64,000 nucleotides of DNA from Haliotis rubra. Taxonomy: Eukaryota. The notes beneath the pieces were generated by a model. It was not told the DNA's origin. It did no database searches and was given only the letters and a program-made list of their open reading frames with translations. Shown piece after piece: positions 1-64,000 of this stretch (positions within the stretch are counted from its first letter, which is position 1; each line of letters begins with the position of its first letter). Both the position numbers and the translations under genes were made by a program. Location: positions 2,604,001 to 2,668,000 of the forward strand of contig NW_025766336.1 of assembly GCF_003918875.1 (NCBI RefSeq), read 5' to 3'.

Positions 1-293
1 TTTTCAAAAGTCCATCGATATTAAATAACACAAAACGTAACATGATGAGTGAATATGGTTTTATGTCGTTTTTAAACATTATGCAGCAATATCACGGTGG
101 GGGACCAGAAAAGTACCCATGTCTGTAATCGCTCCCTGGCTGGCGCATTACCTACTAGGCCACCTAACCTGCCCACTTTAAACGTGCGAATAGCCGTTGT
201 AAAAATCTTTCACTTATATAGATTTAATAATACACATGTGATATAGAACCGTTAAGACACCTCTGTTCCCTACTCCTTTCCTGTTCTGGGGAA

Positions 294-530
294 CCCGTGA
301 AGATCCGGGTTAGAAGTGATCTTCAGTAACCCATGCTTATCGTAAGAGGCGACTAACAGGATCGGGTGGTCAGGCTCGCTGACTTGGTCGACACATGACA
401 TCATAATTCCGTAGATCGATGCTCATGCTGTTACTCACTGGGTTGTCCGGTCCAGACTCGATTATTTACAGACCGCGGCCATATAGCGGGAATATTGCTG
501 AATGCGGCGTAAAACTAAAGTCACTCACTC
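294..530 (+). mobile_element. Meta/MESC-domain SINE, family B (no tRNA head)
   Basis: Starts cccgtgaagatccgggttagaa; contains the Meta core tcgtaagaggcgactaa; 3' tail shared with family A. Confidence 0.88.
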
Positions 531-823
531 AATATAGTATAAATATAGGAGAGGAAAACTTGTCAGTGGAGATATAATATGAGATGGATAATCAACTAGG
601 GGATGCCGTTGACAACAAAGCAAACAGTTCTAACCACGATAACGACAGGCTGCTGGAAAATACCTTACTCAGCATGTAAGTTGTGCAGACCCAGCCATGT
701 AACATGATAACATGTTAAACGTTCATTCAGAGATATTGCGAGTATCAGGCTACACAACGGGATCAGAAACGTGTCGGGGCGTTTCAGCGAAACATTCTCC
801 TTACTACACAAATATCGTCTATT

Positions 824-990
824 GGGGACCGTTCATAATTTATGGCTAGGGGGATGATGATGATTAATATGGAGGAGCATGTACAACGTGAATCCCCCCT
901 ACCTCCCCAGAACAAAATGGTTCACCACCCCACCCCACCCAACCCACACATCATCATCACCCCCCTAGCCATAAATTATGAACGGTCCCT
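824..990. mobile_element. Palindromic MITE (GGGACCGTTCAT termini; PIF/Harbinger-like, tentative)
   Basis: ~38-bp inverted arms gggaccgttcataatttatggctaggggg / ccccctagccataaattatgaacggtccc; a lone right arm at 32422-32451. Confidence 0.7.
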
Positions 991-1180
991 AACTACACAA
1001 ACATTTTATATAACTTTAAACTAATACTGGTAAAGAGTACAACTTAAACATGTGTCATGGTCGAATAGCGTGGCAACTGACAATGGTGCCATGAACTAGA
1101 CCAAATCATTGTGTGCGTGCGTGTGTGTGTGTGTTAAACATCACTACGTACACATGCTGCATTTTTACCACAACAGTACT

Positions 1181-1350
1181 TGAGTGAGTGAGTGAATTTG
1201 GTTTTACGCCGCTTTGAGCAATATTCCAGCAATATCACGGCGGGGGACACCAGAAATGAGCTTCACACAATGTACCCATGTGGGGATTCGAACCCGGGTC
1301 TTTGGCGTGACGAGCGAACGCTTTAACAACTAGGCTACCCCACCGCCCCC
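1181..1350 (-). mobile_element. tRNA-derived SINE, family A
   Basis: A box tagcctagtggt-like and B box ggttcgaatcc, tail gctggaatattgct..gcggcgtaaaac(actc)n, TSD caacagtacttgag. Confidence 0.92.
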
Positions 1351-1480
1351 AACAGTACTTGAGGTACTTGAGTCTGGGCATAACTTTGGTTCGTCTTATG
1401 AGCAACTGTACATGAAGACAGGGTTAATACGCCATCGATAACAACCAGAAAGCTTGACCTCGGTATTCTTACATTGCCTC

Positions 1481-1709
1481 CGGGTTAGAATCGGTCTTCA
1501 GTAACCCATGATAGTAGTATGAGGCGACAAACGGGATCGGGTGGTCAGGCTGGCTGACTTGGTTGACACAAGTCATCGGTTCCCGTTTGCGTAGACCGAT
1601 GCTCATACTGTTGATCACTGGATTTTCTAGTCCGGACTCGATTATTTACAGCCCGCCGCCATATAGCTGGAATATTGCTGAGTGCGGCGTTAAACAACAA
1701 ACCAACCAA
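1481..1709 (+). mobile_element. SINE family B, slightly 5'-truncated, inserted in an older opposite-strand Meta-SINE
   Basis: TSD tcttacattgcctc (1467-1480) / tcttacatcgcctc (1710-1723). Confidence 0.88.
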
Positions 1710-1753
1710 TCTTACATCGCCTCTTATGACAAGTAGGACAGCTAACAGGGGAC

Positions 1754-1951
1754 AAGACGCTATCAGCTAGTCTCTGAAATGAACATATTATACAAAAATA
1801 AACGTTTTTAAATTAAAATTATTACTACAACAAAAAGGAGCCCAGATACTTTCTTCATTTCCTGAAACTGCTGTAGTCTAGACTTGCCCCACATTCTAGA
1901 CTTGCATGGGCAGCATTGGTATATTTGTTTCAGGGCCTGTATGGCAGACTA
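1754..1951. mobile_element. Non-autonomous Academ(H)-like element, same family as 39507-39702
   Basis: Collinear with the 39507 copy; ends gcagacta; 9-bp TSD acaggggac / acaagggac. Confidence 0.75.
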
Positions 1952-2160
1952 ACAAGGGACTTATTCTGATTAGGAATAATTCCTATTCGTGGATGCGTCA
2001 AGAGAACATTTAGTGTTACAATGAACCAGACATATATATGATATTACAATGGATGCACAAGTACGATGACAGGTGTTCTTAAGTTGTTGAGCTTGACGGC
2101 TTTGTCACGTATTAGATCCTGCGGTGGGTGAGGCGAAATGTATGCTAGCGTCACAGGTTG

Positions 2161-2192
<32 letters not shown>

Positions 2193-3008
2193 TATCATCA
2201 TCATCATGATCAATGGACATTAACATGACAGCTGACAGCGTTGACAACAAGTCTTGCTAATTGCATCTCTCGCCGTCCAGGGTCTTGTTACACTACAATA
2301 GATACAACAGTCAGTACACAACGTGTATGAATGACAAGCGTGGAGCTTGGCACTTTGCCAGGCAATTATACAATGTTGATTGACACGATATATATGACAT
2401 GTGATCTACATTCTCGCTAGGGCATATGGGTACACCATGCCAAATCCCTTGACAATTCCAGTTGACATTAGGAAATACAAAGTACATAAATAAGAGTTAT
2501 TATTGGCATTCTGTGAACACGAACCATTTATTTATTACGTCAAGGATGCTCTGTGCTCAGTAATGAATAGAGGTGTTTATTGCATGTGTAGTACTAAATG
2601 TCTTGAGAGCACGACAAAAGGTCTGATTTTCTGTTAAAGGGTTTGGTAATAGGAACTAGTCTTTGCCTTCAGAATAAAATCGCAAACCTCAATGGTCATT
2701 CGAATTAAAATGTCAGCATGTACAGTAGACATGTATTATATCAAACCCTTTGTATAACTTTAAGGGTTAGAGTAAGTAATTATTTATATAAAATACATCT
2801 GCGCGTAGTAAAGGGTTCATTTATATGCTGGAAAGGTTAGAATGATACTCATAGTTACGTTAAATATTTGATGGGTTGGGATTATCTTCTAGCAGTTTCA
2901 CATCTCGAATTAAGCAATACTGGCTGGAGCTTGCTAATATAGTATGGGGGCACCTGAGACATCGGACTGTATATCTTATACATTAGGAAGCCCTTCTCAT
3001 AGAAAAGT

Positions 3009-3172
3009 GGGGCAGTGGGGTAGCCTAGTGGTTAAAGCGTTTGCTCGTCACGCCGAATGCCCGGGTTCGATTCCCCACATTGACACAATGTGTGAAGCCC
3101 ATTTATGGTGTCCCCCGCCGTGATATTGCTGGAATATTGCTAACAGCGGCATAAAATCCAACTCACTTACTC
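3009..3172 (+). mobile_element. SINE family A
   Basis: Full length; TSD ctcatagaaaagt. Confidence 0.92.
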
Positions 3173-4012
3173 ATAGAAAAGTTAGGTTTTATTGGAAAGC
3201 ATAAGAAACAAAAAAAACACTTCCGTTCTTTATGTTAAATGGAACTGTTTTGTGAAGAATGTTAATGGGTGGACTTATCACAAAAACAGGATTCCAAGCC
3301 TCACTGATATAATAACAAGTTCCATTCAAGATATAAATACAATAACTTTAGTTGCCAATCATTGTTGTAATGACAAAGCAAAATAGTACAAATATTCTTG
3401 TTTATGTACAGACCTATCGCAAACACGATGGCTGTTGGTAAAGTTCAGTGGGAACTGAGAATATCAACATGGCTTGTTTCTTTGACCGAATGTACACTGG
3501 AACCGATGGTGCTCTGGAGAGCAGCGAAGGGAATGGGTGTTTCTGCTTCCCCAACACCTTGTTTACCACATGAGGGAATCACGGTGCATACTCCCAGCTA
3601 ATAATAACTGCCAGGAATGTTTTTACCGATTATTGCAGTGTATTGATTGGCATACTTCAGTGAGTACTTCAAGTCATTTACCGCTAATGGTGAATATCTC
3701 TGACGTCATTGGCGGTTTTCGTGGATCTACGGACGAATTGCATTGAATGGTTTATTGTGTGCCCATCAATAGATCAGCTACACGCTTGTATCCCGTGAGA
3801 ATACAGCATGGAGCGAATGCTTTAAAGTCAGGTCTTTTAGACCACATTGGCTGAGTCGGTCATAGATGAGGGGAGTCAGATAAAACAGCTTTGTTATCCG
3901 ATAGACTGTTGCTGTGTTGGAAGGATCAAGTTTATGTCAATAGACAACCGTTTTTCATTTACGTGTTTCATTAACGTGTTCGAGTTTGGAAGGTTAGTAG
4001 ATGTTTAATGAA

Positions 4013-4178
4013 GTGAGTGAGTATGGTTTTACGCCGTTTTTAGCAATATTCCAGCAATATCACGGCGGGGGGACACCAGATATGGGCTTAACACATTGTA
4101 CCCATGTGGGGAATAGAACCCGGGTCTTCGGTGTGACGAGCGAACGCTTTAACCCCACAAGGCTACCCCACCTCCCCT
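4013..4178 (-). mobile_element. SINE family A
   Basis: Full length; TSD taatgaagt. Confidence 0.9.
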
Positions 4179-6278
4179 TAATGAAGTAATTAAGTAATGA
4201 CTCGTGAGGTCTTAACAATGGAATACCTGCAAGAAAAATAGTCCTATATTATTCACAGTGAGAAATGGGTCATTTTCCTTTTTTATTTCTTATATTCTTG
4301 TGAATAAATGTCACATGGATACCTGGCAGTGATGTTACACCCTCAAGGTATACTTACTGACATTTACCTTCAATAAATGTTTCAGTGCGGCGAAAACGAG
4401 CTGAGTAATGCTGAAGAACAAACTAACGAACCAAAAACAACGATTTAATGTACTTTGCTTTCCCGATGGCTGAAAACATATTAACTTTTTTTGTTCATCA
4501 ATATTATAAAAATGAACAACCATTTGTGATAAATAAACGTTCAAAGCAAACGCCGTTACAGAACAATGGCATATCGAATTTATATCAGCACAAATAGAAT
4601 TCAATTGCATTCCTATTTATAACGCATATCTAGTATATTCGTCTTCTGTGAAGGTTTTCATGTGGATGACATAGGGTTTATCAGTGTGGGTCTCGAAAGG
4701 CCAAGTGTGAAAATGGACGTCACAACCGCAGCTGACTTTTCAATGTCGAGATCGTGATGCACTTTTAATCTGTATTGTCATATTGACGTCAGCTATTATC
4801 ATGGAAACAAGGTACCTGTCTCTCGGCTTGCTGTCTACACTGAAAATAAAAAAATCTCATATACAGCAATCACGGCTCTGTTCACTCTCTGAACAACTGT
4901 TCTTATGATACATAGATTTAGCCCTTTCTGAAGACGTAAGACGCATACAAATATGTAAAAACAGACATTCTTCTCGCACAAGACGTAATTGGTGTTCTTT
5001 TAGACGTCATGTTTGATGGGAAAAGTGACGGCGTGTACATAATCGATACCTCGCATCTCCTTCGCTCAATACAGAATTTAACCAGCAAACCACATCACAT
5101 TGAGGCTTTAACAGCGCACCTGCAAATTAAAACCGATCTTACCTTACAAAAGTGGCTTTGTGGGTTTTGAAACGACATTTCTGAATGTATTTCAACGTGA
5201 AAACATAACTATTGGCGATAATATGGTGATACTATTTTTAATACCTTTATAGACCATTTGTATGACCACAGGTGTTGTGATATTGATGAACTGCTCGCGA
5301 GGTTCGGTACTGCAACACGCTACGACAGAATTATTAACATGGTGGAGGTCTGAGCGACGGCTGTGCACATGCATTGACGAATAAATGCATGGTCAGTGTT
5401 TTGTTAGCTGCCTACGTCTGTATGTGAGAGGTACATAGCCCGCCCTCGTTCTTATTGACTGCTATTGATCAGCGCCATCTGGACTATAGATGTGACCTTC
5501 ACCTTGGTGAGACAGGTTGTGATCGGTCGGGAATGTTCAGGGACTGATTAGCAGACAGACGTTGTTCATCCATTAGGTTCACCCCATGAAACATGTTCCT
5601 GTTCTTTGGTATTGTGTACATACATCGCAGTTATAAAACAAACAACAAAACACACACTTAAACAACACAATACACAATAGATATCTGATTTCTAACATAA
5701 TCATCAGAGCCATACGTATAAACAATCTACGGTAGGCGAGGGGAAGAGGAAGGCCTCTGACACTACTCATAATATGATAGGGATACAGAAACATTGAAGA
5801 TTACTTACCACCAAGTTTAATTACGAGTTTGTTGTAAAATCGCCTTTGGCATTGGGATGATATATATTGATATCGGTTATGTATGATAACATCCAGACTT
5901 GGGGGCATTCAAGGGCACGGCTCATCTATTAGGTTTATATTTCATATTTCAGCTGCAACTCGATCCTTATCTGTATATTTGTTGGGAGTCACACACATAT
6001 AACCTTTCCGTTTAAGTCGTTTAATCAAAATTTTACATACATTTATTTAAAAGTAGCTGATCCAAAAGCGGGTTTCATATCCAAGTACATATCCAAGCAT
6101 TATATGAAACTGTTTCACACAAATACAAGGTCCTGTTTTTTAACATGGTCATTCTTCCATATTATTTATTTGAGTAATTATCTAAAGATATATTCATGTT
6201 TTGGGATGAATACACACTGAACGACCTTCGATCCACTCAACAGAAAAAAACAGTGCACTCAAGTTAATACTGACTATA

Positions 6279-6430
6279 GTGAGTGAGTGAGTGAGTTTAC
6301 TTTTACGCCGCTTTTAGCAATATTCCAGCAATATCACGACGGTGGACACCGGAAATGGGCTTCTCATGTGGGGGATCGAACCCGGATCTCGGCATGACGA
6401 CCAAACGCTTTAACCACTACCCCACCGCCT
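6279..6430 (-). mobile_element. SINE family A, internally deleted
   Basis: Head and tail match the family. Confidence 0.85.
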
Positions 6431-9110
6431 CACTACTGACAATAAGAAATAGAACCCGGCCTGTGTATGTGGTTAACGAGGGCACTCCCTACTGGGCTAC
6501 GACCATCTGGTACTTGCGCAGCAATGACTTGCAGAGTAAGTTATAACCGCAGTGCACCTAGATATCAGCACAACTCACGTCATTACTATAAGATCGATAG
6601 TCTCTACTAACGTCAGAGCGCTGGGGCAAAAACGATGAACAAATATACACTGATAAATAATTCCACAGTGTATGTTTGAAACCTTTGTATTTAATGAATT
6701 TCTACCTGCTGGACTGTAACACTGGTTTGTGGTTTTATACGGAAAACAAGCAACAGTCATTCGACAGCTTATCAAGATCGGCTATCAAACAGTTTGAACA
6801 ATGATCATGTTAATTTCGTCACAGCGTGTGAAATTCAGTCCCATTTCTTTCCATAAAAGGTTTATATGTCCATACGGTTTAAATGCGTACGTATCAATCT
6901 TCCCATTTCAATTTTGTGGGTAATCTGCCCACATGGTTTAAATATGTACAAAGCAATTCAGTTGTCACGAAAATAGTATCATCCTGTTTCATATGAGATA
7001 AATAAATACCCATTGGTTGGTATCTTATATTATTGTCACATCTGCTGATATGATTTAAATACATAGCAATGCTTTCTCGATACAATGTATCTTCTTCTTC
7101 ATATGATAAATGAATTCATGTCGTTTCTCTTGTCTCGGACACATGATTGATCTGTTCATATGGTCTACATATGTTCACATTAATTCTATGGTCTAATAGT
7201 TCAAATGATATAACATGACTTTTGCATTAGCGAAATATGGTTTAACTGTGCATTTAGATTAAATAAATATATTCGTATAGATTCTCCTATCTCGGGAATA
7301 TGTTGCTTTTATGTTCATGTGGTTGAAATATATACGTCTTAATGACAATTGACTTTTATCATGCATATGTCCCAAATATAGAGGTATATCAGAATTTTGT
7401 GTCTGTGGCTGTCTGTCTGGCTCGGGTGTTGGGAATGCCTGTCTTCATGGCCGACAAAGCCAAATACATCATCCTGTCTCTGATATGTGGCATATCTTCC
7501 CATGCGGCGTATACATACATACCAATGCGTCTATCTGGTATAAACGGCGTACCTGTTAACATAATTCATACACAGAAAATAGGATGTCTCATAGTTTCAA
7601 TCTTGATACAGAAATATACTTTTATCAAAATGTCAATCGAATTTGTAATACAATTTGATATATGATGATAAACACTAACATTTGTCTAGCCCAGGATAGA
7701 TGGATAACCGTAATATATAGATGCCCATGTCTCCTCTGATAAAAACTTGCAGTGTTGAATGTGTCGAAAATCTGACCAGACGGAGGAGTGAGACTCCCAA
7801 ATGAAACCGCCTCAGTCCCTATCCTTGTGTTCATTAGCAGTTTTAAATGTCAACGTCCCAGGAACACAGAGCGTAGGGATGTAATAAACATTCTGTAAGA
7901 TACAAGAAAGTCTCATTTTATCTAGTAATCCTTTCTTCTTGTAGCTTGTACTCTGACATTTACTGCATGGCCGACGTACTACATCTATCGCCCGCAACTA
8001 CAGTTGCCTACATTTCCACCTACATCGACCAACTGGTACTTAGTACTTGAAACACGTTTCACCCTTCAGGAACACGAGGATGAGAGGGCGAGATTCGACA
8101 ACCATTAGTCGTGTCCTTGAACACCCAGCTCGTATGCCACAATATATTTACTGATAGTTTCTGCTTTTATATGTACGGTTATTGGCCACAAAAGTGTATG
8201 AACGACAACATTTGGGATTTAGAGATCTAAAACGATTGTCACCTTGATCTATTACGGATCAAATATAACAATAGATCTATCTAATCACTTCCATAATCAT
8301 TCTAATGGCGTATATATGAATCATTTCAATTCAATTGTATTATAGTACAAAAGAAGATAGAATAGAACAAAAGACCACCCGTTTGTTTCACGGACAGTGT
8401 TCTGGTTTCCATAAATCGTAGATATGTATCTGATAATCATCCAGACATATTTACTACATATACACTCTGTATTCCATTTGCAACATAAAGGTGAAGGTCA
8501 GCGAGAATGTCACAGGTTGTGTGTGGGCAGACTACGGCAATCCATATAAATGTATTATTTCAAAATCAATCAATAGTGAGCGTATTACCTCTGCGTAAAG
8601 CTCTGGATAGGCCGATGTTTCCAGCCGGCCCGTAGACGTCAGGGAAGTCGTATTGAGACAAAGAACGATGGAGATGCAAGGCTTGAATGGTAGTTGACGT
8701 CAATGCGTGTTATCATAACTGAAATCAAACTGAAAGTCACGCCAAGAATAGCACGCTATTAATAAAATCCTTTTAAACATGAACAACTTATATGACTAGA
8801 AAATGGCTTGTTTTAGGCTCAACAAACAGGATATGTCATTCACAGTGGGAATTGGTTTGTGCATGGAAAGGATAAACCTGGATATCTGCTATCGATCGAT
8901 TGTAATAAACAGCAAATTCATAATTATGACAGTGATGATGATGATGAAGACGATACTGATGCTGATGCTGATGATGAAAAAGATGAAGGCAGTGGTGATG
9001 GTACTGGTAATTGTAATAATGGCATCTATCATAGTGGGAGGAAAGGGGGGTATTGTTTATGTTACTCAACCCACGGAAGCAACGCACTACATTCAGTTCG
9101 AGCAGGGTGG

Positions 9111-9249
9111 NNNNNNNNNNNNNNNNNNNNNNNNNNNNNNNNNNNNNNNNNNNNNNNNNNNNNNNNNNNNNNNNNNNNNNNNNNNNNNNNNNNNNNNNNN
9201 NNNNNNNNNNNNNNNNNNNNNNNNNNNNNNNNNNNNNNNNNNNNNNNNN
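9111..9249. other. Assembly gap (others: 18890-19058, 23530-23688, 25895-26064, 26071-26247, 57311-57456)
   Basis: N runs, mostly abutting repeats. Confidence 0.99.
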
Positions 9250-11333
9250 CTTCCAATTCGTAACCGCCAGTGTGTGATTTTGTATCAAAATGTAAACCTG
9301 CAGTGTAGATAATGTATTGAATATAACAAGACTCTCCGACACCTTGTCAGTGGATGCCCAGTCTTGGCACAGACTCAGTATCTTAAGCGACATAATGGCG
9401 TGGCTCGTTCCTTTTATTTTAGTCTTCACCATGCTTGTGGTTTTGAGTCAGAGGTCCATCAGCGGTCCGACCCAGAATGTGTACGGCGTCATGGAAAAAT
9501 AACAACTATAAAATTCTTAGGAATAGGCATGTATATAGCCCTAGAAGAATCCAATCCAATAAATCTGACCTTGTCGGGGGTTTAAAATACAGCAATGGAA
9601 TTATCTGCACAGGGCAAATATGCGGACCTGCTTGATCCTAAGAACCTAAGATTTCCCCCTGAACCCACTCTGCTGTATTCATTCATCTGTAAAATTAAGA
9701 CGATGATTATGATGGCGGTGGCGATGATGATGATATGGTCAAGAAGCATATGTGTTGTTTTAAATGAAACGTACATAAACATACACATGTGACGAGAATC
9801 CTTACTTCCTTAATCACAAACTACAGACCAGACCCCAAACTCCCCACCCAAGTTTTTACGACCATGACTTAGTATACTCATGTAACATTACAAATCGTTC
9901 TAATTGTATCTGCGTGCTCATTTGTGACTGCGTGTCGACACCCCCGAGGACAGCATGATGTCATCTGCCAAAATTAGTCAAAATTAATATCCCATAAAAC
10001 AGCGAAATGAGGACGGGACCCTTCGGTTATACAGGAACTCGTATTGAGGTCGGAATTCCCGAGGGCAAGCACATTAATGCAGTTTCTTATTTTACAGGCT
10101 TTATGAGGTTGTATGGATCTTATGAAATGATAACTTTTCTCTGCCTTCTATATGACTAACTCATATCCATATTTGATGGACTGTGTGTTCAAAACCCACC
10201 CGGTCCAGACGGTTTTGTTGCTATTGAATTCAACGTTCCATATATAAAGACAGACAGACATCTTTATTCAATGAACAGTCCTCGTCGCGAATCTTGGATC
10301 AGAGATATGTAGACTGTTTACTCCACAGATGTCTTTTTCCCATCTTATATTTGTTATGACTATCGACACCTTTGCACAGCCAGTCAAATATCGAATGGTA
10401 AGTTGCTCCTCATTAATCGAAGTATATCAAATAATCGGATATTATTGTCCGACTCTTAGCCCTACCCCTAAGTATTAAGTATGAAACATATATGTTCATA
10501 AAAATTATAAACTTCGGAACACAAAATGGCTTTGAGGGTCCCTCAAATAATGGTATTTGATAGAAACTTTTGTCTGGAGATCGTTGACCGACACTGTCAA
10601 CCCGAAGCTAGTTGTTTGTGAGTTGACACTGTTGATACAGGCAGCAAGGTGTTAGTTTGCAGTGTGTTTGTTAGTCATGTGTCTTCTGTACAAAGAGATT
10701 AGTGTGCGTGTATCTTTTCTAATGATATTGTCAACAATGAGATGGGTGAGTCTTCTCTCTTGGACACTACCATTGAGGGGATAGTAGTACATGCGACTTC
10801 TCAACAAGGTGAAGAGGTAATGCATGTGTCATCTCTCATCGATATGCTCGTCGGCCTCCCCATATAGGTGATCGGCATCTTCCGACATCAAGCCGAAATG
10901 CTGTGATATACGCGAATTCAAAGTCGCTTTAAAAGATACACTCACTCACTCACCCACCCACCCCCCACCCCGTCCGTCCCAACACTGCCAACTTCTCGCC
11001 ACTTGTTGTGTGTGTGTACGTACGTGCGTGTGTGTATGTATGTGTGGGCATGCATGTGTTTGTTTGTGTGTGTCTTCTCCTCAACACTGTCATAATGGTG
11101 GTAGTTTTGTGTGTGTCTCGACACTGACAACAAGGAGATAGCTGCCGACGTGTCTTCTGGCGATAACACTGTCATGAAGGAGATACTGTGCCTGTGCCCT
11201 TAGAGATAAGGAGATAAATGTGCACGTGTCTCTCAGCACTGACAACAGGGAGACAGGTGCACATGTGTGCTCGAGATTGATAACAATGCGATGGTTGTGT
11301 ACATGGCCTTTCAAGGAGATGTGTCTTCTCACT

Positions 11334-11716
11334 TCTACAATGAATCAAGGAGAAGTGTGTTCTCACTTCGACACTGAATCAAGGAGAAGTGTCTTCTAAC
11401 CTCGACATTGAATCAAGGAGGAGTATCTTCTCAACTCGACAATGAATCAAGGAGACGTGTCTTCTAACCTCGACATTGAATCAAGGAGAAGTATCTTCTC
11501 ACCTCGACATTGAATCAAGGAGAAGTGTCGTCTCACCTCGACAGTCAATCAAGGAGAAGTGTCTTCTCATCTCGACATTGAATCAAGGAGAAGTATCTTC
11601 TCACCTCGACATAGAATCAAGGAGACGTGTCTTCTAACCTCGACATTGAATCAAGGAGAAGTATCTTCTCACCTCGATATTGAATCAAGGAGAAGTGTCT
11701 TCTCATCTCGACACTA
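11334..11716. repeat. 34-bp minisatellite, ~11 copies
   Basis: Unit tcgacattgaatcaaggagaagtgtcttctcacc; decayed related units in both flanks (~10690-11815). Confidence 0.95.
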
Positions 11717-12890
11717 TCAAAAAAGAGGTATTGTGTCTTCTCAACAAGGAGATAATTTTGTGTGTGCGTGTGTGTGCGTGTGTGTGTCTTCTCTCCCGGC
11801 AGTGTCAACAACGTAAACCGAGTCACTCGGTTTCTCACAACAAGACTATTCGATCGGTGAGTCGTCTAGAGGAGCAGGCTGTAGAATGTTTACGCCGGAG
11901 ATGTTTGTGTTCGATGGCCATCAATACCGTTATTTGAACATCTAAATGATTCATGCACACAATACAGTTCCCCGAAACATGTGTTTCTATGCACGCTGCC
12001 TTATCCCATGCAATGCAAACTCTCGATCAAATACATGCCTTCCTTCATAGCAAGTGTTGATCAAGATCTCACCATGCTCAAAATGTCTGAGGGATGCATC
12101 AGACACTATCTAGTCAAGAATCCGGTAGCTCTTCCTTCTATATAGAACACAAACCACGGCGCAGAATGTAAAGCATGTTGAACAATGAATTATCTTCATA
12201 AATTTGCCTACCACGTTTGTAAATACTCGCTTATTTTAAAATATATTTCAACCTGTAATGCAACCTGTCCACATTTCAACAGTGAAAAGAAGCTGATCAT
12301 TAGGCAAACATAATGGGCAACATTCAGTTGTCCCGTATTGACGTATCGACTTTCTTGTACGTCCGTTCAGTACACAGAGGGTTCTGCCTATGTGATGTAG
12401 CATAGACTGGAAGGGGGAGAGGAGGAGGAGGAGAGACAAGACATTATGCAATGTGCAGTGCGCTTACCATTTATCGATACGAGACCCTGTGGAGACATAT
12501 AAAGAGTGTGTTCAATGCTGAACGCTACATACTGTGTCTTATTGACGTCCTCTATTTCCATCTGATATTACCGATTTGATACAGCTTCAGGTTGATGTTT
12601 TTCTAAAAGTATCTTAATTGAGCAGTTTACTATAGGTTCTCAGCTAGATAAATTGATTCCAGTTTCCTTAACAGCTCTAACACGGACCGATAAAATTATT
12701 TTCATACAGAAATGTCCACAGGCATGTAAGTTCAATTGTGTGTACAAAAAATTCACCTCTCACTCCTAAGATCATATCGCAGCTAAAGTTGTACTATTGT
12801 GTTAGTATCCAGTTCTGTACGCTTGTACTGAAAGTACAACCGATTGTATAGAGACATACAAAGTCTCAGGCCTTTGGGTGTCCATTGTAC

Positions 12891-12939
12891 CAATACAAAA
12901 CACAAGCATCATTTATAATAAAAATCAATCTTTTTTATT
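12891..12939 (-). terminator. Tob poly(A) signal and downstream GU-rich element; 3'UTR ~12912-13602
   Basis: AATAAA on minus strand at 12934-12939, followed ~25 nt later by gatgcttgtgttttgtattg; UGUA motifs upstream. Confidence 0.65.
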
Positions 12940-13602
12940 ACAAACTTAAAAATATGTAACAGTATAAACATTACAAGTGTGAACTTGATCCACTATGCCT
13001 TAAGCATGGAGTTCAGTTTCTCAATAGATGTGTTATTGCACATTCGGTAGAAAAAATCAACTTATTTGCCACGGGGGAGTAGTTTGTTACCATTGATATC
13101 CAGTACAAATAAACTCTCTGAAAAACTATAACCATATGCTCATATATATAGACAGCTAATTTATGAAATTATATAATATATATATGAATACAAAAAGTAA
13201 GCGTCCATTTTGAATCTTCATATGACATACAAAAGATATACGGCCTTTGTACCCGATTTGAACCAGTTATAGAGAAAATACGAATATATACTCTCTCAAC
13301 ATCGCTGTACAAATTCATGTGGAACCAAATTTACATAACATTGTGTATGGAAATATTGACAATGACTAGGTTCATACTCACAGTACAAATGTAGCACAAA
13401 CATTGTACCGTCTCCAGCAATGAATTGATCAAACTCACGATAGTCATTGGATATTCACAGCCTGTGTGTCGTCAGTTTTTCCAAAAAGAGTCCTTTCTCT
13501 GCCTCGCTAGCCTCACAGCCACAATAAATAGAAAGACAATTTCCCTGGTTGATACCAGCACGATCAGAGTCGAACACAGTCTGCAAGTGAGAGGAAACGG
13601 GA

Positions 13603-14679
13603 TTAGTTAGCCACCAGCAGGTGCTGCAGCTGGTTTGGGTAGGCCAGAGAAGAACCCAGACCCAGGCCGTCCATGAATGTCTTGTGGCCCTCGGGAGAGA
13701 TGGAATTCAGAGAAGCATTAGTAGAGAGAAGGTCAGGAAAGCCAGGACTGAGGGCCCCCGGGGAGAGATGGCTTGGGGAGTTGTGACGGTAGAGGTCTCC
13801 CAGGAAGGCCCCTGGAGACTGTTGGGTGAACTGGCTGGCCTGGATCAAGCGCTGCTGCTGGTCAAGGAGGAACTCAACCCGGGGGTCCCTGGGGGACAAG
13901 GATCGGGGACGTTGTGGGGCCGGTGGAGTGAAGCTCGGGGTCGTAGATCTCTGTCTGAAGAAGTTCCCAAACTCTGTTGGTGACAACCTTGTTGGCCTTT
14001 TCACGTGCGTCTTCAGCTTAGTGGAACCAAACTTGGTTTGTGCGAATGTGGCAGCTGTGAAACGGGGCTTGCTGCCTCCCTCCTTCTGGAGGAAATTTGG
14101 CGTCGGTGTGGGCGTCGGGACAGGGCTGGCTGAGTTGAAGAGAGCTGTGGAAGGAGACGTAGATGTGCTCCAGCCGCCTGAAGAGTTGGGAGAGGAGGGC
14201 GAAAGGCTGAGATTAGTGAGAGATGACGAGAGAGAGTCTATGGGTTTGAAACATTGTGCCTCGGGGTTGAACCCCTTGCTTGCAGCCTGTACCTCCCTAT
14301 CCACGATAGTCTCAGATTCCTCCTCTTTCTTGTCACTGTAGAGAATCTTGATGACCCCCTTCTCCCCGATCCTGTAGGATACCTCGGATGGGTCAATCCA
14401 AAGGGTCAGCTCCGCTGGAAGGTACCCCTTGACCTCTTCGATGTCCAGACCAGAGTTGAAAGCAGCCATGACGATGACAGGGTCAACCTTTTCTCCATTT
14501 ACACGGATGCATCGGTAGGCTGATCCCTTGAAGGGCTTATCCGGGTACCAGTGTCCCTCAAACTTCTTTTTGAGCCCCTTCTCGAGTTCCTCGGCAAACA
14601 TGTCGACCCGCCTTCGTGGGAGTTTGTTGTAAAGATACGAAATGACGAAGTTGAGTGCTACTGACGTTTCCACGTGCAT
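13603..14679 (-). CDS. Tob: Tob protein (BTG/Tob antiproliferative family; CAF1/CCR4-NOT adaptor), 358 aa, CDS in one exon
   Basis: N-terminus MHVETSVALNFVISYLYNKLPRRRV matches Tob1/2. Also BTG box A (HWYPDKPFKGSAYRCI), box B (LPAELTLWIDPSEVSYRIGE), PAM2 motif (FNPEAQCFKP), Tob-specific FTAATFAQTKFGSTKLK and C-terminal ..LLVAN. True start is the ATG at 14679 (context acgATG), not the GTG at 14688 used by the ORF track. Confidence 0.97.
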   Translation of the reverse strand: MHVETSVALNFVISYLYNKLPRRRVDMFAEELEKGLKKKFEGHWYPDKPFKGSAYRCIRVNGEKVDPVIVMAAFNSGLDIEEVKGYLPAELTLWIDPSEVSYRIGEKGVIKILYSDKKEEESETIVDREVQAASKGFNPEAQCFKPIDSLSSSLTNLSLSPSSPNSSGGWSTSTSPSTALFNSASPVPTPTPTPNFLQKEGGSKPRFTAATFAQTKFGSTKLKTHVKRPTRLSPTEFGNFFRQRSTTPSFTPPAPQRPRSLSPRDPRVEFLLDQQQRLIQASQFTQQSPGAFLGDLYRHNSPSHLSPGALSPGFPDLLSTNASLNSISPEGHKTFMDGLGLGSSLAYPNQLQHLLVAN

Positions 14680-14771
14680 CGTTACCACTGTCTATATCAC
14701 ACTGTGTCAGGTATAAAAAGGTTTCTCCTTACGGGTTCAAGCAGCTCTCTTCAGTAAGTTGATGCTCAAAT

Positions 14772-14793
14772 CTGAAATACAAAAACAGAATCC
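14772..14793 (-). other. Splice acceptor for the coding (last) exon of Tob; exon begins at 14771
   Basis: Minus strand reads ggattctgtttttgtatttcag|atttgagc: pyrimidine tract plus CAG, 92 nt upstream of the ATG. Same architecture as vertebrate TOB genes (5'UTR intron, one coding exon). Confidence 0.75.
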
Positions 14794-16883
14794 TGAAGTA
14801 TACGGTAAAGTAAAAAGCGTTTAAACTATCCATCGAAATTGTTAAATATGTAACAAACAATACACACCCATACATACAGCGATTTACAATCACGGGCTCA
14901 ATCTGGGCCCGAAAGGGAAACTGTCTGACCCTGAACAAGGACAGAGAAAAAAGTCCAACGAGATTCACGTAAACCAATCTAATTCCTGACAGCTATCCTC
15001 TTTGACGATCATCCATCAGCAGAGGCCATTGCCAACTACCGCCTGCCAATTCACCGTGAATATATACAACACATGTAACAAGCGTGCGAGTGAATGGGAA
15101 AGTATGCCTCATAGCAACACAACCCCATCCTCCATAGATAAGTGAGAGTATTATCAGGAGGAATGAACACTTGGCCTTGGATCCTATGTCAACTAAACCT
15201 CCCTCACGGGTTACCAAGGCCCGCTCGCATATCACTGCACTAACCCTTACAGCGGCAGAGCCAACACCGGCATTCGTAGTTGGCTACAACACCACGACAT
15301 TACAACACGTCAGCGGTACACGCAATCACCAATTGTGTATCTTCACTCTTATCCTCACCATACTACAAGAGCACGTTCAGAACATGAGTGGACTGAAATC
15401 TACGTCAGCATAAGACGAGTTAAATTTATGCTGATATGGCACTTGTTAAGTCAAAATTCCATTAGAACCATATGTCAGCGGCCATGTGTTCCCAGTTAAA
15501 GTTAATAGCTAAATGCCTCAACATGCCATCGGAGTATTCACAACCTATACTTGACTGCAGAAATAACCATGTATTTTCCTCGAAAATGCCTAGGTGGACA
15601 CATATGTTCGGTTGGGACGTACCTGAATATTAAGGAGATAGACGGGGAAATACAATCTGGCTGGCCATCGATTGAGTGCGGAACATATGCTACATACGAT
15701 AACATGAACTATTTAGCGAAATGTGAATAGACACCACGTGACATAAACTCTCACTGGGTCTGATTGCCCTTATCAACATCAGAATTAATCAACATGCTAA
15801 AAGAAAATGCCGAGCACCACACAGAATCAATACCCTGCTGAGTTAATTACTGTCCTTACTAATTAACTGTTATAACCAGCTGCGTCGAAAAAAATCACAC
15901 CATCAGCGTGATTATATGTGTACGTACATATATAATATTCAGAATATAAACGGTCTTAACAGACATTGTAACAGCATGTTACACTGTTCGTACGTATATG
16001 CTGAAGAAAAAGAGATAACGTGTATGGCCAGTTCCCACTGGGACAAGCTGTGCTATGCGAGGGCGGTTTGTTACAGATGGTATCACGTGGAGATACAGCA
16101 CAGAAACTGCATCCTAAACCAAGGTGTGTCGGATGTATTGCTATAACCTGCAGGTAGGCAGCATGTAGCATGTGGCGAAAACGGAATCCAACTAAATCCG
16201 CTACAAGAGAACCACTGCGTGGCATCCAAGCATATGTGGACAGTTAAAAGACGAAAGATAAACGGCTCGAGTTACTAAGTCGTGACATATTCTATTTTAT
16301 CACTGACACAAATAGGACAGCAAAACAATCATTTACACCGATAAAGAAAGTGAACTCGCCGATGAGAACAGGGCTGTTTTAAAAGCTTCTATTTTTTTAA
16401 CAAGTTTAGAACTGTCAAGTTAAGCCTCTGTCCCTGATCGAGCAACCTTGTCTAACCCCCTATCAAACTTGCTATATTAAAACCGCCTGGGGCACGAACA
16501 TGCAATACTTACAGGTGATAGGATGTCGTACACTGTGCGTTCTGACAGCACAGGGCCTCCTTGGGTGTATGAAGGCACACGAAGGCGATAGAGGCATAAA
16601 TATAGCACTCTATGACGTCAGAGGAGACGTAATGCCAACAGCATGTGAACATACGGTGCCATGTAAGGCCGGAGAATAATAACTTACCATTCTAGGCTCT
16701 CGCCATTGCCATGCAATGCTACACGTAAGTTGTCATTTCATTTATAAGTCAGTTTTGGTAGCTCTTAAGAAGTTATACTCTTTCCTTTTCAAGTGCAACC
16801 CCCATGCTATGAAACTGCCATATGTTTCGGTTGAGGCCCTGGTTGGAGGGCTGTCTTGTTTTATTGATGAAATAGTGCATGAC

Positions 16884-17069
16884 ACTTACCTTTAAAAGTT
16901 GGAAAGTGAACAATATGTCGTCTGCTACACTCCTTTGAAATGTCCACACTGAGCACGTTGCGTTGAAGCGTGTTGGCGATGAGTGTTGCCACAGCCGACG
17001 CTGAACGGAGTGTACCGTTCACACGACAAACAGGAATATACGCTTCACAGAGATTTTCTGCTATTTAAA
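16884..17069 (-). promoter_or_regulatory. Candidate non-coding first exon and core promoter of Tob
   Basis: Strong donor AAG|GTAAGT at 16884-16892, TATA-like TTTAAATA at 17062-17069 and a full CRE (TGACGTCA) at 16613-16620. Other GTAAGT donors at ~16505 and ~16683 and a TATATATA near 17908 make the exact exon uncertain. Confidence 0.35.
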
Positions 17070-18384
17070 GCAGTCCTGTCTATGAATATTCATGAGTGTA
17101 GGGATATTGGATCAGTGAATCCGAGATATAGCCTAAATCAGTTACCTGTGCTCTGCACTTGTAGACATAACCAATTACTTGTTTGTTGTCTTTACCACAT
17201 ACCGTTTTTAACAATTAGTGTGTTACACACTTGTGCCGGGTGTTTGTAAACAAGGGACTATATCTTCCCGCGGTGATAGCGGCGTCGTGATGCGGTCTCA
17301 TTCATGTTTCTGGCAATGTTCATAGTAGCAGCTGGAGAATTGTTTGCGTGAATATGCTCTGAAAGACTATGGGCTGGCAATCTACCACGTAAACCTATTC
17401 AGGGCTGACTTTAATGTACGCCTACCTACAAATATAATATATTGACATATTTCATAAGCTATCAATGTCACAATGCTAACATTAATAGTATTGTTACAAA
17501 AACTCACCATTTAACATAGTGAGTCGAATGACGATACACGACAACACTTTTATATGTATCCGAGACATATGGTTAGTACTTTTTCCCATTTGACCGCAGC
17601 ATTTGCGTCAGAAACAAGACACTTTCTTAGACGTATTATTTATTCACTTAAAATGAAAAGCATTTGAATATTACCCAATCAATACCTTGACTGCGACAGT
17701 TTTTACCACTTCCCCGTGTATATTACATTGTACATTATGAATAAACCATATATGCCCTGTAGGTATACGTCAGTTCATGGGAAGATCCCGTCAACTTCAA
17801 TAACCTGAAATCGACGTTATTTTGGTCTGACTGAATCGATGTCTCGGAAGCGCGGTGAGATGAACACACATGAGAGATAACGTGGAGGGAAGGGGGAGAG
17901 AACGTCCTCTATATATAGACTCAGATCAATAGTAGTCCCCGTGGCAAGCGTTCGATGAGCACGTTTCTTGTTACTCGAAAGGGGTAGAGGGGTGACAAGA
18001 CGCATCTCCGGCAACATTCTTACATAATCACAAAACCAATTATTTCCATATGATTGCTCATTATTGAAAGTCTAATTAGACGTTTAATCCGTGTAACGGT
18101 AATTATTATTGATTTATGCCATAGAAACCGAGCGTAAATCTTTTGTGTATATTCCGATAGTATCAAGTAATTCTGTTCGCTCGTGTCATGCAGCCAAACA
18201 TATTGCGGTGCACCATTAGGTGTGAGTTAAGACTGTGTGTGGTCAGTTACAGTACAAAGATTACTTATTACCGTGACAGTGTGATGAAAGAATACACAAT
18301 ACATCAATACATCATAGGCTTCGAAACTGACTGGTTGAAACGGTGTGTGGAAGATAAAGTGGTAGTAAGGCGTATGTAATAAAT

Positions 18385-18889
18385 GTTGGGATTGTTTTAC
18401 GCCGCTTTAGCAATATTCCAGCAATAGCATGGCGGGGGACACCTGAAATTGGTTTCAAACCCATTTGGGGATTCGAACCAGGGTCTTGGGCGTGACGAGC
18501 GAACGGTTTCATCGCCAGGCTACCCACCACTACTCGGATGAAAGAACAATGTTCGCCATTACCGGAGGTTTTGTTAATCCAGAGAACACTTATAATTGAA
18601 AAGTGTGTGGGGTGGGGTGGGGGTGGGGGTGACCCTCCCTCTCTCACTGTGGATGGATGTTTATGTAATATGTGGGTATAATAAATCCCCCCTCTCTCTC
18701 TGTGCGCGTGCGTGTGTGTTTGTGTGTGTGTGAGAGAGAGAGAGCAAGTGAGTGAGTGAGTTTAGTTTGACGCCGCTTTTAGCAATATTCCAGCAATATC
18801 ACGGCGGGGGACACCAGAAATGGGCTTCATACAATGTGCCCATGTGGGGAATCGAACCCGGGTCTTCGGCGTGACGAGCGAACGCCTTA
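18385..18889 (-). mobile_element. Two SINE family A copies (18385-18530; 18748-18889, running into the gap)
   Basis: Match to the family A consensus. Confidence 0.88.
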
Positions 18890-19892
18890 NNNNNNNNNNN
18901 NNNNNNNNNNNNNNNNNNNNNNNNNNNNNNNNNNNNNNNNNNNNNNNNNNNNNNNNNNNNNNNNNNNNNNNNNNNNNNNNNNNNNNNNNNNNNNNNNNNN
19001 NNNNNNNNNNNNNNNNNNNNNNNNNNNNNNNNNNNNNNNNNNNNNNNNNNNNNNNNNNCATAATGACAGCTATATTTTCGGAAATCAATGCCGAGAACAT
19101 GTCAGATCTCTTAAGTCAGATACCGTGAAAGGTTAACAGAGATGACAAAATGCGTACATATTTGATTTTTAAAAAAATCCGTACAGGATATGAAAGGTAA
19201 ACATGGAGTTTGGGACTTCGTCATTGTGCATGAAAACAAATACCTCTGAGAGATATAAGATCAAACTTTCACATACAGGTAATTACACCCAGAGGGCGTG
19301 AAACATTTACTCACTGTAGGGATAGTGACATATTTAATTCTTCCTGTAATTATCATAATATACACGTAAATATTTCATAATCGCAGTTGACGTGATCCAC
19401 CTCAGCTGTTGTGTTAAATATGCTCGATCAGGTGTGTTTGTGGTGTAGAGGTCACCCGACCCGGGGAGAAGAGCAGCTGGACCCAACAAGGGAGATAATT
19501 GAGCGTTGAAACAATCTGGTGTCCTGCAGTTACATAACGTAATCTCCTTACTGTGGCCCAGTCGGCTTATCAGCAGCTTCGAGACATGAAGCCGGAGAGG
19601 AAAACTGATTAATAATAACAATAATAACAATGACGACGACGACACCAATGATGATGACAGACAGAGTCAGATAGACAGTTTATTTAAGTCTCACCAAGGG
19701 TACACAATATATACATATGATGTCATATTAACAATGGTAACAGTACCCAAGACATTCCTTATAGAATTATGAGAGACTGGGATAATCTAAAATACAAACA
19801 AAACAATATAAGTAAAAGTATATAAAAATGTTACAACATACATAAATATAAAAACGTTCTTCGCGCTAAAATTAGGTGGAGGGTGTTGGTTG

Positions 19893-20005
19893 TATACTCA
19901 TGCCAATAATGGTTGTCACCCCCCTCCCCACCCCACACACACCTCACACCCCACCTCCAATTAAAAAAATTGAAGGGGGTGACAACCATTATTGGCATGA
20001 GTATA
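19893..20005. mobile_element. Tc1/mariner-type MITE
   Basis: Perfect 31-bp inverted repeat (19893-19923 / 19975-20005) including TA, with TACTC termini. Confidence 0.8.
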
Positions 20006-22835
20006 TAATGATGATTAAAATGACTGTATCCACGCACTTGTACATGCTTGTTTTGTTGTAAAATTGGGAGATATACAGTACGAACATACATTAGACTGTA
20101 AAATAGGTAGAAGTGAACATTGAGAAGAGCATTTTATGACTACCCAGTATTATCTGTTGTCAGGAAGACAGTAGGGACATAAGGTTAAAGAAACGTAGAT
20201 CTGAATACTTAAGAGAAAATATATACATGAAGATATGGTCAGTAGCATTTAGTTTGGGAGGATTGTTTATCTAACGTCATATCATTTGGTTGTAACAAGT
20301 CACCTATTCTTTCTACAAGGCTACACACTCTCGCAGCATCCATTTGACCCCTAATAGTTGACCCGGCAAACGTTCGGTCTACTTAACGTTCCAATTAAAT
20401 GTTTGTTTATCATAACGACTAAAACCACCAATCATTACATCAATGAACGTAAAGGAATCAAATTAAACCTGTGCTCGACGTACAGAATCTATAAACGCAC
20501 GCTTACAATGTGTTTGTTTTGAATTAGCCTCCCCCGGATCCCAGTTCGTTTGAAACACCGTCATTCTATTTAACCAGTAGTGTAGACAATAAAATGTCCT
20601 GATCGATAACAAGGTATTATTAGAAGATATATCAATTTGAACTACGCCGAATTTAGATGGAGATCATCAACGCGTGTTTACCTAAAGAATGGCAAGCCCT
20701 AGTGACGCATGCGTGTCGTTCATGACGTCACTGGGGTATCATTTCCCGTGATACCAGCGGCTTCATATCGATATTCTAGCAAGTGAGGCAGATGTACTTT
20801 GCCTCAAAGCCCTGCTAGCAGTGGATCGATGTTGCTTCTCCTTCCCGTCATGTTCTCAACTATTTCCAATTTGTACATGTTTTCAACATAACTTAAACGA
20901 GGGATTGATTTCATGTGCTGTGCCTGTAGGAAATCGACTTGGTGTTAGACTTGTATTGTGCACGTCATCGACGCATATACATTGACGTAACAATATTTGT
21001 TGTAATATACTTAGGATTAATGTGTTTACTGCCATCAGCAGAAAATGGGATTTAATCCATCCATTATCTTATCGTCGTATTTCGTAATGAAGCTTCCGTT
21101 GGGTTTTATAGTCCTTTATAACACTTACACAGGTTCTGTTGTTGCATCCCCACGGAGAATCAATACTTACATACGGCCTGTATCTATCTTGCAGTCCTTG
21201 TAATTGACCGCGTAGTTTCAAGATATATTTTATTGGTTGATAAAGTATCAATGATGATATCTGCAGTTATATTGAAATTACACCCTAAGATTATAGATGC
21301 ATATAGATGTTGATGTACGAGTGAAGAAAGGGATAGGTACATGTACTGACGGGAACATCGTTTTCTTTTACCGGAAGCTGTCAGACGAACCTAATGAGGG
21401 TTATATCCCTTGATTTTGTTACGCGATGTATGCGATATATTTTGCATGTATATTGGAAATGAAAGTGGGACTAACAGTTACCTTGCTTTACTGTCAACAT
21501 CACATGTACCATCATTTCACTTTTATCGCGAAATCATCTTCTAATGGAAGACGATGCAAGTCGAAGATGTCTACTTCCGTGTAGCTCCCACATCAGATGG
21601 TGTTGACAAATGATAGACTTTGTACTGTGAACAGGAAGCAACACGATTGCCTGAAAGGTACTTGACCATATGTTTGATGTAAACCGTGAAGTTTCATATT
21701 CGTGTACATGAATGTAAAACGATTTAGGTTGGAGTTTCAAAGCACTGGACCTATTGCGAGAGTAATGAGATGTCACAATGTGATTTCACTCAACACACCG
21801 ACTATCGTTAATCCAGACAGTTACATGTCCGGAAAGATTGTTTATTGTCAGTCCGTTGAACATATGTGTACATTATCATCTAAATTAAAGTTGGGATCGG
21901 AAGTAGGGGCTCAGAACTACCGAGATCTACAATCTGTTGATTTATTCCACAAATAGTTAATATGTTTCTCTCAAATAAAAAAGAAACCGTTTTTTTCTGT
22001 ATAGCAATGGCTATTAAGAGTTTTAACTCCCCATTCTGAACAAATGGTATTCTTCTGGCCTATATGTCCACAACATTGACCAACAGCGAAGACAGGAGAA
22101 GAGGTTCATTTAAAGATCAGTCACAGCAACAGCAACAGCGCCGGGGTAAACACACACACGTGCAACATCAACAGCACCTACCACAATCGTTCCTCGCTAA
22201 TGCTTGCGCAGCGTTATCTTAGCACGTATCGATCAGAAATCGAACAGGTGGCTGTAATCAGTGTCTATCTCGCACCTCCTGTTGCCGCCATTGATCTGGA
22301 AATAATACCCCTTTGTAACAGTATCGTACTGCATTCAACAGTATGGAGGAAGATAAATATACGCACTCAAGGATGAATGACAATAGCTGGGTAATACACG
22401 CGGAATTCAGTCAACTAGATAGATTAATCAGTCCGTCGTTAGGATTGTTTTCAGTTATATTTCTGTATTTTCAGCGTAGTGCCAACCTCGCACACAGGTG
22501 CGGTGATGGTTCAAGCTGCTGCAGCAGCCGTGGACGCGCGACATCTTGTTGGTTTTGTATATGACAGGGAAAGTTGAATTCCCTGCGTTTAGCTCGTTTC
22601 GACGTTTCTTTCTTAAAGATGCTACTACCAGTGTTACAGATAGGTATTTCCAAATAATTTATCTTAGTATTCAATACCCGAGAAATATTCATTGAGGCTA
22701 AATATACGGGAGACAGAGGGATGTAAACACATATTATATAAACATCAATCCACAGAGAGAGCGATAGGATGTACACACACACACAAATTATATAAACATT
22801 CACACACACACACGCACGCACGCTCTTGTTAAAGA

Positions 22836-23003
22836 GGGGCGGTGGGGTAGCCTAGTGGTTAAAGCGTTGGCTCGTCACGCCGAGGACCCGGGTTCGAATC
22901 CCCACATGGGTACAATGTGTGAAGCCCATTTCTGGTGTCCCCCGCCGTGATGTTGCTGGAATATTGCTAAAAGCGGCGTAAAACCCACTCAGTCAGTCAG
23001 TCA
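22836..23003 (+). mobile_element. SINE family A, near-consensus
   Basis: Intact A and B boxes, (agtc)n tail, TSD tgttaaaga / tgttaagga. Confidence 0.92.
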
Positions 23004-24601
23004 TGTTAAGGATGTACAAATCTACTCTTGACACATTGTGCTCACAAGGCCACGGTTTCTTAAATGTCACATCTCCGGCAACAGCAGTGATTCTATGAAT
23101 ATTTCATCCAGATTGATATCACCGTATACAAATATTGTTTCCTAGTAATCCACCTGGTTCTCCTCATATTACGGGCGATGGAAATTACCACGTCAAAGTG
23201 AGCGAATGTTGTTTCACGTCAGTACTCCACCTACATCACGACGACCCGTCATGAAATCCTGGACTGAAGCTGTGAAGGAGCTCAATTACAAGCCGTGTCA
23301 ATACTTAAAACATGGATGGCGCTGGAAATAAAATTACTATACACCCATTGGCTTAGCATTCAACACAGCCTTGGAGCAAGGCTACTACCCGACCAGCCCT
23401 TTCTGTTATGCTACAGACCCATCTCACTGGGGCTCTTTTTCAGTTTAAAGGGAATGATTTGTTTCTATAAAAATATTATATATATTCATGGACTAAGCGT
23501 GAGTCTACCTTGCCGCCTCGCTAGCAAACNNNNNNNNNNNNNNNNNNNNNNNNNNNNNNNNNNNNNNNNNNNNNNNNNNNNNNNNNNNNNNNNNNNNNNN
23601 NNNNNNNNNNNNNNNNNNNNNNNNNNNNNNNNNNNNNNNNNNNNNNNNNNNNNNNNNNNNNNNNNNNNNNNNNNNNNNNNNNNNNNNNAGCATCATCTGA
23701 TGCATATGCCACAAAACAAACAAAAATGTATTCTTTTCAACTGCTCAAGTCTTCGGTTGGTCTGGCGAGAGGATAGTGACACGAGTCACACGGTTGTTGA
23801 CGTGACCGGGGGTACCAGGTGGCCATCTGTTACCATGGTAACGCCGTCGTAAAATAACAACAGCTTGCCCACACACCCTACAGCTACACATCACGCATGG
23901 GGAGATCAGGCAGGTTTTGTGAAGGAAAATTCAATTTTGTAGAGAAATGCGATCAGCTGTTCAAACGCAATGGACTTAAACAATGAGCCTGACTGCCAGT
24001 ATGTCAAATTCCCTCACAATAGTCAACTGCAACACCTTCCATGTCAGCTGTCGCTGTACGTAACCTACGCAACAGAAACCGCTGTCCTTTCGGTAACGAC
24101 TGCTCTCGTGTTTAATGGGAATATATGTTAGTCCTTCATCGACCCAAGTATAAACGAAACGCCCTGGTCGAAACTCCTTGTAACACTTAAAAAATATCAA
24201 GCACAATTTCTAACACATGCATATTAGTTTGCACTACATTATCGTCTTCATATTAGTTTAACCATTTTTTGTAGTGGGTGCGGGGTTGGGGCACCGGGTG
24301 GGGGGATGGTGCGTGCGTGCGTGCGTGCGTGTGTGTGAAGGGGCCGAAGTGGTGCAGGTCATAGACGTTCGACTTTCGCTCTCTGGAGCACAGTTTGAAC
24401 ATTATAGAAGAGGAGGAACGCCATTGACACAGTTAGATTGTCACCGTTATAGAACATGGCGGTATGTACTTTGGTTTTATGTCACATTCAGCATCAATAT
24501 AGGTACATCGATATGCGATCACTGGATTGTCTAGACCAGACCAGAAAATGTACAGACCGCCATATATCTGCAATATTGCTGAGTGAATCGTCAAACAATA
24601 G

Positions 24602-24772
24602 AGGGCGGTGGGGTAGCCTAGTGGTTAAAGCGTTGGCTCGTCACGCCGAAGACTTGGGTTTGATTCCCCACATGGGTACAATGTGTGAAGCCCATTTCTG
24701 GTGTCCCCTGCCTTGACGTTGCTGGAATATTGCTAAAAGCGGCGTAAAGCCAAACTCAGTCAGTCAGTCAGT
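24602..24772 (+). mobile_element. SINE family A inserted in a decayed family B tail
   Basis: TSD gtcaaacaata; B-like sequence at 24515-24590. Confidence 0.88.
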
Positions 24773-26614
24773 CAAACAATAATCAAACAAACAACATTAG
24801 GTGAGAATGGGCAACGGAGTTGAACAAATACATTTATAGAACCAGGTCTTCAGTGTGAGGAATGAACACTTGCACCACTACGCTACCCACGTTCCTACAT
24901 CTTAGAAGAAACACTAAGGTCATTCGGTACCGGCCATTCGACGTATGTTAGAATAACACGAAAAAACAAGACAGACAAACAATAGGATTACGAGCTTGAA
25001 ATATCGTGTGTTGGTAGGCAACATGGCATTGGTACGGCGAGCTGTGATACACGGTAATGGATATAAACACCAATACACTGTATTAGATGACAGGATCCGG
25101 AGTAATGACCCTACCAAACATTTCAACAGTACTCGTCCGATTTTGGTCGAACGCTCCACAGAAAGGTATTTGAGTTATCGTGTCAGTTATATGCCAAGCG
25201 AGTGAAGTGATGGTCGTGTCATATGATTACGTATTTGGGATCACGGGTAGTTTCAAACAAACCTTGAATCCTAACCAGGGTGAATCTGGGAGTCGAACCC
25301 AGGACCACCAGTTTCTGACACGCCTAAAATCCGTAGCTCCACACGTTGTGAGACCAGAGTTCAGGGTTTGCTCAAGAAATGTATTGACAACAACGTAAAG
25401 CGAAATCGACCCATTTCCCAGGCTAATACTGAAAATACTTTCTACCGCCAAAGTGAAAAGGTTTTCTTATATTCATATTTCCACCATAACCACAGTTCAC
25501 ACTATTAGATATCTACCAACTTGGCAAGTCAAATACAGTTTTAAAACATACGGGTTGCCTCTTAAGCTAAAAGGTCAGCAATACACGACATTGTTGTGCT
25601 AATCACAACTAAACCACACTAAAGGAGAATTACATTTTATCGATGTTGTGACTAATTCTTGATTTATGTGTTTAGCTATCAAATACCTGATAAAATCGTG
25701 GAAGTAAAATGTGAAGAGATCTGTAAAGGAATATTTTATTTCGCACTTAAGCCACTGTAACGCTGCCATGTCATTTGTCTGCCATCACGGCAGTGTACAG
25801 AACTATCAAGTGTATTTAGGTAGAAGTGACACTGGCAATGACTGTCGTTCAAACACCCATAAACGTATCATGGACACCGAGAGATGGGAGGAGANNNNNN
25901 NNNNNNNNNNNNNNNNNNNNNNNNNNNNNNNNNNNNNNNNNNNNNNNNNNNNNNNNNNNNNNNNNNNNNNNNNNNNNNNNNNNNNNNNNNNNNNNNNNNN
26001 NNNNNNNNNNNNNNNNNNNNNNNNNNNNNNNNNNNNNNNNNNNNNNNNNNNNNNNNNNNNNNNNGAGAGCNNNNNNNNNNNNNNNNNNNNNNNNNNNNNN
26101 NNNNNNNNNNNNNNNNNNNNNNNNNNNNNNNNNNNNNNNNNNNNNNNNNNNNNNNNNNNNNNNNNNNNNNNNNNNNNNNNNNNNNNNNNNNNNNNNNNNN
26201 NNNNNNNNNNNNNNNNNNNNNNNNNNNNNNNNNNNNNNNNNNNNNNNAGAGAGCGAGAAAGATGGGGAGAGGGAGGGAGAGAGAGGGAGGGAGGGAGAGA
26301 GGAGAAAAAGAGGGGAGAGAGGGTGGGGAGGAAGAAAGAGAGAGAGTGAGTGTGCATGCCCTCCTGAGCAAAGAGATGGTGGTGAATGATCAAGCTTCAC
26401 AATCAAGGTGCATCTGGAATCGAAGCAAATTGTTAAAAAGTTTACACAAAGATTGTTCTTCAAGTCTTTTAAGACGAACAGCGTTAAACCTCTTAGTTTT
26501 AAGCTACTCAAATTTAATACCGTAAAATATAAACTCATAAGAAATCAAATAAAACAAGAAATATAACAATCGTAAATAAAAAAACACAGTTCAATGTCTA
26601 TTTGTGTATTGCCG

Positions 26615-26858
26615 GACCCGTGAAGGTCCAAGTTAGAATTGATCTTCGGTAACCCATGATTGTCGTAAGAGGCGACTAACGGGATCGGGTGGTCAGGATC
26701 GCTGACTTTGTTGACACATATGTCATCGGTTCCCAATTGCGCAGATCGATGCTCATGCTGTTGATCACTGGATTGTTTGGTTCAGACTCGATTATTTACA
26801 GATATAGCTGGAATATTGCTGAGTGCGGCGTAAAACTAAACTCACTCACTCACTCACT
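26615..26858 (+). mobile_element. SINE family B, full length
   Basis: TSD gtgtattgccg (26604-26614 / 26860-26870) fixes the 5' end at gacccgtgaa. Confidence 0.9.
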
Positions 26859-27980
26859 AGTGTATTGCCGCCATGGAATCCTGTTTGACCTACAATGCTG
26901 TGTAGGTTACACAACACAACTGCCTTGACCGGTTATCGCACTGAAGGAAGGTCGTTTGTTTTGTTTTAACCAATCGCAATGCGTTATCATTAAACAACAG
27001 GCTGTATCGACTACCAGGAGCTTCTCTAGGCCTCCATGTTGTCCTGTTTACACTGAGAAAGTCGCACGTGGTCACCGGAGGAATGGCTATTTATAGAGAG
27101 GACAATCCTCTCTGTGATTTATTTATATGCCCTCCGCCGCTGTAATGACCACAGGTAGCCTCGCAACTCGGTGTAATTCCCCCTTCTATCTCGTTAGAAC
27201 TATCTTCACCTGTAGCTCTCCCTTTCATCTTGCCGCTAACGTCCGGCAGGTGCCCGAAAATATACGACATCGAGACCGTTTTACGGAAGTCGTAAGAAAT
27301 TAGCCGCGACACTTGAGAGTTTACAACTTCGGAATGGTTACAAGATTTCACGTTGTAAGAAGCATGAGTACAGATATAATACCAAGTCGACTGCAAGTAT
27401 TACTTTCTAACCAGTCTTATGATGGGTGAGGTTAATGTTATGGTAGATTTATAGGCACTAAAAAAAACTGCATTTTAATGTAAATTCGGTATTGTCAATA
27501 CCTGGTGCCTTAAGGTGAAATAAAATATGCACCATAAAACAAAAGATCCTTTATTATGAGCGTGTCATGTTACAAAGTACACCGCAACAGCTCGTATTAA
27601 CAGATACAAGGAAGCGTTCCCTGGGGCAGTTGCCCATCTCCGTACTGGGAGGCACTCCAGCAGTTCCACATGACGGGAGCTATAAGCACCACACCGCGTC
27701 AGGTGAGAGAGTTGGTTGATATTCCTCGGAAAATGAACTGAAGGTGTTTTCCCTTTATCGTTAAGAGATGTTGTTTATATATATACGCATAAAATGTCCA
27801 AAATAGTACAGTTGTTCAGTCATAAATATCACATTGATAAATAAACACAGAATGCCTTTGTTTCCATCATGATTCGCTCTTTACTCGTCAGGGAGTACGT
27901 ACACGCACGCACACACGCACGCACGCACACACACACAGAGTTATTCCACAACCACCTAGTTTGCTAGCGAGGCGGCAAGG

Positions 27981-28652
27981 TAGACTCACGCTTAGTCCCT
28001 GAATATATATAATATTTTTATAGAAACAAATCATTCCCTTTAAACTGAAAAAGAGCCCCAGTGAGATGGGGCTGTAGCATAACAGAAAGGGCTGGTCGGG
28101 GAGTATCCTTGCTCCAAGGCTGTGTTGAATGCTAAGCCAATGGGTGTATAGTAATTTTATCCTTTAAAGAGGTAAGTCTATTAGCGGACTGTACGGACGC
28201 CAGTTTGTTAGAGGAATATTTATATATTTTAGAATTTATCGTTTAAACTATTAATTATTACCTTAGAGACTCATGCAAGTCTAGGCGGGAGGGGAAAATG
28301 CGGTTCAATGAGTGAGTGAGTATAGTTTTACGCCGCATTCAGCAATATTCCAGCTACATGGCGGCGGTCTGTAAATAATCGAGTCTGGACCAAACAATCC
28401 AGTGATCAACATCATGAGCATCGATCTGCGCAATTGGGATACGATGACATGTGTCAACCAAGCCAGCGAGCCTGACCACCCGATCCCGTTAGTCGCCTCT
28501 TACGACAAGCATGGGTTACTGAAGGTTCATTCTAACCCGGACCTTCACGGGTCCGGCAATACACAAATAAACATTAAACTGTGTTCATTTATTTACGATT
28601 GTTATATTTCTTGTACGGGAATAATACGGGTCAGGGACTGTGAGGCAGACTA
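27981..28652. mobile_element. Academ-like element interrupted by a ~510-bp insert (~28104-28613)
   Basis: Starts tagactcacgcttagtccctgaat and ends gcagacta; both ends align to 36732-36930; decayed TSD gcggcaagg / caggcacgg (6 of 9 match). Confidence 0.6.
28309..28553 (-). mobile_element. SINE family B
   Basis: Full-length match to the family. Confidence 0.9.
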
Positions 28653-30274
28653 CAGGCACGGGGAAGCCAGTCGTCTATGGCATCGTAATTCGCTGTGCAG
28701 AGTTGCGTTTCTTGGGTACCAGAGAATTCTCTTATCGTGGGTTCGAACACCATTGAAGCTGACACGTCGGGACCATCGTAACAACTGGAATACTGCTAAA
28801 ACAGCGTTAAACCCATCTCACTCACTCACTCGCCAAATTAAATTTGCTAAAATTGCATACTCCTTTTGAAAAAATAAAAACACCGAACGAAACATTTAAT
28901 ATACCCTCAGTTTCACATCATTGGTTTCTAATTCGTACAACAAACACTGCATTAACTACAAATAATGGGACATGTCTATGAATGTCTATGAAGTCTTCAT
29001 CCGGGTCACTTTAATGGTGTCACCGGGGGCTTCTCTGCAGCTATTATCAGATCAGGCGACCACAGTCTCGTTTCTGTAACTGTTCAGTTTCAACAGTACA
29101 CAAGATATATGTTGATCTGATGGAACGACCGGAATGATTCATACTTTTTTGAGAAATTTCTTAATGCTGGTGATTTGAAGGACATTGACCTGAATCGCAT
29201 CTCGGTGCAAAGTACTTGATCAATTGTCACGTGACATCTCTGCCGCGGGTGATGTTGGAAGTAGCTGTTTCAATCCCCAAAAACCTGCATCACGATTTCG
29301 CGAGTTGAAATTATTTGCAATTACAAAAAATATGATTACCTCACGACCGCTTCTTGCCCTGAAATATCAATGCTTCCTGCGCATGGTGATTATGACTGGT
29401 TATTATTCGGGATTACGACGTCACCAGTGATGCCTGTGACGCCCTTACTTGGGGTCACCACATCCACGTCCCGAGGGGATATAACGCTCTGATTGGCTCA
29501 AACCTCTTTGATGTGGACAGGTATATCGCGACATTTAGCTTTATTGATGTGTCACCGTTTTTCGTAAAGTGTATCACACGTATAGCATTTACCCGAGAAA
29601 ACGTCTTTATGTTTTGACGACAGTGGTGACACAGACTCAGTGATCCATCACGTGTACGTTATTAAGTTCATGAAAAACTGACATCAAATACATAAACACA
29701 CATGTACGTCATACACACGCGTTACTTAAAAATGTGAAGGAAGAATTATATTGATAGTTCACGTGTTGTCAACATACACGTTAATGACGTCAAATAGTAT
29801 TTGTATGTGACAGGAATCATACCCGCAAAACGGTAACAGTTGATAAATCAGGGTACAAGTACATTTGTTTAACCTCTGTAGTTTTGAGATTGATGTTCAG
29901 GTTATGAAAATAGCAAATAAAATTCATATATTGATGTTTAGGTTTTAAGTAATACCACTTCCAACGTGTTTGTACTGAAACCTCTCTGCCGCAAGGGGAA
30001 ACACAAATGAACGTTAACGTCCGTTGGAAGTCGAACCAGATTACCTTGGATACTCGAAGACGCGATGATGTTATAACACTAGATTTCTAAAGGTCTCCAT
30101 ACAAATGCAACGAAAGGAAGATAAGAAACTATATATATAAATATATATTTGTAAAGTAAAAGAAAGATATGAAACCAATCTATTTTAGTGATGTCGTAAT
30201 AAGCGTTTTAGTCGTACACAATGACGTTAGAGTCGTACACCATGATCGTCTTGAGTTTGGCTCATAATGGTACA

Positions 30275-30427
30275 GGGCGGCGGTGTAGCCTTGTGGTTAA
30301 AGCATTCGCTCGTCACGCCGCAGACCCGAGTTCGATTCCCCACATGGGTATAATATGTGAAGCACATATCCGCCGTGATATTGCTGGAATATTCCTAAAA
30401 GCGGCGTAAAACCATACTCACTCACCC
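30275..30427 (+). mobile_element. SINE family A
   Basis: TSD cataatgg. Confidence 0.85.
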
Positions 30428-30599
30428 ATAATGGCGTGGGGTGGTATGACGCTGAACTATGAACGTCATACTGTCCACGGCAGAGTCACGAGTCAATACT
30501 ATTGGCATAACATCATTGCAACATCAGTGGTGCCTTTTGCAATATAGTGTTGTGCAACGTTTCATCTGTCAAGGTGATAATGCACATACCCATGCATGT

Positions 30600-31458
30600 C
30601 CCCCCGTGAACATTCGGGTTAGAATTGGTCTTCAGCAACCCATGCTTGTCTCCCCGTGAACATTCGGGTTAGAATTGGTCTTCAGCAACCCATGCTTGTC
30701 CCCCGTGAACATTCGGGTTAGAATTGGTCTTCAGCAACCAATGCTTGTCTCCCCGTGAACATTCGGGTTAGAATTAGTCTTCAGCAACCCATGCTTGTCC
30801 CCCCGTGAACATTCGGGTTAGAATTGGTCTTCAGCAACCCATGCTTGTCCCCGTGAACATTCGGGTTAGAATTGGTCTTCAGCAACCCATGCTTGTCCCC
30901 CGTGAACATCCGGGTTAGAGTTGGTCTTCAGCAACCAATGCTTGTCCCCCGTGAACATCCGGGTTAGAATTGGTCTTCAGCAACCCATGCTTGTCCCCCG
31001 TGAACATTCGGGTTAGAATTGGTCTTCAGCAACCCATGCTTGTCCCCGTGAACATTCGGGTTAGAATTGGTCTTCAGCAACCCATGCTTGTCTCCCCGTG
31101 AACATTCGGGTTAGAATTAGTCTTCAGCAACCAATGCTTGTCTCCCCGTGAACATTCGGGTTAGAATTGGTCTTCAGCAACCCATGCTTGTCCCCCGTGA
31201 ACATTCGGGTTAGAATTAGTCTTCAGCAACCCATGCTTGTCCCCCCGTGAACATTCGGGTAGAATTGGTCTTCAGCAACCCATGCTTGTCCCCCGTGAAC
31301 ATTCGGGTTAGAATTGGTCTTCAGCAACCCATGCTTGTCTCCCCGTGAACAATCGGGTTAGAATTGGTCTTCAGCAACCCATGCTTGTCCCCCCGTGAAC
31401 AATCGGGTTAGAATTGGTCTTCAGCAACCCATGCTTGTCGTAAGAGGCGACTAACGGG
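30600..31458 (+). repeat. ~49-bp satellite, ~17 copies, derived from the 5' end of SINE family B
   Basis: Unit (c)nccgtgaacattcgggttagaattggtcttcagcaacccatgcttgt; the last unit runs on into cgtaagaggcgactaacggg. Confidence 0.95.
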
Positions 31459-31604
31459 TATTTGAGTTTGGGCTAAACAATGGTTCATATTATGAGCAAC
31501 TGTACATGATGACATGCACCATCAGTAAGAACCAGATTGCTTGACCTCGATGTTTTTACATTGCCTCCGGGTTAGAATCGATCTTCAGTAACCCATGCCT
31601 GTCT

Positions 31605-31853
31605 CCCCGTGAAGACCAGAGTTGGAACTTGTCTTCAGTAACCCATGCTTGTCGTATGAGGCGACTAACGGGATCGGGTGGCTAGGCTTGCTGACTTGGT
31701 CGACATATGTCATCGTATCCCAGTTGCGAAGATCGATGCTCATGCTGTTGATCACTGGGTTGTCTGGCTTAGACTCGATTATTTACAGACCGCCGCCATA
31801 TAGCTGGAATATTGCTGAGTGCGGCGTTAAACAACAACCAACCAACCAACCAA
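31605..31853 (+). mobile_element. SINE family B
   Basis: Full-length match with (caac)n tail. Another copy at 33160-33370 and a 3' fragment at 36205-36335. Confidence 0.88.
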
Positions 31854-34511
31854 TCTATTAAACAGATCTGGGGCGTCTTTGACTGACGTGAGTATCAACG
31901 TCAAACTCGCAATGAACTTCATGTTCCTGTCACTGGTGTGTGGGAAAAATACATGAGAGACGATGACATTGGTCTCCTCATCAGAAACATGCTTCGAAGA
32001 ATTCGCGCATGCCTGGTTAACAGAGGTTGCTTTTAACCCATATTAGTGACGTAGGCTGCAAAACGCTAATGACCTAGAGCACCACCAACTCAGAACAACC
32101 ATTAAAACCCTCTAGATCTGATTGCCTACTCCTCAGCAGATATGATCTTATCATTCCCATTTCACAACACTATGTATCGTGATGATTCCCAGCATCCCCT
32201 ACTTGTTTGGCACAGTGTATATACATTTCACACAGGGTGTATCCTTTACCTCTGTACATGTCCAAAGTTTCAATCAGGAAATAACACCTAACATTCATTA
32301 CTTTCATTAAAGTTGTTACATCATACTTATATGGTCAAACATTTTGTTCTGGGGATGTAGGGGGTGGGGTCATTCACATTGTAGATGCTTCTCCATAAAA
32401 GTCATCACCCCCAACCCACCGCCCTAGCCATAAATCATGAACGGTCCCTAAGACGGAAATTAACGAATAACATAAAATAATATAAGTAAACGAAAAACAA
32501 GGCAAACTTTGACCATGCTCGTTTAAAAACATTCTGTAGAAGCCAACCACGAGGGGAACATACAGACAACGATGACTGGTGTAAGTACACACGAGTGCTC
32601 GAGTGGACACGGAGTATGGGGCACGGGAAGTCCCCCTTTGCTGTGTGTGGGGCAAACACTGTGTGGGACAAACACTGGAGACGGGGCAGGAGACAGGTCA
32701 GCGTGTTGGGCATCTTGCACTGTTATTGGCATTGATACCGAGAAGGTAATAGCAGATCGGGACGTTAACAGCACGGCTGAGGCTAATGTCTTCCTGTTGT
32801 GAGGACTGGGTTTGTTCTGTGCACGTTACAAACACAGTGTGAATGAAGATGTTTACCCGCAGGTCTCAGGTCACAGTTGTTTTCTACGTTGATAAATCTC
32901 ACTTTTTGGTGCATTTAGAAAAAAATAACATATTTATGCCGAGCATGTAAACATGGGTGTACTTTTATCACTGAGTAAGTGTTGTTCTGACACAAGTGAC
33001 ATTTTCAAGCTAAATGACATTACAAAATTTATGTTTCATCATCATCATTAGATTAAAATAAAAGAGTGCAGCCAATCTGATCCTGGCACATCATATAAGT
33101 TACAATTCTACATATGGAACATTTTGCCAGATTTGCAATTGACCTTCACATAACTGTGGAGTTAAAATTGGTATTCAGCAACCCATGCTTGTAGTAAGAG
33201 TCGACTAACGGAATCGGATGGTCTGGCTCGCTGACTTGGTTGACACATATCATCGGTTCCCAGATGACCATGCTGTTGATCACTGGATTGCCAGGTCCAG
33301 ACTCGTTTATTTACAGACCGACGCCATATAGCTGGAATATTGCTGAGTGTGGAGTAAACAACAACTAAACCAGGCAACACTGCATACCACAGGGACACGC
33401 CAGTTCTCGTGACTACCAAGAAAGATAAGCTCTGAACTCTTTATATCATACACTAACGAAACAGAGGCAAGAACTATTCCACCATGTCTCCACCCGGCCA
33501 CGGGAACCGACAGGTGAGACATTCACCTGTTGTAACCTATTTCCGAAGTACACTAGAGTCATTCATATCGCTTCCGTTCCCACACCCACCAGCACTCATT
33601 ATCTCGTATATTATACATGGGTTTCCGTTAACGAGATTATCATAATAAAACCTTCAATTTGAAGGGTCAAATTTACAGCATGCAAGACACGTTAAAACAG
33701 CAATGGCTATGTAATACATGCAACGTGTATCTTCACATAAAAACAGTTTATTCGCAAAAAATATAATCTTTTCGTAAACAGTGATTCTTCTAAACTTCTA
33801 GATTCATATTATTCAGGACTGACTGAGTGAATAATATATTAAAGCAACAAAGAAAGTCCAAGAAAACTAATACATCTAACAAAACATCTAAAACACACAC
33901 ACAAACAACAACAAACGAAACCAGCAACTCAACAACAAAGAAAATAAAAACAAAACAAAGCAAACAGGAATATTTAACGGTGGGTCTTAAAAAAGAACAT
34001 AGTGTTCTATATACAGAAGATCAGGCGTTAGATAAGCTTTGAGAGTTGTATTCAGAAGGGTTTCGCCGTGTTTATAATAAGGAATGGCTTATCTAATTCT
34101 GCCTTCTGTTGTGGGAGTGTGCGTCTTATCGGTAGGTCAATGCCGTCATCTGAAGTCAATTCCAAACATGAGAGTGGGTGAGTAAGTGAGTGAGTGATTT
34201 CGGTTAAACGCCGCTTGGAACATTATTCCTGTTACATCATCGCGCGTCAGCTTACTGTGGGATGAAAGCCCGTAGTGATGCAAGTCTCACACGTTTACCA
34301 TTTTCAGAAAACCCAGGAACATGGGTATGGTCCTGACAAACCTTGAAACATGACGGTGGTGACCAGGGATTCGAACCAAAGATCATAGGTGTCTGGCGTG
34401 CCCAAGGTAGGCAACTCTAATAGGGTTCCCTGTGCGTCCAGGAAACGCGAATTTCCTCAGGTTATACCTCTCGTCCTTCCATGCCCTAAAATCAAAACAC
34501 AATGTGAGAAA

Positions 34512-34661
34512 TGACTGACTGAGTTTTTAGCAATATTCCAGCAATATCTCGGCGGGGAACACCAGAAATGGGCTTCACACATTGTGCCCATGTGGGGAAT
34601 CGAACCCGGGTCTTCGGCGTGACGAGCCAACGCTTTAACCACTAGGCTACCCCACCGACCC
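34512..34661 (-). mobile_element. SINE family A
   Basis: TSD tgtgagaaatga. Confidence 0.88.
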
Positions 34662-35724
34662 TGTGAGAAATGAAGGACAGAAACAATTTCCATATATTGT
34701 AACATGTATGCAATGACAGGTATTAAAGGTACCACTACCCACTGAGTTGAAGAATATTATATAAGACAATGTTTTATGACATGTTGTCCAACTTTGGTGA
34801 AGACGTTGTAGCTAGTGTCGCCAAGCACACTATACTGAAATGAAATCAAAACACAGTCTGGGTTTAAGTCAGTGTTACACACGGACCCTCGAAGCAGTGG
34901 GATATGTGCGACATAGGGGGCGCTTTACACTGACACCATACGTATAAACGTGATTGACAACCATTGTCGACAAAACCCGCAAACACTTCCGCCTATGGCG
35001 GAAATTGCCGAAGTGCTGCTGAGTGGTAGAGCCCCCGATTGCGGCATGTCGTAACGAGGTTACGCCTCCCATAACTGTCTCCATTAAGTCATTACTGTGC
35101 GTCACAAGGCGGCACGACTATGCGCTTTTCAGTATATGTCCCGTGTATACATATTATGTCTAGCCGTATAGAAGACACTCGAGAACAAATATGCTTTAAA
35201 CACATTAACGCTGAATCTATATTACCATGAAGTGTAGTGAATGGGCATCGACACTCAACATTCAACACTGAGATAACCATGTATCCTATCTTTGATCCTA
35301 GATGCATCTGCCAACAGCGTGTCGCTGCCTAGTCTGGCAACTATTGAGACTAGCCTTTCTGTTCAGAATCCTATCATATTTCACCACATTGTGTAGAACA
35401 GTGTTTGTCAATTTGGCTTTAGATAGAAAACATTAGATAAATATATTGGAGTTTACTTTCTCCACACAGCCACAATCTATCTATCGTTACAACATGACAC
35501 TTGCAGACACTTTTACAGCTTTTTGTTTCAGTTTGAGGAATAAATGTCTGAGACGATTCATGGCTGGGCGTACATACCTACATGAAGTGAATTTGTGAAA
35601 TATAAAGACAAGATGGATGACTTGAATGGATGGACAAGCTGGCTGTGCTTGCGTCCAATTTTACCCGTAGTCCAGTGTGTGAGTAAGAGAGTGAGTGAGT
35701 ATGGTTTTACGCCGCTTTTAGCAA

Positions 35725-36101
35725 GAGGTGAGTAGAGGTGAGGTTAGGTGAGGTGAGGCAAAATTGGGTTTAACGTGCTTGAGAATATTGCGCTCATATG
35801 ACGACGTGCATGCGTGTGTATGTGTATGTGCGGCTGCTTGTACTAGCCCAGACTGAAGCTGGTTTTATAGTGCTAGCCCACTGAGATACCATGATGCAGT
35901 GAAGCATGAATACCCCACTCAGACACATTATACTGACTCCGAGCCGACCAGTCCTTGTTGTACCCATTAATGCCGAGCGCCAGGCAGGGACCAACAAGTA
36001 CCATATTTTAACGTCTTTTGGTATGACGCTGTCAGGGGGTCGAACCCGCGACCTTCCGCTCTACGGGCGGACGCTCTAACCACTACACCACGGAGGCGGT
36101 C
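35725..36101 (-). mobile_element. tRNA-headed V-domain SINE
   Basis: Head gaccgcctccgtggtgtagtggttagagcg..gggttcgaccc; body ggactggtcggctcggagtcagtataatgtgtctgagtgg..cagtgggctagcactataaaa resembles mollusc V-SINEs (from recall); (cctca)n tail. Confidence 0.75.
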
Positions 36102-36731
36102 AGTGAGTGAGTGAACCGCGTTTCAACAACATATCAGTTTGCGTGTCAGTTTCACCCAGGAGGAACCACAACGTGATGGAGATGTCAGTCGTTTACCTCT
36201 CCAGTGAAGTACATCGATGCTCATGATGTTGATCACTGGATTGCCTGTTCCAGACTCGATTATTTACATAACGGCGCAATATAGCTGGACTATTGCTGAG
36301 TGCGGAGTGAAACTAAACTCACTCACTCACTTACTCACCTCTTCAGTGGAAACTTAAGAGCGAGGATATGGTGCTGACAAACTTACAAACATAATCGTGG
36401 CAAACCGGTATTCGAACCAACGATCACAGGTTTCGGGTGTGTCCAAGGGAAGCATCTCAACAGTAAATTGCGGCACCTTATTTGCAGTCTCGGTCACCCG
36501 CATCGGTTTGCTGCTGACAAAGCTAAAACATTCTCCGTTAACACACCGATTCGGGCCAGTATGTGCTGCATATACAACGGAAAATCCATTCCCATTGAAC
36601 AGACGACTGCAGCTGAGTGTGACGCGATGCACGGCGACGCCCTACTGCTTTCGTCCGTGCACCGAGACTCGACAAATAAACTAATTCACACTTTTCACGA
36701 ACAAACCACCCACGGACTGCACGGATTATGC

Positions 36732-36930
36732 ACGGACTAATGCTTAGTGTCTGAATATATATAATTTTGATAGTAACAAACAAGCCCATTTAAATTGAAA
36801 AGGAGCCCCAGAGAGACCAGAGATTCAGCGCCTGAGGAAATCTAGACTTGCTTTATTCAGGGCTTTAGCACTGCAGAGAGGGCTTGGCAGTAGGGAAAAT
36901 AATGTGGTTCAGGGACTGTGAGACAGACTA
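36732..36930. mobile_element. Non-autonomous Academ(H)-like element, related subfamily
   Basis: Ends cagacta; 9-bp TSD ggattatgc (36723-36731 / 36931-36939); shares aaaggagccc and gaggaaatctagacttgc blocks with the other copies. Confidence 0.72.
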
Positions 36931-37849
36931 GGATTATGCTTCCGGCGACAAATGTCAAGTCGCGATTCTTTTGTGAAGTGTACTAAACGAAAACGAGTGT
37001 TTCTTGTAATTCTTCGGATGTTTTCTGACAGAACATATATTTCGAGTGGCCAGTAATTTTCAGCGTCTGCAAGCGTCCACTGCACCAACTGACCTCGGTC
37101 CCGCCCGACATAACTTGACATTCGTCGCAACGTGTAGAGTACAAATTTACCTCGTGTGGTTCAGCCAACATGGGATCTCAGACGTAACAGCGTAACCTCA
37201 CAATAAAATATGTGTTTTTGTAATAGAACAAACTATCTTGACTATCTCACAGGTACGTCATGAGAATGCGGAATCAAATTTCAAATATTGATTGAAATAC
37301 ACTATACGTATTATGTCTAAGTATGTAAAAAATATATATAGAAAAAAAAACACATAAAGTGCATTTATTGCTGAAAGATGAATTCTCAGTGAGTTTGTTT
37401 TCGCCACTTTTAACAATATTCAATACTTCACGATATGATGACACGGGAGATGAGATCCAAGCGGATTTCACACATTGTACCCATGTAGGGAATCGAAACG
37501 AGCCTTCTGTGTGACAACAGATGACTTTAACAACTGGGCTACCCAACCACCCCTTTGCTTCTGTAGTATGGTAGTCTTTACACTCCTTCAGTTGGTAGGT
37601 TTTATGTGTTGTAAAACCACCGTATGCAGGATTTACTCGTGAGAATTGATCGTTAAAAAATGTTAAATACCATTGCCCAAAACAGGTGCCCAACGCTTAA
37701 TTTGTTTAAAATACGATCAAATTAACAAAATTAAGAACAGAGGGAGGGGGGTGGGGGGTGGCAGGAGAGGAGATGGAGAGAGAGGGGGAGGGAGAGAGAG
37801 AATCGCACACACTGGCACTGGCACAAGCACACGGACCCACACCACCACC

Positions 37850-37908
<59 letters not shown>
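37850..37908. repeat. (CT)n(CA)n microsatellite; others at 2160-2207 (ATC)n, 26248-26345 GA-rich, 46568-46620 (CA)n
   Basis: Direct reading. Confidence 0.95.
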
Positions 37909-37913
<5 letters not shown>

Positions 37914-39506
37914 TTTATGTCTCCTCAAACAAACAAAAGTAATCAATAATACTTCAGGGGACGAACCAGGTGTGTCGTAAATCATTCCCGTTAACACACT
38001 ATTGTCTCATCATGTCCGTAGCCCTCGCTTTTTAACCCAGTCATTCCCCACACTACATTTATCTATCTGCATTCAATATGTCATTTATATTCATTCCGCA
38101 CACTTGATCACATACATTTTTCATTGAAATGAACCGCACTATTTGCGGGCATACTGAGCGAATCAGGAAATAAGCTGGTCTCCCTACAAACTCCGTTTGC
38201 TTTTACACCTCATTCTAAACCCAAGAGCACTTAGCGTTCAACCAGTTAATCTGATCATATGTTTTAAAAGATTTTAAAATGAAAATCCTGTACCACAAGC
38301 AAATCCAAGCAAGCGGTGAATACGATGATGTTTGTTGTATTGTGACCAAGTGTTCCTGCTTGTTAGGCCGTTCGGAGATTCTCGGGATACCCACATAGAC
38401 AGACTGGTTAAGTAAACAGACAAACATACACACCGCAATCATCAGATGGCTCTCACGTTTTGGGGGGACATGTAAACAGGCACATGGAGGTTATGCTTTC
38501 AAAGAGGAAGAGTTGTGGTCAACGTCCAATGCGTTACGTAACTGTGACCTCGACGGACGAGGTGCACAGGGTCAGTTTTTCACGGGATTGCCTCGTCTTA
38601 CAACAGAGGTGCTTCAGGGTGTGAATCACGTGTTGGATGTAAAGAGTTCACACACGCACGCACGCACGCACGCAATCACAGACACCACACATGCACACAC
38701 GATGAGAGATTCATTTGGAGCTGTGTAAGACAACCCATTATTTCGGTATGCGTGCGTCGGGATTGTTCTTGGAATTGGGTAGCTCTTCATCATACCAGCT
38801 TCTAAATGCTACTGATGTGACGTCACTCCATTGTTTTGCACTATACCAAAACCAGCAAGTAAGAACTGGGCGAGACCATTATACTCCACTGCCTAGTGTA
38901 AAGCGATATTTCTATTTATGGCGAGTGCTTTCTACCGCAGATAGAACGGACAGAAAGAACAGTTGTTTAATGTTACTAAATACATCTACGGCAGATAGAC
39001 CTTAAAACCGAATTATCACTTTACTTAAAGAAGTGACATTTGTTTGCTCAGCCAATGCATCAAAACCCCGACAATTTAAATCAGAATCAGGATTTACAGC
39101 CGCTATCTATTTGTCAGGTAAAACCAGAAGATGTTTGCCTTCATATCTGGAGCAAGTTACTTTCTTTTTTCAAAAATATAAAATTATTAAAAACAAACAA
39201 GCAAAAATTATACATACAAATAAACAAACAACAAATGACCGTTCCCAAAAGTGGTGATGCATTAGTCAGGGTGGAAAGCATTCGTTGATTTAAGGTGTGG
39301 CAATCAATGAATATATAAATTTAAGAACGGTCGTACGTAAGTGTTAGTAAAGTAACCATGGTAACCCTACAGGTGACATATTGATAAGACACCTTTTTAT
39401 AGGCTTAACTTTACAAGCCGTCAGTGTTTCATGGACCTCATGTGTTCCCGTGACAATGTGTGTGACGGTGTTGACATCCATATATTTAGATCTGAACGAG
39501 CAACAC

Positions 39507-39702
39507 TAGACTAACAACTAGTCTCTGAAATTAACATATTTTACTGACAAATGGTCATAGTAAAGAAAAATATAATATAATGAAAAGGAGCCCTGAGACT
39601 GTCTTCATTTTCAGAAGCTGAGGAAATCTAGACTTGCCACATTTTCTAGACTTGCGTGGGCTTTCTTGGATATATTTGCTTCAGGGTCTGTACGACATAC
39701 TA
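39507..39702. mobile_element. Non-autonomous Academ(H)-like element
   Basis: TAG...CTA termini with perfect 9-bp TSD gagcaacac (39498-39506 / 39703-39711). Confidence 0.8.
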
Positions 39703-39885
39703 GAGCAACACAGACGCGCCTATTCCTGCATTTGAAAACGGAACAACGAAGTCTGCTGCAGTTAAGTGGCATAAAACTCCCTACAGTGCCCACATGTGGA
39801 ACATCAGTAACAACAACAACAACCACAACAACAGCAAGAGCAATAAAAACACAATTAACCCAAGTAGAAACCCACATGAAAGTAG

Positions 39886-40069
39886 GACCAGACAGTCCAG
39901 TGATCAACAGCATGAGCATCGATCTGCGCAATTGGGAACCGATGACATGTGTCAACCAAGTTAGCGAGCCTGACCACCCGATCCCGTTAGTCGCCTCTTA
40001 CGACAAGCATAGTCGCCTTTTGTGGCAAGCATGGGTTGCTGAAGACCTATTCTACCCCGGATCTTCACG
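39886..40069 (-). mobile_element. SINE family B, subfamily with duplicated Meta hairpin
   Basis: Contains gttagtcgcctcttacgacaagcatagtcgccttttgtggcaagcatggg; same variant at 51762-51988 and 56256-56503. Confidence 0.88.
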
Positions 40070-40102
40070 TTTCCAAAACAGCGTTAGAAACACATTTAGG
40101 TA

Positions 40103-41630
40103 TACTGAGTCAAAAAGACTTCACATTCTTTCTTCAGGGCACTATAAAAGAACAAGAGATGGTAAGATGGTTAAATTGTTATTATTTCATTGCTGAGATC
40201 TGTGTGATGTACTCGATACACTGACAGTGCCATAATCAGTTCCATTAGGCTACACCGCCGTTCCAAAACATCGGTATACAGAATGTCAAGTCACAAGAAT
40301 CAAAATGCGAAATGTCTCAGTTCAATATCGTGTATGGCCGCCCCGCGCATTCACCACTGCCAAACACCGTCTCCTCATCGACTGCCTGATGCTTGTGAAC
40401 ACGTGGTTGGGGATTCTGCGCCATTGCTCTTGCAAGGCAGCGCCAAGTTCCTGCAAATTCTGAGGTTGGTTCCTAAGACCACGAAGCCTCCTCCCAAGTG
40501 CATCCCAAACGTGCTCTATTGGATTAAGGTCAGGGGACCTCGATGGCCAGTCCATGACGTTGATTCCAGCGTTTTGAAGGAAATTTCGTGTCAACATCGC
40601 GGTATGCGGCCGAGCATTATCATGCTGGAACTGTAGACCTGGGCCATGAGCCGCCATGAAAGGAAGGAGTTCAGGGGTGAGCACCTGGTCGCGGTAAGCA
40701 GCAGCTGTGAGGTCTCCACGGATGACCAGAAGTCGGGAACGGTTGTTCCCACAGAAAGCACCACACACCATGCAACTTCCGCCCCCGAATCTGTCGACTT
40801 CCTGTACACAACATTGGGCATACCGTTCACGACGTCATCTCCAGACTCTATGCCTGCCGTCCGCGAATCTGAGGGTAAACCTGGATTCATCGCTAAAGAC
40901 GACTCGATTCCAGTCTCTCTGGGTCCATCGGAGGTGACGTTGGGCCCACAGCAGACGTTGACGTTGATGAAACGGCGTCAATATTGGCCCACGATATGGA
41001 CGTCGAGAATGGAGATTGGCAGCCCGCAACCGATTTCGAATGGTCTGTGAGGACAGTCGACCTCTAAACATCTCAGCCCTGGTTCGTGTAGCCGGCAGAA
41101 ATCTGTCACGTAGGTGACGTAGGACGATTTGACGGTCTTCTGCTCGTGACGTCACACGTGGACGACCCGACCTTGGGCGATCAGAAGTGGTGCCAGTTTG
41201 TTGTAGACGACCTCGCAAGTCATACACAGTACGACGGCTGCATCCCATTGCTCTTGCGACGTCAATAACTGATCTTCCCGCTTGCAACATGCCAACGGCA
41301 CGTTCACGTTGCACATTTGACAATCGTGGCATTTCAAGTACCGTTAGAACTGTGGTTTAAAAGTGTTTTTTAAATCCTTGAGGCCAATGCAAACACGTGC
41401 ATATGAAGAAAACTTCGATGCGAAGATCACGTGATCGACTGCACGTGCAAAACCTGATTTGGCACTAACGTCATTTGTACGACGAATGGATGGGTTTGAG
41501 TGGGTTTTGCTAACGTTTTTCTAGAGTCGAAAGATAGGGATCCCATTTCGGATACATAGATGTATCATCAGAGAAAAATTATTCATTATTTTTCAAATTA
41601 CATTTTGTGAAGTTTCTTTTTTGACTCAGT
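40103..41630 (-). mobile_element. Tc1/mariner (DD34E) transposon, nearly full length
   Basis: TIRs tactgagtcaaaaagacttcaca (40103-40125) and tgtgaagtttcttttttgactcagt (41606-41630), TA flanks, internal transposase. Confidence 0.95.
40322..41332 (-). pseudogene. Tc1 transposase, 336 codons, with one in-frame TGA at 40835-40837
   Basis: The two track ORFs are one frame (..HRVWR*RRERYAQCCVQEVDRFGGGSCMV..). HTH N-terminus, GRPR linker, FSDESRF / FQHDNARPH / SPDLNPIE with 34 residues between the second D and the E. Confidence 0.93.
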
Positions 41631-42164
41631 TATAATAAATTCGGCAAAAGAAGTACATTATCTTCTTGAGTATGTCCTGGGATTTCTAAGTCCCTGGTTG
41701 GGGATTGGATGTGACTAGTGTATGTTATATCAGGACAGATTTGGTGTTAGAATAAGTGTCACATGAATGTGCTGATGATGATTCAGAGCAGATGAGGTGT
41801 GGCTGTTGCCATTGAAACAGGCGTCAATGAACATACGTGCATTAGATATTGGTATTGGTGTCAAATATTCTTGCACGATAGCTGTAAGTTAACGTACATT
41901 TATTTACCCATTGAAACTGGGAGATCAGTTCTTACCTGATTTGCATCTCATAGAGTCTTAACAGCCATTTACGAGGCTCGTGTTATCAATCACTGGATTT
42001 TCTGATCCGGATTATTGCTGGAATATTGGTTATTTATTCTCGGCCAACAAGCATTTGGACAATGTACGCTGTGTATTTTTCTTTAATTTTGATATCCTCT
42101 CCAAGGATGCAATTACCATTAAGTTCAAAGTTAGCAATAGTCAATGAAAAACAAGAAAATCTTT

Positions 42165-42391
42165 TTCGTTTGTTGTTTAACGCCACCCACAGCTATATGG
42201 CGGCGGTCTGTACATATTCGAGTCTGGACTAGACAATCCAGTGACCAGCAACATGAGTATCGATCTACGCTGCTGGGATACAATTACATGTGTCAACCAA
42301 GTCAGCAAGCTTGACTACCTTATCCAGTTACTCGCCTCTTACGACAAGCAAGGGTTGTTGAATACCAATTCTAACCCGGATCTTGGCGGGT

Positions 42392-42437
<46 letters not shown>

Positions 42438-42676
42438 GAAGGCCCGGGTTAGAAGTGATCTTCGGTAACCCATGCTTGTCGTAAGAGGTGACTAATGGGA
42501 TCGGGTGGTCAGACTCGCTGACTTGGTTGACACATGTCATCGGTTCCCAATTGCGCAGATCGATGCTCATGCTGTTGATTACTGGATTGTCTGGTCCTGA
42601 CCCAATTATTTACAGACCACCACCATATAGCTGGAATATTGCTGAGTGCGGCGTAAAACTAAACTCACTCACTCAC
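42165..42676. mobile_element. Head-to-head pair of family B SINEs (42165-42385 -; 42436-42676 +) around (TAC)n
   Basis: Both match the family; (tac)n at 42392-42437 and again after the second copy. Confidence 0.88.
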
Positions 42677-43542
42677 TTACTACTACTACTACTGATGGAT
42701 GATGAAATAATAACTCGTGTCACACGTAATATCGTTCGTCTACGTTCATTGAAAACCTAACGTTTTATAGGCCACGTGTTTAACACAGAGACATTGATAA
42801 ACACCACATTCAGACACACATAAAACGCCACACAAGTGTTCAATAACGATAAAGCTTTAGCGATGCACTGTCATATCATATATAAGGAACAATGTGCACA
42901 ACAAAGTCCACTTTTTAGTATATTCAAACAAACCACAACCAGATTCGAGTCACTGTTGATTGTCAATGTCATGTGTTCAATACTTTCTATCTCGCAAGTT
43001 TGTTTAAAGTTTTAACATCAAATTACTTCAAACATATCACTGCCTTAGCAGACCGGCGTTTTGTTTTGAAGTGGCGCTGCACGTGGAAACGAACAAACTG
43101 AACGTGCGACCCGTGATTACAAGCTCTTTATTGAAATCTCATATTATATTATCGTGTGTCCGGAACATAAGACTGGAAGCTTCAGCTTCCTCCCAGCACG
43201 GGAGCAGGTGCTTGCCAGAACTAGGAGTGACATTGACAATGTTCCAAACGTGGTTCCTGCCGAGACAAGGCTAGGAGGCTCGGTACAACTGGTGCGTTTG
43301 GGAGAATTCTAGTTTTTGCGTTTTCGATCAACTACGGTTTGACGGAAATTCAACCTGGTATTTTTAATACATCAGACATTATGAATATCTAAATGTGTTT
43401 TCTGTAATTAAATTGTTATAAAAGTTCAGTCTTATAATTTCGGCATCAAACTGTTCATCCAAATGCACCCCGAATACTTTTTTCAAATTAATGGACACGC
43501 GGGAAGTGTTCATTTCTTGTTACCGTGCCTAGCAATATTGAA

Positions 43543-43697
43543 TGAGTGAGTATGGTTTTACGCCGCTTTTAGCAATATTCCAGCAATATCACAGCGTGGG
43601 ACACCAGAAATGGGATTCACACACTGTACCCTTTTGGGAAACTGGGTCTTCAGCGTGACGAGCGAACGCTTCAACCATTAGGCTACCCCACCGCCCC
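43543..43697 (-). mobile_element. SINE family A
   Basis: TSD tagcaatattgaa. Confidence 0.88.
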
Positions 43698-43863
43698 TAG
43701 CAATATTGAAACAGTATGCCGGCCGTCTGTAAAGCATGGGCGGTTATGAGCGCGGTAACGGCGATATGTCTTTCGGCGAACTGTTGCTTGAACCACACGG
43801 AACTTTTATGAATGTTTTGCGAATATATGTTCTGCATATCTGCATACATTGATTTTTCTGACA

Positions 43864-44280
43864 TTTTTTTTATTTATTTTTTTATTTTCATATTTTTTAT
43901 GTTTACAAATTTACAGTTCGGTTAACATTTACAACAGCATATACACACACAATTTGACATATATGAGGTGCATAGAATACAGTGACCTTTACAATGTACA
44001 GTCAATGAGGTAAATTTACATAAATCAACTTTTCAATATACATGTAGTATGTAATCAGTACTACGAGTGCATTTATGAGCTATCATATTAAATACTCTCC
44101 ATTCCTTTTCTGAAAATTCGCAATCTAAGATTCTTGCCCATTTATTATGACATCGTAATTGTACATATTTAGAATCCAATAATGTCGTATATATATTTGC
44201 TTCCTGATAGTGCAGTAATGTGAAATAAGTTAAAAGGATAGATTGGATTTGGACCAACACTTTGTATTCTCTTTATATCC
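43864..44280 (-). mobile_element. Possible 3' relic of an L1/Tx1-type LINE
   Basis: KWARILDCEFSEKEW..HKCTRST resembles the post-RT region of L1/Tx1 ORF2; A-rich tail on the minus strand at ~43864-43900. Confidence 0.45.
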
Positions 44281-45195
44281 AACTTAAAAATATACAACAA
44301 AACATCCCGTTTTATACCTTCATAAGTTCTTCTGACATCTTGTTCATGCCAAATCGTGCTACTTGCTATGCTCTCTCTATGTCGTTACGTTAAAATCAGT
44401 GCCAGGTCGAGGTATTCTTGAATTAGCATATCTCCCAGTACAGGTAAAATGAATCCAGATTCGTGTTTGTTTCTGTGGGTTTTTTTATGACCGGAAACAT
44501 AGTACACACTACCAAACACAGCGGACGAAGTCTACTTGAAATCTTTCGGTACCCTACTGTGTATTCGTACCGGATTTGGCATAGGCAGCAGTGGGAATTG
44601 TGGGTAATAATGGCGTCCCTAAATAACGAGTACTACACAGAACCGCAGAGCTTATCAAGATCCTCCCGGTCTAAAGATGTGTTGGCCGACAGCTCAACGG
44701 GATGCCTTGATCACAGCAGAAGGGTTCTACTTAATCCCCTGTCGTAACACGCAGCTAAACATAGATAGCTGAAACTCCAACAGTCGACCGTCCAGTCAAG
44801 GGCCTCGCGGAAACCCGGGAAGTCAAAAGGAGGTAAATCGTTGAGGATCCGGAATTAAATTCCGTGTGTATACTCGGTCCGAGTACACTTGAACACACAT
44901 CACTTACATCTAATTCTGCGCTGAAAATAAGAGCAGGTGCTTTGCTCAAACAGTGGAGATCACGGAAGACTTTGTTGACAGATATATGTATAAGATGGCC
45001 CTGGGTTGTTTTGGTGGTGTTTCTGAAGCCCCTGATCCATCTGGATATTAACAGGGAACAACGGAAACGATACCTCTCAGTTCTCAGTCTAAAGTTAGCG
45101 ATATTAAATAGAAAATGAACTCCCCCAAATAATATTTGTACATGGATGTATTGTTTGAAATTCAGTCAAATTCACAACCTTTATATCCTGTCTCA

Positions 45196-45363
45196 TATAC
45201 CCTCATAGAAACGAATAAGGGAACACATGAAACTCCAAGTGTCCCTTTATATCTTTTCCAGGTTTCTTCACAAGGTATGTATCGCACTGTGAGTGAAATT
45301 CTGGAAAAAAATAAAGGAACACTTGTTCTTTCATGTGTTCCCTTATTCGTTTCCATGAGTATA
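45196..45363. mobile_element. Foldback MITE with TA flanks
   Basis: ctcatagaaacgaataagggaacacatgaaa / tttcatgtgttcccttattcgtttccatgag; related sequence at 57146-57310. Confidence 0.75.
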
Positions 45364-46559
45364 TTACTTTTTACAGTCATATGTTTGCAAGAACGAGTGA
45401 TCGTTAAGTAGACACAATCAAATAACAGTTCTTTTAATTTCCAACTGCATAAAAATACCAAACGACATATTTTGTTCCCCCGTCAGATAATAAAACATTA
45501 AATTATAATGATTGTGAACATGCTGTTAAATCCATTTAGGGGGAATACGAAGTACATATATAGTTCATTGGAAGCTTCGAAACCTCATTTTGAACACGCT
45601 TTGAATCACAACGCTAATTTAACAACCGTCAAATACCTACCATTAGAAAACTTGTGTACTTACTTGGGAGTTAAACTAACGAAGCTGTTAGGGTTCGGGG
45701 TATTTAGCGTAATACAACAAACCCTGCATACTCGAGGATGATGCCCAGAAATTTACTTTGACTAACACTCACAATCTTGATCCTATAAGCTTATGAAAAA
45801 TATACATTCATTTGAAAGGACATGTTCGTTTTGTACATGCAATACTTGCTGACTGGTATCATTATATCTTCATTTGTGAAACATGTGTAACCTATCGCTC
45901 GCAATATATCCATCCTCTGGCGCGGATGACACCCGTGAATATCCGGGTTAGAATTGATATTCAGTAAACCATGCTCGTCGTAAGAGGTGGCCTTAACTCA
46001 CAATGAGTTTACCGGATCAGTTTAAAAACCGAAAACGAAATGAAATCACAATAGTATCTCGACGAGATGACCACGAAACAGTCCACCATATTCAAGGATA
46101 TAAATCATTTCACACAACCGGGAGATGTTTCCGCTGTTATCACAACATGAATGAAAACCTGGTAACTGTGATTCATTAAAACACAAAATGGCCAACGTGA
46201 ATTTATTCTGGGACATAACTGCCCAATTATGGCCCTTCTCCTCTCAGTCCTGACCAAACAAGTCTGAAGGCCTGGAAATAGAAGAAATCAATGAAAGATA
46301 CGTTTATTGCTCTGGAAAGTGTCTCTCTCTGAGACAGATTCCAGCAAACTCGATATTTGGAACCTTTCCCTGTCAAACTAAAAACCCTAGTTGACTTGAA
46401 TTTCAGGGTTGATACTCGTAGCAACAAGTGTTACTGTTTGGCTCGCCCTGTTGCTTAGTTCCATATCGTGTCTAAACGTGTTCATGGTGGTAGGCATGAC
46501 GGAGGTTCCTCTTCAGTTACTCCAATAACAGCGGCGTTAAACGAACGAACGAACGCACG

Positions 46560-46613
<54 letters not shown>

Positions 46614-46929
46614 CACACACATACTGTTGCAATCGTGCATTGAGAGTCGCCCTACACGCTGTGAGTGAATTATCAGAGGGTGTTAGCGCTGCTTTAAGCA
46701 ATTTGTCAGAACAGTATGTGTCGGGTTACTAGATACAGCAGGGAAATACAAAGTGCCATGGCAGGTTGACCGATATTGTTCAATCAGCCTGTAGGACAAC
46801 TACGAACATTTATTGTGATCAAGTCAAACTTAATAGACGCAAGCCAATTTTAATACGCTTATAAACAAACCCCATATATTTCAGAAAGAGATGTGTTTGC
46901 TTACATGTCCCCCTAAAACTGTTGGCAAA

Positions 46930-47881
46930 TTTTGAAAGCAATCTTATCAGATGTAGTATATTTGAAAGTGTTCTTGCCGAATGTAGTATATTTGAAAGCA
47001 GTCTTGCCGGATGTAGTATATTTGAAAGCAATCTTGCCGGATGTAGAATATTTGAAGGCAATCTTGCCGGATGTAGAATATTTGAAAGCAATCTTGCCGG
47101 ATGTAGTATATTTGAAAGCAATCTTGCCGGATGTAGAATATTTGAAGGCAATCTTGCCGGATGTAGAATATTTGAAAGCAATCTTGCCGGATGTAGTATA
47201 TTTGAAAGCAATCTTGCCGGATGTAAAATATTTAAAAGCAATCTTGACGGATGTAGTACATTTGAAAGCAATCTTGACGGATGTAGAATATTTAAAAGCA
47301 ATCTTGCCGGTTGTATTTTTGAAAACAATCTTGACGGATGTAGTACATTTGAAAGCAATCTTGACGGATGTAGAATATTTGAAAGCAATCTTGCCGGTTG
47401 TATATTTGAAAACAATATTGACGGATGTAGTATATTTGAAAGCAATCTTGACGGATGTAGAATATTTGAAAGCAATCTTGCCGGTTGTATTTTTGAAAAC
47501 AATCTTGACGGATGTAGTATATTTGAAAGCAATCTTGACGGATGTAGAATATTTAAAAGCAATCTTGCCGGTTGTATATTTGAAAACAATATTGACGGAT
47601 GTAGTATATTTGAAAGCAATCTTGACGGATGTAGAATATTTAAAAGCAATCTTGACGGATGTAGAATATTTGAAAGCAATCTTGCCGGTTGTATATTTGA
47701 AAACAATATTGACGGATGTAGTATATTTGAAAACAATCTTGACGGATGTAGAATATTTAAAAGCAATCTTGCCGGATGTAGAATATTTGAAAGCAATCTT
47801 GCCGGATGTATATTTGAAAACAATATTGACGGATGTAGTACATTTGAAAGCAATCTTGACGGATGTAGTATATTTGAAAAC
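46930..47881. repeat. 30/27-bp minisatellite, ~32 units
   Basis: Unit gatgtagtatatttgaaagcaatcttg(c/a)cg, with periodic 27-bp variants. Confidence 0.95.
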
Positions 47882-48922
47882 AGTGAGTGTAACATCCATC
47901 CCCCTTCCCCAACAGACAGGCAGGCAGACACGCACGCACGCACGCACGCACGCACACACACGCTTACGTCATAAAATGTAGACGCTTTCACATGCACATA
48001 TAGCATAGTACAAATGCTAGCATACCAGCTTCAATTCAATGGTGATTAATAGCTACTTGACCACTATGTAAGAGCCACTGACTTCGTTCGGCCTTGGTTA
48101 CAGTCAGTTACCCCTTTACGTCTATTGTAGAAAATACATACATGGTGTGATTTACATAGACAAGTCATTTCGTATAAATACATTCACGTATACTAATTGT
48201 GTGGGGAAAAATCTCGTTTTAGAATGTTATTGCAAATTTCACAAGGACACCATCGAGCGTCCGTCAAACGTAACCCGAGAATGCTGGTTGCAGTGACGTC
48301 GGTAATTCTGCTTTTAATATCCTACTTGTATATTGTGAAAGACATATGTCTCGATTTGTAACTAGAAGCCACTGTGGAGACAGAAATTGCACCGAAGAAA
48401 GACACAGCGACTATAGATACACACATGACATGGAAAAGAAGAAACATGTAAAACAAACGATTGACTAATATTAGAACCGTGATAGAACAACCTATTCAAA
48501 GACATTGATGAGTAAGTTAAATTACGTTCAGAGCATTAAACTTTGTCTAGGAGTCGTATGACTTTTCCTTTTTTGAAGGAAAAGTACAAAATATCAGTCT
48601 AAAAGGGGTGATTATATTCCATCATAATAATGATGAATGGTTTCTTGTTTTTCTACAGTTTTGAGAAGTATAGAACAGTAATACATAGAATATGAAATAC
48701 GAGTTAATAATTACGTTCGTGTGACAAAGACGTCATTGCAACTATTGTGTTATCATATATCAATTAATCAGTTATGTTTGCATTACGTAAACAGCGGTTT
48801 CCGGCGTGTGGACTAATTTTTTAATGCACCTGTGCTTCTTATGCAGTTTTAACGCTTATCGTGGAACATATGGATATTTGTTTCATCATACTCAAAATTA
48901 AATCGTTGATTCATTACGCCAA

Positions 48923-49165
48923 GGGGGCGGTGGGATAGCCTAGTGGTTAAAGCTTCCGCTCGTCACGCCGAAGACTTGGGTTCGATTCCCCACATGGCTA
49001 CAATGTGTGAGGCCCATTTCTGGTGTATCCGCCGCGATGTTGCTGGAATATTCCTAAAAGCGGTGTACTCATCACGCCGAAGACCCGGATGTGATACCCC
49101 TGCGTGAAGCTTTCGCTCGACATAATGGCTGGAATATGGCCACTAGCGGCGTACACTCACTCACA
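48923..49165 (+). mobile_element. SINE family A plus adjacent partial second copy
   Basis: Full copy to ~49070, then a decayed partial copy. Confidence 0.82.
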
Positions 49166-49381
49166 TGTGGGACGACAATGATAAGATAAGATAAGACAAG
49201 ATAATACTTTATTATCCCGAAGGAAATTTTGGTTACATCGTAAAACACATGAGACAGAACAAAACAAGGAAACGCAAGATATCACATTTCAGTGATGTGT
49301 TTGATAATTTTATTATTTACACGGTGTTTTGAAAGGGTGTACGGGACTGTAAGACCCTTGTTGCGCCTCACGAAATATATA

Positions 49382-50267
49382 TACTCCTCACAAAAACTCA
49401 AGCAACAAGTGTTTTCAGTGTAATATCTTTATCAATCTCGATAGCGATTTTTGCCGACATGTTACTGAAAGGTAAATATTCAAAGAATACATAACCTTTA
49501 GTGACTGTCAAATTGATTTATGTGATAACATTGACAACATCACCCGAACACAACCACCCTCAGAAACAACATGCAAAATCTGTGGCATGAATGTGCTCCA
49601 CTCTTCACACATACACCCTGATCGGTGTAAACTTACCTGTAATCATTCCTCTGGCACAACAAGCAGGTCCTAACTTCATTTCTATGGATGATAATGCCCG
49701 TCCATGGATGATAATGCCTGAGAAAGAGTTGTTAACGATGTTGTTTAGATCAACAACATCATACATATGGACTGGCCTGCAAGGTCACCTGATCTTAATC
49801 CCATTGAACATGCTTGGGACATGATTGGAAGTCCTGTTTACGGTCTCCATGTTCACCCCGAGACTCTGGATGACCTTGAGCAGGCGTTACAGAGAGAATG
49901 GCAGAACATTCCACAACAGCAACCTTAAAGGCTCATTTGGTCAATGCAAAGACGTGTAGAAGCTTGCATTTGTGTTCGTGGTGGTCATACGTGTTACTGA
50001 ACACTGCTTCGCTGTCCAAAACTGACTTGAACCTTAACGTTAACATTTTGCTCCATCAATGCAGCACATTTTGCACGACTGTTTCACGGGTACACGCTTT
50101 TGATGATTTGTAAGTCGATTATTGCTCAATACCATTTCATTTCATGTTGTTCATCGTGTGTACGTATGTTTCACCTTTCTATTGCATCATTCCATGATTT
50201 GCAATTTCAATAAATGAAAATGTATTGAGACTTAAAATGTGTGTTGCGTAACTTTTTGTGAGGAGTA
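49382..50267 (+). mobile_element. Internally deleted Tc1 element
   Basis: TIRs tactcctcacaaaaa.. / ..tttttgtgaggagta with TA on both sides. C-terminal transposase relic ~49675-50000 (MDDNARP..DWPARSPDLNPIEHAWD..RGGHTCY). Confidence 0.9.
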
Positions 50268-51761
50268 TACTAAATTTACAAGGGTCTTACAGTCCCGTAC
50301 ATCCTTTCAAAACACCGTGTGACGAATTTATTACCGTTAAGACCTTTTACTTTAGCTTATCTTTAAACAACAATATTCAAGCAGAATGAGACGCAAAACT
50401 TTTCGCCATGAATTTTCCTGAACTGTCACAAAGGGAAATAACTCAGGATGGCTTAGTTTATGATAAAAATGATCGAAGTTGAGGTTTTGTTAAGCGACAA
50501 GTGAAATACAGAAACATTTTATTTTTTGATATATATATTGACACAAACAAATAACAAATTATGGCAACAATTTTATTACTCTGTTTATACTCATAATTGT
50601 ATATGCCAACTCTAAAATTTCGAAGCGATCAGCCGTTTGGCAGCCACATTCCATCTAAGGTCAAGGTCATTCGTACAACCCGTGTAGTGTGTCACGTAAC
50701 ATATTTGACGGGGTGTACGGTTCATACACCCTGGCAAATCCGCCTACATGATTTCGTATGATTTGGCTATTAACCAATCAGAATTCGACAAATTTATCTT
50801 AAGAGTAATAAGGTTTCGTATGCTTTGGCTATTGACCAATCAGAATTTGACAAATTTATCTTAAGGGTAATAAACGCACAATGTATGTTGATCAGTTCGC
50901 CGGAACCATTCGCCACGTCGTCGTTTCGGAAGTGACGTCATCACCTCCTCGTTCCAATATCTAACTTCGTTGTGAATTTCTATCGCTTGTGTGACAAATG
51001 TATGTGCCAGGATGACTATATATTTGTACAGGCGCTATTCGAATCAGAATCGACACGAAGGTGTGTTGGCGAATGGGTCCCATGTATTTATCAAAATAAA
51101 ATGAGGGTATTCCAGAATTACCAGATGTTCTTTTGTCATTATGGCAAAAACATCACAAAAATCCTTTTTCATACATTGTCTGTTGTCTGAATGAGAATGG
51201 CACTGTACATATAGTATTTACCCGTATCCACGGGTGTTTAGTTACGTAATTACAATTACAACGCACGTGACATATGACAAGGCGCACGCGAACTGACGTG
51301 GACGTTCTTTGTTTTTTTCATTAGAAGCATGAGAAAACATCATATTAAATAAGCAGGCAAAAGTGTCATTGACGTAAACGGACCAGTGTAATGATAATTG
51401 GATTGCTATTTCAATGATGTACTCTGATGCTGCAGTGAAGACGCCGGGATCTGAATCTCCTTGATGGATGCTGTTGAACGATCACGAAAGATCTGACTGT
51501 TGACGATGGCATAATCACATGATTAAAAAAAGCCTTTATCTTTTTCAGCTTGCCTAGTTTTCTTTGATGAATTGGAATGCCTGTGTTTTAAGAGTGACGC
51601 GGAAGGGTGTTTCTTATTTGATTTCTTCAAGAATACATTTTCATAAAAAAATTAGTCTAATGAACAAAAAAAAAAAGAAACTTCACATTTGAAGGAATGA
51701 ATTATAGTGACAATGGGTAGTACAAGGCACAGTGGCGTGTAGCGCTTCAAAAGTGGGTTGG

Positions 51762-51988
51762 AGTGAGTGAGTTTAGTTTTACGCCGGCAGTCTAATCGAG
51801 TCTGAACCAGACAGTCCAGTGATCAACAGCATGAGCATCGATCTGCGTAATTGGGAACCGATGACATTTGTCAACCAAGTCAGCGAGCCTGACCACCCGA
51901 TCCCGTTAGTCGCCTCTTACGACAAGCATAGTCGCCTTTTGTGGCAAGCATGGGTTGCTGAAGACCTATTCTACCCCGGATCTTCACG
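51762..51988 (-). mobile_element. SINE family B, duplicated-hairpin subfamily
   Basis: Same variant as 39886-40069. Confidence 0.88.
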
Positions 51989-51993
51989 TTTCC

Positions 51994-52116
51994 AAAACAG
52001 CGTTAGAAACACATATAGGTATATTGACCCTACCCTAGTATTATATAAAAGGATATATATTTTATATAGTACTAGGGTAGGGTCTATATACCATTATGTC
52101 TTTCTAACGCTGTTTT
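51994..52116. mobile_element. Foldback MITE
   Basis: aaaacagcgttagaaa..gaccctaccctagta / tactagggtagggtc..tttctaacgctgtttt. Confidence 0.75.
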
Positions 52117-52229
52117 TAAGAGCGACACGCCCCTGTGGTACAAGGTAGTTAATGTTCACGAATACCATAATGAGTAGGTCTAAAATATAATCTGACGCAT
52201 CCGCCCATTTCAACTGTGGCGAACCAAGC

Positions 52230-53564
52230 GGGGTGCATGCAGCACGCTCTTTTGTAAAAACGCGACCCTGCACGTGTTAGGGTCCACGTGACCACAATTT
52301 CACGTGACTAACCATTAACACGTGTAAAAACATGTCAACGTGACCACACTTTCACGTGACTAACCATTAACACGTGTAAAAACATGTCAAGAATCTTTGA
52401 GGGAAAAACAATAGTATCACGCCACTCTTTACAAATGTTGAACGTGAACGTGCAATTGGCATGCCCCATATTGGCAAGTCGAATGTGGCTTTTGCACGTG
52501 CCATGAGATGCAGTGGACGGACAACTCACAACCTGAGCACTTGTGTGCATCCAACAGGTACAATCCGACATGTTTTGTGACAGCATGTACAGAATCCCTT
52601 CATGCAGGCATCCGAAACAGCACGCCAGACAGTGGGAACACACGGAAGACCAATCAGTACTGATACAGTACGCCGACGTCTTAACAGCGGGAACCTCCAT
52701 TGCAGTAGACCTTACCGTGGACCTATCCTCACCCCTCGTCATCGGCGTGAACAGTTTGCCCTAACACCAAAACTGGCGATACGGGCAATGGAGAACTGTT
52801 CTGTTCACAGATGAGAGTCGGTACTGCGTATCAACTGCAGGTAACAGGCGACGACGTGCCCAGCGTTACTCAGACCAATGTGTTATGGAAAGAGACTCAT
52901 GGGGAGGTGCAAGCATCATGGTATTGGGTGGAATAGGCCTGAACCAGAGAGTGGGTCCTGTGGTGTTCCAGAACCTTGGTCCAGGGAGAGGAGGCGGCAT
53001 CACAGCGATGCACTACATCGACCAAGCTCTCAGACTCCACGTCATACTACATTTCGGACGTCACCGTAAAACATTTTCCCGGGCCCATACTGCCTGAGCT
53101 ACACGGGACTTCCTACAGCAGAACGGTGTCAACATTATGCAGTGGCCAGCCCTTAGTCCTGATTTAAACCCAATTGAACGTCATTGGGATGAAATTCAGA
53201 GGAGACTGAATAATGTCATACCAAGGCCGAACACAGCCGATTAATTGCGCCAGGCCTTTCTGAGAGTGTGGTTCCAGGTGCCAATGGCCTTCAACAATCG
53301 ATTGGTGCACTCCATGCATAGGCGTTGTGCAGCAGTTATTGCCGCTCGTGGTGGTCACACTAGATACTGAAGTCAAGATTCTGATTGGAATGCAAACGTT
53401 CACGTAATGTCTTGAAATTCTGCTGAGTTATTCATAAATGTGTCAAGATATTGCACACTAGAAATGGGAATTTTTTGCTTATTATGTCAATTTCTGTAAT
53501 GATTTGATTACAGTGCCTATCTAATTTTGAATTCGTACTGACGTTGTTTTTGTGCTGTTGAGTA
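52230..53564 (+). mobile_element. Degenerate Tc1 element (transposase relic ~52418-53370)
   Basis: Fragments NVERERAIGM, RPYRGPILT, VLFTDESRY, WGGASIMV, QWPALSPDLNPIE, ARGGHTRY with stops and frameshifts. Right end ..gagta|ta; left TIR not found, so the start is approximate. Confidence 0.88.
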
Positions 53565-53574
53565 TAGTTTTACA

Positions 53575-53945
53575 ACCGCAACGTGAACCAGTAACTGCCC
53601 AAATCATACGAAACCGCTTCTATGCTATCCATCTTCGTGTCCGATGTCCTTTTGTCGGGCCGATTCTGGAACAGTTAACCGGAATGAACGTGTACGCTGG
53701 GCACAATTGCACCTGCAAAATGCGGATATTGACGCAATGGAGTGGCTATCAAGATCACCTGACCTTAAATCCCATTGAACACGTACGGCGTGCTCTTGGA
53801 AGAGGCCTTCATGCCTTGAAACGTCAACCCCAAACTGTCCCAATTACTGGGCACCATGTTGGTAAAGCAATGGTGCAGGTTGCCTTACGCTGTGTTCACG
53901 GGTGTCAAGGCAGTCAATGAGACAACGTTGCCTTGCTGTTATTTA
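53575..53945 (+). mobile_element. Short, highly decayed Tc1 transposase fragment
   Basis: QIIRNR..CPFVGPIL and LNPIEHV..ALGR segments resemble the 40322-41332 transposase. Confidence 0.7.
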
Positions 53946-54262
53946 TTTAACGAGAGAGGTAAAGCATAAAATATCGACTCTGGACCAGACAATTCAGTGA
54001 CTGACGTCATGAACATCGATCTAAAAATTAGGCTACGATGACAAGCATCAACAAAGTCAGCAAGCCTGACCACCCGATCCCGCTAGTAGCTTCTTACGCC
54101 AAGCATTCTGCAGATCAGTTCTAACCAGGAACTTTACTTGTCTACCAACGAGAGATACGTTATGTAAATGACACTGTTGATTTGGCATATAGATTGGGTG
54201 CTCTTCCCGTTATTAGGAACGTTCTTCTTGTGTTGCACATGGTGTGTGGAGAAAGTACAATG

Positions 54263-54386
54263 CATAGGCGGATCCGGGGGTGGGATGGGTGGGTTAGATG
54301 GTATATTAAATGACCATTGAAACTCTTGTGAAAACGGGTGGAAATGAACTGTGCACCCCTTTCTCAAAAAGCTTTATCCGCCCCTG
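54263..54386. mobile_element. CAnnGGCGGAT-ended MITE with 5-bp TSD
   Basis: cataggcggat / atccgcccctg; TSD caatg. Confidence 0.7.
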
Positions 54387-54604
54387 CAATGGCAACTCTG
54401 TTCGGCAAAACAACTATTGTTGTTTAAATGGTTTATCATATTAATTCAAAACAAAAAGCGTGTGTAGGCTGCATACAGTTGTTCTGCTTAAGGTGCTATC
54501 TATTGTTATCCCTGAATAACACTGATTATCTGATTGATTCTAGCCAAAATATATCCCAGTGTCCAACTCATTCGCCAAGCTCACAACAATTTTAAAGGCG
54601 TTTA

Positions 54605-54735
54605 GGGGCGGTTGGGTAGCCCTGTGGTTAAACGTCCGCTCCTCACGCTGAAGACCCGGGTTCGATTTCCCACATGGGTACAATGTGTGAAGCCTATTTC
54701 TGGTGTCCCCCGCCGTGATATTGCTGGGATATTCT
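54605..54735 (+). mobile_element. SINE family A lacking its tail
   Basis: Head and body match the family. Confidence 0.82.
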
Positions 54736-55383
54736 ACTTTCAACAGAAACAACGTGCTATATCAATCGGTATCCTCCCCAAGCTTTAGATCAACATCCGT
54801 GTACTACCTCCGTGTCCGAACACAACACTGAGAGTCTGTTTGTGTTTACTTCTCGTCGTCCCTGTCCCTCCCCAGCTGACTGAGACGCTGCCAAAGCCTA
54901 CCTGATAACCCCTGTGGTGGGACCAACACTTGCAACACTTCCGTCACGTATATAGGAGAATGCCCTATAGGCTTCAGACGTACATACCTTGACGCGACTC
55001 CAACCTCGTGCCTGGGGCGACCGTGGTCGAAATGGGCTTCTGAAGGTGTGCATTCTTATACTGATATAATTGGAAGCAGTTAGTCATAAATGGATTAAAA
55101 ATAATCTTCACGAAATCGAAATATATGTCTTTCTTTCCACCAGGGTGTTCCGAATTCATAAAAAATCGACACAATGTAATGAAATAAGTTTTGTGTCATT
55201 TTGATGTTTGCTTGTGTAAGCAATGTTTTAATTGTAAAAATAATAATGTAGAAACTGCACAAGTCTAGTAGATCTATTTTGCCATCACAACAGGTTCAAA
55301 CAAGAGTTGTAAAATTAAAATGTGTTAGTTAACACTAAAATAAACTGAGGGCTTTCTGGAATGTCGAAACGTCAAATGGTTGG

Positions 55384-55563
55384 CATTGGCGGATCCAGAG
55401 GGGTGGGGTGGGGTGGGGTGGGGTGGGTGTTCAGCCCCCTTTGAAAATGACTTAAGACCACGAAGATTTTTTTGTGTTGGCGGAGCTAATGGGGGTTCGG
55501 GTTCGAAGCCCCTGACAAACCCCACCCCCACCACCCCTTTCAAAATTCCTGGATCCGCCCATG
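55384..55563. mobile_element. CAnnGGCGGATCCAG-ended MITE with 5-bp TSD
   Basis: cattggcggatccag / ctggatccgcccatg; TSD gttgg. Confidence 0.75.
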
Positions 55564-56255
55564 GTTGGGTAGAACGAAGACCATACCTTACGTGTATCAA
55601 GGAGGTGCTATATATAGTTCATGTGCCAATATTCAGTTTGGTTTGTATGGACAGAAATCACGCTTACATTGAAATCAATGGATGAAAACATGCAGTCTTA
55701 TTGGAATGAATATTGGGCACGTGATATCTTAATGTGCAGTAATGAATGGACACAGATGACCGCGTCATACGTACCTGATGGGATCAGCTGGTGGCTCAAT
55801 CTCAGATTCACCCCGATATTAGCCATGGTCTCATTACAGCACGCCCGTGCTCAATGGGGTCACCAGTCGCTTCCCATTCAGGAAGTACGTTGGGTTTTAC
55901 ACTGCTTTCAGAATCTTTCCAGCAATATCACAGCTCAGGACACCAGAAATAGTCTGCTTATGATGTTACCATGTGGAGAATGAAACCAGGTTTCGTTGGG
56001 AAGAGCTAATGTTTAATCGCTAGTGAGAGAGTTACTGCCCCTTTGATCAGTAGTCCAGTTATGTTAGGGCTATCAGCTTCTTCACTTGATCTTGTCCAAC
56101 CCACGGGTATGATGCTTAAACACAAACAAACCATTTGGGCGGCCCGGAATTCGAACAAACGATGAAAGTGAATGAATATGGTTTTATGTCGCTTTCATTA
56201 AAGTGCTAATCCACCGCTACTTCAAATTTGGACGACATTCCAAGATATGAAATAG

Positions 56256-56503
56256 AGTGAGTGAGTGAGTTTATTTTTACGCCGCAATCAGCAATATGCC
56301 AACTATATGGCGGCGGACTGTAAACAATCCAGAGATCAACAGCATGAGCATCGATCTGCGTATTTGGGAACCGATGACATGTGTCAACCAAGTCAGCGAG
56401 CCTGACCACCCGATCCCGTTAGTCGCCTCTTACGACAAGCATAGTCGCCTTTTGTGGCAAGCATGGGTTGCTGAAGACCTATTCTACCCCGGATCTTCAC
56501 GGG
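56256..56503 (-). mobile_element. SINE family B, duplicated-hairpin subfamily
   Basis: Flanked by gaaatagagt on both sides (TSD). More B copies or fragments at 45932-45990, 53975-54135, 57457-57647, 61620-61750, 62580-62820 and 63493-63615. Confidence 0.88.
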
Positions 56504-57880
56504 CCTTAGAAATAGAGTTTGTTTATAGTTGTGATAACAACAACATAACAAAAACATAAAAACTGAGTTTCTGATTTTAAAATATAACCTTGCATTCAAA
56601 AAAGGGCAGTTTTGTACTTATATCCTGGTTAATGTGCCTACGGCTGTCTTGTACAGAATGCAGGTTGATGGAACAGTCAGGCACCTCGAGTGTCAAGCCA
56701 AGGGGTGGGGTGAGCGTTGTCGCTTTAGGCGCCAACAGTACATGATATCTTGCACATAAAACAGATTGATTCCGCTGTGCATTGTAGAAAAGTCATGCAG
56801 AGAAAATAGAAATTAGCAGCAATAGCTTTGTTTGAGGTGGACGGCATTTGCTGAAGGAATGAATTTTTTCAGAGAACATCCACTGTTCAGTCGCAGCGCG
56901 CCACAAGGAGGAAATAGCGTTCAGGCCGTTAACAGCTGATTGAACACACGGGGAAGTGGAGAAATTTTACAAATACACCAAAAAGACAAACATTTGTAAA
57001 GTTTTGTTCCAAATATGGTATGGACACGCGTTTCTCGTGTTAGCCCCAAGATTCTGCCCCTTCGATGTCAGTTATCGGTGGGCCCCCTGCTCGGTGTTAT
57101 GCAGGTGAACAAAACACACAGCACCCTAACCCCACTTTTGAAAATATACTGAGAGAAACAAATAAAGGAATACGGGAAAATTCAAGTGTTCCTTTCATAT
57201 ATTCCAGTTTTCATCACCAGCTTTGAATAGCGGTGTGGAAGGAAATATGAGAATAAATAAAGGAACACTGCAATGAATAAACCCCTTACTCCATCAAAGA
57301 CACACTTCTTNNNNNNNNNNNNNNNNNNNNNNNNNNNNNNNNNNNNNNNNNNNNNNNNNNNNNNNNNNNNNNNNNNNNNNNNNNNNNNNNNNNNNNNNNN
57401 NNNNNNNNNNNNNNNNNNNNNNNNNNNNNNNNNNNNNNNNNNNNNNNNNNNNNNNNTCTGTAAATAATCAAGTCTGGACCCGACAATCCAGCAGTGATTA
57501 AAATCATGCGCATCGTTCTACGCAATTGGGATACGACGACGACGTGTGTCAACCAAGTCAACGACCCTGACCACCCGATCCCATTAGTCGTCTCTTACGA
57601 CAAGCATGGGTTACTGAAGATCAATGCTAACCCGGATCTTCATGGGTCCAGTTTCTCGAAGCGATCTTAGCACTATGTATGTCGTAAGGTACATCATGGA
57701 GGATACGTCAGAAGCGGAGATGCAAAATCAGTCATTAAAATCAGGGTTTCGTTTCACACAAGCTTTTTTCTATCAACGTGATCATATCAATATATTAAAG
57801 GAACAATCGTAAGGCCTAAAGTGGCTTAGTGAATACGTTCCCTGCATTATCATATCTCTATTGCAATCTCGTTGCAATAA

Positions 57881-59696
57881 CGGGGCGGAGGGCGGCCTAG
57901 TGGTTAAAGCATCCGCTCGTCACGTCGGAGACCCGGGATTAATTCTCCACACGGGTGTGTGAAGCCATTTCTGGTGTCCCCCGCCGTGATATTGCTTGAC
58001 TATTGCGGCGTAAAATCACTCACCCAATACCATAATATGGAAGTAGGTACGATATACGATGTGTTGTAAGTTTCGGGATAGAGGTTTGTGTTCACATACG
58101 CCCATGGATCCTGTTTCCTACCTGTTCAAGATGCCGTTTTCTAAACTCAAAACTATTTACCTCGAAAAACTAATAAGCCCAATATCCCAATTCAACGTTT
58201 ACTTTCGCGTTTTTTTTCACTCACTGTTGATTTCTGTATCTCTCAAGGAGGTGTAACATGCCTGTTGGCTGCTGATCAGCAGAAAGCTATTTCCCCGTGC
58301 ACAGAATTCGCAACGGACACCGTCAACGGCAGTGACCACAACTATCCCCGGACTGCCAAATGTGTTTGTCTGCCGGTCCCCCGTCCTGACCCCCTTCTTT
58401 AAAACCTGCACTGTGCCGCTGCTCGGAGGCCGCGTTACAGCAGCGTCATCTCGAAATTCCGCGCGTCCCTGACAATTGTTCCTGGATCTGTTGTAGCCAC
58501 TGGAGTCAAGTTGGTGTGTTTGCACGACCTGTTTTGTTGACATCAGGATTACAATATTCTTTCACGACAATTGTGACACGGCGTTCGGCTCGGTGGAAGC
58601 ATTACCTGTATTGTCTAATTTAATTACAGAGGGTTTAAATGCCAGTTTGTCAATACGATTACCAAGCTAATTCCCCCTGTCTGCTTCAGGAATGGTTCAG
58701 CAAAACCTTAGCAAAGATTAAGGGAAGGTGTACTTCATACATGTCGCTAACAAGTTCATTGAAGGCAGAGCACAGAGTGTTCTGTTTAGATAACGACGTG
58801 GTAGATTGAAAGCAGAAGTGGGGTGAGAGAGGGGCTGGGAAAGGAAAGGGTGAGTGAGTGGGTATGGTTTTACGCCGCTTTTAGCAATAGTCCAGCAATA
58901 TCATGGCGGGGGACACCAGAAATGGGCTTCACATATTGTACCCATGTAGTGAATTGAACCCGGGCCTTCGCCGTGACGAGCGGACGCTTTAACCACTAGG
59001 CTATCCCACCGCCCCGGGGAGGGAGGGAGGAGGTTATGTGAATGTTGTGATTAATGTAGACATTCGGCTTTTTCTTTGGGGGCTTTTTTTGTTTGTTTGG
59101 TTTTTGCTGTTGCCTTGTAGGGTTCCTGGTTTTTTAGGGTGGGGTGGGGGTAGGGGGTGTTGATTGGATTTTTTGTCCTTCCATTGGTCTGGTTGTTTAC
59201 TAGTATGGTTCAAACGTGGTCTGTACAGGTAAGAATTAAAACGCACCCTGTGTCATATACGTCCACATTGTTTAACTCATCTGACTGAAAGATAAGTGAG
59301 TGAGTATGGTTTTACGCCGCTATTAGCAATATTCCAGCAATATCACGGCGGTGGGCTTCACACATTGTACCCATGTGGGGAATCGAATCCAGGTGTACAA
59401 CGTCACGAGCTGACGCTTTAACCACTAGGCTACCCCACCGCCCCCACTGAAAGTCAAGAAAGTTCGCTATCCAACGACCTGAAGCTTATTTCCTGTACCT
59501 AAATATTGTAGGTGGTTGCTGTTAACGTGGCGTGGAACCTTAGTGAGTGAGTGTGGTTTTACGCCGCTTTTAGCAATATTCCAGCAATATCATGATACCA
59601 TAAATAGGCTTCACACATTGTACCCATGTGGGAATCGAACCCGGGTCTTCAGCGTGACGAGCGGGCGGTTTCACCATTAGGCTACCCCACCGCCCC
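57881..59696. mobile_element. Cluster of four SINE family A copies (57881-58025 +; 58851-59015 -; 59295-59445 -; 59543-59696 -)
   Basis: Each matches the consensus. Further decayed copies occur at 44-175, 37388-37555 and 55885-56040. Confidence 0.85.
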
Positions 59697-60363
59697 ATGA
59701 AACCTTCATAGGACATATGCTGTTTATACCAATCCAGACACAACAAACTGATGACTGTAACTGGAAGTTTCAGGTTGGGAAAGTCACCAGAAAACAAGTG
59801 TATCTTTCATATCCAAGCCACAAGGACTCCTGCACTCATTCAGGTGCGTTTGTACTGGGCTGGGGATGAGCTTGGTGAAACCCATTCTGCATTTCAAAGA
59901 ATAACAAAGGGCGAGTTCGGTGCGTTTCAGTTAGGATATCATCTTTGTTATATAATCGGTTGTCAAATATCCCAGTTAGTATGGTTTTAATTTGCGAAAC
60001 CTCCCATTCTCAACCTCGCACAATTAATTGTTCACTGGGCATCGCGGTCGATGTTAATCCTGGATTACATCGAGCAAACTGGTATTAAATCAATAAAATG
60101 AACAAGATTCAATTTTTATTGAACGGTAACTGTTTTGTTAGAGAAAAAACGCAATAACAGAAACACCTTACAGCAACATGTCTTAACACTGACCATGAGA
60201 ACAAAGACGATGAACACTACTTGGGGTATGCATTCGTAACTAATCGCCTCTTTCCGTGACCTAAACGGCTTGCCGGAATGACACGAGTAGTTACGAATGT
60301 TGGGGATCATGCTATGAGTGACGACGAAGCCGATGCTTGGCGATCACAGGCACCATGTACAAA

Positions 60364-60903
60364 CCCAGCTAACACACAACGTTCTCGCAACGTTGTGGGA
60401 AAGTTTTAGATTGCTAACGTCATGACACAACGTTGTCACGTTAGTGTTACGTCATTTTATAACGTTATTTCACAACGTAATAACAACGTTGCACATTTAC
60501 CCTGAGAAAACCTTATATATGCTTTCTTATAACTTGATGTCACGATAGGGTTTGCAGTAATACGTTGAAATGCTTTCTTCACTATTACAGCTTCAGAAAA
60601 CACGACCAAAACAACATGCAAATTCAAAACAACCCAAAACCTTGAAGTGAATTTCTACTTTCATATGTACATATGTACTGTTTACTACTGAGAAAGCTAT
60701 TCAACTATTAACGTAAAATAGGACCTTAAGACAACGTACACACACGTTAGCATCACACAATTTAACCTTCTGGCGACGTAAAAATGACGTATCAAGTGCA
60801 ACGTCAGGCCATGCAACGCTGTGACAACGCAAATGGGAGTCCACAGAATAACGTTGTAACAACGAAAGCATAACGTTGTGACAACGTGAAATTGTTACCT
60901 GGG
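60364..60903. mobile_element. Non-autonomous EnSpm/CACTA-like element
   Basis: TIR cccagctaaca / tgttacctggg; many subterminal (ac)aacgtt(gt) repeats at both ends. Confidence 0.7.
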
Positions 60904-61877
60904 AGCATATAAGTACCTGCATGAAGAACACAAACACTCTTTGTCGTGACTTGCACGATCAGTACGAGCGAGTACAACGTGAATGTGCAACGTATGTCGT
61001 GACTGGCGAACTATGCTCGTGCAGGAAGAACACGTGTTTCGTGTGATGCGAGAAATTGGATGTGATGCGCAAACAAATTAAACGCGTAACAATTAAATCA
61101 TGAATATATGTTTCAGTAAAGTTAATTTAGACTTGAATATAATCTTTGAATAATAGTCTTGTGCCTCGTTTATCATTCTTACAAGAGAGGTATTGTGATT
61201 GTAGCCACGTGACGCAGGCTTTCTGGTGTATTGTTAAATATAGACATTTGTCTATTGAATTCAAGATGACTGGTTTATTCAGAGAGGTAGAGGGATGGAT
61301 GTAAACACGCACGCAAACACACACACTACACTATTTTTCGAAATGATGCCAAACAGTATGAATATAATGATAGAAGACGGTTATTTATATTGACAATGTA
61401 TTGATTCCGTTTTATTTAGAATACCCTCACTTCATTAATAATATATGGTCTCTGGTTTCATCATCATCATCATTTTCATCCTCATCATAAATGGCTTCAA
61501 TATGATCCTGATCAACAGAATGGTTACAGTCAGTCCACAAAACTAACTGATATTTCCAAATGTGGCACTGTACACCAAGGGAAACAACTCTGCAGAACTT
61601 TCCCACTCCAGGTCTTGTTTGTTATTGATAGTTCCAGACATATGATAGCGGTCTGTAAATAAACGACTCAGAACCAGACAATCCAATGACTGACATCTTG
61701 ATTAGTGATCTACCAAATGACCTACGATGACATGCATCAACTGAGAAACCGACCCTCTTGCTGTTGTTATTGTTGTTGCTGCTGCTGCGGTTGCTGTGGT
61801 TCCTCCTTCTCATACTAACCATTGGCAGCCAGACTTAAAAAATGGAGAAGCATTTGTAATGCGAATGCGCCCCCAAT

Positions 61878-63160
61878 TTATGTACAAAGTAAGTGACTCC
61901 TGGATGTCATATACAAAATCAGTTCCCCCACCTCTTCCCATTTTTTAAGAATAATAGTTTAATACTCTTTACATTCACCACCCCCACAAAAAAGTAATAA
62001 ATTAAAAAAAATATGTGCAAAGTAAGTGTCCCCCTCTGCATGTCATACACAAAGTCAATGACCCCCACTCCTTTCCCATACTTCTTATGAAGAACAAAAT
62101 GGCTGACCCCAACCCCTTAAAATCATCATCAACACACACCCTCCCCTCCCAAAAATGTATGTGCAAGGTAAGTGACGCCCCCACCAACCCCCACCTCCCC
62201 GCATGCCATATACCAAATCAATGACCTCCACCCCCATTCTTCCCTTTTTTTAAGAATAATAATTTAATACGTTTATTTCCAAAGTGCTGACACCCAAAGT
62301 GCATGTTACAATATTGATGTAACACCATAATCACGCCTCCACATTACTCATTGCATATAACGGTAATCTCACATGAAACCTGCACACCACGTCCACCATC
62401 TTCAATCCCCGCCACTTACCTATTCACCATAAGCCTTATTGCTTCCTGTTAAAATACACCATCCATTTCACAATAGAACACACTGTTATTTGAAGCACAA
62501 ATGGGAAAGAGAATGGGATTTAAGGTAACACAGGGGATAGGATTAACCTTCGTAGATATCTATCGTTGATAGACAAGAGAAGTTCCTGGTTAGAACTGAT
62601 CTTCTGTAACCTGTGATTGGCGTAAGAGGCGACTAACGGGATCGGGTGGTCAGGTTGGCTGACTTGGTTGATGCATGTCATCGTATTCCAATTGCGTGGA
62701 TGCTCATGGCGTCAATCACTCGCTTGTCTGGTCCAGAGTCGATTATTTACAGACCCAGTCGTGTAGCTGAAATATATTGCTGAGTGCGGTGTTAAACAGC
62801 AAACTCAGACCAAACCTGCAAACAGACCGTAAGAATACGTCCCCACCGAGTCATGCTAGTTGTGACGACGTATTAGATGTGATGGTAAGGCTGTTAGACA
62901 TATTTGGTTGGCTGCATGTATTCGTTGTAACGCGGCAGTGTGCACGTTTTACATTATTTGTATGAATCACTTAATGGTTTACAACGTGCAGAATCGATCT
63001 CCAGACAGTAGTCGTAATAGTTGGAATAATGCTGTCCTCCTCTGCATGTCATACACAAAGTCAATGACCCCCACTCATTTCCCATACTTCTTATGAAGAA
63101 CAAAATGGCTGACCCCAACCCCTTAAAATCATCATCAACACACTCCCTCCCCTCCCCAAA
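61878..63160. repeat. Degenerate ~140-bp tandem repeat (3 units, 61878-62270) plus a displaced copy (63033-63160)
   Basis: tatgtgcaaagtaagtg..atgtcata..aa..tca recurs; 62027-62152 is nearly identical to 63033-63160. Confidence 0.75.
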
Positions 63161-63639
63161 AAAAAAAATAAAATAAATAAAACAAATAAAAAATAAATAA
63201 AATAAAAATAAAAAAATAATAAAAGTAACTAAATAAATAACTAAGTAAAATAAAAATAACAAACAAACCAAAAGCACCAACTTGATAATTGGCAGTAATA
63301 TCCTATCTGGCTAAACTTCAAGATTTTACGAGCGTTTTAGTGGAGAACATTTTGGATCTGTTCTCTGCAGTTTAGGCATTCGTATTCGTACTTCTGTTTG
63401 CACTATCACGTGTAATTGGGTTGAGACTGACAGCATGAGAAACTGTCCAGCGGGACACCTGGGCACGCGGTCACCGAGCCGGACCGCCAGAGTTGGTTGG
63501 TTGGTTGGTTCACGCTTCACTCAGCAATATTCCAGTCCTGGTGGCGGTCTGTAAATAATCGAGTCTGGATCAGACAATCCAGTGATCAACATCATGAGCA
63601 TCGACCTACGCCATGGGGAAATTTCAACATTATTTCTCG

Positions 63640-63900
63640 TTGGGCTGGGACGGGTCCAAATTTCCTACCCGGGTACCTGACCCCCTATTACCCGACCCGA
63701 CCCGGGTACCCGTTATAACACTAATTGCGAGTTCTTCTCCTTCAATAAAATCAGTTATGACCGAGATTAAAAGTGGCGTCTGGAAATATTTTGAATACGT
63801 CACATCATGCACAAAGAAAATGCACTTTGTGCACAGTGCAGCTAAGTCACAAAGAAGGGAGTACGTAATCGATGTTGAAACATCTGAACAAAATTATATA
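63640..63900 (+). mobile_element. hAT transposon left end with decayed BED zinc finger
   Basis: tgggctgggacgg terminus and tacccgggtacc/acccg subterminal repeats, then SGVWKYF and, after a frameshift, KCTLC..GST*SMLKHL. Confidence 0.7.
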
Positions 63901-64000
63901 AATCTTTAATCCTTGCAAAAACACGAGGGCCCGAGTTCTGTAGTGCCTGGGTTTGTTTTTCCCCGATCCCCGTTTTCCCCGTGGGTTTGAGTTCTCCAGG

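What the first reader, a model, noticed from the sequence alone, without database searches (positions are those of the whole stretch)
294..360. 5' module of the head-less SINE B folds into a covarying four-way junction with a kissing loop: candidate ribozyme or other functional RNA
Seen: the consensus cccgt-gaagatc-cgggttagaatt-gatcttc-agca-accca-tgct-t-gtcgt-aagag-gcgac-ta-acggg gives P1 (cccgt/acggg) enclosing P2 (gaagatc/gatcttc), P3 (agca/tgct) and P4 (gtcgt/gcgac). The P2 loop (gggt) is complementary to the P3 loop (accc). Copies vary while keeping pairing. P2 is gaaTatc/gatAttc at 45932, gaaggt/accttc at 28553 (minus), gaaggtc/gatcttc at 26617 and gaagac/gtcttc at 31605. The 5' side of P3 alternates agca/agta/ggta (wobbles). 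Known: gtcgtaagaggcgactaa is the core of the Meta/MESC SINE domain, which is widespread in metazoans and, to my knowledge, has no established function. Inference: the domain is a selected RNA tertiary structure. By eye it does not fit hammerhead, HDV, twister or pistol consensus; its loop-loop architecture recalls the SRP Alu domain.
Basis: partly seen in the sequence, partly recalled or inferred. Interest (0 to 1): 0.78.

Follow-up and report, generated by a model that had tools for sequence, protein, structure and literature searches.

The report
Folded RNA head of abalone SINE
The 67 bases are the start of a very abundant abalone jumping element of a type described in 2016 (a SINE headed by a non-tRNA, reportedly LINE-derived module); its predicted four-stem RNA fold is also kept in an oyster relative, but nothing supports a self-cutting RNA.

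Summary
The sequence facts are right. Window 294-360 is the first 67 nt of an abalone (Haliotis rubra) SINE with at least 15 headed copies in the window. About 147,000 contigs of one DNA run match it, and the family's 5' end is sharp at 292/293.

The family consensus folds into P1-P4 as its minimum-energy structure, but single copies are not unusually stable. Only P2 covaries (4 of 7 pairs, P about 0.005). P1, P3, P4 and the kissing loop show no covariation.

New here: an Ostrea edulis SINE has the same head. Homology covers only bases 1-72 and the tail. The 8 consensus differences break no pair (P about 0.01).

The element matches the "LP-SINEs" of Matetovici et al. 2016, which carry a non-tRNA head. 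I could not confirm the Meta/MESC label, and the tRNA head that defines that family is absent.

No Rfam family matches. Two pairs of copies carry shared upstream sequence, which argues against efficient 5' self-cleavage.

Best reading: a conserved structured 5' RNA domain of LP-type SINEs, function untested. The scan reached a similar reading on other DNA of this genome (s1-347361).

The parts
293..360 (+). Head module of this SINE copy. The family's 5' end is at 292/293. P1 294-298 with 356-360, P2 299-305 with 318-324 (12-nt loop 306-317 holding CGGGTTAGAA), P3 325-328 with 334-337, P4 339-343 with 349-353. This copy has private changes at 316, 339 and 358 that weaken P4 and P1.
   Evidence: (loose ends at 292/293; 316 G>T, 339 A>G and 358 A>G are the family letters)
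294..531 (+). The whole SINE copy: head, about 120-nt body, and a tail ending in ACTAAA plus (TCAC)n. The tail is shared with the tRNA-derived SINE at 24600-24770.
26617..26683 (+). Head copy (P2 with a G.U pair). The element is flanked by the 11-nt target duplication GTGTATTGCCG.
28485..28551 (-). Head copy with a compensated P2 pair (A-U to G-C). It shares 62 nt of upstream sequence with copy 26617.
31606..31672 (+). Head copy with a compensated P2 pair (U-A to C-G), preceded by a partial head unit.
45932..45991 (+). Head copy cut off inside P4, with a compensated P2 pair (G-C to U-A).
57580..57646 (-). Best-scoring head copy. P1 is CCCAT/ATGGG; both changes are CpG transitions.
42324..42390 (-). 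Head copy, head-to-head with copy 42433-42499 across a (TAC)n microsatellite.
42433..42499 (+). Head copy inserted in (TAC)n. Its P1 5' strand is replaced.
62574..62640 (+). Older, diverged head copy. P1 5' strand is CAAGA and P2 has a U.U mismatch. It shares about 16 nt of upstream sequence with 54079-54140 (minus).
56415..56503 (-). Head of a subfamily with a 22-nt duplication of the P4 region. Sister copies lie at 39983-40071 and 51902-51990 (minus); those two share 36 nt of upstream sequence and have P1 5' strand AACGT.
   Evidence: (loose end at 333 in runs X21 and X22)
30588..31458 (+). Tandem array of 17.3 units of 49-50 bp (higher-order period 197). Each unit is P1 5' strand + P2 + P3 + GTC. 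The last unit runs on through P4 and the P1 3' strand, then the sequence becomes unrelated.
   Evidence: the same joint (338 back to 294, with GTCT between) stands in 11 contigs of DNA run X1 and 2 contigs of X21
1467..1535 (+). Variant in which the P1 and P2 5' strands are replaced by an unrelated region of about 130 nt. That region recurs at 31459-31560. The four-way junction cannot form here.

Best explanation
Window 294-360 is the 67-nt head of an LP-type SINE, a short retrotransposon whose 5' end is not a tRNA. Matetovici et al. 2016 report this head to be borrowed from the 5' end of LINEs. The element is head, then an unrelated body, then a LINE-type tail, and the partner LINE's machinery copies it.

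Shown here:
- The head is a discrete module whose limits coincide with helix P1.
- An oyster SINE shares it at 85% identity while the bodies are unrelated.
- All 8 consensus differences between abalone and oyster keep the nested P1-P4 pairing.
- P2 shows repeated compensatory changes.
- The 12-nt P2 loop (CGGGTTAGAAT) is the best-conserved piece.

Inferred: the head acts as a folded 5'-terminal RNA domain that active source copies must keep. Most likely it is recognised by the partner LINE's proteins, or it protects or defines the RNA's 5' end. It may also overlap an internal promoter. It is not a self-cleaving ribozyme. The loop-loop contact is possible (three G-C pairs in both taxa) but unproven.
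For: Family and limits:
- 41 model matches in the window and loci, 18 of them full-length heads at E below 1e-10.
- 147,050 contigs of DNA run X1 lie on the element, with loose ends at 292/293 whose upstream consensus is unconserved.
- Target duplications and a tail of ACTAAA plus (TCAC)n.

No small-RNA head:
- ARAGORN finds no tRNA and Rfam finds nothing at any copy.

Shared module:
- Ostrea edulis locus L016 has 3 full heads and 1 partial one.
- Abalone and oyster are homologous only over bases 1-72 (84.7%) and the tail.
- A Littorina element flanked by a target duplication, with AATAAA before its (AAAG)n tail, shares CGGGTTAG, a hairpin and the 21-nt P4 region, then diverges.
- These features fit the text of PMC4758252: about 70 bp of head homology, a shared Haliotis/Ostrea tail, and the hexamers AATATA and ACTAAA.

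Fold:
- The consensus minimum-energy structure is P1-P4.
- P2 has 4 of 7 pairs with double changes, P 0.004-0.007.
- Tool count: 6 pairs with double change against 2.5 in shuffles, reached by 6 of 500 shuffles.
- Abalone against oyster consensus: 8 substitutions, 0 broken pairs, P=0.011.
Against: - P1, P3 and P4 show no covariation. P3 and P4 hardly vary, and P1 is broken in many copies.
- Folding energies are ordinary, z from -2.8 to +0.4.
- RNAalifold does not recover P1 or P3.
- The Littorina head lacks the P2 5' strand, and window copy 1467 lacks the P1 and P2 5' strands, so the junction is not universal.
- The sample is small: 16 copies from two taxa, the copies are related to each other, and the abalone-oyster test is a single comparison.
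- Compensation in a hairpin can also arise at the DNA level by template switching between the arms.
- I could not see any LINE that starts with this head; there is no reverse-transcriptase ORF in the window or loci. The LINE origin therefore rests on the 2016 paper.
- No function was tested.
Confidence: 0.55

Rival explanations
1. The head is a self-cleaving ribozyme that frees the element's RNA from read-through transcripts by cutting just 5' of P1. HDV-like ribozymes do this at the start of R2, RTE and L1Tc LINEs.
For: The family's 5' end is sharp and sits 0-1 nt before P1. There is no recognisable Pol III head. PMC4758252 itself points to the L1Tc Pr77 precedent. In the 40069/51988 pair, which kept a 36-nt leader, P1 is damaged (AACGT).
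Against: No match to any Rfam ribozyme family at E up to 10 on three copies or on the whole window. The helix order (P1 enclosing three hairpins) is not the HDV nested double pseudoknot. Copy 28551 kept a 62-nt leader with P1-P4 intact. A sharp 5' end is equally given by an internal promoter that starts at +1. The Littorina head lacks P2.
Confidence: 0.05
2. The conserved part is a DNA-level promoter: a vestigial tRNA T-arm with a B box (GGTTAGAAT against GGTTCGAAT) that recruits TFIIIC. The fold is incidental, and the GGG/CCC 'kissing' pair is the old T stem split by a 13-nt insert.
For: GAAGATCCGGGTTAGA matches the variable-loop and T-arm segment of the co-resident tRNA-derived SINE heads at 14 of 16 positions, P 0.0016-0.004 against shuffles. 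The mapping to tRNA positions comes from the Rfam alignment. This loop is the most conserved piece of the head and is identical in oyster. The abalone consensus has no T4 run.
Against: The Rfam tRNA model and ARAGORN do not see the head. There is no A box, and the motif lies at +14 to +24, too close to the 5' end for a type-2 promoter that starts at +1. The oyster and Littorina relatives carry 1 and 5 internal T4-T5 runs, and Littorina has AATAAA before its tail, which speaks for Pol II (PMC4758252). A promoter does not explain the compensatory changes in P2 or the pair-preserving abalone-oyster differences.
Confidence: 0.15
3. There is no RNA function. The complementary segments are short and GC-rich. 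P2 is a DNA inverted repeat whose arms are kept alike by template switching during replication. The head is conserved only because it was recently exchanged or because it is a promoter.
For: Covariation is confined to the one long inverted repeat. Each compensated variant is below 5% of the family, since no such variant is listed. Folding z-scores are ordinary. The head readily forms DNA-level tandem arrays and partial duplications.
Against: Abalone and oyster consensus heads differ at 8 sites with none breaking a pair in P1-P4, including wobble-preserving changes in P1 and P2 that arm-to-arm copying would not produce. The module's limits coincide with P1.
Confidence: 0.2
4. The four-way junction is a tRNA-like cloverleaf, with P1 as acceptor, P2 as D arm, P3 as anticodon arm and P4 as T arm. 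RNase P trims upstream-initiated transcripts at the base of P1.
For: The order and rough sizes of the four helices are those of a cloverleaf, and the 5' end lies at the first paired base.
Against: ARAGORN and the Rfam tRNA model find nothing. The loops have the wrong sizes, 5 nt where tRNA has 7. A leader is retained in copy 28551 with an intact fold.
Confidence: 0.05

Closest known systems
[quoted passage not shown] 2016, PMC4758252: Lsa_2, Hdi_LP/Hmi_LP, Oco/Oed_LP, Sgl_LP)
   Same: No tRNA head. A head module of about 70 nt is shared between Haliotis, Ostrea and Littorina while the bodies differ. Haliotis and Ostrea share the tail. Target duplications, 3' tandem repeats and polyA-signal-like hexamers (ACTAAA, AATATA; AATAAA in Littorina) are present.
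   Different: The paper, in the text I could read, treats the head as a candidate promoter and describes no fold. Here the head is shown to be a four-helix domain with P2 covariation and pair-preserving divergence. I could not compare with the published consensus sequences (the figures are not held) or with any LINE.
MetaSINE / MESC SINE superfamily (Nishihara et al. 2016, PMC4824008; Matetovici et al. 2016)
   Same: A short piece (GTCGTAAGAGGCGACTAACGG) is identical across distant molluscs, as in a highly conserved SINE domain. The tails are LINE-type tails ending in short tandem repeats; Meta SINE tails are reported to resemble those of Nimb LINEs (PMC11481361), which I could not test for this element. 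Scallop MESC SINEs are reported to carry the LP segment at their 5' end.
   Different: All MetaSINEs begin with a tRNA-derived promoter followed directly by the domain, and here there is none. Here the conserved piece lies inside the head and homology stops at base 72. Haliotis MESC SINEs are reported to end in (CACCT)n and to hold a (CA)n repeat, unlike this family.
HDV-like ribozymes and the Pr77 element at the 5' ends of LINEs (R2, RTE, L1Tc)
   Same: A conserved structured module at the very 5' end of a retrotransposon RNA, shared between otherwise unrelated elements.
   Different: No Rfam match. A different helix topology. Copies with retained leaders.
R2 5' RNA element that binds the R2 protein (established knowledge: Christensen, Ye and Eickbush 2006)
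   Same: A folded 5' RNA of a non-LTR element. This is the function I think most likely by analogy.
   Different: No sequence or fold relation was tested. This is purely an analogy.
tRNA T arm / B box, and the SRP Alu domain
   Same: A 14 of 16 match to the T-arm segment of local tRNA-SINE heads. Two hairpins with G-rich and C-rich loops closed by a stem recall the Alu domain.
   Different: Neither the tRNA model nor the SRP model of Rfam scores the head.

Membership tests
LP-SINE (Matetovici 2016) | The 5' end is not derived from tRNA, 5S or 7SL RNA | tested here: met
   ARAGORN finds 0 tRNAs. Rfam finds nothing at any head copy at gathering score or at E up to 10.
LP-SINE (Matetovici 2016) | A head of about 70 nt is shared among mollusc families, with homology confined to the head (and, for Haliotis and Ostrea, the tail) | tested here: met
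   Abalone consensus against the Ostrea edulis element: bases 1-72 at 84.7%, tail at 65%, bodies unrelated. The Littorina element shares only head motifs.
LP-SINE (Matetovici 2016) | Variable target duplications, 3' short tandem repeats, and a polyA-signal-like hexamer before them | tested here: met
   Target duplications GTGTATTGCCG (copy 26617) and ACTCTATTTC (copy 56503). ACTAAA before (TCAC)n. Littorina: a 15-nt duplication and AATAAA before (AAAG)n.
LP-SINE (Matetovici 2016) | The head is homologous to the first ~70 nt of the 5' UTR of Nimb/I or RTE LINEs | not testable with these tools
   No LINE sequence could be reached. There is no reverse-transcriptase ORF in the window or loci. The Repbase entries and the paper's figures are not held.
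MetaSINE / MESC SINE | A tRNA-derived promoter (A and B boxes) directly followed by the central domain | tested here: not met
   The 15 copies listed that hold the motif all lack a tRNA head, and nearly all start at or near the head module. The family's upstream sequence is unconserved.
MetaSINE / MESC SINE | The central 66-100 bp matches the published Meta/MESC consensus | not testable with these tools
   The consensus is only in figures and supplements that are not held.
Known self-cleaving ribozyme classes (hammerhead, HDV-like, twister, twister-sister, pistol, hatchet, hairpin, VS, Hovlinc) | A match to the class covariance model | tested here: not met
   No such match at E up to 10 on windows of 161-221 nt around three copies or on the whole window.
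Known self-cleaving ribozyme classes | Self-cleavage of a transcript | not testable with these tools
   This needs a bench assay. Indirect evidence: copies with retained 36- and 62-nt leaders.
tRNA-derived head / tRNA-like structure | Recognised by tRNA models; A and B boxes at standard positions | tested here: not met
   Searches find nothing. Only a T-arm-like 14 of 16 match, P about 0.002-0.004.
SRP Alu domain | A match to the SRP RNA models | tested here: not met
   No SRP family among the Rfam matches.

The most novel reading that the evidence does not exclude
The 67-nt head is an autonomous, portable RNA domain: a four-way junction with a T-loop-like invariant loop and a possible loop-loop contact. 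It is exchanged between LINEs and SINEs across molluscs and, per the 2016 paper, insects and vertebrates. It would have a specific molecular job in retrotransposition, such as binding the LINE protein for second-strand steps, blocking 5' exonucleases, or an unclassified catalytic activity.
Probability: 0.3. Interest if true: 0.75.

Novelty: new member of a known kind. Interest (0 to 1): 0.45.

Why it matters
Why unrelated SINEs and LINEs keep the same short conserved modules over hundreds of millions of years is an open question. The 2016 papers state that the function is unknown and call for experiments. Here one such module has limits that coincide with a closing helix, one clearly covarying stem, and abalone-oyster differences that all preserve pairing. 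That shifts the likely level of action from DNA (promoter) towards RNA. It also gives a small, concrete object of 67 nt, with natural compensatory variants, for structure probing and retrotransposition assays. The element type itself is not new, and the evidence for the full four-way junction and the kissing loop is still thin.

Tried and rejected
- Rfam at gathering and at E-value thresholds on the window, three abalone copies, one oyster copy and the Littorina element: nothing at the head. The only recurring hit is a weak antisense one to an insect flavivirus xrRNA model, 12-13 bits against a gathering score of 50, on the wrong strand.
- ARAGORN on the window and 7 loci: no tRNA.
- Exact-pattern scans of viral, metagenome and prokaryote genome collections. 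These gave chance hits in viral contigs and one abalone-like metagenome contig (L009, 3 copies); the other three scans gave nothing.
- Getting more mollusc DNA through orthologues of the window's Tob/BTG gene and a Tc1 transposase. Heads were found only in Ostrea edulis, Littorina saxatilis and Haliotis asinina. None were found in Mercenaria, Sinanodonta, Argopecten, Babylonia or two unnamed ENA assemblies.
- My first idea, that the head is the 3' half of a tRNA-derived MetaSINE head, rested partly on a tRNA-Thr sequence recalled from memory. I could not find that sequence in any paper and dropped it. Only the tool-based 14 of 16 match to local SINE heads is kept, as a rival.
- The apparent 630-nt 'long element' starting at 45932 has no other copy and is probably a truncated head plus unrelated DNA.
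- Looking for a LINE with this head: no reverse-transcriptase ORF or motif in the window or loci.
- RNA runs were available only as contigs, so transcript ends could not be read.
- Paper supplements with consensus sequences are not held.

Full report
WHAT IS THERE

The motif GTCGTAAGAGGCGACTAA occurs 14 times in the window with up to 3 mismatches, against 0.04 expected. BLAST and a covariance model find 15 interspersed copies that carry the 5' module, plus a tandem array of it. The genome is the blacklip abalone assembly (record QXJH01000023.1).

Laying contigs of public runs on 230-560 put 147,050 contigs of one DNA run on the element. Loose ends pile up at 292/293 and the upstream consensus is unconserved (agreement 0.35). 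The family is therefore huge and starts sharply 0-1 nt before P1.

Full copies are about 240 nt. They have target duplications, for example GTGTATTGCCG around copy 26617. They end in ACTAAA plus (TCAC)n, or in (CAAC)n. The tail is shared with a tRNA-derived SINE of the window at 24600-24770.

THE FOLD

The family consensus folds into exactly P1-P4 as its minimum-energy structure, at -19.1 to -21.1 kcal/mol. It does so both alone and as the first domain of the 243-nt element.

Individual copies are not unusually stable, with z-scores from -2.8 to +0.4. In the AGUA variant a nested helix GGGUU/AACCC, the same bases as the proposed kissing contact, takes 55% of the ensemble.

COVARIATION IN THE WINDOW ALONE

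The tool count on 16 copies gives 84% paired cells. The covariation score is reached by 71 of 500 shuffles. Five pairs show double changes against 2.2 expected.

A neutral simulation that uses each copy's own divergence gives 3 compensations in P2 against 0.53 expected (P=0.017). P1, P3 and P4 show nothing beyond expectation: one P1 double change (P=0.27) and none in P3 or P4. RNAalifold on all 16 rows predicts nothing. On 10 clean rows it predicts only P2 and P4, with a covariation term of +0.46. The loop-loop pairs only break and never compensate.

The words 'covarying four-way junction with a kissing loop' therefore overstate what the window shows.

WHAT THE ELEMENT IS

Both papers state that those SINEs start with a tRNA-derived promoter directly followed by the domain. 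No copy here has one. ARAGORN and Rfam see nothing tRNA-like at any head.

Fetching mollusc loci around orthologues of the window's Tob/BTG gene gave an Ostrea edulis locus (L016) with three full heads and one partial head of the same design. The abalone consensus and the oyster element are homologous only over bases 1-72 (84.7%) and over the tail. The bodies are unrelated.

A Littorina saxatilis locus (L013) holds an element of about 390 nt. It is flanked by a 15-nt target duplication and has AATAAA before an (AAAG)n tail. It shares CGGGTTAG, a hairpin and the identical 21-nt P4 region, and then diverges.

This is what Matetovici et al. 2016 describe in words for LP-SINEs: Lsa_2, Hdi/Hmi_LP and Oco/Oed_LP. 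They report head homology restricted to about 70 bp, a shared Haliotis/Ostrea tail, a canonical polyA signal in Lsa_2, and the hexamers AATATA and ACTAAA.

I therefore file the element as an LP-type SINE. The claim that the head comes from LINE 5' UTRs rests on that paper. I could reach no LINE.

COVARIATION WITH OYSTER ADDED

On the model-fitted alignment of 16 full heads, 6 pairs show double changes against 2.5 in shuffles, a value reached by 6 of 500 shuffles. The covariation score is 0.171 against 0.139, also reached by 6 of 500. Slid controls give 0-3 pairs. Two of the P1 'doubles' are artefacts of a one-base misalignment of the oyster rows.

After correcting that, P2 has 4 of 7 pairs and 5 cells with compensation (P 0.004-0.007). 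P1 has one, a CpG-type double change (P=0.63). P3 and P4 have none, because they hardly vary. The truncated copy at 45932 adds a fifth P2 pair.

Independently, the abalone and oyster consensus heads differ at 8 positions. One is a compensated pair, three are wobble-preserving stem changes and three lie in loops. None breaks any of the 21 pairs. Random placement breaks 3.1 pairs on average, and P(0 broken)=0.011. This is the best evidence that the nested fold as a whole is constrained, but it is one comparison.

The kissing contact keeps three possible G-C pairs in both taxa and loses its U-A pair in oyster. It is neither supported nor excluded.

The P2 loop CGGGTTAGAAT is identical in abalone and oyster and is the most conserved part of the head.

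RIBOZYME

No ribozyme or other Rfam family matches at E up to 10. The helix order is not that of HDV-like ribozymes.

Copy 28551 shares 62 nt of upstream sequence with copy 26617, which has its own target duplication. Copies 40069 and 51988 share 36 nt. These look like copies made from transcripts that began upstream and kept their leader, in one case with P1-P4 intact. That argues against efficient 5' self-cleavage. It does not exclude a weak activity.

PROMOTER

GAAGATCCGGGTTAGA matches the variable-loop and T-arm (B-box) segment of the local tRNA-SINE heads at 14 of 16 positions, P 0.0016-0.004. The abalone consensus has no T4 run.

Against this, the motif sits at +14 to +24 with no A box. 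The oyster and Littorina relatives carry 1 and 5 internal T4-T5 runs, and the Littorina element also has a polyA signal. A DNA promoter also does not explain pair-preserving change. I keep this reading as a rival at 0.15.

LIMITS OF THE FOLD

The Littorina head lacks the P2 5' strand. Window copy 1467 and the unit at 31546 replace the P1 and P2 5' strands by an unrelated 130-nt region. The 62574/54079 pair has a damaged P1. The junction is therefore a feature of the abalone/oyster type of head, not of every relative.

VERDICT

The element type has been known since 2016. Its fold is not in the text I could read, and this scan already noted it on other DNA of this genome.

Noticed in passing
window 30588-31458: A 17-unit tandem array of a 49-50-bp unit made of the first 48 nt of the SINE head (higher-order period 197, 95% identity). 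The same head-to-head joint occurs in 11 contigs of an abalone DNA run and 2 contigs of another organism's run, so a head-derived satellite is recurrent. Full-length head-to-tail dimers (joints 530/531 back to 293) are also seen.
   Followed up: partly
L016 20811-21330 (Ostrea edulis): The oyster element here is a partial dimer: a head plus about 110 nt, then a second head that starts inside the P2 3' strand. The abalone copy at 31546-31606 has the same kind of partial head duplication. Template jumping near the head seems common in both taxa.
   Followed up: no
window 1339-1478 and 31459-31560: An unassigned repeat of about 130 nt (starting GGTAYTTGAGTYTGGGC) is joined to the SINE just before CCGGGTTAGAAT in two places, replacing the first 11 nt of the head. 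It is another 'jigsaw' head variant.
   Followed up: partly
window 39983-40071, 51902-51990, 56415-56503 (minus): A subfamily with a 22-nt duplication of the P4 region, which would make a fifth hairpin. Loose ends at 333 suggest it is the dominant form in two other organisms' runs (X21, X22).
   Followed up: partly
window 13603-14679 (minus): A single-exon Tob1/BTG-family gene (358 aa), 98% identical to Haliotis asinina Tob1-like. It served as the anchor to fetch orthologous loci.
   Followed up: yes
window 40283-41332 (minus): A frameshifted Tc1/mariner transposase (HTH_Tnp_Tc3_2 and related domains), with close relatives in many mollusc and fish assemblies.
   Followed up: partly
window 46819-48006: A minisatellite that reads open in four frames (repeat LSNILHPSRL...). 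It is not a gene.
   Followed up: yes
window 28453-28542 and 57548-57637 (+ strand, antisense to the SINE): A weak match to the insect-specific flavivirus xrRNA model (12-13 bits, gathering score 50) recurs on the strand opposite to the element. It is probably chance carried by the repeat.
   Followed up: no
L013 6551-6566 and 6948-6962 (Littorina): The target duplication of the Littorina element (AAGCTTCAGCAAACC) resembles the CTTCAGCAACCC stretch of the abalone head at 11 of 12 positions. This is either coincidence or an insertion into an older related copy.
   Followed up: no
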